DNA of 64,000 nucleotides from contig CANRMT010000001.1 in NCBI GenBank assembly GCA_947631815.1, positions 3,401 through 67,400 of the forward strand, read 5' to 3'. Positions within the stretch are counted from its first letter, which is position 1, and every line of letters begins with the position of its first letter. The notes under the pieces are model-generated. The model ran no database searches. It was not told the DNA's origin and saw only the letters and a program-made list of their open reading frames with translations. Origin of the DNA: an uncultured Eisenbergiella sp. (GTDB lineage: Bacteria; Bacillota; Clostridia; Lachnospirales; Lachnospiraceae). Position numbers and translations under genes: made by a program. Shown here piece after piece: positions 1 through 64,000 of the stretch.

Positions 1-2773
1 CCGGTCCGGGGACCTGGATCTCATAGTCCTTCGGAAACCCGTCCCGCATCCGGCACCGCTGGGCGGGCACGTATAAAAGGCCCGCGATCTCCGTTTTTTC
101 ATAAAAATGAAGCTCCAGCCGGATGGGGAACCGCTTCGCCCGGACATCCAGGAACGAATTGGGGCTGGCCTGCGCCAGCACAGAGGCGTCTTCGCCGCAT
201 GCTTTCTCCGCGCTCTCTGTGCCGCACCGGACGGATGCGCCCGCGGTGATCCGTTCCATGCGCAGCGTCGGGAAAAGCTGCGCCTCCACGTCCCGGCATT
301 CCGCCCGCCCCGTCGGCGCGAAATCCGGCGAGGACGTATAGCGGACCAGCGCCCGCAAAAGCGCGGCCGCCGCGGGTCTCTTTTCCAGATCGCCCTCCAG
401 ATCCGCCGAGACCATCAGCAGATTGCCCCGCTCCACCCTGGCCTCCCATACGAGGGCCAGCGGCAGATTCCGGTTCCAGTCGTCGATCACCCGCACCAGA
501 GGATCGATCCCCGGCATTTCCCGCATACAGAAGGCCCTGGCGCGGCTCAGGATCTCCTCCCATTGCCAGCCGCCGTCCTTTTCCGTCGGGAAATCCGCGA
601 ACAAAGGGCTGTCAGCCCGGATCAAAAGGCCCTGATTTCTGCCCCAGGTGGGCCCCATCTGGGAATTCCAGATCACATTCCGCATGGCCGTGGGGGGACA
701 CTCATAGCCCAGGTCGGAAAGGTGCGGGGAGTAGATCACGTTCCTTCCCTGCTCCAGCCAGGCCCTGGCCTCCCGCCAGCTCCTGGTATAACCGGGCGCG
801 GACGCTTTCGCCGCCGTGCCGGGCAGGGGGCCCTCCCACAGCCTGCCGAAACAGTACAGCTTCCAGCTGTTTTGAGTCACCCCATCGATCTTTAAGGAAA
901 ATTCCAGTTCCCGGTTCCCCTCAATTTTCTCAAAGGAAAGCGGGACCGTTCCCAGCCGGGTGACAGCGCCGTCCGGGATTTCCGGACAGTGCAGGACACC
1001 CTGACAGACGGTGCGGCGGGACTCGGTTCCGCTTTCTGTGACCTCCAGCTTCCATTTCACTTCCACGGCGCGCAGACCGCATCCGGCATACCGGCAGATC
1101 TCCACGGACACCTCCGTATGCTGTCCCTTCCGAAAAACATAGGAGGACAGCCGCGCCAGCAGCACCGTATCCGAGCAGAAACGCCGAAACTCCTCGGGAG
1201 AGGCATAGCCCTTTTCCTCCCAAAAGGCGTCCAGCAGACCCACAAAGGCCCCGCCCTGCCCCAGATAATCGTGCAGGTCCAGCATTTCAAACCCGGCCAG
1301 CTCCGGCGTGCGCAGGTTCGCCTCCACATCCTCCCGGTACAGGCGGAGCTGATTGCGCCCGGAAGCGAAGGCCAGCTCCCGGTTCAATCCCTCCAGACCG
1401 TTTCGCGCCGCGTTCTCCCGGAACAGGCGGTAATGGCCAGGCCGCAGGAACCCCGTAAATTTATCGATCACGGAAAAATCGGGATAGGCCGTCCACTGCC
1501 CCATCTCGTGACAGATCACCGGCAGCTTCGCGCCCTCCAGCGAAGGCGTGTAATCCCGGCCCCGCCAGCCCTCCTCGCCCCGGATCTTTCCTCCCATGTA
1601 GGGGCCGTAGGCCGACCGGTGAAAATACAGATAATCGGTGCCCTTCACATCCTTCGGCGGCACATCGTAGAACCAGCCGCTCTGCGCCGTATAGAGCCGC
1701 CGCCCCGCATAGCCCAGCGACTCATCCATGCGCCTCGCCTGCTCTGTCCAGTCCCGCAGGACGCCGTACCAGTTTCCGGAGGGCTCATTGGTAGGGGAAA
1801 ACAGCACAAAGGAGGGATGATGGCCGAACTGCTCCAGGATCCGTCCGGTCTCCTGCCCCAGCACCGCCAGCATGGGGATGCCCGGTTCAAAATGGTTCCA
1901 CATCCCGCATTCCGGCTGGAGATAGACACCGGCCTCGTCCGCCGCCGCGAACGCCGCCTCCGGCGGACAGAAGGAATGGCACCGGATGAAATTCAGTCCC
2001 CAGCGCTTCACTGTTTCCATCTTCTCCAGCCACCAGCTCTTCTCACAGACCGGATACCCGGTCAGCGGATACTGGCCGCCGATGTGGGTGCCTCGGAAGT
2101 ATTCCGGACGTCCGTCCACGAAAAATCCGCCGTCCTTCACCTCCACGGTCCGGGGATGTACCTGCGCATAACGCCGCTTCTCACGCTGACGGCGTTCCCA
2201 TTCCTCTATTGTAAACAGCGCGATCTCTCCCGCCATCCCGTTCCAGGTGCTTCCCAGCGCGTCAGACACGCCGTGGCCGTCCGGCCGGTAGGGATACTGC
2301 ATGGAATTGTCCGCCGAAACGGTCAGCGTATGCGTTCCCGCCGGGAGCGCCCCGCAGAAAATCCGGTGCGCCGTGCAGAGAGAACAGTCCTCTCCCTTAT
2401 ACACGCCGTCGATCCACACCTTCGTGCGCCAATGCGTGAGCTCGATGAACAGAACCCATTCCGCCTCCTGCGGCGTCTCAAATTCCCGTTCATAGAACGC
2501 CGTGCCCAGGAAATGTCTGGGCGGCTGAGCGCAGAAGGACACCTGCAGGTTCTCCTCCCCGGCAGGCTGCGCGTATTCTTCCCGCTCCCAGAAAAAGGGA
2601 TCGTGCAGGCTGCTGACCCATGGCGTGTCCCGGTCTATCGGATCGCCGAAGCCGGACGCCTGCAGAATGCCGGGAAGCGTTATGGTCCCCGCCTGCGGGC
2701 CTTCCTTCGCATTCAGCCGGATCCGCCACTCTCCCGCCAGATCCAGATACCTTCCGTCTCCGCGCTCACACAT
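1..2773 (-). CDS. Glycoside hydrolase family 2-like protein (3' end runs off the left edge of the window)
   Basis: Not in the ORF track because it has no stop in the window. Manual translation from ATG at 2773 (SD AGGAGAAGGA) gives MCERGDGRYLDLAGEWRIRL...GLNFIRCHSFCPPEAAFAAADEAGVYLQPE...FSPTNEP (acid/base NEP)...VICHEMGQW...VRVIDDWNRN, open to position 1. Confidence 0.85.
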   Translation of the reverse strand, partial: MCERGDGRYLDLAGEWRIRLNAKEGPQAGTITLPGILQASGFGDPIDRDTPWVSSLHDPFFWEREEYAQPAGEENLQVSFCAQPPRHFLGTAFYEREFETPQEAEWVLFIELTHWRTKVWIDGVYKGEDCSLCTAHRIFCGALPAGTHTLTVSADNSMQYPYRPDGHGVSDALGSTWNGMAGEIALFTIEEWERRQREKRRYAQVHPRTVEVKDGGFFVDGRPEYFRGTHIGGQYPLTGYPVCEKSWWLEKMETVKRWGLNFIRCHSFCPPEAAFAAADEAGVYLQPECGMWNHFEPGIPMLAVLGQETGRILEQFGHHPSFVLFSPTNEPSGNWYGVLRDWTEQARRMDESLGYAGRRLYTAQSGWFYDVPPKDVKGTDYLYFHRSAYGPYMGGKIRGEEGWRGRDYTPSLEGAKLPVICHEMGQWTAYPDFSVIDKFTGFLRPGHYRLFRENAARNGLEGLNRELAFASGRNQLRLYREDVEANLRTPELAGFEMLDLHDYLGQGGAFVGLLDAFWEEKGYASPEEFRRFCSDTVLLARLSSYVFRKGQHTEVSVEICRYAGCGLRAVEVKWKLEVTESGTESRRTVCQGVLHCPEIPDGAVTRLGTVPLSFEKIEGNRELEFSLKIDGVTQNSWKLYCFGRLWEGPLPGTAAKASAPGYTRSWREARAWLEQGRNVIYSPHLSDLGYECPPTAMRNVIWNSQMGPTWGRNQGLLIRADSPLFADFPTEKDGGWQWEEILSRARAFCMREMPGIDPLVRVIDDWNRNLPLALVWEARVERGNLLMVSADLEGDLEKRPAAAALLRALVRYTSSPDFAPTGRAECRDVEAQLFPTLRMERITAGASVRCGTESAEKACGEDASVLAQASPNSFLDVRAKRFPIRLELHFYEKTEIAGLLYVPAQRCRMRDGFPKDYEIQVPGP

Positions 2774-2825
2774 CGCTCTGTCCTTCTCCTAAAAATACGG
2801 TTTTTCCGTTTCCCGCGGCGCCGCG

Positions 2826-2955
2826 AAACAGCACTGCCGTCCCGCACCCCAGGCGGAAAAGGGAAACGGCACTGCCGTCCTCACGCCGCCGCGCAGCAGA
2901 ACAACGGCACCGCCCTCCTCACGCCGCCGCGCGGCAGAACAACGGCGCCGCCGTT
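2826..2955. repeat. Degenerate 38-bp tandem repeat, about 3.5 copies, intergenic
   Basis: Units start at 2826, 2864, 2902 and 2940; core aacggcac(t/c)gcc(g/c)tcctcacgccgccgcgc(a/g)gcagaac. Confidence 0.8.
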
Positions 2956-2965
2956 TCCCGCAGTC

Positions 2966-5900
2966 TCACCCGAACCGGAACCATTCAAAATCAAAACAGC
3001 TGCCGGGCAGGAAAACGAAGGAGACCTCCCAGCTGCCGGGCATGGGCTCCACCGAAAATACGTGCGTCCGCGCTTCCTCACAGCAGGGGAATTCCACGAT
3101 CTGCCGCTGATCCGTCTGCCCGTCAAAAAACCGCACATGTATGGTGTTCTTTCCCTTCGGCGCACGGCCCCTGATCGTCAGGCTTCCTGCTCCCTTTTCT
3201 CCGAAATCCATCCCCCGGAACACGAGGGAAACATTGTTCCCGATCTCTTCCACGCTCTGCCCCGAAATGCGGTAGCTGTCCCCGTAAACCGCATCCGCAC
3301 CGGCGGCCGGATTTTGCTCCCAGGCGCGCATCGGAGGCGCAAAGGAAAAGCCCTTGATGTGGATCTTCTGGTGCACCACAAAGCTGATGCTCTGCAGTCC
3401 GGTGAGCTTCTCGGGAAGCCGCCAGGTCTCCGGCTGATAGACGTTCCAGATCGATTCCCTCTGATAGACCGCGTCCAGCAGCAGCCTCCCGCCTTCCTCC
3501 GGAACGCCTTGCCAGATCTGGATGGGACAGGGATCGCTCCCCAGAGAAAAGATGGGAACCGTGATCCGGTCCGATCCCTGACTGCCGAAGTCGATATTGG
3601 AATAGGTGATCCGCGTCTCCCCGTCCCTGGCGCTGGCCACGCCCCGCTCGTTGCCGCTCGTGACCTCGCCTTTGAATGAAGTATACAGGCTCCCCGAAAT
3701 GAATTTATACGGATCGAAGGAAGCCGGTCCAAGCCCCTCTATGGAAAACTCCAGCTGAGAGATCAGGCGCACCGCGTCCGTCCCGCTTTTGGACATACAG
3801 CGCAGATAAAACGCACCGTCTCCCAGAGCCTCCATCCGGACCTGCCTGCCCTCCTGCTCCAGCTTCACCAGATTGGAAACGACGCCCCGCTCGTTGACCG
3901 CGGCAAAAACAACCTCCTGATCCTGCGCAGCCGCGGGCAGGACCTTCGCCTCCGCCGTCAGCCGCTTCACGTCCGCCGTAAAGCGCTGCCCCTGGGGCGC
4001 GGTGAGCAGAAGCTTTCTCGCCGGGATCTCCGCACGGCTTCCGGTGAGCACCGGCCGCTCCCGATTTTCCTCTTTTACAACAGGACAGAGCGCATCGGGG
4101 CCGTCTCCCTGTTCCGCCGCACAGACCGCTTCCCAGCTGAGGGCCCGCTCCGGTCCGCCGGGAACGCAGGCGCAGCGCAGAACGGCCTCCTGCAGGCCCT
4201 GCCCGGTGACGCGCATCCTGATCTCGCCGGGGCCCTGTGCCGGATCCCTGCGGTCCGCCCGAATGACCGCCAGCAGCTTTCCGCCGAACAGCCTCCGGCT
4301 GACGCCTTGATAGCTGTCATAATCCGTGCTGTCCCCATTGTCCAGGCCCACCAGTGCGCCGTCCCCCGTCACCTCTACAAAGACACGGTCGCAGGCGTTC
4401 TCCACCGGCCGCCCCTGCCCGTCCAGCGTGCCGATCTCCACGAACAGAAGGTCCTCGCCGTCAGCCAGAAGCTCCTCCTTTTCCGGGACAAGCACCAGCT
4501 TTGCCGAATCGCCGAAGCTCTGCCTGCAGGCCCGGGCGACTTCCCTTCCCGTCTCATCGTAGGCCACAGCCTCCAGGACCCCTTCCTCATAGGGCACGGA
4601 ATAGTCTGCAAGCAGCTTCTGCCCGCTGCCCGGCGCGTGATCCAGCGTCTGGACGCCCAGGCTCCGCCCGTTCAGGAACAGCTCCGCCCGGGCCGCATTG
4701 GTGCAGACGCGCACATCGATGATCTGCCCCGGATTGAAGTCCCAATACGGAAAAATATGGATCATGGGCTTCTTTTTCCCGTCCGTCCATGCCGACTGCC
4801 ACACATAATAGGAGTCCTTGGGAAATCCCGCCGTGTCCACCTGCCCGAAATAGGAGTTCTTGGTATGGTAAGGCGTCGGTTCGCCGATATAATCAAAGCC
4901 CGTCCACAGGAACTGCCCCATGGAAAAATCCGTATCCCGGTCCATGGAAATGCATTCCTCCATGCTGCGGGCGCTCCAGCTGGTGGCGCTGTTCCCCAGG
5001 GCCGAGCACTGTCTGTCGTCGTCCGACAAAATCTGGGCGCGCAGCGGGAAATGGTAGATGCCCCTGCTCTGCACGATCGAAGAGGTCTCGCTGCCGTAGA
5101 TCACCCAGTCCGGATGCTCCCGGTGATGCGCTTCATAATACCGCTCCGCATAGTTATAGCCCGCCAGCTTCACGATATCCGCGCATTTCTGCGCGTTCTC
5201 CCACGGCATATAGTTGGAGGCAATGGTGACGGAAGCGTTGTGATACGGATCATAGCGCTCCACCAGCTCCTTTAAGTGCCGGGTGATCTCCTGCCCCCGC
5301 CCGTCCGCATGCGTATCGTAGATCTCGTTGCCGATGCTCCAGAGGATCACGCTGGGATGATTCCTGTCCCGCATGATCCAGCTCTTCACGTCCCGTTCAT
5401 GCCACTCCGGGAAAAAACGGGCGTAGTCCCATTCCGTCTTGGGCCGCTCCCACATATCGAAGGCCTCCGAGATCAGCAGAAAGCCCATCTCGTCCGCCAG
5501 GTCCAAAAGCCCCGGTGCGGCCATATTGTGGCTGCACCGCAGGGCGTTCACGCCCATTTCGCGCAGGATCCGCAGCTTTCTCTGCATCGCCCGGGGCGAA
5601 AAAGCCGCGCCCAGCGAACCCAGGTCGTGATGCTCGCAGACGCCGTTCAGCTTCAGCTTTCTTCCGTTTAAGAGAAAACCTTCGTCCGGCGAGAACGTCA
5701 CGCTCCGAAAACCGATCCGGTTTTCCTCCCGCTGGCAGAGCTTCTCTCCTTTCCACAGCTCTGTCCGTACCGTATAGAGCGCGGGATCGTCCACATCCCA
5801 GCGCCCCGGCTTCTTCACCAGATATTCCCACGCCGTCCCGGTCCGGGAAAGCAGCTCCCAATCCACGCGCCGTCCCTTCGCGTCATACAGCGCATGCTCC

Positions 5901-6595
5901 AGACGATAACCGGAAAGGCCAGAGGCCAGATCCTCCTGCGGTTCTGCAGGGGAGCCGGACAGCCCCGCGCCGGAGTCCGCCGACTCCCAGGACGCTCCGC
6001 CGCACTCCTCATGCGTTCCGCCGCACAGATATTCCGTCTCCGGCACGTTCATCTCCGCCTGCAGCCGCAGCCGGAAATCCTCTCCTTCTGGCACGGAACT
6101 GATATAGATCCCGTCCTGCTCAATGCAGACCGGTTCCGTCACCTTCAGCCACACATCCCGGTAGATCCCCGCCCCGGAATACCATCTGCTGTTGGGATTC
6201 CGATAACAGGCGCTGACCCACACCCGATTTCTGCCCTTCTGCAAAAAGTGGGTGATCTCGACATTAAAAGAGGAATAACCGTATTTCCATTCTCCCGCTT
6301 TCCTGCCGTTCACATAGACTTCGCTGTCCATGTACACGCCCTCGAAGATCAAAAAGGCCCGTTTCCCTTCCTCTTCCCAGAAAAAGTCTTTCCGATACCA
6401 GCCCTTTCCGTCCTCGTACAGCCGGGTGGAATCCCCGATCAGCCAGTCGTGCGGGATCCGCACCGGGCAAAAATCCGCCTGTCTCTCCTGCGCGTCCTCC
6501 AGAGCGCTCTCCGTATCCAGCAGCAGGAACTGCCAGCCGTCACTGAACAGCCAGGTCCCGTTGCGCGATATATCCTTTTGTGCCGCTCTCTCCAT
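2966..6595 (-). CDS. Beta-galactosidase, GH2, with C-terminal CBM6-like/Ig-like domains
   Basis: FEGVYMDSEVYVNG, NSRWYSGAGIYRDV, LNGVCEHHDLG, DRNHPSVILWSIGNE, YGSET and GQFLWTGFDYIGEP motifs. Start moved to ATG 6595 after SD aaaggaaaaggg. Confidence 0.92.
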   Translation of the reverse strand: MERAAQKDISRNGTWLFSDGWQFLLLDTESALEDAQERQADFCPVRIPHDWLIGDSTRLYEDGKGWYRKDFFWEEEGKRAFLIFEGVYMDSEVYVNGRKAGEWKYGYSSFNVEITHFLQKGRNRVWVSACYRNPNSRWYSGAGIYRDVWLKVTEPVCIEQDGIYISSVPEGEDFRLRLQAEMNVPETEYLCGGTHEECGGASWESADSGAGLSGSPAEPQEDLASGLSGYRLEHALYDAKGRRVDWELLSRTGTAWEYLVKKPGRWDVDDPALYTVRTELWKGEKLCQREENRIGFRSVTFSPDEGFLLNGRKLKLNGVCEHHDLGSLGAAFSPRAMQRKLRILREMGVNALRCSHNMAAPGLLDLADEMGFLLISEAFDMWERPKTEWDYARFFPEWHERDVKSWIMRDRNHPSVILWSIGNEIYDTHADGRGQEITRHLKELVERYDPYHNASVTIASNYMPWENAQKCADIVKLAGYNYAERYYEAHHREHPDWVIYGSETSSIVQSRGIYHFPLRAQILSDDDRQCSALGNSATSWSARSMEECISMDRDTDFSMGQFLWTGFDYIGEPTPYHTKNSYFGQVDTAGFPKDSYYVWQSAWTDGKKKPMIHIFPYWDFNPGQIIDVRVCTNAARAELFLNGRSLGVQTLDHAPGSGQKLLADYSVPYEEGVLEAVAYDETGREVARACRQSFGDSAKLVLVPEKEELLADGEDLLFVEIGTLDGQGRPVENACDRVFVEVTGDGALVGLDNGDSTDYDSYQGVSRRLFGGKLLAVIRADRRDPAQGPGEIRMRVTGQGLQEAVLRCACVPGGPERALSWEAVCAAEQGDGPDALCPVVKEENRERPVLTGSRAEIPARKLLLTAPQGQRFTADVKRLTAEAKVLPAAAQDQEVVFAAVNERGVVSNLVKLEQEGRQVRMEALGDGAFYLRCMSKSGTDAVRLISQLEFSIEGLGPASFDPYKFISGSLYTSFKGEVTSGNERGVASARDGETRITYSNIDFGSQGSDRITVPIFSLGSDPCPIQIWQGVPEEGGRLLLDAVYQRESIWNVYQPETWRLPEKLTGLQSISFVVHQKIHIKGFSFAPPMRAWEQNPAAGADAVYGDSYRISGQSVEEIGNNVSLVFRGMDFGEKGAGSLTIRGRAPKGKNTIHVRFFDGQTDQRQIVEFPCCEEARTHVFSVEPMPGSWEVSFVFLPGSCFDFEWFRFG

Positions 6596-6705
6596 ATCGT
6601 TCCCTTTTCCTTTCGGCGCCTTTCTCCGATTCCCGAACAGTTCCGACCATCTCTGCCTGCGGATGCCCGGTCTGTGCGATCCGGCCAAACGATCATCCGC
6701 AGTTT

Positions 6706-7623
6706 TTATTGAATCTCCCGGATATCGTAAGGCGTTGCCTGATAGACGTAGTAATTGATCCAATTCGTATACAGCCCGTTGCAGTGCGCCCGCCAGGAAA
6801 GCAGCGGCTTCCTGGTAGGATCGTCATCGGGATAATAATTCTCCGGCACATGGATGGGCAGGCCCTTGTTCAGATCCCGCATATACTCGTTGTGCAGCGT
6901 GTAGCGGTCATACTCCGGATGGCCCATGACGAAGATCTGCCTTCCGTCCGCCGTCATGGACAGCAGCACACCGGCCTTTTCCGACTCGGCCATGACCACC
7001 AGCTTCTCGCAGTCGTGGATGGCCTGCGCGGGCGTGGCCGTATGGCGGCTGTGGGGAATGCAGAACACATCGTCGAAGCCACGCACCAGCGGCACCTTGC
7101 GGTTGAGCACCTTATGCCGGTAGACGCCGAACAGCTTTTCCGGCAGCAGTACCTTGTCCAGCCCGAAATGATAATACAGCCCGGCCTGCGCGCCCCAGCA
7201 GATGTGCAGCGTGCTGGTGACATGGCTTTTGGACCATTCCATGATCTCGCAGAGCTCCTGCCAGTAATCCACCTCTTCAAACGGGATCTGCTCCACCGGC
7301 GCGCCGGTGATGATGAGACCGTCGTACTTGTTGTCCTTCAGATCGTCAAAGGTATCGTAAAACTTGTTCAGGTGATTTGCGGACGTATTCAGGGAGATAT
7401 GGCTGTTCATCTTCATGAACGTCACGTCCACCTGCAGCGGCGTATTGGACAGGGAACGCAGCAGATGCAGCTCCGTGTCCTGCTTCACCGGCATCAGATT
7501 CAGGATGCAGATCTGCAGCGGACGGATATTCTGATGCAGGGCCCGGTATTCGTCCATCACGAAGATATTTTCATTGTCCAGGATCTCGCGCGCGGGCAGA
7601 TCGCTCTGTATTTTGATCGGCAT
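6706..7623 (-). CDS. metA: Homoserine O-acyltransferase MetA (acetyl-CoA type likely)
   Basis: [37 protein letters not shown] (catalytic Cys), GHPEYD. Confidence 0.95.
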
Positions 7624-7647
7624 ATGTTCTGTATCCTCCTTGCGGCG

Positions 7648-9606
7648 TCAGTTTTCCAGAAAGCGTTCCATGAACTGCTCTTCCGTAATGACCTCCACGC
7701 CCAGCTCCTTCGCCTTTTTATTTTTGGCGGAACCGGATGTGCTGTCATTGTTGATCAGGCAGGTGGTTTTTCCCGTGACGCTTCCGGTCACTTTTCCCCC
7801 CAGCTCCTCGATCTTTTCCTTCAGCACGTTTCTGTTTTCAAAATGGTTCAGGCTGCCGGTGATGACAAAAATTTTCCCAGCCAGCGGCTGTTCTCCCGTC
7901 TCAAAGCTCTCTTCGGCGAGCTTCACCTCCTGCAGCAGAAGCGCCAGCGCCTCCCGGTTCTTCTCCTGCTGCCAGAACGCGCAGAAGGTTCCCGCGATCA
8001 CGGGTCCCACGCCGTCGATGGCGGAAAGCTCCTCCGCGGGAGCTTCCAGCATGCGGTCAAGGTCATTCTGATACGCACGGCAGATCATCCGCGCGTTGGC
8101 CGCGCCGATATTCGGGATCCCCAAGCCGTAGAGCAGCCGCGGCAGCGTGGTCCCGCGCGCATTTTCGATACTTTCCAGCAGATTCTGGCAGGATTTCTCC
8201 CCGAAGCCCTCCATCTCCACGATCTGTTCCCGATACCGTTCCAGATGAAACAGATCCGCATAGGTGTGCAGGAAGCCTTTTGCCAGAAATTTCTCCAGCG
8301 TGGCCTCCGAAAGGCCGTCGATGTTCATGGCGTCCCGGCTGACGAACAGGGAAAACGCCTTCAGCTTCTTCGCGTCGCAGTCCGGATTGGGACAGATCAG
8401 CGTTTCCGTCTCGTTTTCCCGCTCGATCCGCGTCTCCTTTCCGCACACCGGACAGACGGACGGGATCTCCAGACTGCCGCTGCGGGTCAGGTTTTCCGCG
8501 ATCTGCGGGATGATCATGTTCGCCTTATAGACCGTGATCCGATCGCCGATCCCCAGCTTTAAGTCCTTCACGATGCTGACATTGTGGACGCTGGCCCGGC
8601 TGACCGTGGTCCCCTCCAGTTCCACCGGGTCGAAGATCGCCACGGGATTGATCAGTCCAGTGCGGCTGGCGCTCCATTCGACCTGCCTGAGCACGGTCTC
8701 CGCCGTTTCGTCCGCCCATTTGAATGCGATGGAATTGCGCGGAAATTTGGCCGTGGCGCCCAGCGATTCCCCATAGGCGATATCGTCCAGGGTCAGCACA
8801 AGGCCGTCGGAGGGGATCTCGTACTGCGGGATCCTTTCTTCAAAAGAGGCCACGGCATCCACGACGTTCTGCGCCGTCACCCGCTCATACTCCACCACCG
8901 AAAACCCCTGTTCCTTCAAAAAAAGAAACTGCTTTTCCCGGGAGTTCTCAAAATCCGCCCCGTCCGCCCGCACCAGCGAAAAGGCGAAAAAGCGCACCCG
9001 GCGCTGCGCCGTGATCCCGCTGTTGAGCTGTCGCACGGAACCGGAGCATAAGTTCCTGGGATTTTTATAACGGGCGGAAACGTCTTCGATCTCTCCGTTG
9101 ATCTTTTCAAAGTCCGCATAGGTGATGACCGCTTCCCCCCGCAGGATCAGCTCGCCCTTCCAGGGGATCCTGTGCGGGAGATTGAGAAACGTCCGGGCGT
9201 TCCCCGTGATCACCTCGCCCACTTCGCCGTTGCCTCTCGTCACCGCTTTGAACAGTTCTCCGTCCCGATAGGTCAGCACGATGGTCAGTCCGTCCAGCTT
9301 CCAGGACAAAAGCCCCTCCTGATCTCCCAGCCAGTCCGCCAGTTCTTCCCGGTTCTTGGTCTTTCCCAGAGAAAGCATGGGCCGCTCGTGCCGCTCTTTG
9401 GGCAGCTCGTCCACAGCCTCGTAGCCCACGGTGACGGTGGGGCTTCCCGCCAGTACCGTACCGGTCTCCTCCTCCAGCGACACCAGCTCGTCGTAGAGCC
9501 TGTCATATTCATAATTGCTCATGATCTCACGATCTTTTGCATAATAGGCTTCAGACGCCTCTTTCAGAAGAGCGATCAGCTCCCGCATTCTTTCCAGTCC
9601 GCTCAT
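7648..9606 (-). CDS. ligA: NAD-dependent DNA ligase
   Basis: KLDG adenylation motif, VTRGNGEVGE, RNLCSGS, Zn finger CPVC...CPNPDC, HhH repeats, C-terminal BRCT. Start ATG 9606 with SD ggagg. Confidence 0.96.
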   Translation of the reverse strand: MSGLERMRELIALLKEASEAYYAKDREIMSNYEYDRLYDELVSLEEETGTVLAGSPTVTVGYEAVDELPKERHERPMLSLGKTKNREELADWLGDQEGLLSWKLDGLTIVLTYRDGELFKAVTRGNGEVGEVITGNARTFLNLPHRIPWKGELILRGEAVITYADFEKINGEIEDVSARYKNPRNLCSGSVRQLNSGITAQRRVRFFAFSLVRADGADFENSREKQFLFLKEQGFSVVEYERVTAQNVVDAVASFEERIPQYEIPSDGLVLTLDDIAYGESLGATAKFPRNSIAFKWADETAETVLRQVEWSASRTGLINPVAIFDPVELEGTTVSRASVHNVSIVKDLKLGIGDRITVYKANMIIPQIAENLTRSGSLEIPSVCPVCGKETRIERENETETLICPNPDCDAKKLKAFSLFVSRDAMNIDGLSEATLEKFLAKGFLHTYADLFHLERYREQIVEMEGFGEKSCQNLLESIENARGTTLPRLLYGLGIPNIGAANARMICRAYQNDLDRMLEAPAEELSAIDGVGPVIAGTFCAFWQQEKNREALALLLQEVKLAEESFETGEQPLAGKIFVITGSLNHFENRNVLKEKIEELGGKVTGSVTGKTTCLINNDSTSGSAKNKKAKELGVEVITEEQFMERFLEN

Positions 9607-10675
9607 GACTTCCATACCTCCGGGACAAATCTCTTTCCCCGCTCCGGGAATGTTTTTCTGCCGTACGGCCGAACCTCCGGGATTCCCCGGCGGATGCGCT
9701 TCCATAGCTCCCGGACCTGTCCGCTGACTGCCTGCGCGCGCCGCTCCTCTGCGACGCACTGCCCGGTCTGGCCTGACCCGTCCCGGACCTGTCCGCTGAC
9801 TGCCCGCGCACACCGCTCCTCTGCGACGCACTGCCCGGTCTGATCTGATCCGCCGCGGATCCGTCCGCTTTCTGCCCGTGCACCGATATGTCCGCCGCCG
9901 GTGTGCGAGGCTTTGCGTTCTCCCGCTTAGCCAGAGACGCCGCGGGACGCCTGCCGCCCCGTTCCACCTCCGCGTACAGCTCCTGCTTCTCGGCATTCGT
10001 GAGCGCGCGCACATCCCCCGGATTGAGCTTCCCGAGGAGGATATTGGCGACGCGGACCCGCTTGATGCTCACCACATCATAGCCGCAGGCGCGGCACATC
10101 CGGCGGATCTGCCGATTCAGTCCCTGAGTCAGCGTAATGCGGAACAGGAACTTTCCCTCCTCCTTCACGACGCAGGGCCTCGTGGTGACGTTCAGATCCT
10201 TCAGCGGGACACCGTCGGACATCTTTTTTAAGAATTCGCGGGATACCGCCTTATTCACCCGCACCAGATATTCCTTTTCATGATAATTAGCTGCCCGCAT
10301 CAGACCGTTGATGAGATCGCCGTCATTGGTCATCAGGAGCAGGCCCTCCGAATCCCGGTCCAGCCGCCCCGCGTAGGTGACGCGCACCGGATAATCCAGC
10401 ACATCCCGGATCGTGACCTGCGCATGGCGGTCCTTCTCGGTGCAGGTCACGCCCACCGGCTTGTAATAGGCCAGCACCACCTTCTTTTCCCGGCCCGCGA
10501 TCTCTCTGCCGTTCACGACGACCCTGTCCTGATCGCCGACGCGCATGCCGGGCACGGCGGGCTTTCCGTTGACCAGGACCTTCCCCTCTTCCACCAGCTT
10601 ATCCGCGTCCCGTCTGGAACAGACACCGCTCTCCGACAGATATTTATTCAGTCTCGATTTTTCCGTATTCGGCAT
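9551..10675 (-). CDS. rRNA pseudouridine synthase (RsuA/RluB/RluF family) with a long low-complexity C-terminal tail
   Basis: S4 domain RLNKYLSESGVCSRRDAD, catalytic GRLDRDSEGLLL, LTQGLNRQIRRMC. The tail overlaps the ligA start. Confidence 0.9.
   Translation of the reverse strand: MPNTEKSRLNKYLSESGVCSRRDADKLVEEGKVLVNGKPAVPGMRVGDQDRVVVNGREIAGREKKVVLAYYKPVGVTCTEKDRHAQVTIRDVLDYPVRVTYAGRLDRDSEGLLLMTNDGDLINGLMRAANYHEKEYLVRVNKAVSREFLKKMSDGVPLKDLNVTTRPCVVKEEGKFLFRITLTQGLNRQIRRMCRACGYDVVSIKRVRVANILLGKLNPGDVRALTNAEKQELYAEVERGGRRPAASLAKRENAKPRTPAADISVHGQKADGSAADQIRPGSASQRSGVRGQSADRSGTGQARPGSASQRSGARRQSADRSGSYGSASAGESRRFGRTAEKHSRSGERDLSRRYGSHERTGKNAGADRSSERGV
9711..9845. repeat. 72-bp (24-codon) direct duplication in the pseudouridine synthase tail
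   Basis: ccggacctgtccgctgactgcc...gcgacgcactgcccggtctg starts at 9711 and 9783; the peptide GSASQRSG(V/A)R(G/R)QSADRSG occurs twice. Confidence 0.85.
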
Positions 10676-10687
10676 GATCGCTCCCCC

Positions 10688-12124
10688 TTACCGATCCGCA
10701 TGCTTCTGATCGTTCAAAGCCGCTCCCGTCTGATCCTGCTCAGTCTGACCAGCCTCCATTCGCTTCAGTTTCCGCAGAAACGCCGCCAGAAACGGCAGCG
10801 ACACCGCCAGCGTACACAGATCCGCCAGCGGCTGCGCCAGCTGGACCCCCAGCACCCCGATCATGGGCGGCAGGGCCCAGATCAGCGGCAGAAAAAACAG
10901 CCCCTGTCTGCACAGGGCAAGGAAGGTCGCGCTTCCCGACTGCCCGGTGCTCTGCAGCGCCATGTTCGTGGTCGTGCTGATGCCGAACAGCGGCATGATC
11001 AGACACTGCGCCCGCAGGGCAAACGTGCCCAGGGCGATCACCTCCGGATCATCCCGCCGAAACGCCGTCAGGATCTGCGGAGACAGCCCATAGATGACGA
11101 CGCCCAGCACCAGCATCACGGCGGTCCCCACCGCGCATGTGATCCGGGTGGCGTCATAGACTCTTCGGTATTTCCTGGCGCCGTAGTTGAAGCCCGCCAC
11201 CGGCTGAAAGCCCTGTCCGTATCCCAGCATGGCGGAAAACATGAAAAACATGATCCTGCCCACGATGCTCATGGCGGCGACGGCAGCATCCCCGTAGACG
11301 GCGGCATTGACGTTCAGGCCGACGCTGGCAATGCTGGCCAGCCCCTGTCGGCACAGGGACGGCATGCCCCGCCAGAGAATGCTCCCGTATACGCCCGCCC
11401 TGCGCGACACGGCGGCGATGCGCAGGCGCACCTCGCTTTTGCCCATCAAAAAAAGCGTCAGCAGGATACAGAAGCTCACCGTCTGGCTCAGCGCTGTCGC
11501 GATGGCGGCCCCGGCCGTTCCCAGACGCAGCCCGAAAATGAAGATGGGATCCAGCACGATGTTAAGGATGCCGCCCGTGGTGATGCCGAGCATCCCCATC
11601 ACGGCCTTGCCCTGGTGGCGGAACAGATTGTTCATCACGAAGGAGGAACACATGATGGGCGCCGCCAGCAGAATATACTGTCCGTATGCCTTCGCATAGG
11701 GAAGGATCGTTTCCGTGGCCCCCAGGGCGCGCATCAGCGGCTCCACGAATACGGAACCGAACACTGCCAGCAGTCCGCCCAGCGCCAGCGCGGAAAAAAA
11801 GCCGGTGCTGGCCGCGCATTCCGCCTCCTTCTGCTCCCTGGCGCCCAGATGCAGGGCAACCAGCGTCCCCGCGCCCATGCCCAGCGTAAACCCGATGGCC
11901 TGTATGATCGCCATCAGCGAGAACACGATGCCGACGGCTCCCACCGCGCTGGTCCCCAGCTGGGACACGAAAAACGTGTCCGCCATATTGTAAAGCGCGG
12001 AAACCAGCATGCTGATGATGGTCGGCACCGCCAGACCGGTGACCAGCCTAAGCACCGGCGTCTGCGTCATTTTGATGTAATGCGCCTGTCGGCGCGCTTC
12101 CTCCTGCGTCATCGCAGTTTCCAT
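10688..12124 (-). CDS. MATE family efflux transporter
   Basis: LAVPTIISMLVSALYNMADTFFV, two hydrophobic halves, GQGFQPVAGFNYGA. Confidence 0.92.
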   Translation of the reverse strand: METAMTQEEARRQAHYIKMTQTPVLRLVTGLAVPTIISMLVSALYNMADTFFVSQLGTSAVGAVGIVFSLMAIIQAIGFTLGMGAGTLVALHLGAREQKEAECAASTGFFSALALGGLLAVFGSVFVEPLMRALGATETILPYAKAYGQYILLAAPIMCSSFVMNNLFRHQGKAVMGMLGITTGGILNIVLDPIFIFGLRLGTAGAAIATALSQTVSFCILLTLFLMGKSEVRLRIAAVSRRAGVYGSILWRGMPSLCRQGLASIASVGLNVNAAVYGDAAVAAMSIVGRIMFFMFSAMLGYGQGFQPVAGFNYGARKYRRVYDATRITCAVGTAVMLVLGVVIYGLSPQILTAFRRDDPEVIALGTFALRAQCLIMPLFGISTTTNMALQSTGQSGSATFLALCRQGLFFLPLIWALPPMIGVLGVQLAQPLADLCTLAVSLPFLAAFLRKLKRMEAGQTEQDQTGAALNDQKHADR

Positions 12125-12136
12125 AAAGCTCCCTTC

Positions 12137-12385
12137 CTAACGCTTTTTGGCGATGCTGTTCACCAGCCAGATCACGATGCAGGCGCCGATCACCGACACG
12201 ATGATGCTGCCGATGAATCCGCTTCCGGAGATCCCGATCAGGCCAAGGATCAGATTTCCCACAACGCCGCCTACGATGCCCAGCACGATATTCCGGACGA
12301 TGCCGCCCTCATTGTTCATGATCTTCCCGGCCAGCCATCCCGCGATGGCTCCCACGATCAGACTGCTGATCAGACCTAATCCCAT
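12137..12385 (-). CDS. GlsB/YeaQ/YmgE (transglycosylase-associated) small membrane protein
   Basis: 82 aa, LIVGAIAGWLAGKIM...NIVLGIVGGVVG...SIIVSVIGACIVIWL; SD aaggaggaaac. Confidence 0.88.
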   Translation of the reverse strand: MGLGLISSLIVGAIAGWLAGKIMNNEGGIVRNIVLGIVGGVVGNLILGLIGISGSGFIGSIIVSVIGACIVIWLVNSIAKKR

Positions 12386-12516
12386 AGCTGTTTCCTCCTT
12401 TGTTCCCGACGGTATGCCGCAGGCGCGCTTGTCACATGCGCATTGCCGCACGCGCACTGCCGCAGCGGCCGCACGCTCCTGTTTACGCTGTGCCGCCTCC
12501 GTCAGAGTCTACGCTC

Positions 12517-12545
12517 ATTATATCCTCTCCCACTGTTTATTTCAA
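12517..12545 (-). promoter_or_regulatory. Sigma-A promoter for the small membrane protein/MATE/ligA gene run
   Basis: TTGAAA-17 nt-TATAAT on the minus strand. Confidence 0.75.
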
Positions 12546-12606
12546 CCCAAACATTCTCCCCAGGCCGCTGTCCCATTCTCCCCCGGACGCTGTCCCGAAG
12601 GGACAG

Positions 12607-12641
12607 AAAAAGCTCCGTTTCACAGGCCCGTGAAACGGAGC
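12607..12641 (-). terminator. Intrinsic terminator after the ECF/ABC operon
   Basis: Perfect 12-bp stem gctccgtttcac/gtgaaacggagc followed by a T5 tract on the minus strand. Confidence 0.75.
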
Positions 12642-12701
12642 AGTTCGCTTTTCGCAAGATACGGAAAGACCGCAGGAGCGCCAGATGTCCCGCCCCGGCG
12701 T

Positions 12702-12807
12702 CCTTAAGCGGGCCACCAGCACCGGCGTATCCCGACCGTCCATCATTGGCGGCATGTAACCCATCCTGCGCCTTAAGCTGGCCGCCAGTACCGACGTATC
12801 CCTGCCG
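12702..12807. repeat. Degenerate 37-bp duplication of the permease 3' end
   Basis: ccttaagcgggccaccagcaccggcgtatcccgaccg (12702) vs ccttaagctggccgccagtaccgacgtatccctgccg (12771). Confidence 0.75.
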
Positions 12808-13867
12808 CGCAGGAAATGAGGAGCCACAGGACGACCCCCGCCGTCACCGGCATCGCCGCAGCACCCGTGGAGGCCGCAAGCATCATCGGGAACGGACTGC
12901 ACAGCCCCGCCAGACGGAACAGAACGCGCAGTCCCGCAAAGCCGAAGAGGACCGGGAATACATAGAAGGACGCGATCCCGCCCGCCAGACAGGCCAGCGC
13001 CGCCGAGAGCGAAAGAAAGCTCTGCCGCAGCTTTGCGGAGAAAAAGAGCGTGAGCGCGCACATCAGGCACATGCCGAACGCGCCCCAGGCGAGGTTGATC
13101 CCCCAGAGCTGTCCGTTCGTCAGGGAAGCAAAACCGATTCCCGCCCCGATCCCGCACAGGTTCGTGGCCCGCAGCCCGTCGGTGCCGTAGATCATGAAAT
13201 ACGCGCCGAGCAGGGTCCCGTTTGCCAGCAGATAGATCCCCTCCGCAAACGCCAGCGCGGCCGCGCACTTGGCAAAAGCCGTCTCCCGCACGCCTTTTGC
13301 ACAGGTTAAGAGCACCGGAGCGGTCAGAGCCTGATGCTCCTGCGCAAAAACGGGGGCCAGCGTGACCGCGATCAGCACCAACAGAAGCAGGTTCATGCTG
13401 AAAGCGGCCTCATACAGGAAATCCATGTTCTGCGTGTAACAGAAATACGACGGATTCCGCGCGATCCTCTCTTCCTCTGTCTCCAGCGCCTCCCCGGAAA
13501 GCATCCTCACAGTGCCGGGTGCCTCCCTGTTCCTGTAATCCGTCAGCAGATTCGTGGCGTAACGGCTCACCCAGTTTCCTTCCCTGCGGACAAGCTCGCC
13601 GTCCGTCTCATACCCGGCGATGCCGTAGGTGTCCAGGATCTTGAAGAGCTTTTCCGCCGTCAGCGGCCCTTCCCAGGCCCTGGCGATCTCCCGGTCCTTT
13701 CGGATCGCTTCCAGCCCTCTGTAACGCACGCCGTCCACCACCGTATCCTCTGCCGCCACAATGCTCTCCCACATCCATAGGGCCATGAAGGAGACGATCA
13801 CGGTCACGCCGATCCATACGATCCTCCTGCTCAGGATCTTTTGCAGTTCCACGATAAAAAGGTTCAT
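12773..13867 (-). CDS. ABC transporter permease (ABC-2-like)
   Basis: N-terminal TM helix, extracytoplasmic loop, several C-terminal TM helices, LAPVFAQEH motif; follows an ABC ATPase. Confidence 0.8.
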   Translation of the reverse strand: MNLFIVELQKILSRRIVWIGVTVIVSFMALWMWESIVAAEDTVVDGVRYRGLEAIRKDREIARAWEGPLTAEKLFKILDTYGIAGYETDGELVRREGNWVSRYATNLLTDYRNREAPGTVRMLSGEALETEEERIARNPSYFCYTQNMDFLYEAAFSMNLLLLVLIAVTLAPVFAQEHQALTAPVLLTCAKGVRETAFAKCAAALAFAEGIYLLANGTLLGAYFMIYGTDGLRATNLCGIGAGIGFASLTNGQLWGINLAWGAFGMCLMCALTLFFSAKLRQSFLSLSAALACLAGGIASFYVFPVLFGFAGLRVLFRLAGLCSPFPMMLAASTGAAAMPVTAGVVLWLLISCAAGIRRYWRPA

Positions 13868-13880
13868 GATCTCCTCCGTT

Positions 13881-14804
13881 TCATCCGCGCCGCCCCGCCG
13901 GAGCGTTCTGCGCTATGCCCTGTTTCTCTCTTCCGTTTTCCGCTTCCTGCATGAAAAACAGATAGGCGTCCTCCAGGTTCGGTTCGCAGGCCGCCGCGTC
14001 CGGCACCGGTTTTTCCGCCGAAACGATGCGCAGGCAGACCTGATCTCCCACCGTTTTCAGATTGCTCACCGGCCAGCGCTCCTCCAGCCGTCCGGCCCAG
14101 CCCTCGTCCACCAGACATTTCCACACATGCCCCCGCGCCTTCTGCATCACCTCCGCCGGTGTCCCGGAGGCTTTCAGTCTGCCGTCCTTCAGAAGCAGGA
14201 TCTCATCTGCGATGAATTCCACATCCTGCACGATATGGGTGGACAGCAGAACGATCCGATCCTTCCCCAGCGAGCTGATGATATTGCGGAAGCGGATGCG
14301 TTCCTTCGGGTCCAGGCCGGACGTGGGCTCATCCAGGATCAGCACGTCCGGATCGTTCAGGACCGCCTGCCCGATCCCGAGCCTGCGCAGCATCCCGCCC
14401 GAAAAGCTCCGAAGCTTCTGTTTCCTGACATCCGCAAGGCCCGTGAGCTCCCAGATCTCATCCAGCTTTTCCGGCAGGAGCCGGGGCGGGACCGCTTTCA
14501 GCCGGGCCAGATAGGTCAGATATCTTTCCGCGGTGAATTCCGGATAAAAGCCGAACTCCTGCGGCAGATACCCCAGGATCCGCCGGTAGCGCGCCCCCAT
14601 TTCTCCGATCCGCTCCCCCTGAAAGCGGATCTCGCCGCCATCCGGCGAAAGGAGCGAACAGAGCATCCTCATCAGCGTCGTCTTTCCCGCCCCATTGGCC
14701 CCCAGAAGTCCGTATACCCCTTCCGACAGCACATGATCAAAGGCGTCCACGGCGATCTTCGTTCCAAACCGTTTTGTGACGCGGTCCAGTTTCAATTCCA
14801 GCAT
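13881..14804 (-). CDS. ABC transporter ATP-binding protein
   Basis: Walker A GANGAGKTT, signature FSGGM, Walker B LILDEP, H-loop STH. Confidence 0.95.
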   Translation of the reverse strand: MLELKLDRVTKRFGTKIAVDAFDHVLSEGVYGLLGANGAGKTTLMRMLCSLLSPDGGEIRFQGERIGEMGARYRRILGYLPQEFGFYPEFTAERYLTYLARLKAVPPRLLPEKLDEIWELTGLADVRKQKLRSFSGGMLRRLGIGQAVLNDPDVLILDEPTSGLDPKERIRFRNIISSLGKDRIVLLSTHIVQDVEFIADEILLLKDGRLKASGTPAEVMQKARGHVWKCLVDEGWAGRLEERWPVSNLKTVGDQVCLRIVSAEKPVPDAAACEPNLEDAYLFFMQEAENGREKQGIAQNAPAGRRG

Positions 14805-15553
14805 ACGATCTCACCCTCCATCCTTCTGCATAATGACAGGATCTGCATGCCGCAGCATACAGCCGCCAGCACGAGGATCCCCGTCCAGACCGGCAGCCAT
14901 ATCCGGTCATAGATCTGCGGGAACACACACTGCGCACAGACGGAAAGCCCTGTAAAGGCCGCTCCCCCAAACCATGCGCGCCCCCGTCCCCTGCCGTTTC
15001 GGAAAACGGAGAGAAAGATCAGGTTGGACAGGAAAAAAGGAGTCAGCACATAGACCGCAAAGGCGAACATGCCGAAGCCGTGGGCCTTGGCGCGCAGACC
15101 GGACAGCGCCAGCACCAGGATCACGTCCGTGCCGCTCAGGCAGCACGCCCGCAGCAGCCAGAGCTGCGACAGGTTCAGATAACAGCTCTGCTCCAGTTCG
15201 GCCATCCTGTGAGAAAAATGTCCCGCCAGCTCCTGTACGGTGAGCAGTCCCGCCGCGGCCATGCACACGGAAAGCGCCGGGAACACCTGCCAGCCCTCCA
15301 GATCCGTATACCGCTCCAGCGCCCATTCCAGCAGAGGCAGCGCGCACAGCAGACAGAACTGAGCGGCCCACACCGCCGCCGGAATGCCGGACATCTGGGC
15401 CCTCAGCAGATCCGCCCAGCCGGGATCGTACCGGATTTCCTTTTCCCGCGCCGCCCGGAAGAGAGGCGCGATCGCCCTGTTCCGCCCGGCGGGATCAGGC
15501 CCCAGGCGCGCCCCGGCGCGCAGAAATGCCTCCCGCAGCTTTTTCTCTTTCAT
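14792..15553 (-). CDS. Multi-pass membrane protein, probable anti-sigma factor
   Basis: Short basic N-terminus then about 6 hydrophobic segments; lies between the ECF sigma and the ABC genes. Start ATG 15553 after SD aaggaggt. Confidence 0.65.
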   Translation of the reverse strand: MKEKKLREAFLRAGARLGPDPAGRNRAIAPLFRAAREKEIRYDPGWADLLRAQMSGIPAAVWAAQFCLLCALPLLEWALERYTDLEGWQVFPALSVCMAAAGLLTVQELAGHFSHRMAELEQSCYLNLSQLWLLRACCLSGTDVILVLALSGLRAKAHGFGMFAFAVYVLTPFFLSNLIFLSVFRNGRGRGRAWFGGAAFTGLSVCAQCVFPQIYDRIWLPVWTGILVLAAVCCGMQILSLCRRMEGEIVCWN

Positions 15554-15733
15554 AAAAACCTCCTTTTCTGTCGGGCTGCCGCAGCGGGCCGCTCCCCGGT
15601 TTCCCGGCACAGCTCCCCCCCTCGGCAGCGCCGGGCCGCTCCCTCGGTCTCACAGCACCTACGGCAACACTGAACAGCCTTCCCGGTTTCACATTGCGTC
15701 CTCACTCAGCAATGCCGGTGCGCCTCCCCGGTC

Positions 15734-16321
15734 TCACAGCACATCCTCACCCAGCAGCTCCCGCAGCTTTCGGCACCCCTGCCGCACCCGCGACTTCACC
15801 GTGGCGGCGGGAACTCCGGTCATCTTCCCGATCTCCCGGTATTTGCAGCCGTAATAATAGTGCAGCACAAGGGCCTCCCGCTGGAATTCCGGCAGCAGGA
15901 GCAGCGCGTCTTCCAGCAAAAGCCTGGTTTCCGTGCGGCCGCTGAAGGCGTCTGCCGTTCCTGTGTAAGCCGTATCCCTTCTTTCGCCCGGCGCCAAAAA
16001 ACCGCCGTCCTCTCCGAACGGCTCTCCCGCCTCCGGATCCGGCAGCGTCGTCTCGTTCCGGCGCTTCTTCTCCCGCCAGTGATCCCGGCAGACGTTCCGG
16101 GCCACGGTCAGCAGATAAGCGCGGGGCGAATCCTTGCTGTTCTCCGCATACTGGATAAAGCGGAGAAAGGTCTCCTGCGCCAGGTCATAGGCGGCCTGCG
16201 GGTCGCCGGTCTGGAAACGGCAGAACCGGTACACATCGTCGTAATGGCGGCTGACGATCTCTTCCAGATATTCCGTTCTCCCCTGCCTGACCAGACGCAT
16301 CAGGCGTTCGTCCTTCCCCAT
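15734..16321 (-). CDS. ECF (sigma-70 group 4) RNA polymerase sigma factor
   Basis: Region 2 DVYRFC...AAYDLAQETFLRF...YLLTVARNVCRDHWR; region 4 LPEFQREALVLHYYYGCKYREIG...TVKSRVRQG. Confidence 0.92.
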   Translation of the reverse strand: MGKDERLMRLVRQGRTEYLEEIVSRHYDDVYRFCRFQTGDPQAAYDLAQETFLRFIQYAENSKDSPRAYLLTVARNVCRDHWREKKRRNETTLPDPEAGEPFGEDGGFLAPGERRDTAYTGTADAFSGRTETRLLLEDALLLLPEFQREALVLHYYYGCKYREIGKMTGVPAATVKSRVRQGCRKLRELLGEDVL

Positions 16322-16397
16322 GCCGCAAGATCCTTTTCTTCGAACAGCAACCGCCATGCTCCGGCACGCGCCGCTTTGTTTCCGCCTTCATAACAGA

Positions 16398-16425
16398 TAA
16401 CCGTTTTCGCGCGGAAAAGGTTTTC
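16398..16425 (-). promoter_or_regulatory. Putative ECF-type (autoregulatory) promoter
   Basis: GAAAAC-16 nt-CGGTTA directly upstream of the sigma gene resembles the ECF AAC-N16-CGT pattern. Confidence 0.4.
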
Positions 16426-16443
16426 TATTTCCAAAATTTTTTT

Positions 16444-16481
16444 AAAAAGAAAGAAAAGCGGCGCAGCCAAAGCCGCGCCGC
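16444..16481 (-). terminator. Intrinsic terminator after the GH2 gene
   Basis: gcggcgcggc-tttg-gctgcgccgc stem followed by TTTTCTTTCTTTTT. Confidence 0.75.
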
Positions 16482-16505
16482 AGACAAGACCGTTTCCTGC
16501 GCTTT

Positions 16506-18257
16506 TTATCCCTCCGGTTCGATGGCCGCCTTCCGGCTGTTGATCCTCCGGATCACTTCCATATCGAACTTTGGCCTCCTGCCGTATGTATACAGGCCGT
16601 TCAGCTCCTGCTCCACATCATAGAGCTGCGTATAACAGAAGCCGAACATGCGGGGATTGTCCAGCAGCACATCCGTCAGCCGCCGGTAGCGCTCCAGATA
16701 CTCCGCTTCCGTCTCCGGCCCGCTGCCATATCCCCAGCCGTTCTCCTGGGCGCCTTCCGCGTCCCATTTGATGCCGCCGTATTCGCTGACGAAAACCGGC
16801 ACGCCCTCCGGCATGGTCTGACGTTTATGGTGCTCGTCCCAGGCCCTGCCGCCTTTGGCGAAATCCGCGTAATGCGCGGCGAAGACCTCCGGATCCTGCG
16901 CGTAGTCGTGCAGATCGTAGATGTCCGTCAGCACATGATAATTTCCGCTGGTATCGATGCAGGGCCGGGTGCTGTCATACCGCTTCGTCATCAGATAGAC
17001 GATCCGCAGCAGGTCGTCGTCCTGTTTTCTGCCCTCATAATCCCAGGTCTCGTTGAACGGACACCAGCCCACGATGGCCGGATGGTTGAAATCCCGCTCT
17101 ACTTCTTCCATCCACTCCGGCAGGAAGCGCTTCAGCCCGTCCGGACGGCTGAGATCCAGCCCCCAGTTTCCCTGTTCGCCCCAGACCAGATAGCCCAGCC
17201 TGTCGCAGTGATACAGGAAACGCTCCTCGAACACCTTCTGGTGCAGTCTGGCACCGTTGAACCCGGCGGCCAGAGACAGCCGGATATCCCGCTCCAGCGC
17301 CGCGTCGGAGGGCGCCGTATAGATGCCGTCGGGATAAAAGCCCTGATCCAGCACCAGCCGCTGAAAGACGGGCTTCCCGTTCAGCAGCACCTTCTGTCCG
17401 TCGATGCAGACCTCCCGCATGCCGAAATAGCTGTGCACGAGATCCTCTCCGAAGGAAAGCTCCAGATCGTACAGCCGTCCCGCTCCGGCCTCCCAGAGAT
17501 GCAGTTCGGAAAGCGGAAGGGTCAGGACCGCGTTCCCCGCCGCCGCTTCCGCCTCCGCGCTCCCGCAGAGCCTGCCCTCATAGAAGGCACTGGCCCGCAG
17601 GACGCCTCTGCCCGCCAGCCTGGCCTGCACCGTCAGCGTCCCCGCCGCAATATTGGGATAATACCGCGCCCCAACGATATACTCCTTCGGCACGAACTCC
17701 AGCCAGACCGTCTGCCAGATGCCTGTAGTGCGCGTATAGTCGCAGCCGTGGGAGGCATAGAGACTGCTCTGCTTGCCCTTGCACTGTTTCCCGCTCCGGG
17801 TATCGTCCCGGGCACAAACGGTGATCCGGTTCTCCCCTTCCACCGCATAGGGCGTGATATCCAGGGCAAAGGAGACATAGCCGCCCGTATGCCCTCCGGC
17901 CTCTTTTCCGTTGACCCACACCCGGCAGGCGTAGTCCACGGCCCCGAAATGCAAAAATACCTTTCCCCGCAGCCGCGCCGCATCCAGCGTCACCCTGCGC
18001 AGATACCAGACGGCCGGTATGAAATCCCGATAACCGATGCCGCTCAGCTCGCTCTCCGGGCAGAACGGAACGAGGATCTTCCGATCCAGCTCTTCCCTCT
18101 CATAAAACCGCCTGTCCGCGCCGCTGTCGGAAAAATCAAAGGCGAAGTCCCATTCCCCGTTCAGATTCTGCCAGCTCTCCCGGCGAAACTGCGGCTTCGG
18201 ATGCTCCGGCCGCGGCACGGCGGACGCCGCGCTCCATGTCTCTTTCATTTCATTCAT
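16506..18257 (-). CDS. GH2 beta-galactosidase/beta-glucuronidase-like
   Basis: PRPEHPKPQFRRESWQNLNGEWDF, LHFGAVDY, YTRTTGIWQTVWLE, LVLDQGFYPDG, NHPAIVGWCPFNETW, FVSEYGG. Confidence 0.92.
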   Translation of the reverse strand: MNEMKETWSAASAVPRPEHPKPQFRRESWQNLNGEWDFAFDFSDSGADRRFYEREELDRKILVPFCPESELSGIGYRDFIPAVWYLRRVTLDAARLRGKVFLHFGAVDYACRVWVNGKEAGGHTGGYVSFALDITPYAVEGENRITVCARDDTRSGKQCKGKQSSLYASHGCDYTRTTGIWQTVWLEFVPKEYIVGARYYPNIAAGTLTVQARLAGRGVLRASAFYEGRLCGSAEAEAAAGNAVLTLPLSELHLWEAGAGRLYDLELSFGEDLVHSYFGMREVCIDGQKVLLNGKPVFQRLVLDQGFYPDGIYTAPSDAALERDIRLSLAAGFNGARLHQKVFEERFLYHCDRLGYLVWGEQGNWGLDLSRPDGLKRFLPEWMEEVERDFNHPAIVGWCPFNETWDYEGRKQDDDLLRIVYLMTKRYDSTRPCIDTSGNYHVLTDIYDLHDYAQDPEVFAAHYADFAKGGRAWDEHHKRQTMPEGVPVFVSEYGGIKWDAEGAQENGWGYGSGPETEAEYLERYRRLTDVLLDNPRMFGFCYTQLYDVEQELNGLYTYGRRPKFDMEVIRRINSRKAAIEPEG

Positions 18258-18284
18258 ATGGATCCCCCTTCCGAAAAATAGTTT

Positions 18285-18590
18285 TTATACCAGAAAAAAT
18301 TCCGCCGCCAGCACGATCCCGCAGCACAGGACGGCCACCCGAAACAGGTCCGCGCCCAGCCAGGCCGCTATGACACCGGCGCACAGCGCCAGAAGGTCCG
18401 CCGCGGGGCTTTGGGTGGCGTGCAGGATCGCGGGAAACGTCATGACAGCCAGCGTCACATAAGGCACATAATATAAAAAGGAACGGATGAACCGGTTCCG
18501 GATCTGTCTGCGGATCAGCGTCAGGGGCAGCGCCCGGATGGCGAAGGACACGCCCGCCATGATCAGGATATAAAGGTAAGGATTGCGCAT
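18285..18590 (-). CDS. azlD: AzlD-like branched-chain amino acid exporter, small subunit
   Basis: ILIMAGVSFAIRALP...FLYYVPYVTLAVMTFP; TGATG overlap with azlC. Confidence 0.8.
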   Translation of the reverse strand: MRNPYLYILIMAGVSFAIRALPLTLIRRQIRNRFIRSFLYYVPYVTLAVMTFPAILHATQSPAADLLALCAGVIAAWLGADLFRVAVLCCGIVLAAEFFLV

Positions 18591-26887: not shown

Positions 26888-29328
26888 CCCTGCTTCTTCC
26901 CTTTCGTCCGCTTCCCGGTCACCTTCAACGGCCGTTCCTTCTCGCCCCCGGACGAGATCGCCGCATCCGCCTGGTCCACCCTGGCCTTCAGTTCCTCCTT
27001 CAGACTCCGTTTCCCGGCGGTATCCGGTTTCGTCCTCCGGCCGCCTGCTGTCCTTACGGCCTTCGCCGCCGCCTTTTTCTGCGCCTTTTCCTCCGCAGTG
27101 CGCCGAAATGCGGTCAGCTCCTCCTCCGTATAGGGCGTGCAGGAGAAAATGCTGACGGAAAGCGGGGCCTGACGGATCCTGATGGAATGGTCGCGCCCGT
27201 CGCATTCTTTGGGAACGCTGGCCTTCACCGCAGCGTTCACCCTGCCCTCCCCGCCGTATTTCTTATCGTCCGAATTGAGGATCTCTTTATATCGGCCCGC
27301 AAAAGGCACGCCGATGGAATATCCCCTGCGCTCTACGTTGGCAAAATTGACGCTGACCAGAAGCGTTTCCTCCGGCTTATCGGTCTTTCGCAGCCAGGAC
27401 AGCGTGCATTCCTCGGAATCCATGCAGTTGATCCACTCGAAGCCCTCCCAGCTCGTATCCTTTTCATAGAGGGCGGGACTGCTGCGGTACAGCTCATTGA
27501 GCTTCTTCACGAAACGGCGCACGCCGTCGTGCTTCTTTTCCTTCAGCAGCTCCCATTCCACACTGCGCCCTTCGTTCCATTCGTCATATTCTCCGATGTC
27601 CTGTCCCATGAACAGGAGCTTTTTCCCGGGGTGGGCCATCATATAGCCGTAGCTGGCCCGCAGGTTGGCGAAGCGCTCCGGCTCCTCGCCGGGCATCTTG
27701 CCCAGCATGGTCGCCTTGCCGTGCACCACCTCGTCATGGGAAAACACCAGCATGAACTTCTCGCTGTAGGCGTAGACCATGGAGAAGGTCAGTTCATTGT
27801 GATGATAGGAGCGGAAATAGGGATCGTTGCGGATATAACCCAGGAAATCGTTCATCCAGCCCATATTCCATTTGAAGGAAAATCCCAGCCCGTCTTCGTT
27901 CAGGTCTCCCGTGACCCTGGGCCACGCCGTGGACTCCTCCGCGATGGACATTGCACCCCTGCCGCGCTTTCCGATCATGCTGTTGACATGCTTCAAAAAC
28001 TCTACGGCCTCCAGATTTTCATTGCCGCCGTACATATTGGCGATCCACTGGCCGTCGCTCTTCCCGTAGTCCAGATAGAGCATGGAGGCCACCGCATCCA
28101 TGCGGATGCCATCCGCGTGATACTGTTCGATCCAGTACAGCGCATTGGCGATCAGATAATTGCTCACCTGCGGCCGCCCGTAATTGTAGATCAGCGTCCC
28201 CCAGTGGGGATGGACGCCCTGCCGTGGATCCTTATGCTCGTACAGGCATGTCCCGTCAAAGGCCGAAAGGCCCCAGGTATCCCTGGGGAAATGAGCGGGC
28301 ACCCAGTCCAGGATCACGCCGATCCCGGCCTTATGCAGCTCATTGACGAAATACATGAAATCCTGCGGCGTACCATACCGGGCGGTGGGCGCATAATAGC
28401 CGATGACCTGATAGCCCCAGGAGCCGTCCAGCGGATGCTCCATCACCGGCATCAGCTCCACATGGGTATAGCCCATCTCCTTCACATAGGAGATCACCTT
28501 CGGGGCCAGCTCCCGGTAATTGTAATAATACCGGCCGTCCTCCGGTTTGGCAAAGGAGCCCAGATACATCTCGTAGACGCTGATAGGCTGCTTCGCATAG
28601 TCCGTCTGCTCCCGCTTCCCGATCCAGTCTTCGTCCTCCCAGGAAAAGCCGTCGATGGAGCGCACCACGGAGGCCGTATCCGGCCGCAGCTGCTGTCCGA
28701 AGGCATAGGGATCCGCCTTCAGATAGGTCAGGCCGCCCTTCACCTTCAGTTCAAATTTATAGTTCACGCCCTCTTCCACGCCGGGCACGAAGATCTCGAA
28801 AATGCCGGAATCCCAGAGGCGGCGCATCTGGTGAATGCGGCCGTCCCAGCTGTTGAAATCGCCCACCACGGATACCCGCACGGCGTTCGGCGCCCAGACC
28901 GCGAAATGCACGCCCGCCGTGCCGTCCACCGTCATCAGGTGCGCGCCCAGCATCCGGTATGCCTCGTAATGGATCCCGGCGGAAAAACGCGCGGTCTCCT
29001 CTTTGGTGATGATGGGGGCAAAGCGGTAGGGATCCTCGATCTCCCGCACGCTGCCGTCCGCGCAGGTGATCCGCAGCTTGTAGCGCACCGGCTTATTGCC
29101 GGGAAAGAGAACCGCGAAAAACCCGGCTTCGTCCGCCTGTTCCATTTCCAGCTCCCGCTTGCCCTCCCGCAGCAGCCGGATCGATCTGGCCCCGGGCCAG
29201 AACGCCTGCAATAATGTGGAACTTCCTTCCGGGTGCGGCCCCAGGAGCCTGTGCGGGTCATCCTCCTCCGAATAGACGATCGCCTCGATCCCGGGCCAGT
29301 TCATCAGTCTGTACAGCCTGTTGTTCAT
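26884..29328 (-). CDS. glgB: 1,4-alpha-glucan branching enzyme
   Basis: FAVWAPNA, SWGYQV, VILDWVPAHF, GIRMDAVASMLY, AEEST, SHDEVVHGK; SD aggagggg. Confidence 0.96.
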   Translation of the reverse strand: MNNRLYRLMNWPGIEAIVYSEEDDPHRLLGPHPEGSSTLLQAFWPGARSIRLLREGKRELEMEQADEAGFFAVLFPGNKPVRYKLRITCADGSVREIEDPYRFAPIITKEETARFSAGIHYEAYRMLGAHLMTVDGTAGVHFAVWAPNAVRVSVVGDFNSWDGRIHQMRRLWDSGIFEIFVPGVEEGVNYKFELKVKGGLTYLKADPYAFGQQLRPDTASVVRSIDGFSWEDEDWIGKREQTDYAKQPISVYEMYLGSFAKPEDGRYYYNYRELAPKVISYVKEMGYTHVELMPVMEHPLDGSWGYQVIGYYAPTARYGTPQDFMYFVNELHKAGIGVILDWVPAHFPRDTWGLSAFDGTCLYEHKDPRQGVHPHWGTLIYNYGRPQVSNYLIANALYWIEQYHADGIRMDAVASMLYLDYGKSDGQWIANMYGGNENLEAVEFLKHVNSMIGKRGRGAMSIAEESTAWPRVTGDLNEDGLGFSFKWNMGWMNDFLGYIRNDPYFRSYHHNELTFSMVYAYSEKFMLVFSHDEVVHGKATMLGKMPGEEPERFANLRASYGYMMAHPGKKLLFMGQDIGEYDEWNEGRSVEWELLKEKKHDGVRRFVKKLNELYRSSPALYEKDTSWEGFEWINCMDSEECTLSWLRKTDKPEETLLVSVNFANVERRGYSIGVPFAGRYKEILNSDDKKYGGEGRVNAAVKASVPKECDGRDHSIRIRQAPLSVSIFSCTPYTEEELTAFRRTAEEKAQKKAAAKAVRTAGGRRTKPDTAGKRSLKEELKARVDQADAAISSGGEKERPLKVTGKRTKGKKQG

Positions 29329-29386
29329 GCGCTTCCCCTCCTTTTTCTCTATCATCTGCGGCTCTGTATCCCTCTTTTTTGCTGTT

Positions 29387-30619
29387 TTATTCGCCCTCGA
29401 AGCTGTTGATCAGAAAACCGCTGCGCAGCTTCGGCTCAAACCAGGTGGATTTGGGAGGCATCAGCCTGCCCGCGTCCGCCACGGCGAACAGCTCCCCGAT
29501 GGCCGTGGGATACATCAGGAAGGCGACGCCGCCCTCCCGGTCCACCCTCTCCCTGAGCTCTCCGCATCCGCGGATGCCGCCCACAAAGGAGATCCTGCGA
29601 TCCGTCCTCGGCTGTGCGATGCCCAGCACCGGGGCAAGCACCAGATCCTGCAGAAGCGACACGTCCAGCCCCTCCACCGGATCTTCCCTGGCGAAGCCGT
29701 CCCGCAGCTTCAGCGCATACCAGCCGTCCGGCAGATACATGCCGATCTCGCCCTTGCGCGCCGGATGCGGCACCGTTTCTCCCATGCGCCGGATCTCAAA
29801 CGCCGCGCCGACCCGCTCCAGAAATTCCTCCTGAGACAGACCGTTCAGATCCTTCACGACGCGGTTGTAATCCAGGATCTTCAGCTCATCGTCCGGAAAC
29901 GCCACCGACAGGATGAAGTTCCAGGGAGCCTGTCTGTCATAGTCCGGATCCTCTTCCCTTCTGCGCACCGCGCAGGCCGCGGCGGCCGCACAGCGGTGAT
30001 GGCCGTCCGCGATATACAGGGTGTCCACCGCCTCAAAGGCGTCGTAGATCGCTTCCAGCTCCTCCTCGTCCGCCACGCGCCAGATCCGGTGCCGCACGCC
30101 GTCCGTCCCCGTCACATCGAAAAGGGGCGCTCCTTCCGCTTTCGCCTGCTCCGTGAGCGCCCGGATCTCCTCCCGCGCCCGGTAAGCCAGAAAGATCGGG
30201 CCGGTCTGGGCCTGACAGCCCTCCACATGGGCGATCCGGTCCGCCTCCTTATCCGCACGGGTATTCTCATGGCGGCGGATCGTCCCGTTCAGGTAATCGT
30301 CTACCCGCGCCAGCGCGCCGATGCCGGTCTGGGTGCGCCCGTCCATCGTCAGTTCATAAATATAATAACAGGGGGTCTCCTCCTGCACGAAATATCCCGC
30401 TTCCATCCGCTCCCGGAGCAGGCTTCCGGCCTTTTTCGCCAGATCCTCTCCGGCCTGTGCCGCCGTCTCCGGCAGGTCCACCGCCAGAAAGGACAGCGGC
30501 TCTCTGGCCACCTCTGCCTGCGCCTCCTCCAGGGAATATACGTCATAGGGTAAGGCCGCGATCCTGGCCGCGTATTTCTCCTGCGGTCTGACGGCCCGAA
30601 ACGGTCTCAGTTCTGCCAT
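29387..30619 (-). CDS. DUF1015 family protein (ParB/Srx-like motif)
   Basis: MAELRPFRAVRP, ALPYDV, IRRHENTRADK, TGPIFLAY, YIADGHHRCAAA, MPPKSTWFEPKLRSG. Confidence 0.85.
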   Translation of the reverse strand: MAELRPFRAVRPQEKYAARIAALPYDVYSLEEAQAEVAREPLSFLAVDLPETAAQAGEDLAKKAGSLLRERMEAGYFVQEETPCYYIYELTMDGRTQTGIGALARVDDYLNGTIRRHENTRADKEADRIAHVEGCQAQTGPIFLAYRAREEIRALTEQAKAEGAPLFDVTGTDGVRHRIWRVADEEELEAIYDAFEAVDTLYIADGHHRCAAAAACAVRRREEDPDYDRQAPWNFILSVAFPDDELKILDYNRVVKDLNGLSQEEFLERVGAAFEIRRMGETVPHPARKGEIGMYLPDGWYALKLRDGFAREDPVEGLDVSLLQDLVLAPVLGIAQPRTDRRISFVGGIRGCGELRERVDREGGVAFLMYPTAIGELFAVADAGRLMPPKSTWFEPKLRSGFLINSFEGE

Positions 30620-30664
30620 ACACATTCTCCGTTTTCCGCGCCCTCCGGCGCTTTTCTTTCCTCT

Positions 30665-30693
30665 ATTTTACATTTTGACAGGATAATGCGCAA
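30665..30693 (-). promoter_or_regulatory. Sigma-A promoter of the DUF1015-glgB-mscS run
   Basis: TTGCGC-17 nt-TAAAAT on the minus strand. Confidence 0.55.
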
Positions 30694-30703
30694 GTGCTAA
30701 AAT
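30675..30703 (+). promoter_or_regulatory. Sigma-A promoter of the 94-aa hypothetical gene
   Basis: TTGACA-17 nt-TAAAAT with TGn extension. Confidence 0.8.
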
Positions 30704-30813
30704 GGCATTAAAAAAGAAACCGCTCCTTCGGGGCGCGGCCGCGGCATATGAGCCGGACGGTCCGCGGTCCGAAAGGGCCCGGCGGCCCGGCACACGGGCC
30801 GGAAGGAGGAGCC

Positions 30814-31098
30814 ATGGCACTTTCCATAAAAGACAAAGCGTTTCTGGACCGCATCACCGCCTACGCCAACGAAGCGATGCCGGATCTGGACCCGCAGAAG
30901 ACACAGGTATCTGTTCAGCTCGAAAAAATGATGCCCATTTTTCAGACCGTCGCAAAAGAAGAGGGCTGCGCGGTGGAGGATGTTTTCATCCGCTACATGG
31001 ACCTGGCCAACGAGGCCTTTGTCGCCAGCGACAAAAAGCTTCGGGACGCGCTGGACGATCCGGACGAAAACGGTCCCATCTTCCGTTTCGACAGATAA
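30814..31098 (+). CDS. Hypothetical acidic helical protein, 94 aa
   Basis: Strong SD aaggaggag, upstream consensus promoter, protein-like composition (MALSIKDKAFLDRITAYANEAMP...). Confidence 0.75.
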   Translation: MALSIKDKAFLDRITAYANEAMPDLDPQKTQVSVQLEKMMPIFQTVAKEEGCAVEDVFIRYMDLANEAFVASDKKLRDALDDPDENGPIFRFDR

Positions 31099-31165
31099 TC
31101 GCAAAATCTCTGTTTCAAAAAGTCTCCTCCTGCATACACTAATGGTAAAAAGGAGGAGATTTTCT

Positions 31166-32491
31166 ATGTCTTTCAATCCATTCAAAGAAAAGGCGGTCCC
31201 CATAGAGCAGACCTTCATGGACTGGAACACCATGTCCCCGAAGCCCTACTGCAAGGAAACCGCCGATCCCTACACCAAATGCCGCATCATCCTGATGAAC
31301 GGCACCGAATTTGAGGCCCAGTGGTTCTCCCGCAATCTTTCCCGGCACTGCTGCGACAATGAGCTGCGCCGGGAACTGGCCATGACGCGCCGCACGGAAC
31401 AGCAGCAGCAGAAAAGGATCAGCTGCTTAAAGCCGCGGGACGAAACGATCCTGGAGCATACCATCGCCTATGAACAGCTGGCCGTGGATCTGACCTGCGT
31501 GCTGGCGAAGCAGGAAACGGACTGCAGCGTGATCAACGCCCTGAACCTGGCCCTGCTGGAGGATTTCGATCACCTGTACCGCTACTCCAATCTGCTGCAT
31601 CTGGAGTACGGCATCTATCCCGAAAAGCTGGTGGGCGGCTATACGGAAATCACGCCCGGACGCCCCACCGTCAGCGAACACCGCTATCCCAAGGACAGCA
31701 TTTTCCATGACACCGGCTGCGGGGCATCCCTGCAGACCAAGCTGAACGTGGGCATCATCACGGCGGCCGAACAGCAGACTATGAACTACTATATGAACGT
31801 GGCGAACCTTTACAACGTTTCCGACCTGGGCCGGAGAATGTATCAGGAGATCGGCATGATCGAGGAACAGCATGTCAGCGAGTACGAAAGCCTGATCGAC
31901 ACCCATATGACCTGGCTGGAAAACCTGCTCCTGCATGAGTATACCGAGTGCTATCTGTACTACTCCTGCATGATGACGGAATGCGATCCCTACATCCGCC
32001 AGATCTGGGAGGAATGTCTGGTACAGGAGATCGCTCACCTGCATAAGGCCGCGGAGCTGCTCTGGAAATACGAGAAGAAAGAATACGAACAGATCGTGGG
32101 CGACGGCGAACTGCCCTCCGTCCTGCGCCTGCGACCCAACATCGAGTACGTGCGCAAGGTTCAGGAGACCACCGTCGGCAACACCGAGAAGCAGGAATGC
32201 GTGGTGCCGCTGGGCGAGCTGAAGGCCGACGATTCCTTCTTCCGCTATCAGGAAAAAGTGAACCGTTCGGCGGACAGCGTTTCCACACACTGCGTCATCG
32301 AACAGCACATCAAAAACTGCGGCACAGACTACCGCTATGAGGTTGCGCCCAATCCCGTGACACAGCTGCAGGACCGCCGCTGCGACAACACCGTGCTGGG
32401 CCGGGTCCAGGATCAGACACCCGCCTGCTATAGCCGCTGCGGCACCACCGCGGACGGCTGCGCCTGCGGGCTCACGGGGATCAAAGACTGA
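31166..32491 (+). CDS. Hypothetical protein with tandem ferritin-like (carboxylate/His) motifs, 441 aa
   Basis: SD aaggaggag; motifs GTEFEA, AYEQLA, LEDFDH, AAEQQT, IEEQH, HEYTE, QEIAH. Confidence 0.75.
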   Translation: MSFNPFKEKAVPIEQTFMDWNTMSPKPYCKETADPYTKCRIILMNGTEFEAQWFSRNLSRHCCDNELRRELAMTRRTEQQQQKRISCLKPRDETILEHTIAYEQLAVDLTCVLAKQETDCSVINALNLALLEDFDHLYRYSNLLHLEYGIYPEKLVGGYTEITPGRPTVSEHRYPKDSIFHDTGCGASLQTKLNVGIITAAEQQTMNYYMNVANLYNVSDLGRRMYQEIGMIEEQHVSEYESLIDTHMTWLENLLLHEYTECYLYYSCMMTECDPYIRQIWEECLVQEIAHLHKAAELLWKYEKKEYEQIVGDGELPSVLRLRPNIEYVRKVQETTVGNTEKQECVVPLGELKADDSFFRYQEKVNRSADSVSTHCVIEQHIKNCGTDYRYEVAPNPVTQLQDRRCDNTVLGRVQDQTPACYSRCGTTADGCACGLTGIKD

Positions 32492-32494
32492 GCC

Positions 32495-32697
32495 ATCGTT
32501 CCGTCCGTGGGTTTCCGGGAAGCGCAGGCCGCCCCCGGCGTACTTCTCATGAGGAGCGTAGAAAAGCGCCGGTACTTAGGCCGCGTCCTTTGCGGCCTTA
32601 TGTACCGCTGCGCTTTTCTTTCGAGCGAAAGCGTATCCGAATGAGAATGTATGCCGGGGGCGGCCTGCGTTTCCCGGAAACCCGCGGGCGGAACGAT
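32495..32697. repeat. 203-bp nested inverted-repeat element (REPIN/MITE-like or structured RNA)
   Basis: 56/57-bp terminal arms (32495-32550, 32641-32697) complementary except for 4 transitions and 1 bulge; inner hairpin 32560-32619. Confidence 0.85.
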
Positions 32698-32719
32698 CAC
32701 ACAGCCGGACGGGATCCGA

Positions 32720-33883
32720 TCACTTCACCACGCGCACCCGGAACACGCCGTCGATGGTGCGCAGCTGGGTGATGATGCTGTCGTTGGCGCAGGATTCCAG
32801 ATCCAGCAGCGTATAGGCCACATCACCCTTGGATTTATTGGTCATGTTGACGATGTTGATGTTGTTCCAGCCCATGACCGAGGTGAACTTCGCGATCATG
32901 TTGGCGATATTCTTGTGGAAGATCGCGACCCTGCTGGCGTACTGGCAGACGCCCAGATCGCAGTCCGGATAGTTGACGCTGTGTTGGATCGTGCCGTTCT
33001 CCAGATATTCCTTCAGCTCCCGCACCGCCATCACCGCGCAGTTCTCTTCGGATTCCTCCGTGGAAGCGCCCAGATGCGGGATCACGATGCAGTCCGGCTG
33101 ACCGGCGGTCACCGGGTTCGGGAAATCGGAAACATATTTGCGGATCTTTCCGGCGGCAATGCCCTCCAGCACGGCGGACTCGTCCACCAGCAGATCCCTG
33201 GCGAAGTTCAGGAGGATCACGCCGTCCTTCATGCGCCCGATGGCCTCCGCGTTCACCATGCCTCTGGTGGCCTCCATCAGCGGTACGTGGATCGTGATGA
33301 AATCGCACTGCTCATAGATCTCGTTCACATCCATGACGTGCTTGACGTCGCGGCTTAAGCTCCAGGCCGCCGCCACGGAAACGTAAGGGTCATAGCCGTA
33401 GACCTCCATGCCCAGATGTCTGGCCACGTTGGCGACCTTGACGCCGATGGCGCCCAGGCCGATGATGCCCAGCTTCTTGCCCATCACCTCCGTGCCAGCG
33501 AATTTCTTCTTTTCCTTTTCCGCCGCCTTCGCCACATTGGGATCGTCCTTATTTTCCTTCACCCAGTTGATGCCGTCCACCACGTCCCGGCTGGCGAGGA
33601 GCATGCCCGCGATCACCAGCTCCTTGACGCCGTTGGCGTTGGCCCCCGGCGTATTGAACACTACAATGCCCTTCTGCGCGCACTTATCCAGCGGGATATT
33701 GTTGACGCCCGCTCCCGCCCTGGCGATAGCCAGCAGATTGTCCGGCAGCTCCATCTCGTGCATGGACGCGCTCCTGACCAGAACGCCGTCCGCCTGCGCG
33801 ATATCCTCGGTTTTTTCATATTCTCCCGTAAAATTGTCCAGCCCGGTCTGGGCGATGGGATTCAGACACAGATAACGATACAT
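32720..33883 (-). CDS. serA: D-3-phosphoglycerate dehydrogenase with C-terminal ACT domain
   Basis: IARAGAGVNNIP, VFNTPGANAN, GIIGLGAIG, LNFARD, PHLGASTEE. Confidence 0.93.
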   Translation of the reverse strand: MYRYLCLNPIAQTGLDNFTGEYEKTEDIAQADGVLVRSASMHEMELPDNLLAIARAGAGVNNIPLDKCAQKGIVVFNTPGANANGVKELVIAGMLLASRDVVDGINWVKENKDDPNVAKAAEKEKKKFAGTEVMGKKLGIIGLGAIGVKVANVARHLGMEVYGYDPYVSVAAAWSLSRDVKHVMDVNEIYEQCDFITIHVPLMEATRGMVNAEAIGRMKDGVILLNFARDLLVDESAVLEGIAAGKIRKYVSDFPNPVTAGQPDCIVIPHLGASTEESEENCAVMAVRELKEYLENGTIQHSVNYPDCDLGVCQYASRVAIFHKNIANMIAKFTSVMGWNNINIVNMTNKSKGDVAYTLLDLESCANDSIITQLRTIDGVFRVRVVK

Positions 33884-33897
33884 GATTTTTCTCCTCA

Positions 33898-34075
33898 TTC
33901 TCCGGGCGCGGCCCCTGCTTCAGGCGCTTGCCCGCTCTCCTGGCCGCGCTTTTTCCGGCGCGGTCCCGCTTTTCGGGCGGCGCATTCGGGCACTGCCCCT
34001 GCTCTTTTGGCCACGCTTTTCCGGCGCGGCCCATGCTCACTGGACGCGCTTTTCCGGCGCGGCCGCCCGCCTTTT
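33898..34075. repeat. Degenerate GC-rich direct repeats between serC and serA
   Basis: cgctttt(t)ccggcgcgg three times (about 33947, 34015, 34047), plus related gcccctgct copies. Confidence 0.65.
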
Positions 34076-34076
34076 T

Positions 34077-35159
34077 TCAGATATGCTTCGCCTCGAAGTC
34101 CCGCATGAAGGCCGCCAGCGCTTCCACGCCTTCGATGGGCATGGCGTTGTAAATGCTGGCGCGCATGCCGCCCACGGTGCGGTGTCCCTTCAGGTTCTCA
34201 AATCCGGCTTCTTTCGCCTCTTTGACGAATCTGGCATCCAGCTCCGCGTCGCCGGTGACAAAAGGCACGTTCATCAGCGAACGGTCCTCCTTCCGCACGG
34301 TTCCCTTAAACAGTCTGCTCTCATCCAGGAAGTCGTAGAGGATCTTCGCCTTTTTCTCATTGTATTCCTTCATGGCCGCCAGGCCGCCCCGGGCCTTGAG
34401 CCACTTGAACACCTTGCCGCAGATATAGATGCCGTAGGCGGGAGGCGTATTGTACAGAGAGCCCGCGTCCGCATGGGTCTTATAGCGCAGCATGGTGGGC
34501 GTGCCGGGCAGCACATCCTCCGTGATCAGATCCTCCCGGATGATCACGATGACCACGCCGGCAGGGCCGATGTTCTTCTGGACGCCGCCGTAGATCAGGC
34601 CGTATTTCGTCACATCGACGGGCTCTGACAGGAAGCAGGAGGACACGTCGGACACCAGGGTCTTTCCCTTGGTGTTGGGCAGGGTCTTATACTTCGTGCC
34701 GTAGATCGTGTTGTTCTCGCAGATATAGACATAGTCCGCGTTCTCGTGGATGGGCAGATCGGAGCAGTCCGGAATATAGGAAAAGGTCTTGTCAGCGGAG
34801 GACGCCACCGCCTTCGCATCGCCGTACAGACAGGCCTCCTGCCAGGCCTTTTTCGCCCACTGGCCAGTGATGATGTAATCCGCCGCCCCGTTCTTCATCA
34901 GGTTCATGGGGATCATGGCAAACTGCTGGCTGGCACCGCCCTGCAGAAACAGCACCTTATAATTGGCGGGGATGTTCATCAGCTCCCGCAGATCCGCCTC
35001 GGCCTCCTGAATGATCGTCTCGAACATTTTGGAGCGGTGGCTCATCTCCATGACGGACATGCCGCAGCCGCGGTAATCCAGCATTTCCTCCGCCGCCTCT
35101 TTGAGGACCTCCTCCGGCAGGACCGCCGGACCGGCCGAAAAATTATATACTCTGGACAT
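34077..35159 (-). CDS. serC: Phosphoserine aminotransferase
   Basis: VYNFSAGPAVLP, EMSHRS, LFLQGGASQQF, GVQKNIGPAG, NTPP, GHRTVGGMRASIYNA. Confidence 0.96.
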   Translation of the reverse strand: MSRVYNFSAGPAVLPEEVLKEAAEEMLDYRGCGMSVMEMSHRSKMFETIIQEAEADLRELMNIPANYKVLFLQGGASQQFAMIPMNLMKNGAADYIITGQWAKKAWQEACLYGDAKAVASSADKTFSYIPDCSDLPIHENADYVYICENNTIYGTKYKTLPNTKGKTLVSDVSSCFLSEPVDVTKYGLIYGGVQKNIGPAGVVIVIIREDLITEDVLPGTPTMLRYKTHADAGSLYNTPPAYGIYICGKVFKWLKARGGLAAMKEYNEKKAKILYDFLDESRLFKGTVRKEDRSLMNVPFVTGDAELDARFVKEAKEAGFENLKGHRTVGGMRASIYNAMPIEGVEALAAFMRDFEAKHI

Positions 35160-35163
35160 TTCT

Positions 35164-36846
35164 TTATGCCTCCTTTTTCGCAAGATCGTCCCCGTCAAAC
35201 ACCTCGCTGATGGCCGCGCCCGCGGGCACCATGGGGAACACCTTATCATCCTTCGGGATCACGCACTCGATCACCACAGGACCTTTGGCGCTGATGGCCG
35301 CTTCGATGGCCGGGGCCACTTCCGCCTTCTTCGTCACGCGAATGGCCTTACAGCCCAGCCCTTCGGATACCTTGCAGAAATCCACCTCGTCCTCCAGCAC
35401 CGTTTGGGAATACCGCTGTCCGTAAAACAGGGTCTGCCACTGGCGCACCATTCCCAGCACATGGTTGTTGATGATGATCTGGATGATAGGGATCTGATAA
35501 CGGCTGGCCGTCGCCAGCTCATTCATGTTCATACGGAAGCAGCCGTCTCCCGCGATATTGACGCAGATCTTCTCGGGACGGCCCATCTTCGCGCCGATGC
35601 AGGCGCCCAGACCGTAGCCCATGGTGCCCAGGCCGCCGGAGGAAAGGAAGGTGCGGGGCTTCGTATAATGGTAAAACTGCGCCGCCCACATCTGGTGCTG
35701 TCCCACATCCGTGGTGATCAGCGCCTCTCCCTTCGTGATCCGGTCCAGCTCCTCCATGATATAAGGGCAGCTCAGCTGGCTGTCATCATATTTGAGCGGG
35801 TATTTTTCCTTCAGCTCCAGGATGTGCGCCGTCCACTCCGGATGCTTTTTCTCCTCCATCTTATCGACCAGCTCGGTCAGGATCTGCTTCAGATCCCCCA
35901 CCACGGCCACGCTCGCCTTGATATTCTTGTTGATCTCAGCGGCGTCGATATCGATGTGCAGCACCTTGGCCCCGGCCGCGAATTTCGCGGCGTTCCCGAC
36001 CACGCGGTCGGAGAACCGCGCGCCCAGCGCGACCAGCAGATCGCATTCGCTGACGCCCAGGTTGGAGGCCTTGGTGCCGTGCATGCCGATCATGCCGGTA
36101 TAGAGCGGATCGTATCCGTCATAAGCGCCCTTGCCCATCAGCGTATCGCAGACCGGCGCGTCCAGCTTTTTGGCGAAAGCGCGCACCTCATCGGAGGCGT
36201 CGGAAAGGATCGCGCCGCCGCCCAGATAGATGAAGGGCTTTTTCGACTCCTTTAAAAGCGCCAGCGCCGCCTCGATATCCGCCTGCGTGTATTTGCTGAT
36301 CCGCTCCGGCTCCGGAGGCGTCATCGGCTCGAATTCACAGGTGTTGGCCGTCACATCCTTGGTCACGTCCACCAGCACCGGTCCCGGCCTGCCGGACCTG
36401 GCGATCTGAAACGCCTTGCGCAGCGTCTTCGCCAGGATGTTCACGTCCTTCACGATATACCCGTGTTTGGTGATGGGCATGGTCACGCCCGCGATATCCA
36501 CCTCCTGGAACGTATCCTTGCCTAACAGGGGCAGATTCACGTTGGCCGTGATCGCCACCATGGGCACGCTGTCCATATAGGCGGTGGCGATGCCGGTCAC
36601 CAGATTGGTGGCGCCGGGGCCGCTGGTGGCCATACAGACGCCCACCTTCCCGGTAGCCCTTGCATAGCCGTCCGCGGCGTGAGCCGCGCCCTGTTCATGA
36701 GAAGTCAATACATGGAAAATCTCATCGCTGTGCTTGTACAGCGCGTCGTAAACGTTCAGGATGGTGCCGCCCGGATAGCCGAACACCGTATCCACTCCCT
36801 GTTCCTTCAGACACTCGATGATGATCTCCGCACCTGTCAATACCAT
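35164..36846 (-). CDS. ilvB: Acetolactate synthase, large subunit
   Basis: FGYPGG, HEQGAAHAADGYARA, TSGPGATN, DVGQHQMW, SGGLGTMG, GDGCFRMN. Confidence 0.95.
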   Translation of the reverse strand: MVLTGAEIIIECLKEQGVDTVFGYPGGTILNVYDALYKHSDEIFHVLTSHEQGAAHAADGYARATGKVGVCMATSGPGATNLVTGIATAYMDSVPMVAITANVNLPLLGKDTFQEVDIAGVTMPITKHGYIVKDVNILAKTLRKAFQIARSGRPGPVLVDVTKDVTANTCEFEPMTPPEPERISKYTQADIEAALALLKESKKPFIYLGGGAILSDASDEVRAFAKKLDAPVCDTLMGKGAYDGYDPLYTGMIGMHGTKASNLGVSECDLLVALGARFSDRVVGNAAKFAAGAKVLHIDIDAAEINKNIKASVAVVGDLKQILTELVDKMEEKKHPEWTAHILELKEKYPLKYDDSQLSCPYIMEELDRITKGEALITTDVGQHQMWAAQFYHYTKPRTFLSSGGLGTMGYGLGACIGAKMGRPEKICVNIAGDGCFRMNMNELATASRYQIPIIQIIINNHVLGMVRQWQTLFYGQRYSQTVLEDEVDFCKVSEGLGCKAIRVTKKAEVAPAIEAAISAKGPVVIECVIPKDDKVFPMVPAGAAISEVFDGDDLAKKEA

Positions 36847-36986
36847 ATGTGCACTCTCCTGTCATTGTGATCGATACCGGCCGCGGCTGAGAAACAGCCT
36901 CACGCACGGACCGGTCATCTCCATCTTCTATACCCCGGCTGCTCCTTTCTGTCGAAGCAGCTCTCTCCCGCCTGCCGCGGCGGTCT

Positions 36987-38654
36987 TTATTTTCGGATCT
37001 CCAGGACCGCGCCGCGGTTGCCGCTGGTGACCATCTCCCGATACCGGGCCAGATAGCCGGTCGTGACCTTCGGCTCCCTGGGCTGCCATTTCGCACGCCG
37101 CGCCGCCAGCTCCTCGTCGGACACCTTCAGATCCAGCCGGTTCTCCGGAATGTTGATGCTGATGATATCGCCCTCTTCCACCAGCGCGATGGGGCCGCCC
37201 ACTGCCGCCTCCGGGGAAATATGGCCGATGGAAGCGCCTCTGGACGCGCCGGAAAAACGGCCGTCCGTGATCAGCGCCACGCTGGAGCCCAGTCCCATGC
37301 CCGCGATGGCGGAGGTGGGATTGAGCATTTCCCGCATGCCGGGGCCGCCCTTGGGACCCTCGTAGCGGATCACCACCACGTCTCCGGCCACGATCTTTCC
37401 GCCCTTGATCGCTTCAATGGCGTCCTCCTCGCAGTCGAACACCCGGGCCGGGCCTTCATGGACCATCATCTCCGGCACCACCGCGGAGCGCTTCACCACG
37501 CCCGTATCGGGGGCCAGGTTGCCCTTGAGCACCGCGATGCCGCCGGTCTGGGAATAAGGGTTCTCCACCGGACGGATGACCTGGGGATTCCTGTTCACAC
37601 AGCCGGAGATATTCTCGCCCACGGTCTTTCCCGTCACCGTGATCAGATCCGTGTAAAGCAGGCCTTTCTTATTTAACTCGTTCATCACCGCGTAGACGCC
37701 GCCCGCCTCGTTCAGATCCTCCATATAGGTGGGACCGGCCGGGGCCAGATGGCACAGGTTGGGCGTCCGGGCGGACAGCTCGTTGGCGATCTCCATGTTC
37801 AGCTCCACGCCTGCCTCATGGGCGATAGCGGGCAGATGCAGCATGGAATTGGTGGAGCAGCCCAGCGCCATGTCCACGGTCAGCGCGTTCAGGAACGCCT
37901 TCTCGCTCATGATGTCCCGGGGACGGATATTTTTTTCCACCAGCTCCATGATCTTCATGCCGGCGTGCTTGGCCAGCCGGATCCGCTCGGAATAGACGGC
38001 GGGGATCGTGCCGTTCCCCTGCAGGCCCATGCCCAGCGCCTCGGTGAGGCAGTTCATGGAATTAGCCGTGTACATGCCGGAGCAGGAGCCGCAGGTGGGA
38101 CATACCTTTTCCTCAAATTCCGCCAGATCCTCCATCGTCATGGTACCGGCGGCCACGGAGCCCACCGCCTCGAACATGGAAGACAGGCTCCTCTTTTCCC
38201 CTTTGACATGTCCCGCCAGCATGGGGCCGCCGGAGACGAAGATCGTAGGGATGTTCACCCTGGCCGCGGCCATCAGAAGACCGGGCACATTTTTATCGCA
38301 GTTGGGGATGCAGACCAGGCCGTCGAACTGATGGGCGATGGCCATGCACTCCGTGCTGTCGCAGATCAGATCCCGGGTCACCAGGGAATATTTCATTCCC
38401 ACATGTCCCATGGCGATGCCATCGCAGACCGCGATGGCGGGAAACACCACCGGCGTACCGCCCGCCATGGCCACGCCCATTTTCACAGCCTCGGTGATCT
38501 TATCCAGATTCATATGGCCGGGCACGATCTCGTTATAGGAACTCACGATACCGATCAGAGGGCGGTTCCGCTCCTCCTCGGTGAAGCCCAGCGCGTTGAA
38601 CAGACTCCTGTGGGGTGCCTGCTGCACGCCCTTTGTCACATTGTCACTGATCAT
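36987..38654 (-). CDS. ilvD: Dihydroxy-acid dehydratase
   Basis: [49 protein letters not shown]. Confidence 0.96.
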
Positions 38655-38738
38655 ATGCTCTCCTTTCCCATATCCCGTCGGCAAAAAAGTCCGCCCCGTT
38701 CCCCGGAGCCGTCTTCCTCCGCTCCTTCCAAAAAACGC

Positions 38739-39821
38739 TCAGATCCGCTCCGCCAGAAGATCTCCCATCTGTCGGCATCCCACAAGCGTGCATCCCTTCG
38801 ACATGATATCGCCGGTACGGTAGCCGTCTTTGAGCACCTGCCGCACGGCTTCCTCCACCGCGTCGGCCTCCGCATCCAGATCGAAGGAATAGCGCAGCAT
38901 CATGGCGGCGCTTAAGACCGTGGCGATGGGATTCGCCGCGTCCTTTCCCGCGATGTCCGGCGCGCTGCCGTGGCTGGGCTCATACAGGCCGAACTTCGTA
39001 TCGTTCAGGCTGGCGGATGAAAGCATGCCGATGGAGCCCGTCACCATACTGGCTTCATCGGAAAGGATGTCGCCGAACATGTTTTCCGTCAGGATCACGT
39101 CGAACTGTGCCGGATCCTTCACCAGCTGCATGGCGCAGTTGTCCACCAGCACATGCTCCAGCTTCACATCCGGATAGTCCTTCGCCACTTCGTTGACCAC
39201 CGCCCGCCAGAGCCTAGAGGAATCCAGCACGTTGGCCTTGTCCACGCTGCTCACCTTGCCGCGGCGCTTGCGGGCGATCTCGAACCCCTTGACCGCGATG
39301 CGGCGGATCTCATTCTCATCGTAGGTCAGCGTATCGACCGCTCTGCGGACGCCGTTCTCCGTCACGGTCCGGCGCTCGCCGAAGTACAGACCGCCGGTCA
39401 GCTCCCGCATGATCAGCATATCAAACCCGGCCCTGCTGATCTCCTCCTTCAGGGGGCAGGCAGCAGCCAGCTCCGGGTACAGATAGGCCGGACGCAGGTT
39501 GGCGAACAGGTTCAGCGCCTTGCGGATCCCCAGAAGCCCCGCCTCGGGACGCCTGTCCGGCGGCAGCTGATACCATGGGGAGGTATTGGGATCCCCGCCG
39601 ATGGAACCCATGAGCACCGCGTCCGCCGCCTTCGCCGCCGCGACCGTCTCATCGGTCAGCGGCACACCGTATGCGTCGATGGACGCGCCGCCCATCAGCA
39701 CATCCTTCATATCCAGCTTATGGCCGTATTTCTCTGCCACCTTTTCCAAAACCTTCTTCGCCTCGGCCACGATCTCCGGGCCGATCCCGTCGCCGGGAAT
39801 GCAGACAATATGCAGTTCCAT
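38739..39821 (-). CDS. leuB: 3-isopropylmalate dehydrogenase
   Basis: [49 protein letters not shown]. Confidence 0.96.
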
Positions 39822-39870
39822 CGCAAACCTCCTCCTGAAAAATCCGCGCACGGGCAGACTCATAAAGCCT

Positions 39871-39899
39871 ATTCTATCTCAAAATCTTTCTTTTTTCAA
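39871..39899 (-). promoter_or_regulatory. Sigma-A promoter of leuB-ilvD-ilvB
   Basis: TTGAAA-17 nt-TAGAAT about 50 nt upstream of leuB. Confidence 0.7.
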
Positions 39900-39908
39900 C
39901 CGTATGCG

Positions 39909-39941
39909 AAAAAAAGACCATATCCTTTCGATATGGTCTTT
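39909..39941 (-). terminator. Intrinsic terminator after hflC
   Basis: 12-bp perfect stem aaagaccatatc/gatatggtcttt ending in a T7 run on the minus strand. Confidence 0.8.
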
Positions 39942-40037
39942 ATAATATTTCGGAATAGAAACGGCTCTTACTATTCTCCAGAGACATAGAAGGGAGAGAT
40001 CCGTGCGCCCAAATGCCCGCCGGACGCCCCCTCCGGA

Positions 40038-40910
40038 TCATTCGTACCCGTAGAACACCTGCGCCAGCGGCGACGTCTTATCCAGGATCAGCGTATTGCC
40101 GCCGCCCGTCAGGGCCGCCTTGGCCGCATCCAGCGCGCGGACGAACTCATAGAAATCCGCCTTGTCCGGATCGTTGTAAGCGCCTGAAAGGATCTGCATA
40201 TACTGCGCCTCGCCCTCGGCCTTGATCTTCTCCGCTTCCGCGGCAGCCTCCGACTTCATGACCGAGATCTCCTTGGACGTGTCGTTGATGATCTTCTGCG
40301 CGGAGGATTTGCCTTCCGCCGTATAAGTGGCCGCGATGTTGTCGCGTTCGGAGATCATCCGCTCGTATACGGACTGCTTGTTGTCGTCCGGCATATCCAG
40401 CGCCTTGGTCTCCACGGCGACGACCTGGATCCCGTAGCTGTCCAGGGACCCGCCGATGTTGCCGCTGATGTCCAGCGCCAGCTTGCCGTCCCGGTTCTCG
40501 ATGATATCCGCCTGGTCCATATTGGAGATCACGGATTTCATGGAGGAGAACACCGTGGCGTTGATGCGGGACTGCGCCTGCGCCACCTGTCCGTTCAGAT
40601 GTCTGGTGAACTGCACCGGATCGGAGATCTTCCATAATACAAAGGCGTCCACGATCATGGTCTTTTTATCCTTGGTGATGACATCCGACTTGGGGATATC
40701 GTAGAGCTGCAGCTGCTTCGGGACCGAGTCGGCCTCCTGTATGAACGGGATCTTGAAGGATACGCCCGGTTCGTCCGTCACCCGGACGATCTCCCCGAAC
40801 TGCTTGATCAGCTTATACTCGTTCGGATAGGTGACCACCAGAGAAGAAAACAGCATGACGACAGCCGCCAGCACGATCACGATACCCAGAATCTTTCCTG
40901 CTCCCTTCAT
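40038..40910 (-). CDS. hflC: FtsH protease modulator HflC (SPFH domain)
   Basis: N-terminal TM helix, FKIPFIQ, DVITKDKKTMIVD, VYERMISER, FYEFVRAL. Confidence 0.9.
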   Translation of the reverse strand: MKGAGKILGIVIVLAAVVMLFSSLVVTYPNEYKLIKQFGEIVRVTDEPGVSFKIPFIQEADSVPKQLQLYDIPKSDVITKDKKTMIVDAFVLWKISDPVQFTRHLNGQVAQAQSRINATVFSSMKSVISNMDQADIIENRDGKLALDISGNIGGSLDSYGIQVVAVETKALDMPDDNKQSVYERMISERDNIAATYTAEGKSSAQKIINDTSKEISVMKSEAAAEAEKIKAEGEAQYMQILSGAYNDPDKADFYEFVRALDAAKAALTGGGNTLILDKTSPLAQVFYGYE

Positions 40911-42079
40911 TGCGCCTCCTCCTCTCCGTCTTCATTTCCGCTGCCCGTCTCTCCCGACGCATCACCCGCAGACGCGGCGCCCGCAGCTCTGCTTCCAGAA
41001 ACATTCGCGCCCGTCAGACCGCCGGAGGACGTTCCGCCTGCGCTGCCGACGGCCGTATTCTGTCCGCCCACGCCGCCGAAATCATCCAGCGGCAGGAGCT
41101 TTTGCGTCCCGCTCTCATCCACGATATAGATCCGCAGGCTGGGCAGGACCTCTTCCATGGTCTCGTAGAACATCCGCTGCTTGGTGATCAGCGGATACTT
41201 GGTATACTCCTCGTACATCTGCTCAAAACGGGAAACCTGTCCCTCCGCCTCATTGATCCTGGCCTCCTTCTGGGCCTCGGCGTCCTTGATGATCTGGTCA
41301 CACTCGGCCTCCGCCAGCGGGATCTGCTCATTGCGCTGCTTGTTGGCGTTGTTGATGGCCGTATCCTTGCCCTGCTTGGCGTTCTCCACGTTCTTGAAGG
41401 CGTTCAGGACTTCCGTGGTGGGCGGGAAGGCGTCCTGGATCGTGATCTTTTCTACCGAAAGGCCGATGTCCTCCTGGATCATGCGCTGCGACAGCTTTTC
41501 CTGGATCACGGACTGGATCTCTGCCTTGCCGGTGGTGATCACGTCGTCTACATTGTAAATGCCCACCGTGTCGCGGATGTAGGACTGCGCCAGCATTTTG
41601 AGCATCCCCTCCGGATCTTCGGAGGCGTACAGATATTTCACCGGATCGCTGACCTTGTACTCCAGATAAAAATCAGTATTTACGAAATTGAAATCCTTGG
41701 TGATCATCACCGATTCCTCATCGATGGACTCGCCCGTTTCGATATCGTACCCGATGGGCATTCCCATGATGACCTTGGAAACCCTGCGCACATGCTGGAG
41801 GAACGGGATCTTGAAATGCAGGCCCGCCTGGGATACGGTCTCGGCCCTGCCCAGCGTGGTGACCACCGCGTAGTTGTCCTCATCCAGCATATAATAGCAG
41901 TTTCCCCCTATGATCAGCAGACAGAACAGGACCGCGGCGATGACGACGATCCGGAAGGGAAACTTCCCGCGCACGCGCCGCCCATTGGAGCCGAAATGCT
42001 CCGGCTGGCCCTGCTGTTCCTCCTGCTTTTTCTGATAGAAGCTGCTAAAGGGGTTGGTCCCCCCGTACTTTTGCTCCAT
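40907..42079 (-). CDS. hflK: FtsH protease modulator HflK (SPFH domain)
   Basis: AGLHFKIPF, MITKDFNFV, AINNANKQRNEQIPLAEA, ITKQRMFYETMEEVL. Confidence 0.9.
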   Translation of the reverse strand: MEQKYGGTNPFSSFYQKKQEEQQGQPEHFGSNGRRVRGKFPFRIVVIAAVLFCLLIIGGNCYYMLDEDNYAVVTTLGRAETVSQAGLHFKIPFLQHVRRVSKVIMGMPIGYDIETGESIDEESVMITKDFNFVNTDFYLEYKVSDPVKYLYASEDPEGMLKMLAQSYIRDTVGIYNVDDVITTGKAEIQSVIQEKLSQRMIQEDIGLSVEKITIQDAFPPTTEVLNAFKNVENAKQGKDTAINNANKQRNEQIPLAEAECDQIIKDAEAQKEARINEAEGQVSRFEQMYEEYTKYPLITKQRMFYETMEEVLPSLRIYIVDESGTQKLLPLDDFGGVGGQNTAVGSAGGTSSGGLTGANVSGSRAAGAASAGDASGETGSGNEDGEEEAQ

Positions 42080-42160
42080 ACCTGCCTCCCTTTTACCGCC
42101 CATGCGGCACATTTTGCGGGCGCGGAACGCACGCCGCCCGCGCCCCGCCGTACGTCCTTC

Positions 42161-43357
42161 TCAGAGATAAAGCATTTCCGAATAGGCCATGAGGAAGGGA
42201 CCGCTGCCCTTCCCCTCGTCCGGCAGATAATACTCGGTCAGTTCGTAGTTATTGGTATTGTTGGCGCTGGCCTTCAGATAAATATCCTCCAGCCCGCGGT
42301 CCGTCAGCTTCCGCTCCACCAGCGCATGGAACGCGCGCACGGCCGCATCCCGATAGGAAGCGTCCAGCCAGCCTTTGCGGACGCCCTTCAGGATCGTATA
42401 GATGAACATGGCCGTTCCGCTGGTCTCCAGACGGTTGGTATCCGTCGCCGGCCGGTCAGCCAGATTCGCCCACAGGCCGCTTTCATCCTGATAACGCAGG
42501 ATCCCGTCCGCGAAGATCTTCAGGGCCGCCTTCCGCTTCTCCATATACGCCTCCGGCAGGCTCTCCATCACATCCGCCATGGCCATACCGTACCAGCCCA
42601 TGGCCCGCGACCAGTGATACGGGCAGACGTCCTCCCGGCTGTTGCAGGCATGATAGTACAAGCCGTTCGGCGCCAGCATCACATCTGCCACCCAGTCCAG
42701 CCGTTCCTGCACCAGCGCAAGCTGGGCCGCGTCCCCGATCCGCGCCGCATGGTGCGCGAGGAAGGGCTGCAGCATATAGATGCCGTCCAGCCAGACCTTA
42801 TATTTGGGAGGCTGTCCTCCCGCCCAGCAGTGCCAGTAGTTATGGCCCAGCGCGCTCTCCGTGAATTCCTTCGGCACATTGTTCCCTTTGGAATTCAGCT
42901 GTCCCGTATCGGTCAGGTCCCGGTACAGCTCTGCCGCGATCTCCTGCCAGTCCGGCGATCCGTCCGCCATCCGGTCCAGAAGGGCCGCCGTCTTGTAGCA
43001 GTCTGCGCCGTGGTGATCCACATAGCCCGCCAGATTCCGGCTCAGCCGCTTCGCGCCGTCCGCATCCGTCACGACCATGCTGTCCAGATATTCCTTCACG
43101 TAATCATGATAAGCCTTTCCGGCCTCCGGATCCGCTTCATAGATATCCAAAAGTCCTTCCATGACCACGCCGTTGTAATAGCTCCAGTCGAACAGATAGG
43201 GCTTTGCGGACGGCGTGCGCTTCTCATTGTCCCAGGTGAAGAACCTGTGCTCATCGGACACCACCAGCCGCGGTATGTTCTGATCCGAATCCACGGTGAG
43301 CGCATCAATGTACGCCTTTGCCCTTTGCATGATCTCTTTTTGCTTCTGCTCCGCCAT
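42161..43357 (-). CDS. GH105/GH88-like unsaturated glycuronyl hydrolase
   Basis: DWSYYNGVV, VWLDGIYMLQPFLA, GLYYHA, WSRAMGWY, YQDESGLW, LETSGTAMF, GSGPFLMA. Confidence 0.85.
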   Translation of the reverse strand: MAEQKQKEIMQRAKAYIDALTVDSDQNIPRLVVSDEHRFFTWDNEKRTPSAKPYLFDWSYYNGVVMEGLLDIYEADPEAGKAYHDYVKEYLDSMVVTDADGAKRLSRNLAGYVDHHGADCYKTAALLDRMADGSPDWQEIAAELYRDLTDTGQLNSKGNNVPKEFTESALGHNYWHCWAGGQPPKYKVWLDGIYMLQPFLAHHAARIGDAAQLALVQERLDWVADVMLAPNGLYYHACNSREDVCPYHWSRAMGWYGMAMADVMESLPEAYMEKRKAALKIFADGILRYQDESGLWANLADRPATDTNRLETSGTAMFIYTILKGVRKGWLDASYRDAAVRAFHALVERKLTDRGLEDIYLKASANNTNNYELTEYYLPDEGKGSGPFLMAYSEMLYL

Positions 43358-44558
43358 TCCTGCCGCCTCCATTCTTTCCGGAATCTTTTCTGGGCCTCGC
43401 CTTCGGTTCCAGAAGGCATACGGCCTCTGTACTCCCCGTCCAGGGGAACATATCCACCGGCCAGACCTCCCTGGCCCAATAGCCCGCCTTTTCCAGGATC
43501 CCCACGTCCCGTTCCAGCGTCTCGGGACTGCAGGACACATAGACGATCCTGGAAGGACGGATCTGTGCCGCGGCCTCCAGAAATTCCGGGCTGCTCCCCG
43601 CCCTGGGCGGGTCCATGAACAGCACGTCCACGCGCTGACCGTCCGCCGCGCAGCTCTTCAGGAAGTGCCCCGCGTCGTCCCGGTAAAACCGGATATTGCG
43701 CACACCGTTTTCCTTCGCATTGGCTACGGCATCCCGCACGGCCTCCGGATTGCTTTCCACCCCGAGGACCCTTCCGGCGCGCCCCGCCGCCACAATGCCG
43801 ATGGTCCCCGTCCCGCAGTATGCGTCCACCACCGTTTCCTTCCCGGTGAGACCGGCCAACTCCACCGCCTTCTCATACAGCTTCTGCGCCTGGACGGGAT
43901 TCACCTGATAAAAGGACGCGGGCGAGATCCTGAACCGGCGGCCGCAGAGCGTATCCTCGATATATCCCTTCCCGTACAGCGTCTGATACCGGTCTCCCAG
44001 GATCAGGCTGTCCGTGCGCCCGTTCACGTTCTGGAGCACCGTGGTGATCTCCGGATGCGCCTTCAACAACGCATCGGTGAAATTGCGTTTGGAAGGGAAC
44101 ACCGGAGAGGCGGTCACCAGCACCACCATGATCTGTCCGGTAAAGCATCCCGAACGGATCAGCACATAGCGCAGCAGACCGCGGCCGCTGTCCTCGTCGT
44201 AAACCCGGAGCTTGAAGGGGCGCAGCAGAGTGCGGATCGTCTTCAGGATGGCGTCCGCCTCCCGCGCCTCGATCGCACAGGCCTCCACCGGCACGATGCG
44301 GTGGCTGTTCTCCTCATAAATGCCCGACACCGGCACACCCTTCTGGTCCAGGCCGAACGCGGAGACCACCTTATGCCGGTAATGCCAGGGATCCTCCATG
44401 CCGATGACCGGATGCACCCTACAGTGGGACTGCATCAGTTCCCGGACCGCGCGCCTTTTTTCCTCCAGCTGCTTCTCATAGGACAAATGCAGGTATCTGC
44501 AGCCCCCGCACTGCTTATCATACGGGCAGGGGCCCGCCTGATGCCGTTCCTTCTCCAT
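43305..44558 (-). CDS. rlmD: 23S rRNA (uracil-C5)-methyltransferase RlmD
   Basis: CPYDKQCGGC, YRHK, ISPASFYQVN, DAYCGTGTIG, MDPPRAG, YVSCSPETLERD, VDMFP. Confidence 0.92.
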   Translation of the reverse strand: MEKERHQAGPCPYDKQCGGCRYLHLSYEKQLEEKRRAVRELMQSHCRVHPVIGMEDPWHYRHKVVSAFGLDQKGVPVSGIYEENSHRIVPVEACAIEAREADAILKTIRTLLRPFKLRVYDEDSGRGLLRYVLIRSGCFTGQIMVVLVTASPVFPSKRNFTDALLKAHPEITTVLQNVNGRTDSLILGDRYQTLYGKGYIEDTLCGRRFRISPASFYQVNPVQAQKLYEKAVELAGLTGKETVVDAYCGTGTIGIVAAGRAGRVLGVESNPEAVRDAVANAKENGVRNIRFYRDDAGHFLKSCAADGQRVDVLFMDPPRAGSSPEFLEAAAQIRPSRIVYVSCSPETLERDVGILEKAGYWAREVWPVDMFPWTGSTEAVCLLEPKARPRKDSGKNGGGRNGGAEAKRDHAKGKGVH

Positions 44559-45127
44559 TACAGAATGATAGCCTCCAGCTTTCTCTTGGGAACGTAGTGC
44601 ACGTCATTTTCGTCCCGATAGTAATTGGTCTTACCGTCTTCACCCACCTCCGTCAGGACGACGGTCTCAGCAGGCTTCCCGAACGCCACGATCAGAAGCG
44701 GGGTGAGCTCCTCCGCCAGCCCCAGCGTCTCCTTCACCGTCTCCGGATTGAAATTTCCGATCATGCAGCCGCCCAGGCCCTGATCCACGGCCGCCAGCAG
44801 CATGGTCTGCGCCACGATGCCCACGTCCTTTAGGAAGGCGCCTGCTGCGATCTTCGTATCCTGGCAGATCACAATGAAGGCGGTGGGGTGCATCCCGTCA
44901 TGCGGCAGGGTGAGCTGCGGCAGCGCGGCCGCCCACTTCGTCATGGCCTGGATCTGGTCCACCTTGTCCTTCTCCCAGGCGAGATAATATTTAAACGGCT
45001 GCTTGTTCACGCTGGAAGGCGTGAATCTGGCGCAGTCCACGAACTCCAAAAGCTCCTCTCTTGTGATCCTGCGGGACTCGTCGAACCCGCGATAGCTCCT
45101 ATTGCGTTTTACAAGGTCTTTAAACAT
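44558..45127 (-). CDS. Nitroreductase family protein
   Basis: RNRSYRGF, ARFTPSSVNKQP, DVGIVAQTMLLAAVDQGLGGCMIG, YVPKRKL; TAATG overlap with rlmD. Confidence 0.9.
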   Translation of the reverse strand: MFKDLVKRNRSYRGFDESRRITREELLEFVDCARFTPSSVNKQPFKYYLAWEKDKVDQIQAMTKWAAALPQLTLPHDGMHPTAFIVICQDTKIAAGAFLKDVGIVAQTMLLAAVDQGLGGCMIGNFNPETVKETLGLAEELTPLLIVAFGKPAETVVLTEVGEDGKTNYYRDENDVHYVPKRKLEAIIL

Positions 45128-45194
45128 AGGTAAGGACTCCTTTCTTTTCAGAGGAAACAGCGCGAAACGCCTTTGCCGCTTCTCCTTTTCATAC

Positions 45195-45247
45195 AAAAAA
45201 GCTGACTCCTTCTGCGCGGTCCTGCATCACACAAAAGTCATCAGCTT
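45195..45247 (-). terminator. Probable terminator after rplT
   Basis: aagctga.../...tcagctt pairing ending in T6 on the minus strand. Confidence 0.5.
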
Positions 45248-45307
45248 CCTTTGCTTTGTAACGTTCTTTCCCGGGTTGATGCCTTTCGGTGATCCAGGGG
45301 AACAAGA

Positions 45308-45664
45308 TTATGCGATCTTGGTCTTCGCCAGCTCGGCCAGCGACGCAAAGCCTTCCGCATCGTTCACCGCCATCTCGGCGAGCATCTTTCTGTTGATCTC
45401 CACATCGGCCAGCTTCAGACCGTACATGAACTTGGAATAGGACAGGCCGTTGATCCTGGCCGCCGCGTTGATACGGGCGATCCAGAGCTGCCTCATCTGG
45501 CGCTTTCTTTCCTTCCGGCCGACATAGGAAGCGGCCATCGCTCTCATCACATACTGCTTCGCGATCCTGTACTGTGTTCTCTTCGCGCCCTTAAAGCCCT
45601 TTGCGAGTTTCAATACTCTATTATGTTTCTTTCTGGCATTCATGCCACCCTTAACTCTCGCCAT
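45308..45664 (-). CDS. rplT: 50S ribosomal protein L20
   Basis: MARVKGG...ARKKH...[11 protein letters not shown]...[10 protein letters not shown]. Confidence 0.98.
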
Positions 45665-45685
45665 CTCAAAAATCCTCCTTACGAC

Positions 45686-45883
45686 TTATAAATACGGCAA
45701 AATCTTCTTCATATTCTTAACATTGGCAGCGTCCGTAATCGTCGCTTTCCTGAGATTTCTCTTTCTCTTCGTGGATTTCTTCGTTAAGATATGGCTCTTA
45801 TAAGCTTTATTCCTCTTCAGCTTACCGTTACCGGTCAGTTTGAACCGTTTTGCAGCGGACCTGCTTGTCTTCATTTTAGGCAT
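45686..45883 (-). CDS. rpmI: 50S ribosomal protein L35
   Basis: [15 protein letters not shown]...[12 protein letters not shown]. Confidence 0.98.
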
Positions 45884-45951
45884 GTCTGTGATCTCCTCCT
45901 GTTACAATCCTTCAATCCGTTTTCGCCATGATGCGATGCCGCCGTCAGCGG

Positions 45952-46458
45952 TCAGCGCTTCTCCGTCAAAAACATTATCATGCTCCTGCCTTCCACCTTC
46001 GGGGGCTTCTCCATCACGGAAATATCCGAAAGCATCTGAGCAAAGTCATCCAGAATGTGCTTGCTGGTTGACATATGCGCCATTTCACGACCGCGGAAAC
46101 GCAGCGTAACCTTCACGCGGTTCCCCTTCTCCAGGAACTTCCGTGCCGCGTTCGCCTTGGTGTTCAAATCATTCGTATCAATGTTGGGAGACATCCGGAT
46201 CTCTTTGATCTCGATGGTCTTCTGCTTCTTTCTCGCATCCTTCTCCTTGCGCGCAAGCTCATATCTGTACTTTCCGTAATCCACGATCTTGCACACGGGA
46301 GGCTTGGCGGTGGGGGCGATCTTCACCAGATCCAGGCCCGCTTCCTCCGCAAGCTTCAGCGCTTCGCGCGCCGGCATGATCCCGAGCTGCTGCCCATTCT
46401 CTCCGATCAGACGGACCTCGCGGTCTCTGATCTGTTCGTTGATAAATAATTCGCTAAT
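45952..46458 (-). CDS. infC: Translation initiation factor IF-3 (ATT start)
   Basis: INEQIR...GLDLV...PPVCKIVDYGKY...KVTLRFRGRE; SD GGAGGG lies 7 nt before an in-frame ATT at 46458. Confidence 0.95.
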   Translation of the reverse strand: MSELFINEQIRDREVRLIGENGQQLGIMPAREALKLAEEAGLDLVKIAPTAKPPVCKIVDYGKYRYELARKEKDARKKQKTIEIKEIRMSPNIDTNDLNTKANAARKFLEKGNRVKVTLRFRGREMAHMSTSKHILDDFAQMLSDISVMEKPPKVEGRSMIMFLTEKR

Positions 46459-46490
46459 GGCTTTTCCCTCCATAAGATGAAATAGAACAT

Positions 46491-46645
46491 AAAAAAACGG
46501 ATACCCGCAGATATCCACTCCCGATCCTCAGCTCATGCCGCACGCTGCGCGAACCCGTCCCAATACTGTATCCGCCCGCACGGTGAACCAAAAATATGAA
46601 CGCCTGTCAGCCCGATCGCCACAGGGTGAGAGTGAAACTCTGCTT
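46491..46645 (-). ncRNA. L20 leader (infC-rpmI-rplT attenuator)
   Basis: AAGCAGAG...TCTCACCCTG...CAGG...GAGTGGA pattern and terminator ggatat-ctgcgg-gtatcc-TTTTTTT upstream of infC, as in Firmicute L20 leaders. Confidence 0.75.
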
Positions 46646-46671
46646 GTATGCCGACGCACAGTGTGCGCCAG

Positions 46672-46744
46672 TCGGAGTGACAAGACTTGAACTTGCGGCC
46701 TCTTCGTCCCTAACGAAGCGCTCTACCACCTGAGCCACACCCCG
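46672..46744 (-). tRNA. tRNA-Pro(AGG)
   Basis: CGGGGTG-TG-GCTC-AGGTGGTA-GAGC-G-CTTCG-TTAGGGA-CGAAG-AGGCC-GCAAG-TTCAAGT-CTTGT-CACTCCG-A; C1:G72 and A73 as in tRNA-Pro; loop positions 34-36 read AGG. Confidence 0.92.
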
Positions 46745-46769
46745 ATGTCCGCTCAACCGGACATTTGAT

Positions 46770-46798
46770 ATCTTACCCCAAACTCCTATATAAGTCAA
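46770..46798 (-). promoter_or_regulatory. Sigma-A promoter of tRNA-Pro and the infC operon
   Basis: TTGACT-17 nt-TAAGAT with an AT-rich upstream segment. Confidence 0.75.
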
Positions 46799-46830
46799 TA
46801 CCCAATTTTCAAAAACTTCGGCTATGTAAC

Positions 46831-46889
46831 GCCCCCGCCCAGAGCCCGACCGGCGCTGGCTTCCCGGCGGGCGGGCCCTGGGCGGGGGC
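46831..46889. terminator. Long GC hairpin downstream of the DUF1540 gene
   Basis: gcccccgcccag/ctgggcgggggc outer stem with inner gcccg/cgggc pairing; no clear U-tract. Confidence 0.45.
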
Positions 46890-46893
46890 CGGT

Positions 46894-47211
46894 TCAGCGC
46901 TCCTTAAATGTCGCGCATTCGGTCTCCCGGCAGTCCCGGGCGCCGCCGCCCCGGATGTCCACGCGATCCGCATAACACCGATAGTTGGTATTATAGGTGC
47001 ACTTCACCGCTTCGCAGTCGATGCTGATGGTGTTGCAGGGATGGTCGTCCATGGAATTGCGGGCCCGCCCCTCGGGCTCATCCCGAAAGCTCTCGCAGCA
47101 GGTCTGCCCGCTGCTGTCGGCCCGCATGCCGCCCACCATGATGTCGCCCTTACAGCAGCAGTCGCTGTTGTTGTACAGGCAGTTTTCCACTCCGCATCTC
47201 AATTCCGCCAT
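46894..47211 (-). CDS. DUF1540-like Cys-rich protein (two repeats)
   Basis: LRCGVENCLYNNSDCCCKGDIMV...TCCESF and IDCEAVKCTYNTNYRCYADRVDI...TECATF; SD aaggagg. Confidence 0.8.
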   Translation of the reverse strand: MAELRCGVENCLYNNSDCCCKGDIMVGGMRADSSGQTCCESFRDEPEGRARNSMDDHPCNTISIDCEAVKCTYNTNYRCYADRVDIRGGGARDCRETECATFKER

Positions 47212-47282
47212 ACTGTCCTCCTTTTGCCGTCTTTCGCGGCAGGTTTCCATTCCGCAGGGCATTTGCCCGCGGTCTCATTCCC

Positions 47283-47311
47283 TAGTCTGGACAGAGAACG
47301 GAAAAATATTC
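47283..47311 (-). promoter_or_regulatory. Putative forespore sigma-G-type promoter of the DUF1540 gene
   Basis: GAATA-17 nt-CAGACTA vs the B. subtilis sigma-G consensus GHATR-17/18-CATAHTA. Confidence 0.5.
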
Positions 47312-47370
47312 GTTTCCCGGGCCGCCGTTCGCTTCTCATCCGGCGATGCGGCTGCCAGGATCCTTGAAAC

Positions 47371-49296
47371 TCAGGCCTCCTTTGCCTGACGGTTTATCTT
47401 GGCGTCGATCTCTTCCCGGACCGCCTGGATGAATTCCTCCAGCGTCTTCGCGCCCTCGTCTCCGGCGAACCGGCTCCTGACGGCCACCGTGCCGCTCTCT
47501 TCTTCCTTCTGGCCTACCACGAGCATATAAGGCACCCTGGCGTTCTGGGCCTCCCGGATCTTGTAGCCGATCTTTTCGGAACGCAGATCCAGCTCCGCGC
47601 GGATCCCCGCATCGTCCAGCTTTTCCTTCACGCTCCTGGCATAGTCCATGTATTTGTCGGAGATCGGCAGCACGCGGACCTGCACCGGCGCCAGCCAGGT
47701 CGGGAACGCGCCCGCAAAGTGCTCGATCAGAATGCCGATGAACCGCTCGATGGAGCCGAACACCACGCGATGGATCATGATGGGCCTGTGCTTTTCGCCG
47801 TCCGGCCCGATGTATTCCAGCCCGAACCGCTGCGGGAGCTGGAAATCCAGCTGGATCGTGCCGCACTGCCAGGTCCTGCCGATGCAGTCCACCAGATGGA
47901 AGTCGATCTTGGGACCGTAGAACGCGCCGTCCCCCTCGTTGATCACATAATCCAGGCCCAGCTCCTCCAGAGCGCCTTTCAGCGCCGAGGTCGCCATCTC
48001 CCAATCCTCGTCGCTGCCCATGGAATCCTCCGGCCTGGTGGAAAGCTCTACGTGATACGGGAAGCCAAACAGGGAATAGACCTCGTCGATCAGCGCCACG
48101 ACGCCCTTGATCTCGTCCTTGATCTGCTCCGGCGTCATGAAGATGTGGGCATCGTCCTGCGTAAAGCAGCGCACCCGCATCAGGCCGTGAAGCTGGCCGG
48201 ACTTCTCATGACGGTGCACGATCCCCAGCTCTCCCATGCGCATGGGCAGATCCCGGTAGGAACGGGCCTCGGACGCATAGACCAGCACGCCGCCGGGGCA
48301 GTTCATCGGCTTGATCGCGTAATCCTGCTCATCGATCACGGTCGTGTACATGTTGTTTTTATAATGATCCCAATGACCGGACGTCTCCCAGAGACTGCGG
48401 TTCAGGATGATGGGCGTGGAGATCTCCACGTAGCCCGCCCGTTTGTGGAGCTGTCTCCAATATTCCAGAAGCGTGTTTTTCAAAACCATGCCCTTCGGCA
48501 GATAGAACGGGAAGCCGGGGCCTGCCTCGTGCATCATGAACAGGCCGAGCTCCTTGCCCAGCTTTCTGTGGTCGCGCTTTTTGGCCTCCTCCATCATGGT
48601 GATATAGCCGTCCAGCTCTTCTTTTTTGGAAAATGCGGTGGCGTACAGCCTGGTGAGCATCTTGTTGTGCTCATCGCCTCTCCAGTACGCGCCCGCAAGG
48701 CTCATGATCTTAAAGGCCTTCCCCACTTCCTTCGTACTCTTCAGATGCGGTCCGGCGCACAGATCCACGAATTCGCCCTGGCTGTAGAAACTGATCTCGG
48801 CGTCCTCGGGCAGATCCTCGATCAACTCCACCTTGTAGGGCTCATTGCGCTCCTTCATATAGGCGATGGCATCCTCTCTGGATTTGGTGAACCGCTCGAT
48901 CTTCAGATCCTCCTTGATGATCTTGCGCATCTCCGCCTCGATCTTTTCAAAATCGTCGCTCGTCAGAGGGCTTTCAAAATCTATATCGTAGTAAAAACCG
49001 TCCGCAATGGAAGGCCCGATGGCCAGCTTCACATTGGGATACAGGCGCTTCACCGCCTGGGCCATCACATGGCTGGCCGTATGCCGCAGCACGGAAAGCC
49101 CCTCCGCATCCTTCGCGGTGAGGATGCTGACGCTGGCGTCCTTCGACACCACGGTGCGCAGATCCACGACCTCGCCGTCGACCTCTCCGGCACAGGCCGC
49201 CCTGGCCAGGCCCTCGCTGATGTCCTTCGCGATCTCCAGGACCGACATCGGGTTCCCGTATTCCTTTACGGAACCGTCCTTCAACGTAATCTTCAT
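47371..49296 (-). CDS. thrS: Threonine--tRNA ligase
   Basis: TGS domain, LRHTASHVMAQAV, DLCAGPH, RDHRKLG, KPMNCPG, RVRCFTQDDAH, FYGPKID, HRVVFGSIERF. Confidence 0.97.
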   Translation of the reverse strand: MKITLKDGSVKEYGNPMSVLEIAKDISEGLARAACAGEVDGEVVDLRTVVSKDASVSILTAKDAEGLSVLRHTASHVMAQAVKRLYPNVKLAIGPSIADGFYYDIDFESPLTSDDFEKIEAEMRKIIKEDLKIERFTKSREDAIAYMKERNEPYKVELIEDLPEDAEISFYSQGEFVDLCAGPHLKSTKEVGKAFKIMSLAGAYWRGDEHNKMLTRLYATAFSKKEELDGYITMMEEAKKRDHRKLGKELGLFMMHEAGPGFPFYLPKGMVLKNTLLEYWRQLHKRAGYVEISTPIILNRSLWETSGHWDHYKNNMYTTVIDEQDYAIKPMNCPGGVLVYASEARSYRDLPMRMGELGIVHRHEKSGQLHGLMRVRCFTQDDAHIFMTPEQIKDEIKGVVALIDEVYSLFGFPYHVELSTRPEDSMGSDEDWEMATSALKGALEELGLDYVINEGDGAFYGPKIDFHLVDCIGRTWQCGTIQLDFQLPQRFGLEYIGPDGEKHRPIMIHRVVFGSIERFIGILIEHFAGAFPTWLAPVQVRVLPISDKYMDYARSVKEKLDDAGIRAELDLRSEKIGYKIREAQNARVPYMLVVGQKEEESGTVAVRSRFAGDEGAKTLEEFIQAVREEIDAKINRQAKEA

Positions 49297-49353
49297 CTCT
49301 TTCTCCTTTCCAGTCCATCGATATGTGTCTGTGCGTCTCCGTTCAGCAAAAGG

Positions 49354-49412
49354 CCGCCGCAAAATCCACGCCGCAGCATGAGACCGCCGCAAAATCCACG
49401 CCGCAGCATGAA
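49354..49412. repeat. 30-bp direct tandem duplication in the thrS leader
   Basis: ccgccgcaaaatccacgccgcagcatga at 49354 and 49384. Confidence 0.85.
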
Positions 49413-49503
49413 GCAGGAAAAAACGCGCCGCGTGCAGCGGAAAAACGCTCCGGCTCCCAGCGTGTGCAATAAGGATCTCCCGCACTCCGGCTCTATCACG
49501 CAT

Positions 49504-49865
49504 AAAAAAACGTCCCGCATGATACCTCTCCTGCACGGCGGCGCATCAAAACGCCGTCCCGCTCAAAGGGATCATGTCTGGGACGTATCGGCCGCCGCGG
49601 ACACAATGCCCGCAGCACAGCGGTCATATATCCGCTGCCATTATCTACGCGGTTCCACCCAGTTTGCTTCCGCCCGGCGGCCGCCGGACAAAAACCACTT
49701 CGTTGGAGATGATAACGGGATCACCGGGCCGGATTGGGGCCGCTCGGAGCTGGTCTTCGGTATGAGTCCCTGTCAGAACGCTTTCAGCACTGCGCCGTCC
49801 CCGGCGCGGCGTCCCTCTCTGGCACAGCGGCCCATCCTACTGGTCTCGTCAACGCATTCTCTGTA
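49504..49865 (-). ncRNA. T-box riboswitch (Thr) upstream of thrS
   Basis: T-box AAACTGGGTGGAACCGCG (49648-49665), AGAGA and GCTG boxes, ACC specifier (49759-49761), terminator 49504-49586 ending in T7. Confidence 0.9.
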
Positions 49866-49879
49866 TCGTTTATAGAGCA

Positions 49880-49908
49880 ATATTAGCGCAAAAGCCTCGG
49901 TTTGTAAA
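49880..49908 (-). promoter_or_regulatory. Sigma-A promoter of the thrS T-box leader
   Basis: TTTACA-17 nt-TAATAT. Confidence 0.65.
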
Positions 49909-49959
49909 GCCCCCCGGCGCTGATTTTCGCCTTCCGGGCGCACATTCTTTCTTTTGCAG

Positions 49960-50466
49960 CTATTTGTTCCTGCCGCAGCACTTTTTATATTTCTTGCCGC
50001 TGCCGCAGGGACAGGGATCGTTGGGATAAACCTTCGCTTCCTTGACGACGGTCGTGGAACTCTTCTGCTCCTTGTAGAGCGCCTTTCTGGTCTCTTCGTC
50101 AAATATGGGCTCCCACTCCTCCAGCTCATACAGCCAGGACGCATCCGCGGCTACCATATTCTTGTAGAGGCGTTCTTTGTCGAAGCCGAGACTGACCGGC
50201 GTATCCTCTTCCATTTCGTCGATCGGATTGGGCTCTGTAAGGCTGTCATTGATCCCATCCAAAAATCCCGTCATGGTCATGAGATCAACGCCGTATTTCT
50301 CCGCCAGTTCCTTCACCGTACCCGTGACAACGACATCCGGATCCTTCAGAAGCTGCCTGTAGATCGCCTTTTCCTGATCAAAATAGTCCGCCCAGAATTT
50401 CTTCAGTTTGCCGCGGTCCGTCTCCTGATCGTACGCTATATCTCTCCATTGCTGTAATAATGCCAT
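49960..50466 (-). CDS. SEC-C motif domain protein
   Basis: C-terminal [21 protein letters not shown]; the N-terminal domain is not SecA. Confidence 0.9.
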
Positions 50467-50492
50467 TTTTCCACCTCATCCGTAAGTATTCC

Positions 50493-50657
50493 ATTCGCTT
50501 CGCGAATCGAGAAGCAGCGAGAAATCGCTTCGCTCTCGGGAAACTTCTCTATTCGCTTCGCGAATCGAGAAGCAGCGAGAAATCGCTTCGCTCTCGGGAA
50601 ACTTCTCTATTCGCTTCGCGAATCGAGAAGCAGCGAGAAATCGCTTCGCGATTTCTC
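50493..50657. repeat. 58-bp perfect tandem repeat (about 2.7 copies) with internal palindromes; REP-like
   Basis: attcgcttcgcgaatcgagaagcagcgagaaatcgcttcgctctcgggaaacttctct at 50493 and 50551, partial at 50609, closed by the hairpin gagaaatcgc-ttc-gcgatttctc. Confidence 0.92.
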
Positions 50658-50724
50658 TTCATTATATCCCATAGGTTTGATATTCGCAAGCATTTTCCGG
50701 TCTGTTTTGCGCCGGTTTTGTCGT

Positions 50725-51171
50725 TTAAAGGTACTTTTTCAGCTCCCGGATGTTGTTTTCCTCAAAATCCATCAGTTCCCGTGCGAGCTCCGTGGACTTC
50801 TCGCCTGCCCCGGCGTTGTGGTTCATGGCCCTCCACAGGCTCGACAGGCCGTCGCTGCTGGTGCGGATCATCATTTCCGCCAGACGGCTGGTCGTGGTGT
50901 TCATCAGAGTACCGGCGTTCAGAGATGCCGACTGGATCAGCCGGTCAACCTTGTTTTCCGGCTCCGGGCGGCGGCTGGCCGCCAAAAGCTGCGCCTTCGC
51001 CCTGTCATGCAGCTCCCCGTATTTGAAGGACTCTCTGGTAAGCATCAGCGCGAAACTGTCGTCGTATACTTTTCCCGCCAGGTTCTCCAGCGCGAACAGA
51101 TTCTTTTCCGTATTCCTTTGGATTTCCCGAAGCAGATTGATGTCGTCTTCCCCGGCAGTCTTTTCCGTCAT
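50725..51171 (-). CDS. Conserved hypothetical all-alpha (ferritin-like) protein, 148 aa
   Basis: LLREIQRN...SRLAEMMIR...LARELMDFEENNIRELKKYL resembles a common clostridial family; start chosen at ATG 51171. Confidence 0.7.
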   Translation of the reverse strand: MTEKTAGEDDINLLREIQRNTEKNLFALENLAGKVYDDSFALMLTRESFKYGELHDRAKAQLLAASRRPEPENKVDRLIQSASLNAGTLMNTTTSRLAEMMIRTSSDGLSSLWRAMNHNAGAGEKSTELARELMDFEENNIRELKKYL

Positions 51172-51271
51172 GTTCCCGTCCCCCGTTTTGTCCGATTCTT
51201 TCCGTAAACCGGTCCACGGACCGTGAACCGCATACGAAAACCGGAGATATCTCATCCGATATCTCCGGTTC

Positions 51272-51301
51272 CAGTATGTCCCGTTCAAAGGGAGCTTATT
51301 C
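51272..51301 (-). promoter_or_regulatory. Putative sigma-G-type promoter of the 148-aa gene
   Basis: GAATA-18 nt-CATACTG. Confidence 0.55.
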
Positions 51302-51340
51302 ATCTGTCCTGCAGGGGACTTATCCCCCCGCCGCGGTTCA

Positions 51341-52585
51341 TTAATTTAGGATTTTCAGCACCTCGGTCTTCACATAGCCGGTCTTGCCCTCGAACTTCAC
51401 CTTCGTCCAGCCGTCCGACTGCTGCGCGAGGATCTCCAGCTTGGCGCCCTGATAGCAGACGCCGAGGCGGTCCGCCTTTTCATCCGGGGATTCCCGGACG
51501 TTCACCGTCTCCGCCACGGTCACGGTGCCGGATGAAGGAAGTGTGCTGACAGCGCCCGCGTCTTCCTCCGCACCGCCCGCTTCCTCCTGCTGGCCGCCCA
51601 CAGGCTCGAGAAATTCAGACTTGACGAATCCCTCTTTCCCATTGTAATCCACTTTCGTCCAGCCGTTCGCCCGGCTTTCGATCACGCTGAGCACGTCCCC
51701 GATCTGCAGCTTCCCGATGCGCTCTGCCTGCTCGCTGTCCGAGGCGCGGACGTTCACCACATCGATGGCGCGCACCTCATCCGCCCGGATCGTCTGCTGC
51801 GCATCCGCTTCCGACTCCGTTTCCTTCTGCGTGGTCTGCGCATCCGCCAGCGCTTCTCCCACTTCCACCTTCAGATCGTCCGTCATTTTCGCGAGGAAGT
51901 CGCTCAGGTCCTCATCCGCCGTGACCGCCTCGTTGAACTTCACCTGTACGAGGTTCATCAGATCCACCACATCGTCCTGGGCCGATACCTCCTCCAGATA
52001 CGCGTTCACCGCTTCCTCCACTTCGCCCTCGTAAATATAATAGCCCCCGTCCCCCTTGGAAAAAACGAGAAACGGGCTGATCCCCGGCACCAGCGTATCC
52101 ATTCCCTGGAATTTCACGTCGTAGGACGCATATACCACGAAAGAATCCTCCACCGGCCCGGCCTTCGTATAACAGGTCAGATCGCGGTATTCCTCGATAT
52201 ATGCGCTGCGCTTCTGCAGATAGATCAGCATATCCTCGCTCATGGCCTGCGTGAGCGACTGCAGGGCTTCAACGTCTCCGTCGGTCGCCGCCTGATAATA
52301 TGCCTCTATCAGAGAGATGATCTGCGGATAGGCGTTTTCTTCCAGCGCCACGGACGTACCATCCGCCGTGCTTTCCTGGGATTCCGTGCCGCTTTGCTCA
52401 GCCGTCTCCGTTTCCGCGGACCCGTCCCCGGACGACTTTCTGGCTCTGCTTCCCGCCAGCGTCCCCACCAGGACGGCGATCAGCACGACGGCCGCCGCCG
52501 CTATGCCGATCAGGATCTTTTTATTTTCCTGCAGGAAACGAAGAACCTCTCTGCTGTTTCTCCTTCTTCTCCTCCGATCTCCCAT
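51341..52585 (-). CDS. Membrane-anchored SH3b domain-containing protein
   Basis: Basic N-terminus plus TM helix; two C-terminal SH3b repeats (VNVRASDS...GWTKVDYNGKEGFVKSEFL; VNVRESPD...GWTKVKFEGKTGYVKTEVL). Confidence 0.87.
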   Translation of the reverse strand: MGDRRRRRRNSREVLRFLQENKKILIGIAAAAVVLIAVLVGTLAGSRARKSSGDGSAETETAEQSGTESQESTADGTSVALEENAYPQIISLIEAYYQAATDGDVEALQSLTQAMSEDMLIYLQKRSAYIEEYRDLTCYTKAGPVEDSFVVYASYDVKFQGMDTLVPGISPFLVFSKGDGGYYIYEGEVEEAVNAYLEEVSAQDDVVDLMNLVQVKFNEAVTADEDLSDFLAKMTDDLKVEVGEALADAQTTQKETESEADAQQTIRADEVRAIDVVNVRASDSEQAERIGKLQIGDVLSVIESRANGWTKVDYNGKEGFVKSEFLEPVGGQQEEAGGAEEDAGAVSTLPSSGTVTVAETVNVRESPDEKADRLGVCYQGAKLEILAQQSDGWTKVKFEGKTGYVKTEVLKILN

Positions 52586-52706
52586 TTGTCCCCTTCCTTC
52601 AGGCGTCGGCCGCTGTCTGCGTCCGCGCCATGTTGATTCGTTTTTTCATATCATTTTATACGGTATATAGAAAAATCCTCCGCCGTACAAAAAGAGTGAT
52701 GCCTGA

Positions 52707-52778
52707 TGCAACCGACAGGAATCGAACCTGCATTAAAGGCGTCGGAGGCCTTCGTTCTATCCGTTAGACTACGGTTGC
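52707..52778 (-). tRNA. tRNA-Arg(CCG)
   Basis: GCAACCG...AAGGC-CTCCGAC-GCCTT...GGTTCGATTCC...CGGTTGC-A. Confidence 0.93.
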
Positions 52779-52831
52779 TCAATGTAATATCCGAAGATAT
52801 TACAGAATTATTACGCATCACTCTGTCATAT

Positions 52832-52860
52832 ACACTACCACATGTTCCGGTTCTTGTCCA
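52832..52860 (-). promoter_or_regulatory. Sigma-A promoter of tRNA-Arg
   Basis: TGGACA-17 nt-TAGTGT with TGn extension and an AT-rich upstream tract; the leader carries a tgtaatatc-TTCG-gatattaca hairpin (52783-52804). Confidence 0.55.
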
Positions 52861-53046
52861 GAAATTTTTTAAAAACATTCTGAATTATTTTCAAATTGCC
52901 TTAAAATATCGGGATCCGCTTCCGGCAAGGCACAGACGGTCAAGCAGAAAACGCGGCCCTCCCCCGGCCAAAAGCCGGAGGAAAGCCGCGCCCCGGATCC
53001 TGCTCATTCCGCCGTCCCCATACCGGAGGCGGAACGGCGCCGCGCC

Positions 53047-53154
53047 TCAGTTCTCGTCCCGCATCATTTCCAGATAATCGCTCTCATCCGCAAAAAGGCG
53101 GTATCCGCCGTCCACGTATCCCATGTAGCCTTCGTTCACATAATAACCTTTCAT
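53047..53154 (-). CDS. 35-aa small protein
   Basis: MKGYYVNEGYMGYVDGGYRLFADESDYLEMMRDEN with strong SD gaaggagg, isolated in an otherwise empty intergenic region. Confidence 0.7.
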   Translation of the reverse strand: MKGYYVNEGYMGYVDGGYRLFADESDYLEMMRDEN

Positions 53155-53472
53155 TCTGCTGCCTCCTTCTCTCAAACGCTCTCCGTTTCCCGTATCTCTC
53201 CGAACCGGGCGGTCTTCCCGCCGTTTCCCTTTGTTGGATTCAGTATCCCATTTTTCAAGTCCCATAGAACGTACTTTGTCATGCGAAAATGCCCCTCCGG
53301 GACCTGTATTCCGGAAGCACTGCGCCGATTTTCCGCACGGTCCGGTCAGTTTCCCGCGCGGTTGTGACGGATACCGCACGATCCCCTTGAAATTGCCGGT
53401 ATTTTATGCTTAAATGGGTGTTAGCTGTTATACCGCGGTTTCGGCCGCCCGAAAGGAAAAAGAGGTTTTATC

Positions 53473-55110
53473 ATGATAAGTGCGAACAATGTCACCCTGC
53501 GTCTGGGCAAAAAGGCCCTGTTTGAAGACGTGAACATCAAATTCACGGAAGGGAACTGCTACGGGATCATCGGCGCCAACGGCGCCGGGAAGTCCACCTT
53601 CCTTAGGATCCTCTCCGGCCAACTGGAGACCACCTCCGGCAACGTGGTCATGACGCCCGGCCAGCGCATGAGCGTGCTGGAGCAGGATCATTTCAAATAC
53701 GACGAATATCCCGTGATGGACGTGGTCATCATGGGCAACGCGCGTCTCTTCGAGATCATGAGGGAAAAGGACGAGATCTACGCCAAGGAAGATTTTTCGG
53801 ACGAGGACGGCATCCGGGCCTCCGAGCTGGAGGCGGAATTCGCCGAGATGGACGGCTGGAACGCGCAGGCCGACGCCGCCACCCTGTTAAACGGGCTGGG
53901 CATCGAGGAGGACCTGCATGAGAGCCTGATGAAGGATCTGAACGGCAACGATAAAGTGAAGGTCCTGCTCGCCAGAGCGCTGTTCGGCAATCCGGACATC
54001 CTGCTTTTGGACGAGCCCACCAACCACCTGGATCTGGACGCCATCGCCTGGCTGGAGGAATTCCTGATCAATTTTGAAAACACGGTCATCGTGGTTTCCC
54101 ACGACCGCTACTTTCTAAATAAGGTATGTACCCATATCGCGGACATCGACTACGGCAAGATCACGCTGTACGCCGGGAACTATGATTTCTGGTACGAATC
54201 CAGCCAGCTCCTGATCCGTCAGATGAAGGAGGCCAACCGGAAAAAGGAAGAAAAGATCAAAGAGCTCCAGGAGTTCATCTCCCGGTTCTCCGCCAACGCT
54301 TCCAAATCCAAACAGGCGACCTCCCGGAAACGTGCGCTGGAAAAGATCCAGCTGGACGAGATCAAGCCCTCCAGCCGGAAATATCCCTATATCGATTTCC
54401 GCCCGGACCGCGAGATCGGCAACGAGGTGCTCACCGTCACCGATCTGAGCAAGACCGTCAACGGCGTCAAGGTGCTGGATCATATTTCCTTCATCGTGGG
54501 GCACGACGACAAGATCGCCTTTGTCGGCGGGAACGAACAGGCCAAGACCGTGCTGTTTTCCATTCTCGCGGGCGAAATGGAACCGGACGAGGGCAGCTAT
54601 AAATGGGGCGTCACCACGTCGCAGGCCTATTTCCCCAAGGATTCTACGGCGGAATTCGACAACGACTACACCATCGCGGAATGGCTCACCGGCTACTCCC
54701 CCATCAAGGATGTGGCCTACGTCCGCGGGTTCCTGGGCAGAATGCTTTTCGCGGGCGAGGACGGCGTGAAGAAGGTGCGCGTGCTCTCCGGCGGCGAAAA
54801 GGTCCGCTGTCTGCTTTCCAAGATGATGATCTCCGGGGCCAACTGCCTGATCCTGGACGAACCCACCAACCATCTGGACATGGAATCCATCACCGCACTG
54901 AACAACGGGCTGATCAAATTCCCAGGCGTGGCCCTCTTCTCCTGTCATGACCATCAGTTCGTACAGACGACGGCCAACCGGATCATGGAAATCCTGCCGA
55001 ACGGCACCCTGATCGACAAGATCACCACCTATGACGAATACCTGGCCAACGATGAAATGGCGAGGAAGCGCACGGTCTACACCGCGCACGTGGAAGAGGA
55101 CGAAAATTGA
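53473..55110 (+). CDS. ABC-F family ATPase (YbiT/YkpA-like)
   Basis: Two NBDs (GANGAGKST; LLLDEPTNHLD; LSGGEK; LILDEPTNHLD), inter-domain linker, no TM segments. Confidence 0.93.
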   Translation: MISANNVTLRLGKKALFEDVNIKFTEGNCYGIIGANGAGKSTFLRILSGQLETTSGNVVMTPGQRMSVLEQDHFKYDEYPVMDVVIMGNARLFEIMREKDEIYAKEDFSDEDGIRASELEAEFAEMDGWNAQADAATLLNGLGIEEDLHESLMKDLNGNDKVKVLLARALFGNPDILLLDEPTNHLDLDAIAWLEEFLINFENTVIVVSHDRYFLNKVCTHIADIDYGKITLYAGNYDFWYESSQLLIRQMKEANRKKEEKIKELQEFISRFSANASKSKQATSRKRALEKIQLDEIKPSSRKYPYIDFRPDREIGNEVLTVTDLSKTVNGVKVLDHISFIVGHDDKIAFVGGNEQAKTVLFSILAGEMEPDEGSYKWGVTTSQAYFPKDSTAEFDNDYTIAEWLTGYSPIKDVAYVRGFLGRMLFAGEDGVKKVRVLSGGEKVRCLLSKMMISGANCLILDEPTNHLDMESITALNNGLIKFPGVALFSCHDHQFVQTTANRIMEILPNGTLIDKITTYDEYLANDEMARKRTVYTAHVEEDEN

Positions 55111-55985
55111 ACACGGTAGATCTGCACGTACACTCCAATAAATCGGACGGCAGCTTCTCTCCGGCCGAGCTGGTGGATCTGGCCCTGCAAAAGGGGCTGA
55201 GCGCCTTTGCGCTGACAGATCATGACACCACGGCCGGTCTGGAGGAGGCTGTCGCCTGCGGAAAGGAAAAGGGGCTCGAGGTGATCCCCGGCATCGAATT
55301 TTCCACCGCATACAGTCCCTCCCCATCTGCCCCCGAAAAGGACATCCACATCGTGGGGCTTTTTATCGACGAAAAAGCGCCGGCCTTCCAGCGGCATATT
55401 TCCCGCTTTGTGGAAGCCCGCGTCCTGCGCAACCGGAAAATGTGCGCCAGACTCGCGCAGGCCGGCATCGACATCAGCTATGAGAAGCTGACGGCGGCCT
55501 TTCCCGGCTCCGTCATCACGAGAGGCCACTATTCCCGCTACCTGTACGAGCACGGTTACGTGCGCACGCTCCGGGAGGCCTTCGACAGATATCTGGGGGA
55601 CCATACGCCCTATTTCGTCCCCAGAGAGAAGATCACGCCCGCCCAGGCCGTTTCCCTGATCCTGGAAGTGAAGGGGATCCCCGTGCTGGCCCACCCCACC
55701 CTGTATCACCTGGACGCGGACGACCTGACAGCGCTGGTGCGCGGCCTGAAGGACATCGGGCTTGTCGCGATGGAGACCATCTATTCCTCCTACAGCGCCG
55801 CGGAGACCGGTCAGATGCAGCAGCTGGCCGCCCGTTTCGGTCTGCTGCCCTCCGGCGGCTCGGATTTCCACGGGAAGAGCAAGCCCGGACTGGAAATGGG
55901 CACCGGCTACGGAAAGCTTTTCGTCCCGGAGGACGTCCTGACCGGGCTGAAGGAAAAGAGAAAAGAACTGTTCCCGGAACTTTAA
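55107..55985 (+). CDS. PHP domain phosphoesterase
   Basis: DLHVHSNKSDG, ALTDHDT, PGIEFS, HIVG, LAHP, GGSDFHG; TTG start overlapping the upstream TGA. Confidence 0.9.
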   Translation: MNTVDLHVHSNKSDGSFSPAELVDLALQKGLSAFALTDHDTTAGLEEAVACGKEKGLEVIPGIEFSTAYSPSPSAPEKDIHIVGLFIDEKAPAFQRHISRFVEARVLRNRKMCARLAQAGIDISYEKLTAAFPGSVITRGHYSRYLYEHGYVRTLREAFDRYLGDHTPYFVPREKITPAQAVSLILEVKGIPVLAHPTLYHLDADDLTALVRGLKDIGLVAMETIYSSYSAAETGQMQQLAARFGLLPSGGSDFHGKSKPGLEMGTGYGKLFVPEDVLTGLKEKRKELFPEL

Positions 55986-56012
55986 AACAACACACAGCAA
56001 AGGAATCCCTTC

Positions 56013-56828
56013 ATGTCCTATAAGATCCTTTTCACCGATATGGACGGCACGCTGCTGGACAGCGCGAAACAGATCTCGCCCGCCCTTCTCGCCCTGCTTC
56101 AAAAGCTGACGGACTCCGGCAGACGCCTGGTGCTTTCCACGGGCCGGACCATCAGCAGCATCGAAAAGGTGCTGGAGCGCACCGGCCTGATCTTCCCCGA
56201 TATGCTCGTCATCGCCGCCAACGGCAACATCGTTTACGACTGGAACCGCCGCCGGTATCTGGTGAACAAGACGGTCCCGCTCTCCATGGCGAAGGAGATC
56301 GTCTCCATGGCTGACGGGTACGGACTGCATATCCAGACCTACACGGATACCCACGCGGTCTGTCATAAAAAAACGCCGGAGTCCCTGTTCTACCACAAGG
56401 GCACCGGCATGGATTTTCTCTATGCGGACGATATCATGAGCCTGTGCAGCGAGCCGCCCTGCAAGCTGCTGGCCATCGACTTAAAAGACCGTTCCCGCCT
56501 GACGCTGCTGCAGAAGGATGTGCTGGACCGTTTCGGCGGCACGCTGACGGCCACGTTCTCCTGCAATGAATATCTGGAGATCTTCGACAAGACCGCCGGA
56601 AAAGGCAGCGCGGTGCGATTCATCTGTGATCATCTGCACGTTCCGGCCGCGGAAACCGTGGCCGTCGGCGACGCGGAAAACGATATCTCCATGCTGCAGG
56701 CCGCCGGGATCGGCGCCGCCATGGCCAATGCCGCGCCCGAGGTGAAGCAGAGCGCCGACTTCATCACGGAAGCGGACAACGACCACGACGGGCTGGCGGA
56801 GGTGCTGCACCGATTCTTTCAGCTATAA
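56013..56828 (+). CDS. Cof-type HAD-IIB hydrolase
   Basis: DMDGTLL, LSTGR, KG, VGDAENDISML, MANA. Confidence 0.92.
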   Translation: MSYKILFTDMDGTLLDSAKQISPALLALLQKLTDSGRRLVLSTGRTISSIEKVLERTGLIFPDMLVIAANGNIVYDWNRRRYLVNKTVPLSMAKEIVSMADGYGLHIQTYTDTHAVCHKKTPESLFYHKGTGMDFLYADDIMSLCSEPPCKLLAIDLKDRSRLTLLQKDVLDRFGGTLTATFSCNEYLEIFDKTAGKGSAVRFICDHLHVPAAETVAVGDAENDISMLQAAGIGAAMANAAPEVKQSADFITEADNDHDGLAEVLHRFFQL

Positions 56829-56877
56829 AAAGACCGCAGTGATATTTCCGGATCGGAAAACACTGCGGTTTTTCTTT
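56827..56877. terminator. Bidirectional intrinsic terminator between convergent genes
   Basis: accgcagtg/cactgcggt stem with inner tttccg/cggaaa, A-tract before and T-tract after. Confidence 0.8.
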
Positions 56878-56895
56878 TCTACACCTCTGCGGTCT

Positions 56896-57147
56896 TCATG
56901 CCTCTACGATCAGATACCGGCCGTCTCCCACGTCGAATACCTCATCCGCCTCCAGGATGTTGTCATAGTCATCCGTGTCAATGCCCTCTTCCTCGAAGTA
57001 TTCTTCCACTTCCTCCGCGGAATCGGCCACCACGGCCATGCAGTCCTCGAGGAACTCCTCCGCCTCGCTCAGCGTGGAGGCCACATCCTCCCGGAACAGC
57101 TGTCCCTGTTTTTCCAGAAAACACCGCAATACCATCTCATCGAACAT
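56896..57147 (-). CDS. Highly acidic 83-aa hypothetical protein
   Basis: MFDEMVLRCFLEKQGQLF...EAEEFLEDCMAVV...EVFDVGDGRYLIVEA; SD ggaggcgg. Confidence 0.75.
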   Translation of the reverse strand: MFDEMVLRCFLEKQGQLFREDVASTLSEAEEFLEDCMAVVADSAEEVEEYFEEEGIDTDDYDNILEADEVFDVGDGRYLIVEA

Positions 57148-57299
57148 ATTTCCGCCTCCGTCAGCAGTCCCCGCACAAGCTTTCTGCACAGAGGCCGCCA
57201 TCTGCGCCGCCGTGTCACGTTTCCGCGCCGGGCATCCGTTCCGCACCGCAATACCGCAGCCCCGCGGGCGGGAACATCCGCCTGTTGCAGCCCGCGGGA

Positions 57300-58733
57300 T
57301 CAGTAAACGCCCACAAAAGAAAGGATGGGCGCGACCCGGGCGTCCGTGATCCGCACGATCAACTCCTTCGTCCGCAGACCGTTCAGTGCCACGATCTTTT
57401 TGTGACCGATGACCGTGCAGGCCTCATATTCCTGTTCGTTTCCGTCCGCATCCGCATAGCTGACCGTAAAGGCCTCCACGCGCTGGCTGAACCGGATCTG
57501 CTCCTTCAGCACCAGATACTCCAGCTTCTGTTCCTCCTCCCAGCGCAGCCTGACCGTGAGCTCCCGCTCTCCCTCCGGATTCTCAAAGTAAGCGTCGTAA
57601 TCGTCCCGGCGCACGTTTTCGATCGTCCCGCCGTTCTGATCCGCCGCGGGCAGCGAAACCAGCTGCGCCTTATCCGCCAGGTTGTCCGCAAAGGCCTCCC
57701 GCAGGAATGCGCCGAGACGCGCCAGCGTCCTCACATCGGTCTCATGGAACAAGCCATCCGGCGTCGGCGGCAGATTCAGGAGCAGATTGGCGTTGCCGCC
57801 CACCGTTTTGAGGTAGATGTCCTTCAGGTTCTCAAAGCTCCGCACCTGACCGTCTTCCTCCGGATGGTAAAACCAGCCGGGACGGATAGAAAGATCCGTC
57901 TCCGCCGGATAGAAGATCAGATCCGGCTCCTTTTTCAGCTTCTGACGGCTTCCGAGATCCAGCTGCGTGCTGTCGATGCCCCGCTCCCGGAAGTTCTTAT
58001 CGTCCTCTTTCTGGCTCTTCTCCGCCACACGTTCCGCTCTGGCCATGTCCGCGGGCACCACGCTCCACTCGCTGGGCCTGGTCTTTCCGGCCTCATTGCC
58101 GCACCAGCGGATATCCGGCCCGCAGCCAAAGATGCAGGCGCCCGGCTGCAGCCTGCGGACCACCTCGAAATAACGCTCCCAATCGTAGCGCTGCACCCTG
58201 CCGTTGGGTCCCTCCCCGCAGGCGCCGTCCAGCCAGACCACGCAGATCTCTCCGTAGCCGGTCAGCAGCTCCTCCAGCTGGTTCACATAATAATCGTCAT
58301 AGGGCTTTCCCTGCCCGTACAGCGGACAGTTCCGGTCCCAGGGCGAAAGATATACGCCGAATTTCAGCCCGTACGCCCGGCAGGCATCGGATACCTCCCG
58401 CACGATATCCCCCCTGCCGCCCTTGTAGGGAGAATTTTTCACGCTGTGCTCCGTATAGCGGCTGGGCCACAGGCAAAAGCCGTCATGATGCTTGCAGGTC
58501 AGGATGATGCCCCTGGCGCCGCCCTCCTTCACCGCCGCCGCCCACTGCCCGGCGTCCATCTTCGCCGGATAAAAGATGGATTCCGGCTCATCGCCCAGCC
58601 CCCACTCCCTGCCGGTATAGGTGTTCACCGTGAAATGAGCGAAGCAAAGAAATTCCAGTTCCTGATAGGCGATCTGTCTGGGATGCGGCACCGCCCGGAT
58701 CAGCCGCAGATCCTCCTGCATATTTTCGTACAT
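57300..58733 (-). CDS. Alpha-L-fucosidase, GH29
   Basis: FAHFTVNTY, ILTCKHHDGFCLWPS, FGVYLSPWDR, VWLDGA, SIRPGWFYH, NLLLNLPP. Confidence 0.93.
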   Translation of the reverse strand: MYENMQEDLRLIRAVPHPRQIAYQELEFLCFAHFTVNTYTGREWGLGDEPESIFYPAKMDAGQWAAAVKEGGARGIILTCKHHDGFCLWPSRYTEHSVKNSPYKGGRGDIVREVSDACRAYGLKFGVYLSPWDRNCPLYGQGKPYDDYYVNQLEELLTGYGEICVVWLDGACGEGPNGRVQRYDWERYFEVVRRLQPGACIFGCGPDIRWCGNEAGKTRPSEWSVVPADMARAERVAEKSQKEDDKNFRERGIDSTQLDLGSRQKLKKEPDLIFYPAETDLSIRPGWFYHPEEDGQVRSFENLKDIYLKTVGGNANLLLNLPPTPDGLFHETDVRTLARLGAFLREAFADNLADKAQLVSLPAADQNGGTIENVRRDDYDAYFENPEGERELTVRLRWEEEQKLEYLVLKEQIRFSQRVEAFTVSYADADGNEQEYEACTVIGHKKIVALNGLRTKELIVRITDARVAPILSFVGVY

Positions 58734-58755
58734 CCCGGTCCCCTCCTTCGGATCC

Positions 58756-60732
58756 TCACCTCAACACTGCCGTATCGTAGCGGATGCCGTTCCGGATCCC
58801 GTACTCGCGCTCCATATAGTAGGCGATGCGCTTCTGCGCATAGACGGAATTGATCAGATCGCAGTTCACCAGCAGGATCAGGAACTGATGCTCGCTGTAG
58901 CGGGCGAAGCAGTCGCTCTTCCTCAGATTCCGCCGGATGGCCGTCTGCAGCTTTTCGCTCAGGCTGTCCAGCTTCTTCTGCGCCAGCGGCACCCCTTTCT
59001 TTTCATCCAGCATCGTGCAGAGCATCAGCGTGGCCGGTGCCTCGCCTTCCCGGTTGTTGCGGACCATCTGCATACAGATGCCCTCAAAATTCGGCCAGGA
59101 GCAGTAATATGTCCCCTGGATCCCCGAGGCCGCGCCGCTCAGCTCCCGCTGAATGTCCTCGATCTTGCCGTCCGTATTGCGGATGCGCTCCCGCAGCAGA
59201 TCGTGCCGCTCCCGCAGCTCGTCGGACATGTCGTTGTGCATCTCGTCCGCATAATACGAAGCCATTCTGCGGTAGAAGTCCTGCGCGTCCTGGAAGCGCT
59301 CCAGGGCGATCAGACAGTCCAGACACTCCAGCTCCCATTCCTCGTGCGGATAGATCCGGGCGGCGTTGCTGCACACCGTCAGCATGTCCTCATACCGGCC
59401 GTCCTGCTTCAGGATCGAGCAGAGCTGCCGCAGAGCATCGTAATACATCTGCTTGTAAGAGGCGCGAAGCTCGCCCGCCCAGCTGTCAGCGGGCATCCTG
59501 GGGATAAAATCGCCCTTGTACTGAGAACAGGCCTCCATCAGATACCGGAGCTTCTGCTTGTCCTCCTTCTCCGCGGCGGCGAGCTCCAGGGCGCGTTTGA
59601 ACCGTCCCGTATCCGTATCCAGCGAAAGCTCGCCGTTCCAGTAATAATAGCTTTTTCGGATCACGATATAGGCCGCGGGCGGAAGGATGGATCCCTCTAT
59701 CATCTTGCGCAGGCGGAAAACCGTCTGCTTCATGTTGTTGGTCTTATCCGTTACCTTCCCTTTCCCGTAGAGCGCCTCCTGCAGCTTCTCCCGGATCACG
59801 CCCTCATCCTGGGCGTGCAGCAGGATCTCCAGAAGCTGCATGGGCTTGCTGGACGTGCTGTTGTCCAGCACGACCTCCGTCCCGTTGAAGGAAACGCGGA
59901 AATTGCCGAAGAACGTGACTTCCAGACCGTTGTTCTGCTCCACACGGCTCAGACGGCGGATGATCTGCCATACGCCCTTTTCCCGCCAGGACGGACAGAT
60001 GAACCGCGCCGCCTCCTTCACAACGCGGGGCGAATCCTCCACCGCATAGCTCTCTCCGGCGGCCTGCAGCATGTCCGCATCCGACTCTCCGTTGCCGAAG
60101 GCGATCGTTTCCGATCTGGTGATCCCGTACTGGTTCTGGATCAGTGAGACCGCGACGTTCTTTCCGGCCGAAAGATCCGTGAAATCCAGCCATTCTTCCT
60201 CATCCATGCAGATATTCAGCCGGTCCTTCCAGGTCGGGATCAGGATGGATTCGGCCAGCTCGCGGATACCGCCCTCCCGGTAGACGGAGACCTTAAAGGT
60301 CTGCGGGCGTTCGGACAGCACGTCCTTCATGACCTTGAAATAGCAGTGGTATCCGTTGCCCAAAAGGCCCAGGAAATCCCGGTCCGCCGTCTCCACCAGG
60401 CAGCCCTCCGGCGTGGAGACCACGATCCGGCAGTCTTCGAATCCCCTGAGCTGTTCCACGAGCTCGTTCACATAATCCTGCCGCATCAGCGTCATGAGAA
60501 GATCCCGCCCCTGATACTGGACGTGGGCGCCGTTTTCCGCTATATAAATGATCCGATCCTCCACCTCCCGGAACAGGTTCGCGATGCTCTCCTGCGGCCT
60601 TCCGCCGGCGCAGGCGACCAGAACGCCTCTGTCCGTCTGCCTCCGGATCTCCTCCACGATCTCCGGATACAACTCCGAGGAAGCGCCCTGGATCAGGGTC
60701 CCGTCAATATCTGTCACGATCAGTTTTATCAT
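58756..60732 (-). CDS. Fusion protein: Cof-like HAD domain + SARP-type wHTH-BTAD activator + degenerate GGDEF-like domain
   Basis: DIDGTL...AFGNGESDADML; VTFFGNFRV...LLEILL...REKLQEALY...KQTVFRLRK; YKGDFIP...W...EEWELECLDCLIA; LRKSDCFARYSEHQFLILL. Confidence 0.8.
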   Translation of the reverse strand: MIKLIVTDIDGTLIQGASSELYPEIVEEIRRQTDRGVLVACAGGRPQESIANLFREVEDRIIYIAENGAHVQYQGRDLLMTLMRQDYVNELVEQLRGFEDCRIVVSTPEGCLVETADRDFLGLLGNGYHCYFKVMKDVLSERPQTFKVSVYREGGIRELAESILIPTWKDRLNICMDEEEWLDFTDLSAGKNVAVSLIQNQYGITRSETIAFGNGESDADMLQAAGESYAVEDSPRVVKEAARFICPSWREKGVWQIIRRLSRVEQNNGLEVTFFGNFRVSFNGTEVVLDNSTSSKPMQLLEILLHAQDEGVIREKLQEALYGKGKVTDKTNNMKQTVFRLRKMIEGSILPPAAYIVIRKSYYYWNGELSLDTDTGRFKRALELAAAEKEDKQKLRYLMEACSQYKGDFIPRMPADSWAGELRASYKQMYYDALRQLCSILKQDGRYEDMLTVCSNAARIYPHEEWELECLDCLIALERFQDAQDFYRRMASYYADEMHNDMSDELRERHDLLRERIRNTDGKIEDIQRELSGAASGIQGTYYCSWPNFEGICMQMVRNNREGEAPATLMLCTMLDEKKGVPLAQKKLDSLSEKLQTAIRRNLRKSDCFARYSEHQFLILLVNCDLINSVYAQKRIAYYMEREYGIRNGIRYDTAVLR

Positions 60733-60801
60733 ACTTTCTCTCCTGTCTGCCGCATGGCTTTCCCGGTTTCCCGTTCTTTCTCTTCGGTTTTCCTTAACCT
60801 T

Positions 60802-61500
60802 TTACTCTATATATAAAAGCAGCTCATCGGGTCTTCCGATCAGCGCATCCGCACCGTGTGCCGTCAGTTCCTCCGCATCCCGGAAGCCCCATAGCACACC
60901 GATCGTCTGCAGAGCCGCGTTTTTTCCGGTGTCCATATCCACGCAGCTGTCCCCCACATACAGCGCCTCATCCGCCTTTACGTTCAACTTTTCCAAAACC
61001 CGGTACACGCCCTCCGGGGAAGGCTTCTTCTGAAAGGAAGGCTCCTGCCCCTGAATGACGTCGACGCTGCCGGCCCCGAAGACCGACTCTACCACGTCCA
61101 CCGCATTCGGATGGGGCTTGTTGGTGAGCACCGCCGTCCTGACCCCTCTTTCCCTCAGCAACGCCAAAAGCGCCTCCATGCCGTCATAGGGCCGTACCCG
61201 GTACGTGCATCCCGTTTTGAAATATTCCATATAACGCTGCAGCACCGGTTCCAGATGCACAGGACGGGTCAGATAACCGTCGTCATCCGGCTCCGAAAGG
61301 GCACCGCCCTCCGGGTCCCCGGCGGCCCGCAGCGCCCTGGTCACCTGGGTCCTGGCGCCGTCCCCGACAAAACGCCGGAATCTTTCCGTCTCCAGCGGCG
61401 GCAGGCCGAAATCTCCCATCGCCCGATTGGTGCACCGGGCGATGGATTCCAGCGTATCCGCCAGCGTTCCGTCCAGATCAAAGATCACTGCCTTCTTCAC
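60802..61500 (-). CDS. HAD-IA hydrolase (phosphoglycolate phosphatase-like)
   Basis: IFDLDGTLADTL, VLTNK, KKPSPEG, YVGDSCVD; GTG start overlapping the maf stop (alternative TTG 61506). Confidence 0.9.
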   Translation of the reverse strand: MKKAVIFDLDGTLADTLESIARCTNRAMGDFGLPPLETERFRRFVGDGARTQVTRALRAAGDPEGGALSEPDDDGYLTRPVHLEPVLQRYMEYFKTGCTYRVRPYDGMEALLALLRERGVRTAVLTNKPHPNAVDVVESVFGAGSVDVIQGQEPSFQKKPSPEGVYRVLEKLNVKADEALYVGDSCVDMDTGKNAALQTIGVLWGFRDAEELTAHGADALIGRPDELLLYIE

Positions 61501-62198
61501 AGCCAATTCCTCTGCCGCATTTCCTGATAGAGCCTGCCCACCGGCAGCCCCACCACATTGTTGTAATCTCCCTCGATCCCTTTGATGAACGCGGCGCCTC
61601 TTCCCTGAATGCCGTAGGCGCCCGCCTTGTCCATCGGCTCTCCCGTCCCGACATAGGCCGCGATCTCCTCCGGCGTCATGGGATAAAAGTCCACCCGGGT
61701 GCGCTCATAAAAGGAAAAGCGTTCTGCCCGTCTTCCTGACCGGATCACCGTCACGCCAGTGTAGACGAAATGGCTCTTTCCCTGCAGCTCTCCCAGCATC
61801 CGGCAGGCGTCTTCCCTTCCCGCCGGTTTTCCGAGGATCCTTCCGCCGCATGCCACCACCGTATCCGCGCCGATGACCAACAGCCGCTCCGCGGGCAGGT
61901 CTTCCGGCCGCACCGGTGTCCCGTCCCCGACAGCCGCATCCCCGGCGGCAGCCTCCTCCGACCGCGCCGCGGCTCCGTTCCCGACTGCCGTCCACAGATC
62001 CTTTCCCGCCGTCAGCCGCCCGTATACCTCCGCCGCCTTCTGCGCAGCCAACTCCAGCACCAGCGCATCCGGCGCCGCAGCCCCCGCATGCTCTTCCCCG
62101 CGGCTGGGATACACCGTGAAGGTCAGGCCGATCTGGGAAAGCAGCTCCCGCCTTCTCGGCGATGCCGAGGCCAGCACGATCCTGTACCGATCATCCAT
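61497..62198 (-). CDS. maf: Maf-family nucleotide pyrophosphatase
   Basis: VLASASPRRRELL, IGADTVV, ILGKP, HFVYTGV, EPMDKAGAYGIQG, YNNVVGLP. Confidence 0.93.
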   Translation of the reverse strand: MDDRYRIVLASASPRRRELLSQIGLTFTVYPSRGEEHAGAAAPDALVLELAAQKAAEVYGRLTAGKDLWTAVGNGAAARSEEAAAGDAAVGDGTPVRPEDLPAERLLVIGADTVVACGGRILGKPAGREDACRMLGELQGKSHFVYTGVTVIRSGRRAERFSFYERTRVDFYPMTPEEIAAYVGTGEPMDKAGAYGIQGRGAAFIKGIEGDYNNVVGLPVGRLYQEMRQRNWL

Positions 62199-62271
62199 AG
62201 TCCGATCCCCACACTCCTCCTGCTTTCCGGGCGGGGAAATGTGCGCATCCCCCTGCGCCCGCCTGCAATGC

Positions 62272-64000
62272 TCATTCCGCTGCATGAGTCTCCGGCACAA
62301 AGCGCCTCGTGTCCCTGATCTCTTCCTTCCGACTGGCCGCGCGGACCGCCTGCAGACAGAAGTCCTCCTGCGCGCAGAACAGCTCCTTGCCCCTGCGGTC
62401 CACCTTCTCATAGCTGCCGTCCGGCTGCAGGATATGGGCCTTCGTGTTGTCCCGCATCTGGCCGTCCAGAATATACCTCAGCTTCTCCTGCAGGTCGGGA
62501 TCCTCCACCGGGAAAAGAAGCTCCACCCGGCGCTCCAGATTCCGGGGCATCCAGTCCGCACTGCTGCAGTAATACTCCGGCTTCCCGTTGTTCTCAAAGA
62601 AGAAAATGCGGGCATGCTCCAGGAAGTTGCCTACGATGGAACGCACAGAGATGTTCTCGCTGACGCCCGGGATCCCCACCTTCAGGCAGCAGATCCCCCG
62701 GACGATCAGATCGATCTTCACGCCGTCGCAGCTCGCCGCATACAGCGCGGCGATGACATCCTGATCGCAGAGCGCGTTCATCTTCGCCACGATACGGGCA
62801 GGCCGCCCCTCTCTGGCGTTCTTCGCCTCCCGGTTGATCAGATACAGGAAGCGGTCCTTCAGCCACAGAGGCGCCACGCTCAGCCGGTTCCAGGAGCGGG
62901 GCTCCGAATAGCCCGAAAGCATGTTGAAGACCGCCGTCGCGTCCTCGCCGATCGCCTCGTTCGCCGTCATCAGCCCCACGTCCGTATACAGCTTCGCGGT
63001 GGCATCGTTATAGTTGCCCGTCGCCAGATGCACATACCGGCGGATGCCCTCGTCCTCGCGCCGCACCACGAGCGTGATCTTGCTGTGGGTCTTTAAGCCC
63101 ACCAGGCCGTAGATCACGTGGCAGCCCGCCTGCTCCAGCTTCCTGGCCCATACGATGTTGTTTTCCTCATCAAAACGCGCCTTCAGCTCCACCAGAACGG
63201 AAACCTGCTTCCCGTTCTCAGCGGCCTGCGCCAGCGCCGCGATGATCGGGGAATTGCCGCTGACGCGGTACAGGGTCTGCTTGATTGCCAGCACATCGGG
63301 ATCCCGGCTGGCCTGACGGATGAAATCCACCACCGGGTCAAAGGTCTGGTAGGGATGATGCAGCAGGATATCCTTCTTCCGTATGATATCGAAGACGGAA
63401 CCCTCCTGCATGAATTCCGGCACAGGCTGCGGCTCATAGTGCCTGCTCTTCAAGTGATCGAAGCCGTCCAGACCGTATACCTTCATGAGGAAGGTCAGGT
63501 CCAGCGGGCCCTCGATCCGGAAGATATCCTCGTCCTCCACCTGGAGCTCCTTTTTGAGCAGACGGACCAGACGTTTGTCCGCGCCCTCCTCGATCTCCAG
63601 CCGGAGCGCGCGCCCCCAGCTCCTCTTCTTGATCTGTTTTTCGATCTCCAGGAGCAGATCCTCCGCCTCATCCTCATCGATCGCCAGATCCGCGTTCCGG
63701 GTGATCCGGAACGGATGGGCGCAGACCACATCATAATTCAGGAAGAGGCGGCTGATATTGCGCTCGATGATCTCCTCCAGCAGGATGACCGTGAGCCCTG
63801 CGTTCTCTTCCTTCCCGTCGGACGGGATCGCCACCACCCTGGGCAGCACGGAGGGCACCTGCACGGTGGCGAAATCCAGCGCCTCTTTTCCGTCCTTCCC
63901 TTTTTTGGCAGCTTTCTTTCCCTGCTTCTCCGGCTGGCCCTCCTGGGCCTTTTCGGCCTTTTTGTCCAGCAATGCGCCGATGTTCAGGGATTTGTTGCGG
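62272..64000 (-). CDS. ppk1: Polyphosphate kinase 1 (5' part beyond the right edge)
   Basis: RNKSLNIGALL at the edge, FRITRNAD, LLHHPY, IKQTLYRVSGNSP, VELKARFDEENN, KTHSK, TGNYN, FLEHAR, SSADWMPRNLERRVE. Confidence 0.95.
   Translation of the reverse strand, partial: RNKSLNIGALLDKKAEKAQEGQPEKQGKKAAKKGKDGKEALDFATVQVPSVLPRVVAIPSDGKEENAGLTVILLEEIIERNISRLFLNYDVVCAHPFRITRNADLAIDEDEAEDLLLEIEKQIKKRSWGRALRLEIEEGADKRLVRLLKKELQVEDEDIFRIEGPLDLTFLMKVYGLDGFDHLKSRHYEPQPVPEFMQEGSVFDIIRKKDILLHHPYQTFDPVVDFIRQASRDPDVLAIKQTLYRVSGNSPIIAALAQAAENGKQVSVLVELKARFDEENNIVWARKLEQAGCHVIYGLVGLKTHSKITLVVRREDEGIRRYVHLATGNYNDATAKLYTDVGLMTANEAIGEDATAVFNMLSGYSEPRSWNRLSVAPLWLKDRFLYLINREAKNAREGRPARIVAKMNALCDQDVIAALYAASCDGVKIDLIVRGICCLKVGIPGVSENISVRSIVGNFLEHARIFFFENNGKPEYYCSSADWMPRNLERRVELLFPVEDPDLQEKLRYILDGQMRDNTKAHILQPDGSYEKVDRRGKELFCAQEDFCLQAVRAASRKEEIRDTRRFVPETHAAE

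Follow-up and report, generated by a model that had tools for sequence, protein, structure and literature searches.

Results

A tRNA-Pro(AGG) gene upstream of infC

The window analyzed here is a 64,000-nucleotide stretch of one contig from an uncultured Eisenbergiella sp. of the family Lachnospiraceae. ARAGORN calls three tRNA genes in it, among them a tRNA-Pro with anticodon agg on the minus strand (46671–46744). The Rfam model RF00005 matches 46672–46744 of that strand over its full length (model positions 1–71; score 61.1 bits, gathering threshold 29; E = 8.7e-11) and flags no nonstandard pair. The coordinates given in a preliminary description of this DNA are exact, and the strand, which it had left unstated, is minus. 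The features of the locus are collected in Table 1.

Table 1. Features of the tRNA-Pro(AGG) locus and of the adjoining infC operon (window coordinates)
Feature	Position	Strand	Basis or remark
GC-rich hairpin followed by a T-run, 3' of the upstream 122-aa Cys-rich gene	46809–46893	−	Sequence
Sigma-70-type promoter, TTGACT-17-TAAGAT	46770–46798	−	Consensus scan
Short 5' leader from promoter to tRNA (...ATCAAATGTCCGGTTGAGCGGACAT)	46745–46769	−	Motif TGTCCGGTTGAG kept in most species
tRNA-Pro(AGG), 73 nt	46672–46744	−	ARAGORN, Rfam RF00005, cross-species identity
Anticodon loop U32-U33-A34-G35-G36-G37-A38	46707–46713	−	Sequence
Anticodon AGG	A34 46711, G35 46710, G36 46709	−	Sequence
infC leader, L20-leader-like attenuator	46483–46651	−	Weak L20_leader match; conserved in G014
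Terminator-like hairpin in infC leader	46522–46493	−	Hairpin scan
infC (IF3), probable ATT start after GGAGGG	45952–46458	−	ORF and translation
rpmI	45686–45883	−	ORF and translation
rplT	45308–45664	−	ORF and translation

The gene fits a bacterial elongator tRNA, with a cloverleaf of 7/4/5/5-bp stems and the conserved D- and T-loop residues, and its RNA sequence is CGGGGUGUGGCUCAGGUGGUAGAGCGCUUCGUUAGGGACGAAGAGGCCGCAAGUUCAAGUCUUGUCACUCCGA. The acceptor stem contains C1–G72 and a single G4–U69 pair, the discriminator is A73, and CCA is not encoded. The anticodon arm reads CUUCG-UUAGGGA-CGAAG on the minus strand. All elements of the tRNA-Pro identity set are present (G35, G36, C1–G72, A73, and G37, the site of m1G37). 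The intact cloverleaf, the A34 anticodon, and the proline identity elements noted in the preliminary description are thus borne out, the first by the ARAGORN call and the full-model match, the second by the ARAGORN call and the sequence, and the third by C1–G72, A73, G35, and G36. As judged from these residues, the tRNA carries the bacterial ProRS identity set (G72, A73, G35, and G36), and it is predicted to be aminoacylated with proline.

The promoter is the sole promoter-like site on the minus strand within 45800–47400 and lies ~25 nt 5' of the tRNA. In other species, we found 48 loci with an identical tRNA and sufficient upstream flank, representing 36 distinct upstream sequences. Most of these loci have an A/T-rich stretch, TTGACW, a 17-nt spacer, TAnnAT, and a leader with TGTCCGGTTGAG, and in most a strong intrinsic terminator follows directly 3' of the tRNA. 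The unit of promoter, leader, and tRNA (~145 nt) is 85–91% identical between species whatever the neighboring genes. That the tRNA sits behind a good promoter, as had been proposed, is therefore supported by the conservation of TTGACT-17-TAAGAT together with the tRNA.

In the window genome, no terminator was found after the tRNA and the sequence continues into the infC leader, so the tRNA is probably the first gene of a transcript running into the infC-rpmI-rplT leader, and co-transcription of tRNA-Pro(AGG) with infC is probable on this arrangement. The Rfam L20_leader model aligns with the infC leader over its full length but scores below its gathering score (19.4 bits against 58.7; E = 0.26); a diverged L20 attenuator missed by the current Rfam model may exist in Lachnospiraceae. 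The location upstream of the infC operon was correctly described, as the open reading frames confirm, but the position is recent and shared with one sister species only. The same arrangement was seen in one other record, a rabbit-gut metagenome-assembled genome (MAG) also named uncultured Eisenbergiella sp. (L065; ~90% nucleotide identity). In ten other members of the genus, tRNA-Pro(AGG) has a different location, which for some is close to Val-CAC/Ala-CGC, Gly-CCC, or Trp tRNAs.

Another genus member, G014, has the same gene order (721-aa gene, 122-aa gene, infC, rpmI, and rplT), an infC gene 94% identical to that of the window, and a conserved infC leader without a tRNA at the syntenic site. 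The place of the tRNA is taken there by a different stretch of ~100 nt with a TTGACA hexamer, a possible promoter. The hairpin at 46809–46893, probably the terminator of the 122-aa Cys-rich gene, is missing from the syntenic G014 site in the alignment and forms the upstream edge of the insert specific to the window genome; a weak Rfam mir-455 match on this hairpin is spurious. Comparison of these loci indicates that the tRNA and its promoter relocated recently to the head of the infC operon, because the infC arrangement is common only to one sister rabbit-gut species and the gene stands alone with its terminator in others.

The tRNA is not always single copy. Two AGG tRNA genes lie ~110 nt apart in G015 (contig C29:183068–183249) and in L088, two lie ~320 nt apart in G111, and two are on different contigs in G124. 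On contig C45 of G003, an exact second copy of the 3'-terminal 25 nt of the AGG tRNA lies at 49514–49538, 41 kb from the full gene at 90502–90574; partial copies of this kind are typically left by elements that integrate into tRNA genes.

Conservation and spread of the AGG anticodon arm

A copy of the gene with 100% identity over all 73 bases is present in 18 of the 19 genomes from other species of the genus, and also in one other genus. Relatives with CGG or GGG at this place, which had been named as the sign of a sequencing error or a private mutation, are not what this comparison returned. A search of named species-representative genomes for the exact 23-nt anticodon arm gave 71 stretches, which contain 25 different full-length tRNAs. 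Most are Lachnospiraceae MAGs from the gut of horse, rabbit, goat, sheep, chicken, and human, and among the cultured bacteria with the arm are Gallintestinimicrobium propionicum and Lachnospiraceae bacterium XBB2008. Erysipelotrichaceae (Solobacterium, Bulleidia, and Lactimicrobium massiliense) and one Oscillospiraceae MAG have it as well. Transfer of a Lachnospiraceae tRNA gene to the Erysipelotrichaceae was considered and rejected, as the remainder of those tRNAs differs throughout.

We then take the family as a whole, using one genome per genus at ≥90% completeness and a pattern that fixes only the arm flanks and the loop UUAGGGA. This pattern matches in 38 of 151 Lachnospiraceae genera, with at least 17 different, fully complementary anticodon stems; the reversed control pattern gives zero matches in the same 151 genera. 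An A34 tRNA of this kind had been regarded as rare in bacteria. That does not hold for Lachnospiraceae, in which AGG is present in these 38 genera and always replaces GGG.

The proline isoacceptor set

When position 34 is allowed to be A or G and positions 32 and 38 are left free, the pattern matches in 84 of the 151 genera. A34 is present in 38 of them and G34 in 46, and none of the 84 has both in the same genome. AGG was not found in the sampled genomes of other families of the order, which carry GGG, CGG, and/or UGG. Within the genus, the usual proline set is AGG, CGG, and UGG. tRNA-Pro(AGG) therefore has the properties of a lineage-fixed non-Arg A34 tRNA: it is genome-encoded and conserved, the ANN anticodon replaces GNN, and UNN and CNN are kept in the genus. 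The AGG tRNA substitutes for the GGG (CCY) decoder only. Superwobble reading of all CCN codons, one of two possibilities raised in the preliminary description, is unsupported because tRNA-Pro(UGG) is kept in the genome and both UGG and CGG in the genus. The genus member G014 has neither an AGG nor a GGG match; considered as a natural knockout, it offers 18 proline codons, too few to compare.

The window genome assembly (2.75 Mb in 176 contigs, 95% complete, 42 tRNAs) holds AGG, one good UGG, and one doubtful UGG call by ARAGORN. No tRNA-Pro(CGG) was found in these 176 contigs, and this absence more probably reflects a gap in the assembly than loss of the gene, because CCG makes up 52% of the proline codons of the genome. 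The doubtful Pro(tgg) call lies on another contig of the genome (C60:1832–1907, minus strand) beside tRNA-Thr(GGU). It has a poor anticodon stem with G·G and C·A mismatches, G1–C72, discriminator U, and an encoded CCA, and so lacks proline identity; the gene may have decayed or may encode an atypical tRNA.

One loop on several tRNA bodies

The loop of the A34 tRNAs is UUAGGGA in 38 of 38 AGG genera, even with positions 32 and 38 free in the search. Loops of G34 tRNAs are CUGGGGG in most cases or AUGGGGU, and those of the Lachnospiraceae CGG and UGG proline tRNAs are UUCGGGA and UUUGGGA/U, respectively. The plain G34A derivative of a GGG-type loop, CUAGGGG, was never seen among the 38 AGG genera.

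Bodies were compared over the 56 nt outside the 17-nt anticodon arm. There the window tRNA is identical to the GGG tRNA of another genus (L220), and the difference is confined to the arm (CTAGA-CTGGGGG-TCTAG in the L220 GGG tRNA versus CTTCG-TTAGGGA-CGAAG in the window). Two other AGG tRNAs have bodies identical to CGG tRNAs, one is a single base from the CGG tRNA of its own genome, and one is a single change from UGG tRNAs. The existence of GGG-, CGG-, and UGG-type bodies implies that AGG arose at least three times or that the arm was passed between isoacceptors. On the TadA tree, which stands in roughly for a species tree, the AGG/GGG state requires 10 changes compared with 20–29 in the ten label shuffles listed.

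Proline codon usage in AGG and GGG genera

Codons of the window genome were counted from self-trained gene calls. As shares of all proline codons, CCU rises from 0.09 genome-wide to 0.26 in 33 highly expressed genes and CCC from 0.37 to 0.45, CCA stays at 0.02 in both sets, and CCG falls from 0.52 to 0.27. CCY thus makes up 72% of proline codons in the 33 highly expressed genes compared with 46% genome-wide, so that the codons of tRNA-Pro(AGG) are the favored ones in highly expressed genes. Arg-ICG shows the same pattern, with CGY at 85% in highly expressed genes and 44% genome-wide.

Across the family, we compared ~3,400 codons of ribosomal-protein clusters from ten AGG genera plus the window genome with those from ten GGG genera, taking medians at GC3 0.36–0.56; the AGG genera in this comparison carry several different arms. 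The median CCC share of proline codons is 0.40 in AGG genera versus 0.03 in GGG genera (p = 0.0018), and the median CCA share is 0.02 versus 0.27 (p = 0.00016), both p values coming from Mann-Whitney tests that ignore phylogeny. No comparable difference between AGG and GGG genera was found in the other seven four-fold boxes, and CGA (~0.02) and CUA (~0.00) are avoided in both groups alike. In nine of the ten GGG genera (L330–L339), CCC accounts for 12 or fewer of ~110 ribosomal-protein proline codons, and CCU, CCA, and CCG are used instead; this near-avoidance of CCC makes the GGG tRNA look like a minor decoder there.

The ratio CCU/(CCU + CCC) is 0.34–0.63 in AGG genera, like that of the G34 boxes Thr, Ser, and Gly, and is higher in the Arg-ICG box (0.58–0.80). 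A preference for C-ending codons equal to or above that for U-ending ones is what inosine, a G-like base, would be expected to give. Two AT-rich AGG genera depart from the pattern and have CCA at ~0.5 and CCC at ~0.01. We accordingly gave less weight to CCA avoidance as a signature of I:A interference, as these two genera use CCA freely.

TadA and the other A34 tRNAs

The window genome has one TadA, a 225-aa open reading frame on another contig (C9). It scores 158.9 bits against NF008113 (cut-off 150), has intact HAE and PCxxC motifs, and aligns without gaps with S. aureus TadA (2B3J; E = 5e-46) apart from short N- and C-terminal extensions. Inspection of tadA, which had been suggested as a check, thus yielded an intact gene, yet no residue specific to AGG genera. 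None is exclusive to the 37 AGG genera compared with 41 GGG genera (the best column has G in 35 of 37 versus 18 of 41), and in an alignment within the order no residue separates relatives with AGG from those without it. Lachnospiraceae TadA has Q in the motif PCQMC, and its R107-equivalent residue is M. At the place of E. coli D108, every sampled member of the order has N, so that this residue is uninformative for AGG; the evolution of DNA-editing TadA began with D108N.

The A34 tRNAs of the window genome belong to exactly the three four-fold boxes with G36, and their loops are CUACGGA (Arg-ACG), CUAAGGA (Leu-AAG), and UUAGGGA (Pro-AGG). Set against the TadA consensus Y32 U33 A34 C/A35 G36 R37 A38, UUAGGGA fits at six of seven positions and deviates at G35. 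The tRNA-Leu(AAG) gene lies outside the window (C93:8472–8557, minus strand). No Leu-GAG or Leu-UAG gene was found in the window genome assembly, and CUA makes up ~0.5% of its CUN codons.

Leu-AAG is present in all six sampled Lachnospiraceae genera and in two other families of the order. It is older than Pro-AGG in the order, as G030, from another family, has Leu-AAG together with Pro-GGG. In Erysipelotrichaceae with Pro(AGG), 12 of 12 genomes carry Leu(GAG), which implies that AGG arises without a TadA already broadened for Leu. A stepwise scheme in which Pro-AGG follows Leu-AAG is therefore not general.

Discussion

The tRNA-Pro(AGG) of the window is, we hold with high confidence, a functional tRNA that has replaced tRNA-Pro(GGG). 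What happens to its A34 is a separate matter, on which the observations can be read in more than one way; the choice posed in the preliminary description, between inosine from a TadA of expanded range and an unmodified A34, still frames it correctly.

We lean toward the reading that TadA converts A34 of tRNA-Pro(AGG) to inosine, in preference to an unmodified A34. tRNA-Pro(AGG), transcribed from its own conserved promoter in the window genome, now reads CCC and CCU in place of tRNA-Pro(GGG). TadA would deaminate A34, one enzyme serving Arg-ACG, Leu-AAG, and Pro-AGG, the three putative substrates sharing the loop Y32-U33-A34-N35-G36-G37-A38. The resulting IGG anticodon would pair well with CCC and CCU, and such pairing would explain the heavy use of CCC in the most expressed genes of AGG genera. 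Consistent with deamination, the loop conforms to the TadA consensus everywhere except position 35, even where it sits on a GGG-type body, the three A34 tRNAs make up exactly the ANG set, and C is preferred over U in a G-like manner. GGG has been replaced repeatedly in genomes that favor C-ending codons, and CCC surges in their most expressed genes. Against it, the only bases at position 35 known to be accepted by bacterial TadA are C and A, both amino bases, TadA does not co-vary with AGG, and Erysipelotrichaceae combine Pro(AGG) with Leu(GAG). UUAGGGA is also the loop type of the CGG and UGG tRNAs of the family, so it may reflect descent or decoding tuning rather than TadA recognition. The two AT-rich AGG genera count against inosine as well, showing that CCA avoidance is not general.

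The fuller proposal is that a homodimeric TadA accepts G35 in Lachnospiraceae and, independently, in Erysipelotrichaceae, that Pro-AGG is read as IGG, and that proline has been recoded from CCA/CCG to CCC/CCU. We regard the case for and against this proposal as evenly balanced.

The same functional, GGG-replacing tRNA could instead keep an unmodified A34, with TadA serving Arg (and Leu) only, an alternative that we find somewhat improbable but take seriously. CCU would be read by a Watson-Crick A:U pair, and CCC by an A:C wobble backed by the two strong G:C pairs of the proline box, on the model of the Salmonella proL G34A mutant. The unmodified A34 tRNA-Pro of Salmonella reads CCC almost like G34 and without fitness cost (PMC3711424), and the corresponding tRNA is present, unmodified, at wild-type levels in E. 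coli (preprint 10.64898/2026.05.15.725136). The natural A34 tRNAs with G35 of O. oeni (Thr and Ser) are unmodified (PMC8072771). An unmodified A34 would make enzyme co-evolution unnecessary and would fit repeated independent origins; in line with this, no TadA substitution tracks AGG, and AGG occurs without Leu(AAG) in Erysipelotrichaceae. The pattern of changes is less easily accommodated. A direct G34A change in a GGG-type loop (CUAGGGG) is absent from all 38 genera, and the window lineage exchanged its whole arm on a molecule whose other 56 nt are identical to a GGG tRNA. In mid-GC AGG genera, CCC equals or exceeds CCU in the most expressed genes, having gone from 3% to 40%, and a CCC share of 40% is hard to square with a decoder whose sole Watson-Crick partner is U. 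Nor is there an obvious gain from changing G34 to A34 in a genome with a 4:1 excess of CCC over CCU.

Another modification of A34, or a partial deamination in which a mixed pool of A34 and I34 decodes, we consider quite unlikely. TadA edits mRNA sites partially (PMC11472039), and a poor G35 substrate could be incompletely edited; however, in S. pyogenes TadA edits its known tRNA substrates to completion (PMC11472039). It is exceedingly improbable that the feature stems from faulty sequencing or assembly, is a mutation private to this genome, or belongs to a GGG or CGG tRNA decaying into a pseudogene. The genome is a draft of 176 contigs with an incomplete set of 42 tRNA genes and lacks tRNA-Pro(CGG), but the identity of the sequence in 18 further species genomes of the genus and across many named records, the compensatory stem changes across 38 genera, the conserved promoter and terminators, the full Rfam score, and a codon-usage shift specific to the proline box all stand against it, and we reject error and pseudogene readings on the strength of the cross-species identity, the complementary stems, and the conserved promoter.

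E. coli TadA is strict for UACG. That of S. pyogenes also edits Leu-AAG, with the consensus YUAMGRA, and in the complex with S. aureus TadA, C35 forms a single hydrogen bond (PMC11472039). O. oeni has I34 in Arg and Leu tRNAs and none in Thr-AGU or Ser-AGA (PMC8072771), and Ser-AGA and Thr-AGU have no inosine in E. coli. The Pro-AGG made by G34A stays unmodified in E. coli (preprint 10.64898/2026.05.15.725136), and in Salmonella it reads CCC almost as well as G34 (PMC3711424; Chen et al. 2002 cited there). Among the bacterial A34 tRNAs with G35 tested in the studies cited here (Pro-AGG, Ser-AGA, and Thr-AGU), none has inosine, which weighs for an unmodified A34. Reviews treat anticodons starting with A, other than Arg-ACG, as near-absent from bacteria (PMC8007984), and in a 2026 GtRNAdb survey of 4,047 bacterial genomes only Leu-AAG and Thr-AGU were genus-fixed, all in genomes of 60–70% AT (preprint 10.64898/2026.05.15.725136). 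We found no paper on a lineage-fixed bacterial Pro-AGG in a search that lay outside the Rafels-Ybern lists of extra Firmicutes A34 tRNAs.

The closest parallel is Leu-AAG (IAG) of Lactobacillales with a broadened TadA (Oenococcus oeni, Streptococcus pyogenes, and oral streptococci). Both are non-Arg A34 tRNAs of a four-fold box that replace the G34 isoacceptor lineage-wide, have G36, G37, and A38 in the loop, and are accompanied by synonymous codon reprogramming (PMC13249217, PMC11472039); Katanski et al. (2026) linked Leu-IAG to genome-wide recoding of leucine (PMC13249217). Leu-AAG has A35 and is edited to inosine, whereas Pro-AGG has G35 and its inosine is putative. The host genome of Pro-AGG is also GC-rich (58%), unlike the survey's A34 genera of 60–70% AT.

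The proL G34A mutants of Salmonella and E. coli share both the anticodon and the codon box of Pro-AGG and show that an AGG proline tRNA can mature, be charged, be used, and read CCC (PMC3711424; preprint 10.64898/2026.05.15.725136). In these mutants a single base of the native GGG loop was changed in the laboratory, whereas the natural Pro-AGG always has U32 and A38, is fixed, has evolved repeatedly, and goes with heavy CCC use. The unmodified Thr(AGU) and Ser(AGA) of Mollicutes and O. oeni resemble Pro-AGG in being natural A34 tRNAs with G35 that replace G34 (PMC8007984, PMC8072771). Unlike Pro-AGG, they are without G36, one of the core determinants for TadA, and their host genomes are AT-rich with a predominance of U-ending codons.

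Eukaryotic cytosolic tRNA-Pro(AGG), converted to IGG by ADAT2/ADAT3, is likewise an A34 proline tRNA that replaces G34. It decodes CCU and CCC (and CCA), and C-ending codons can be preferred. The ADAT2/ADAT3 heterodimer does not read the loop sequence (PMC9643335), in contrast to the window genome, in which only a homodimer-type TadA is present.

Overall, Pro-AGG represents a third lineage-fixed non-Arg A34 case beside Leu-AAG and Thr-AGU. Roughly one in four genera of this dominant gut family has it, GC-rich genomes included; it has been gained several times and always excludes GGG. What is new is how often it occurs in Lachnospiraceae, that it arose repeatedly with the loop unchanged, and that the recoding is specific to proline. 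In practice, codon-optimization tables for gut Clostridia and tRNA-based annotation should not presume that CCC is rare. The family offers a clean natural system in which to ask if G35 can come within the range of a bacterial TadA and in what way a single wobble base brings about synonymous recoding. If a G35-accepting TadA is indeed at work, Pro-AGG would be the first bacterial I34 proline tRNA, and these bacteria would have a three-substrate TadA that covers every four-fold box with a G36 anticodon, a natural intermediate toward the multi-substrate ADAT of eukaryotes.
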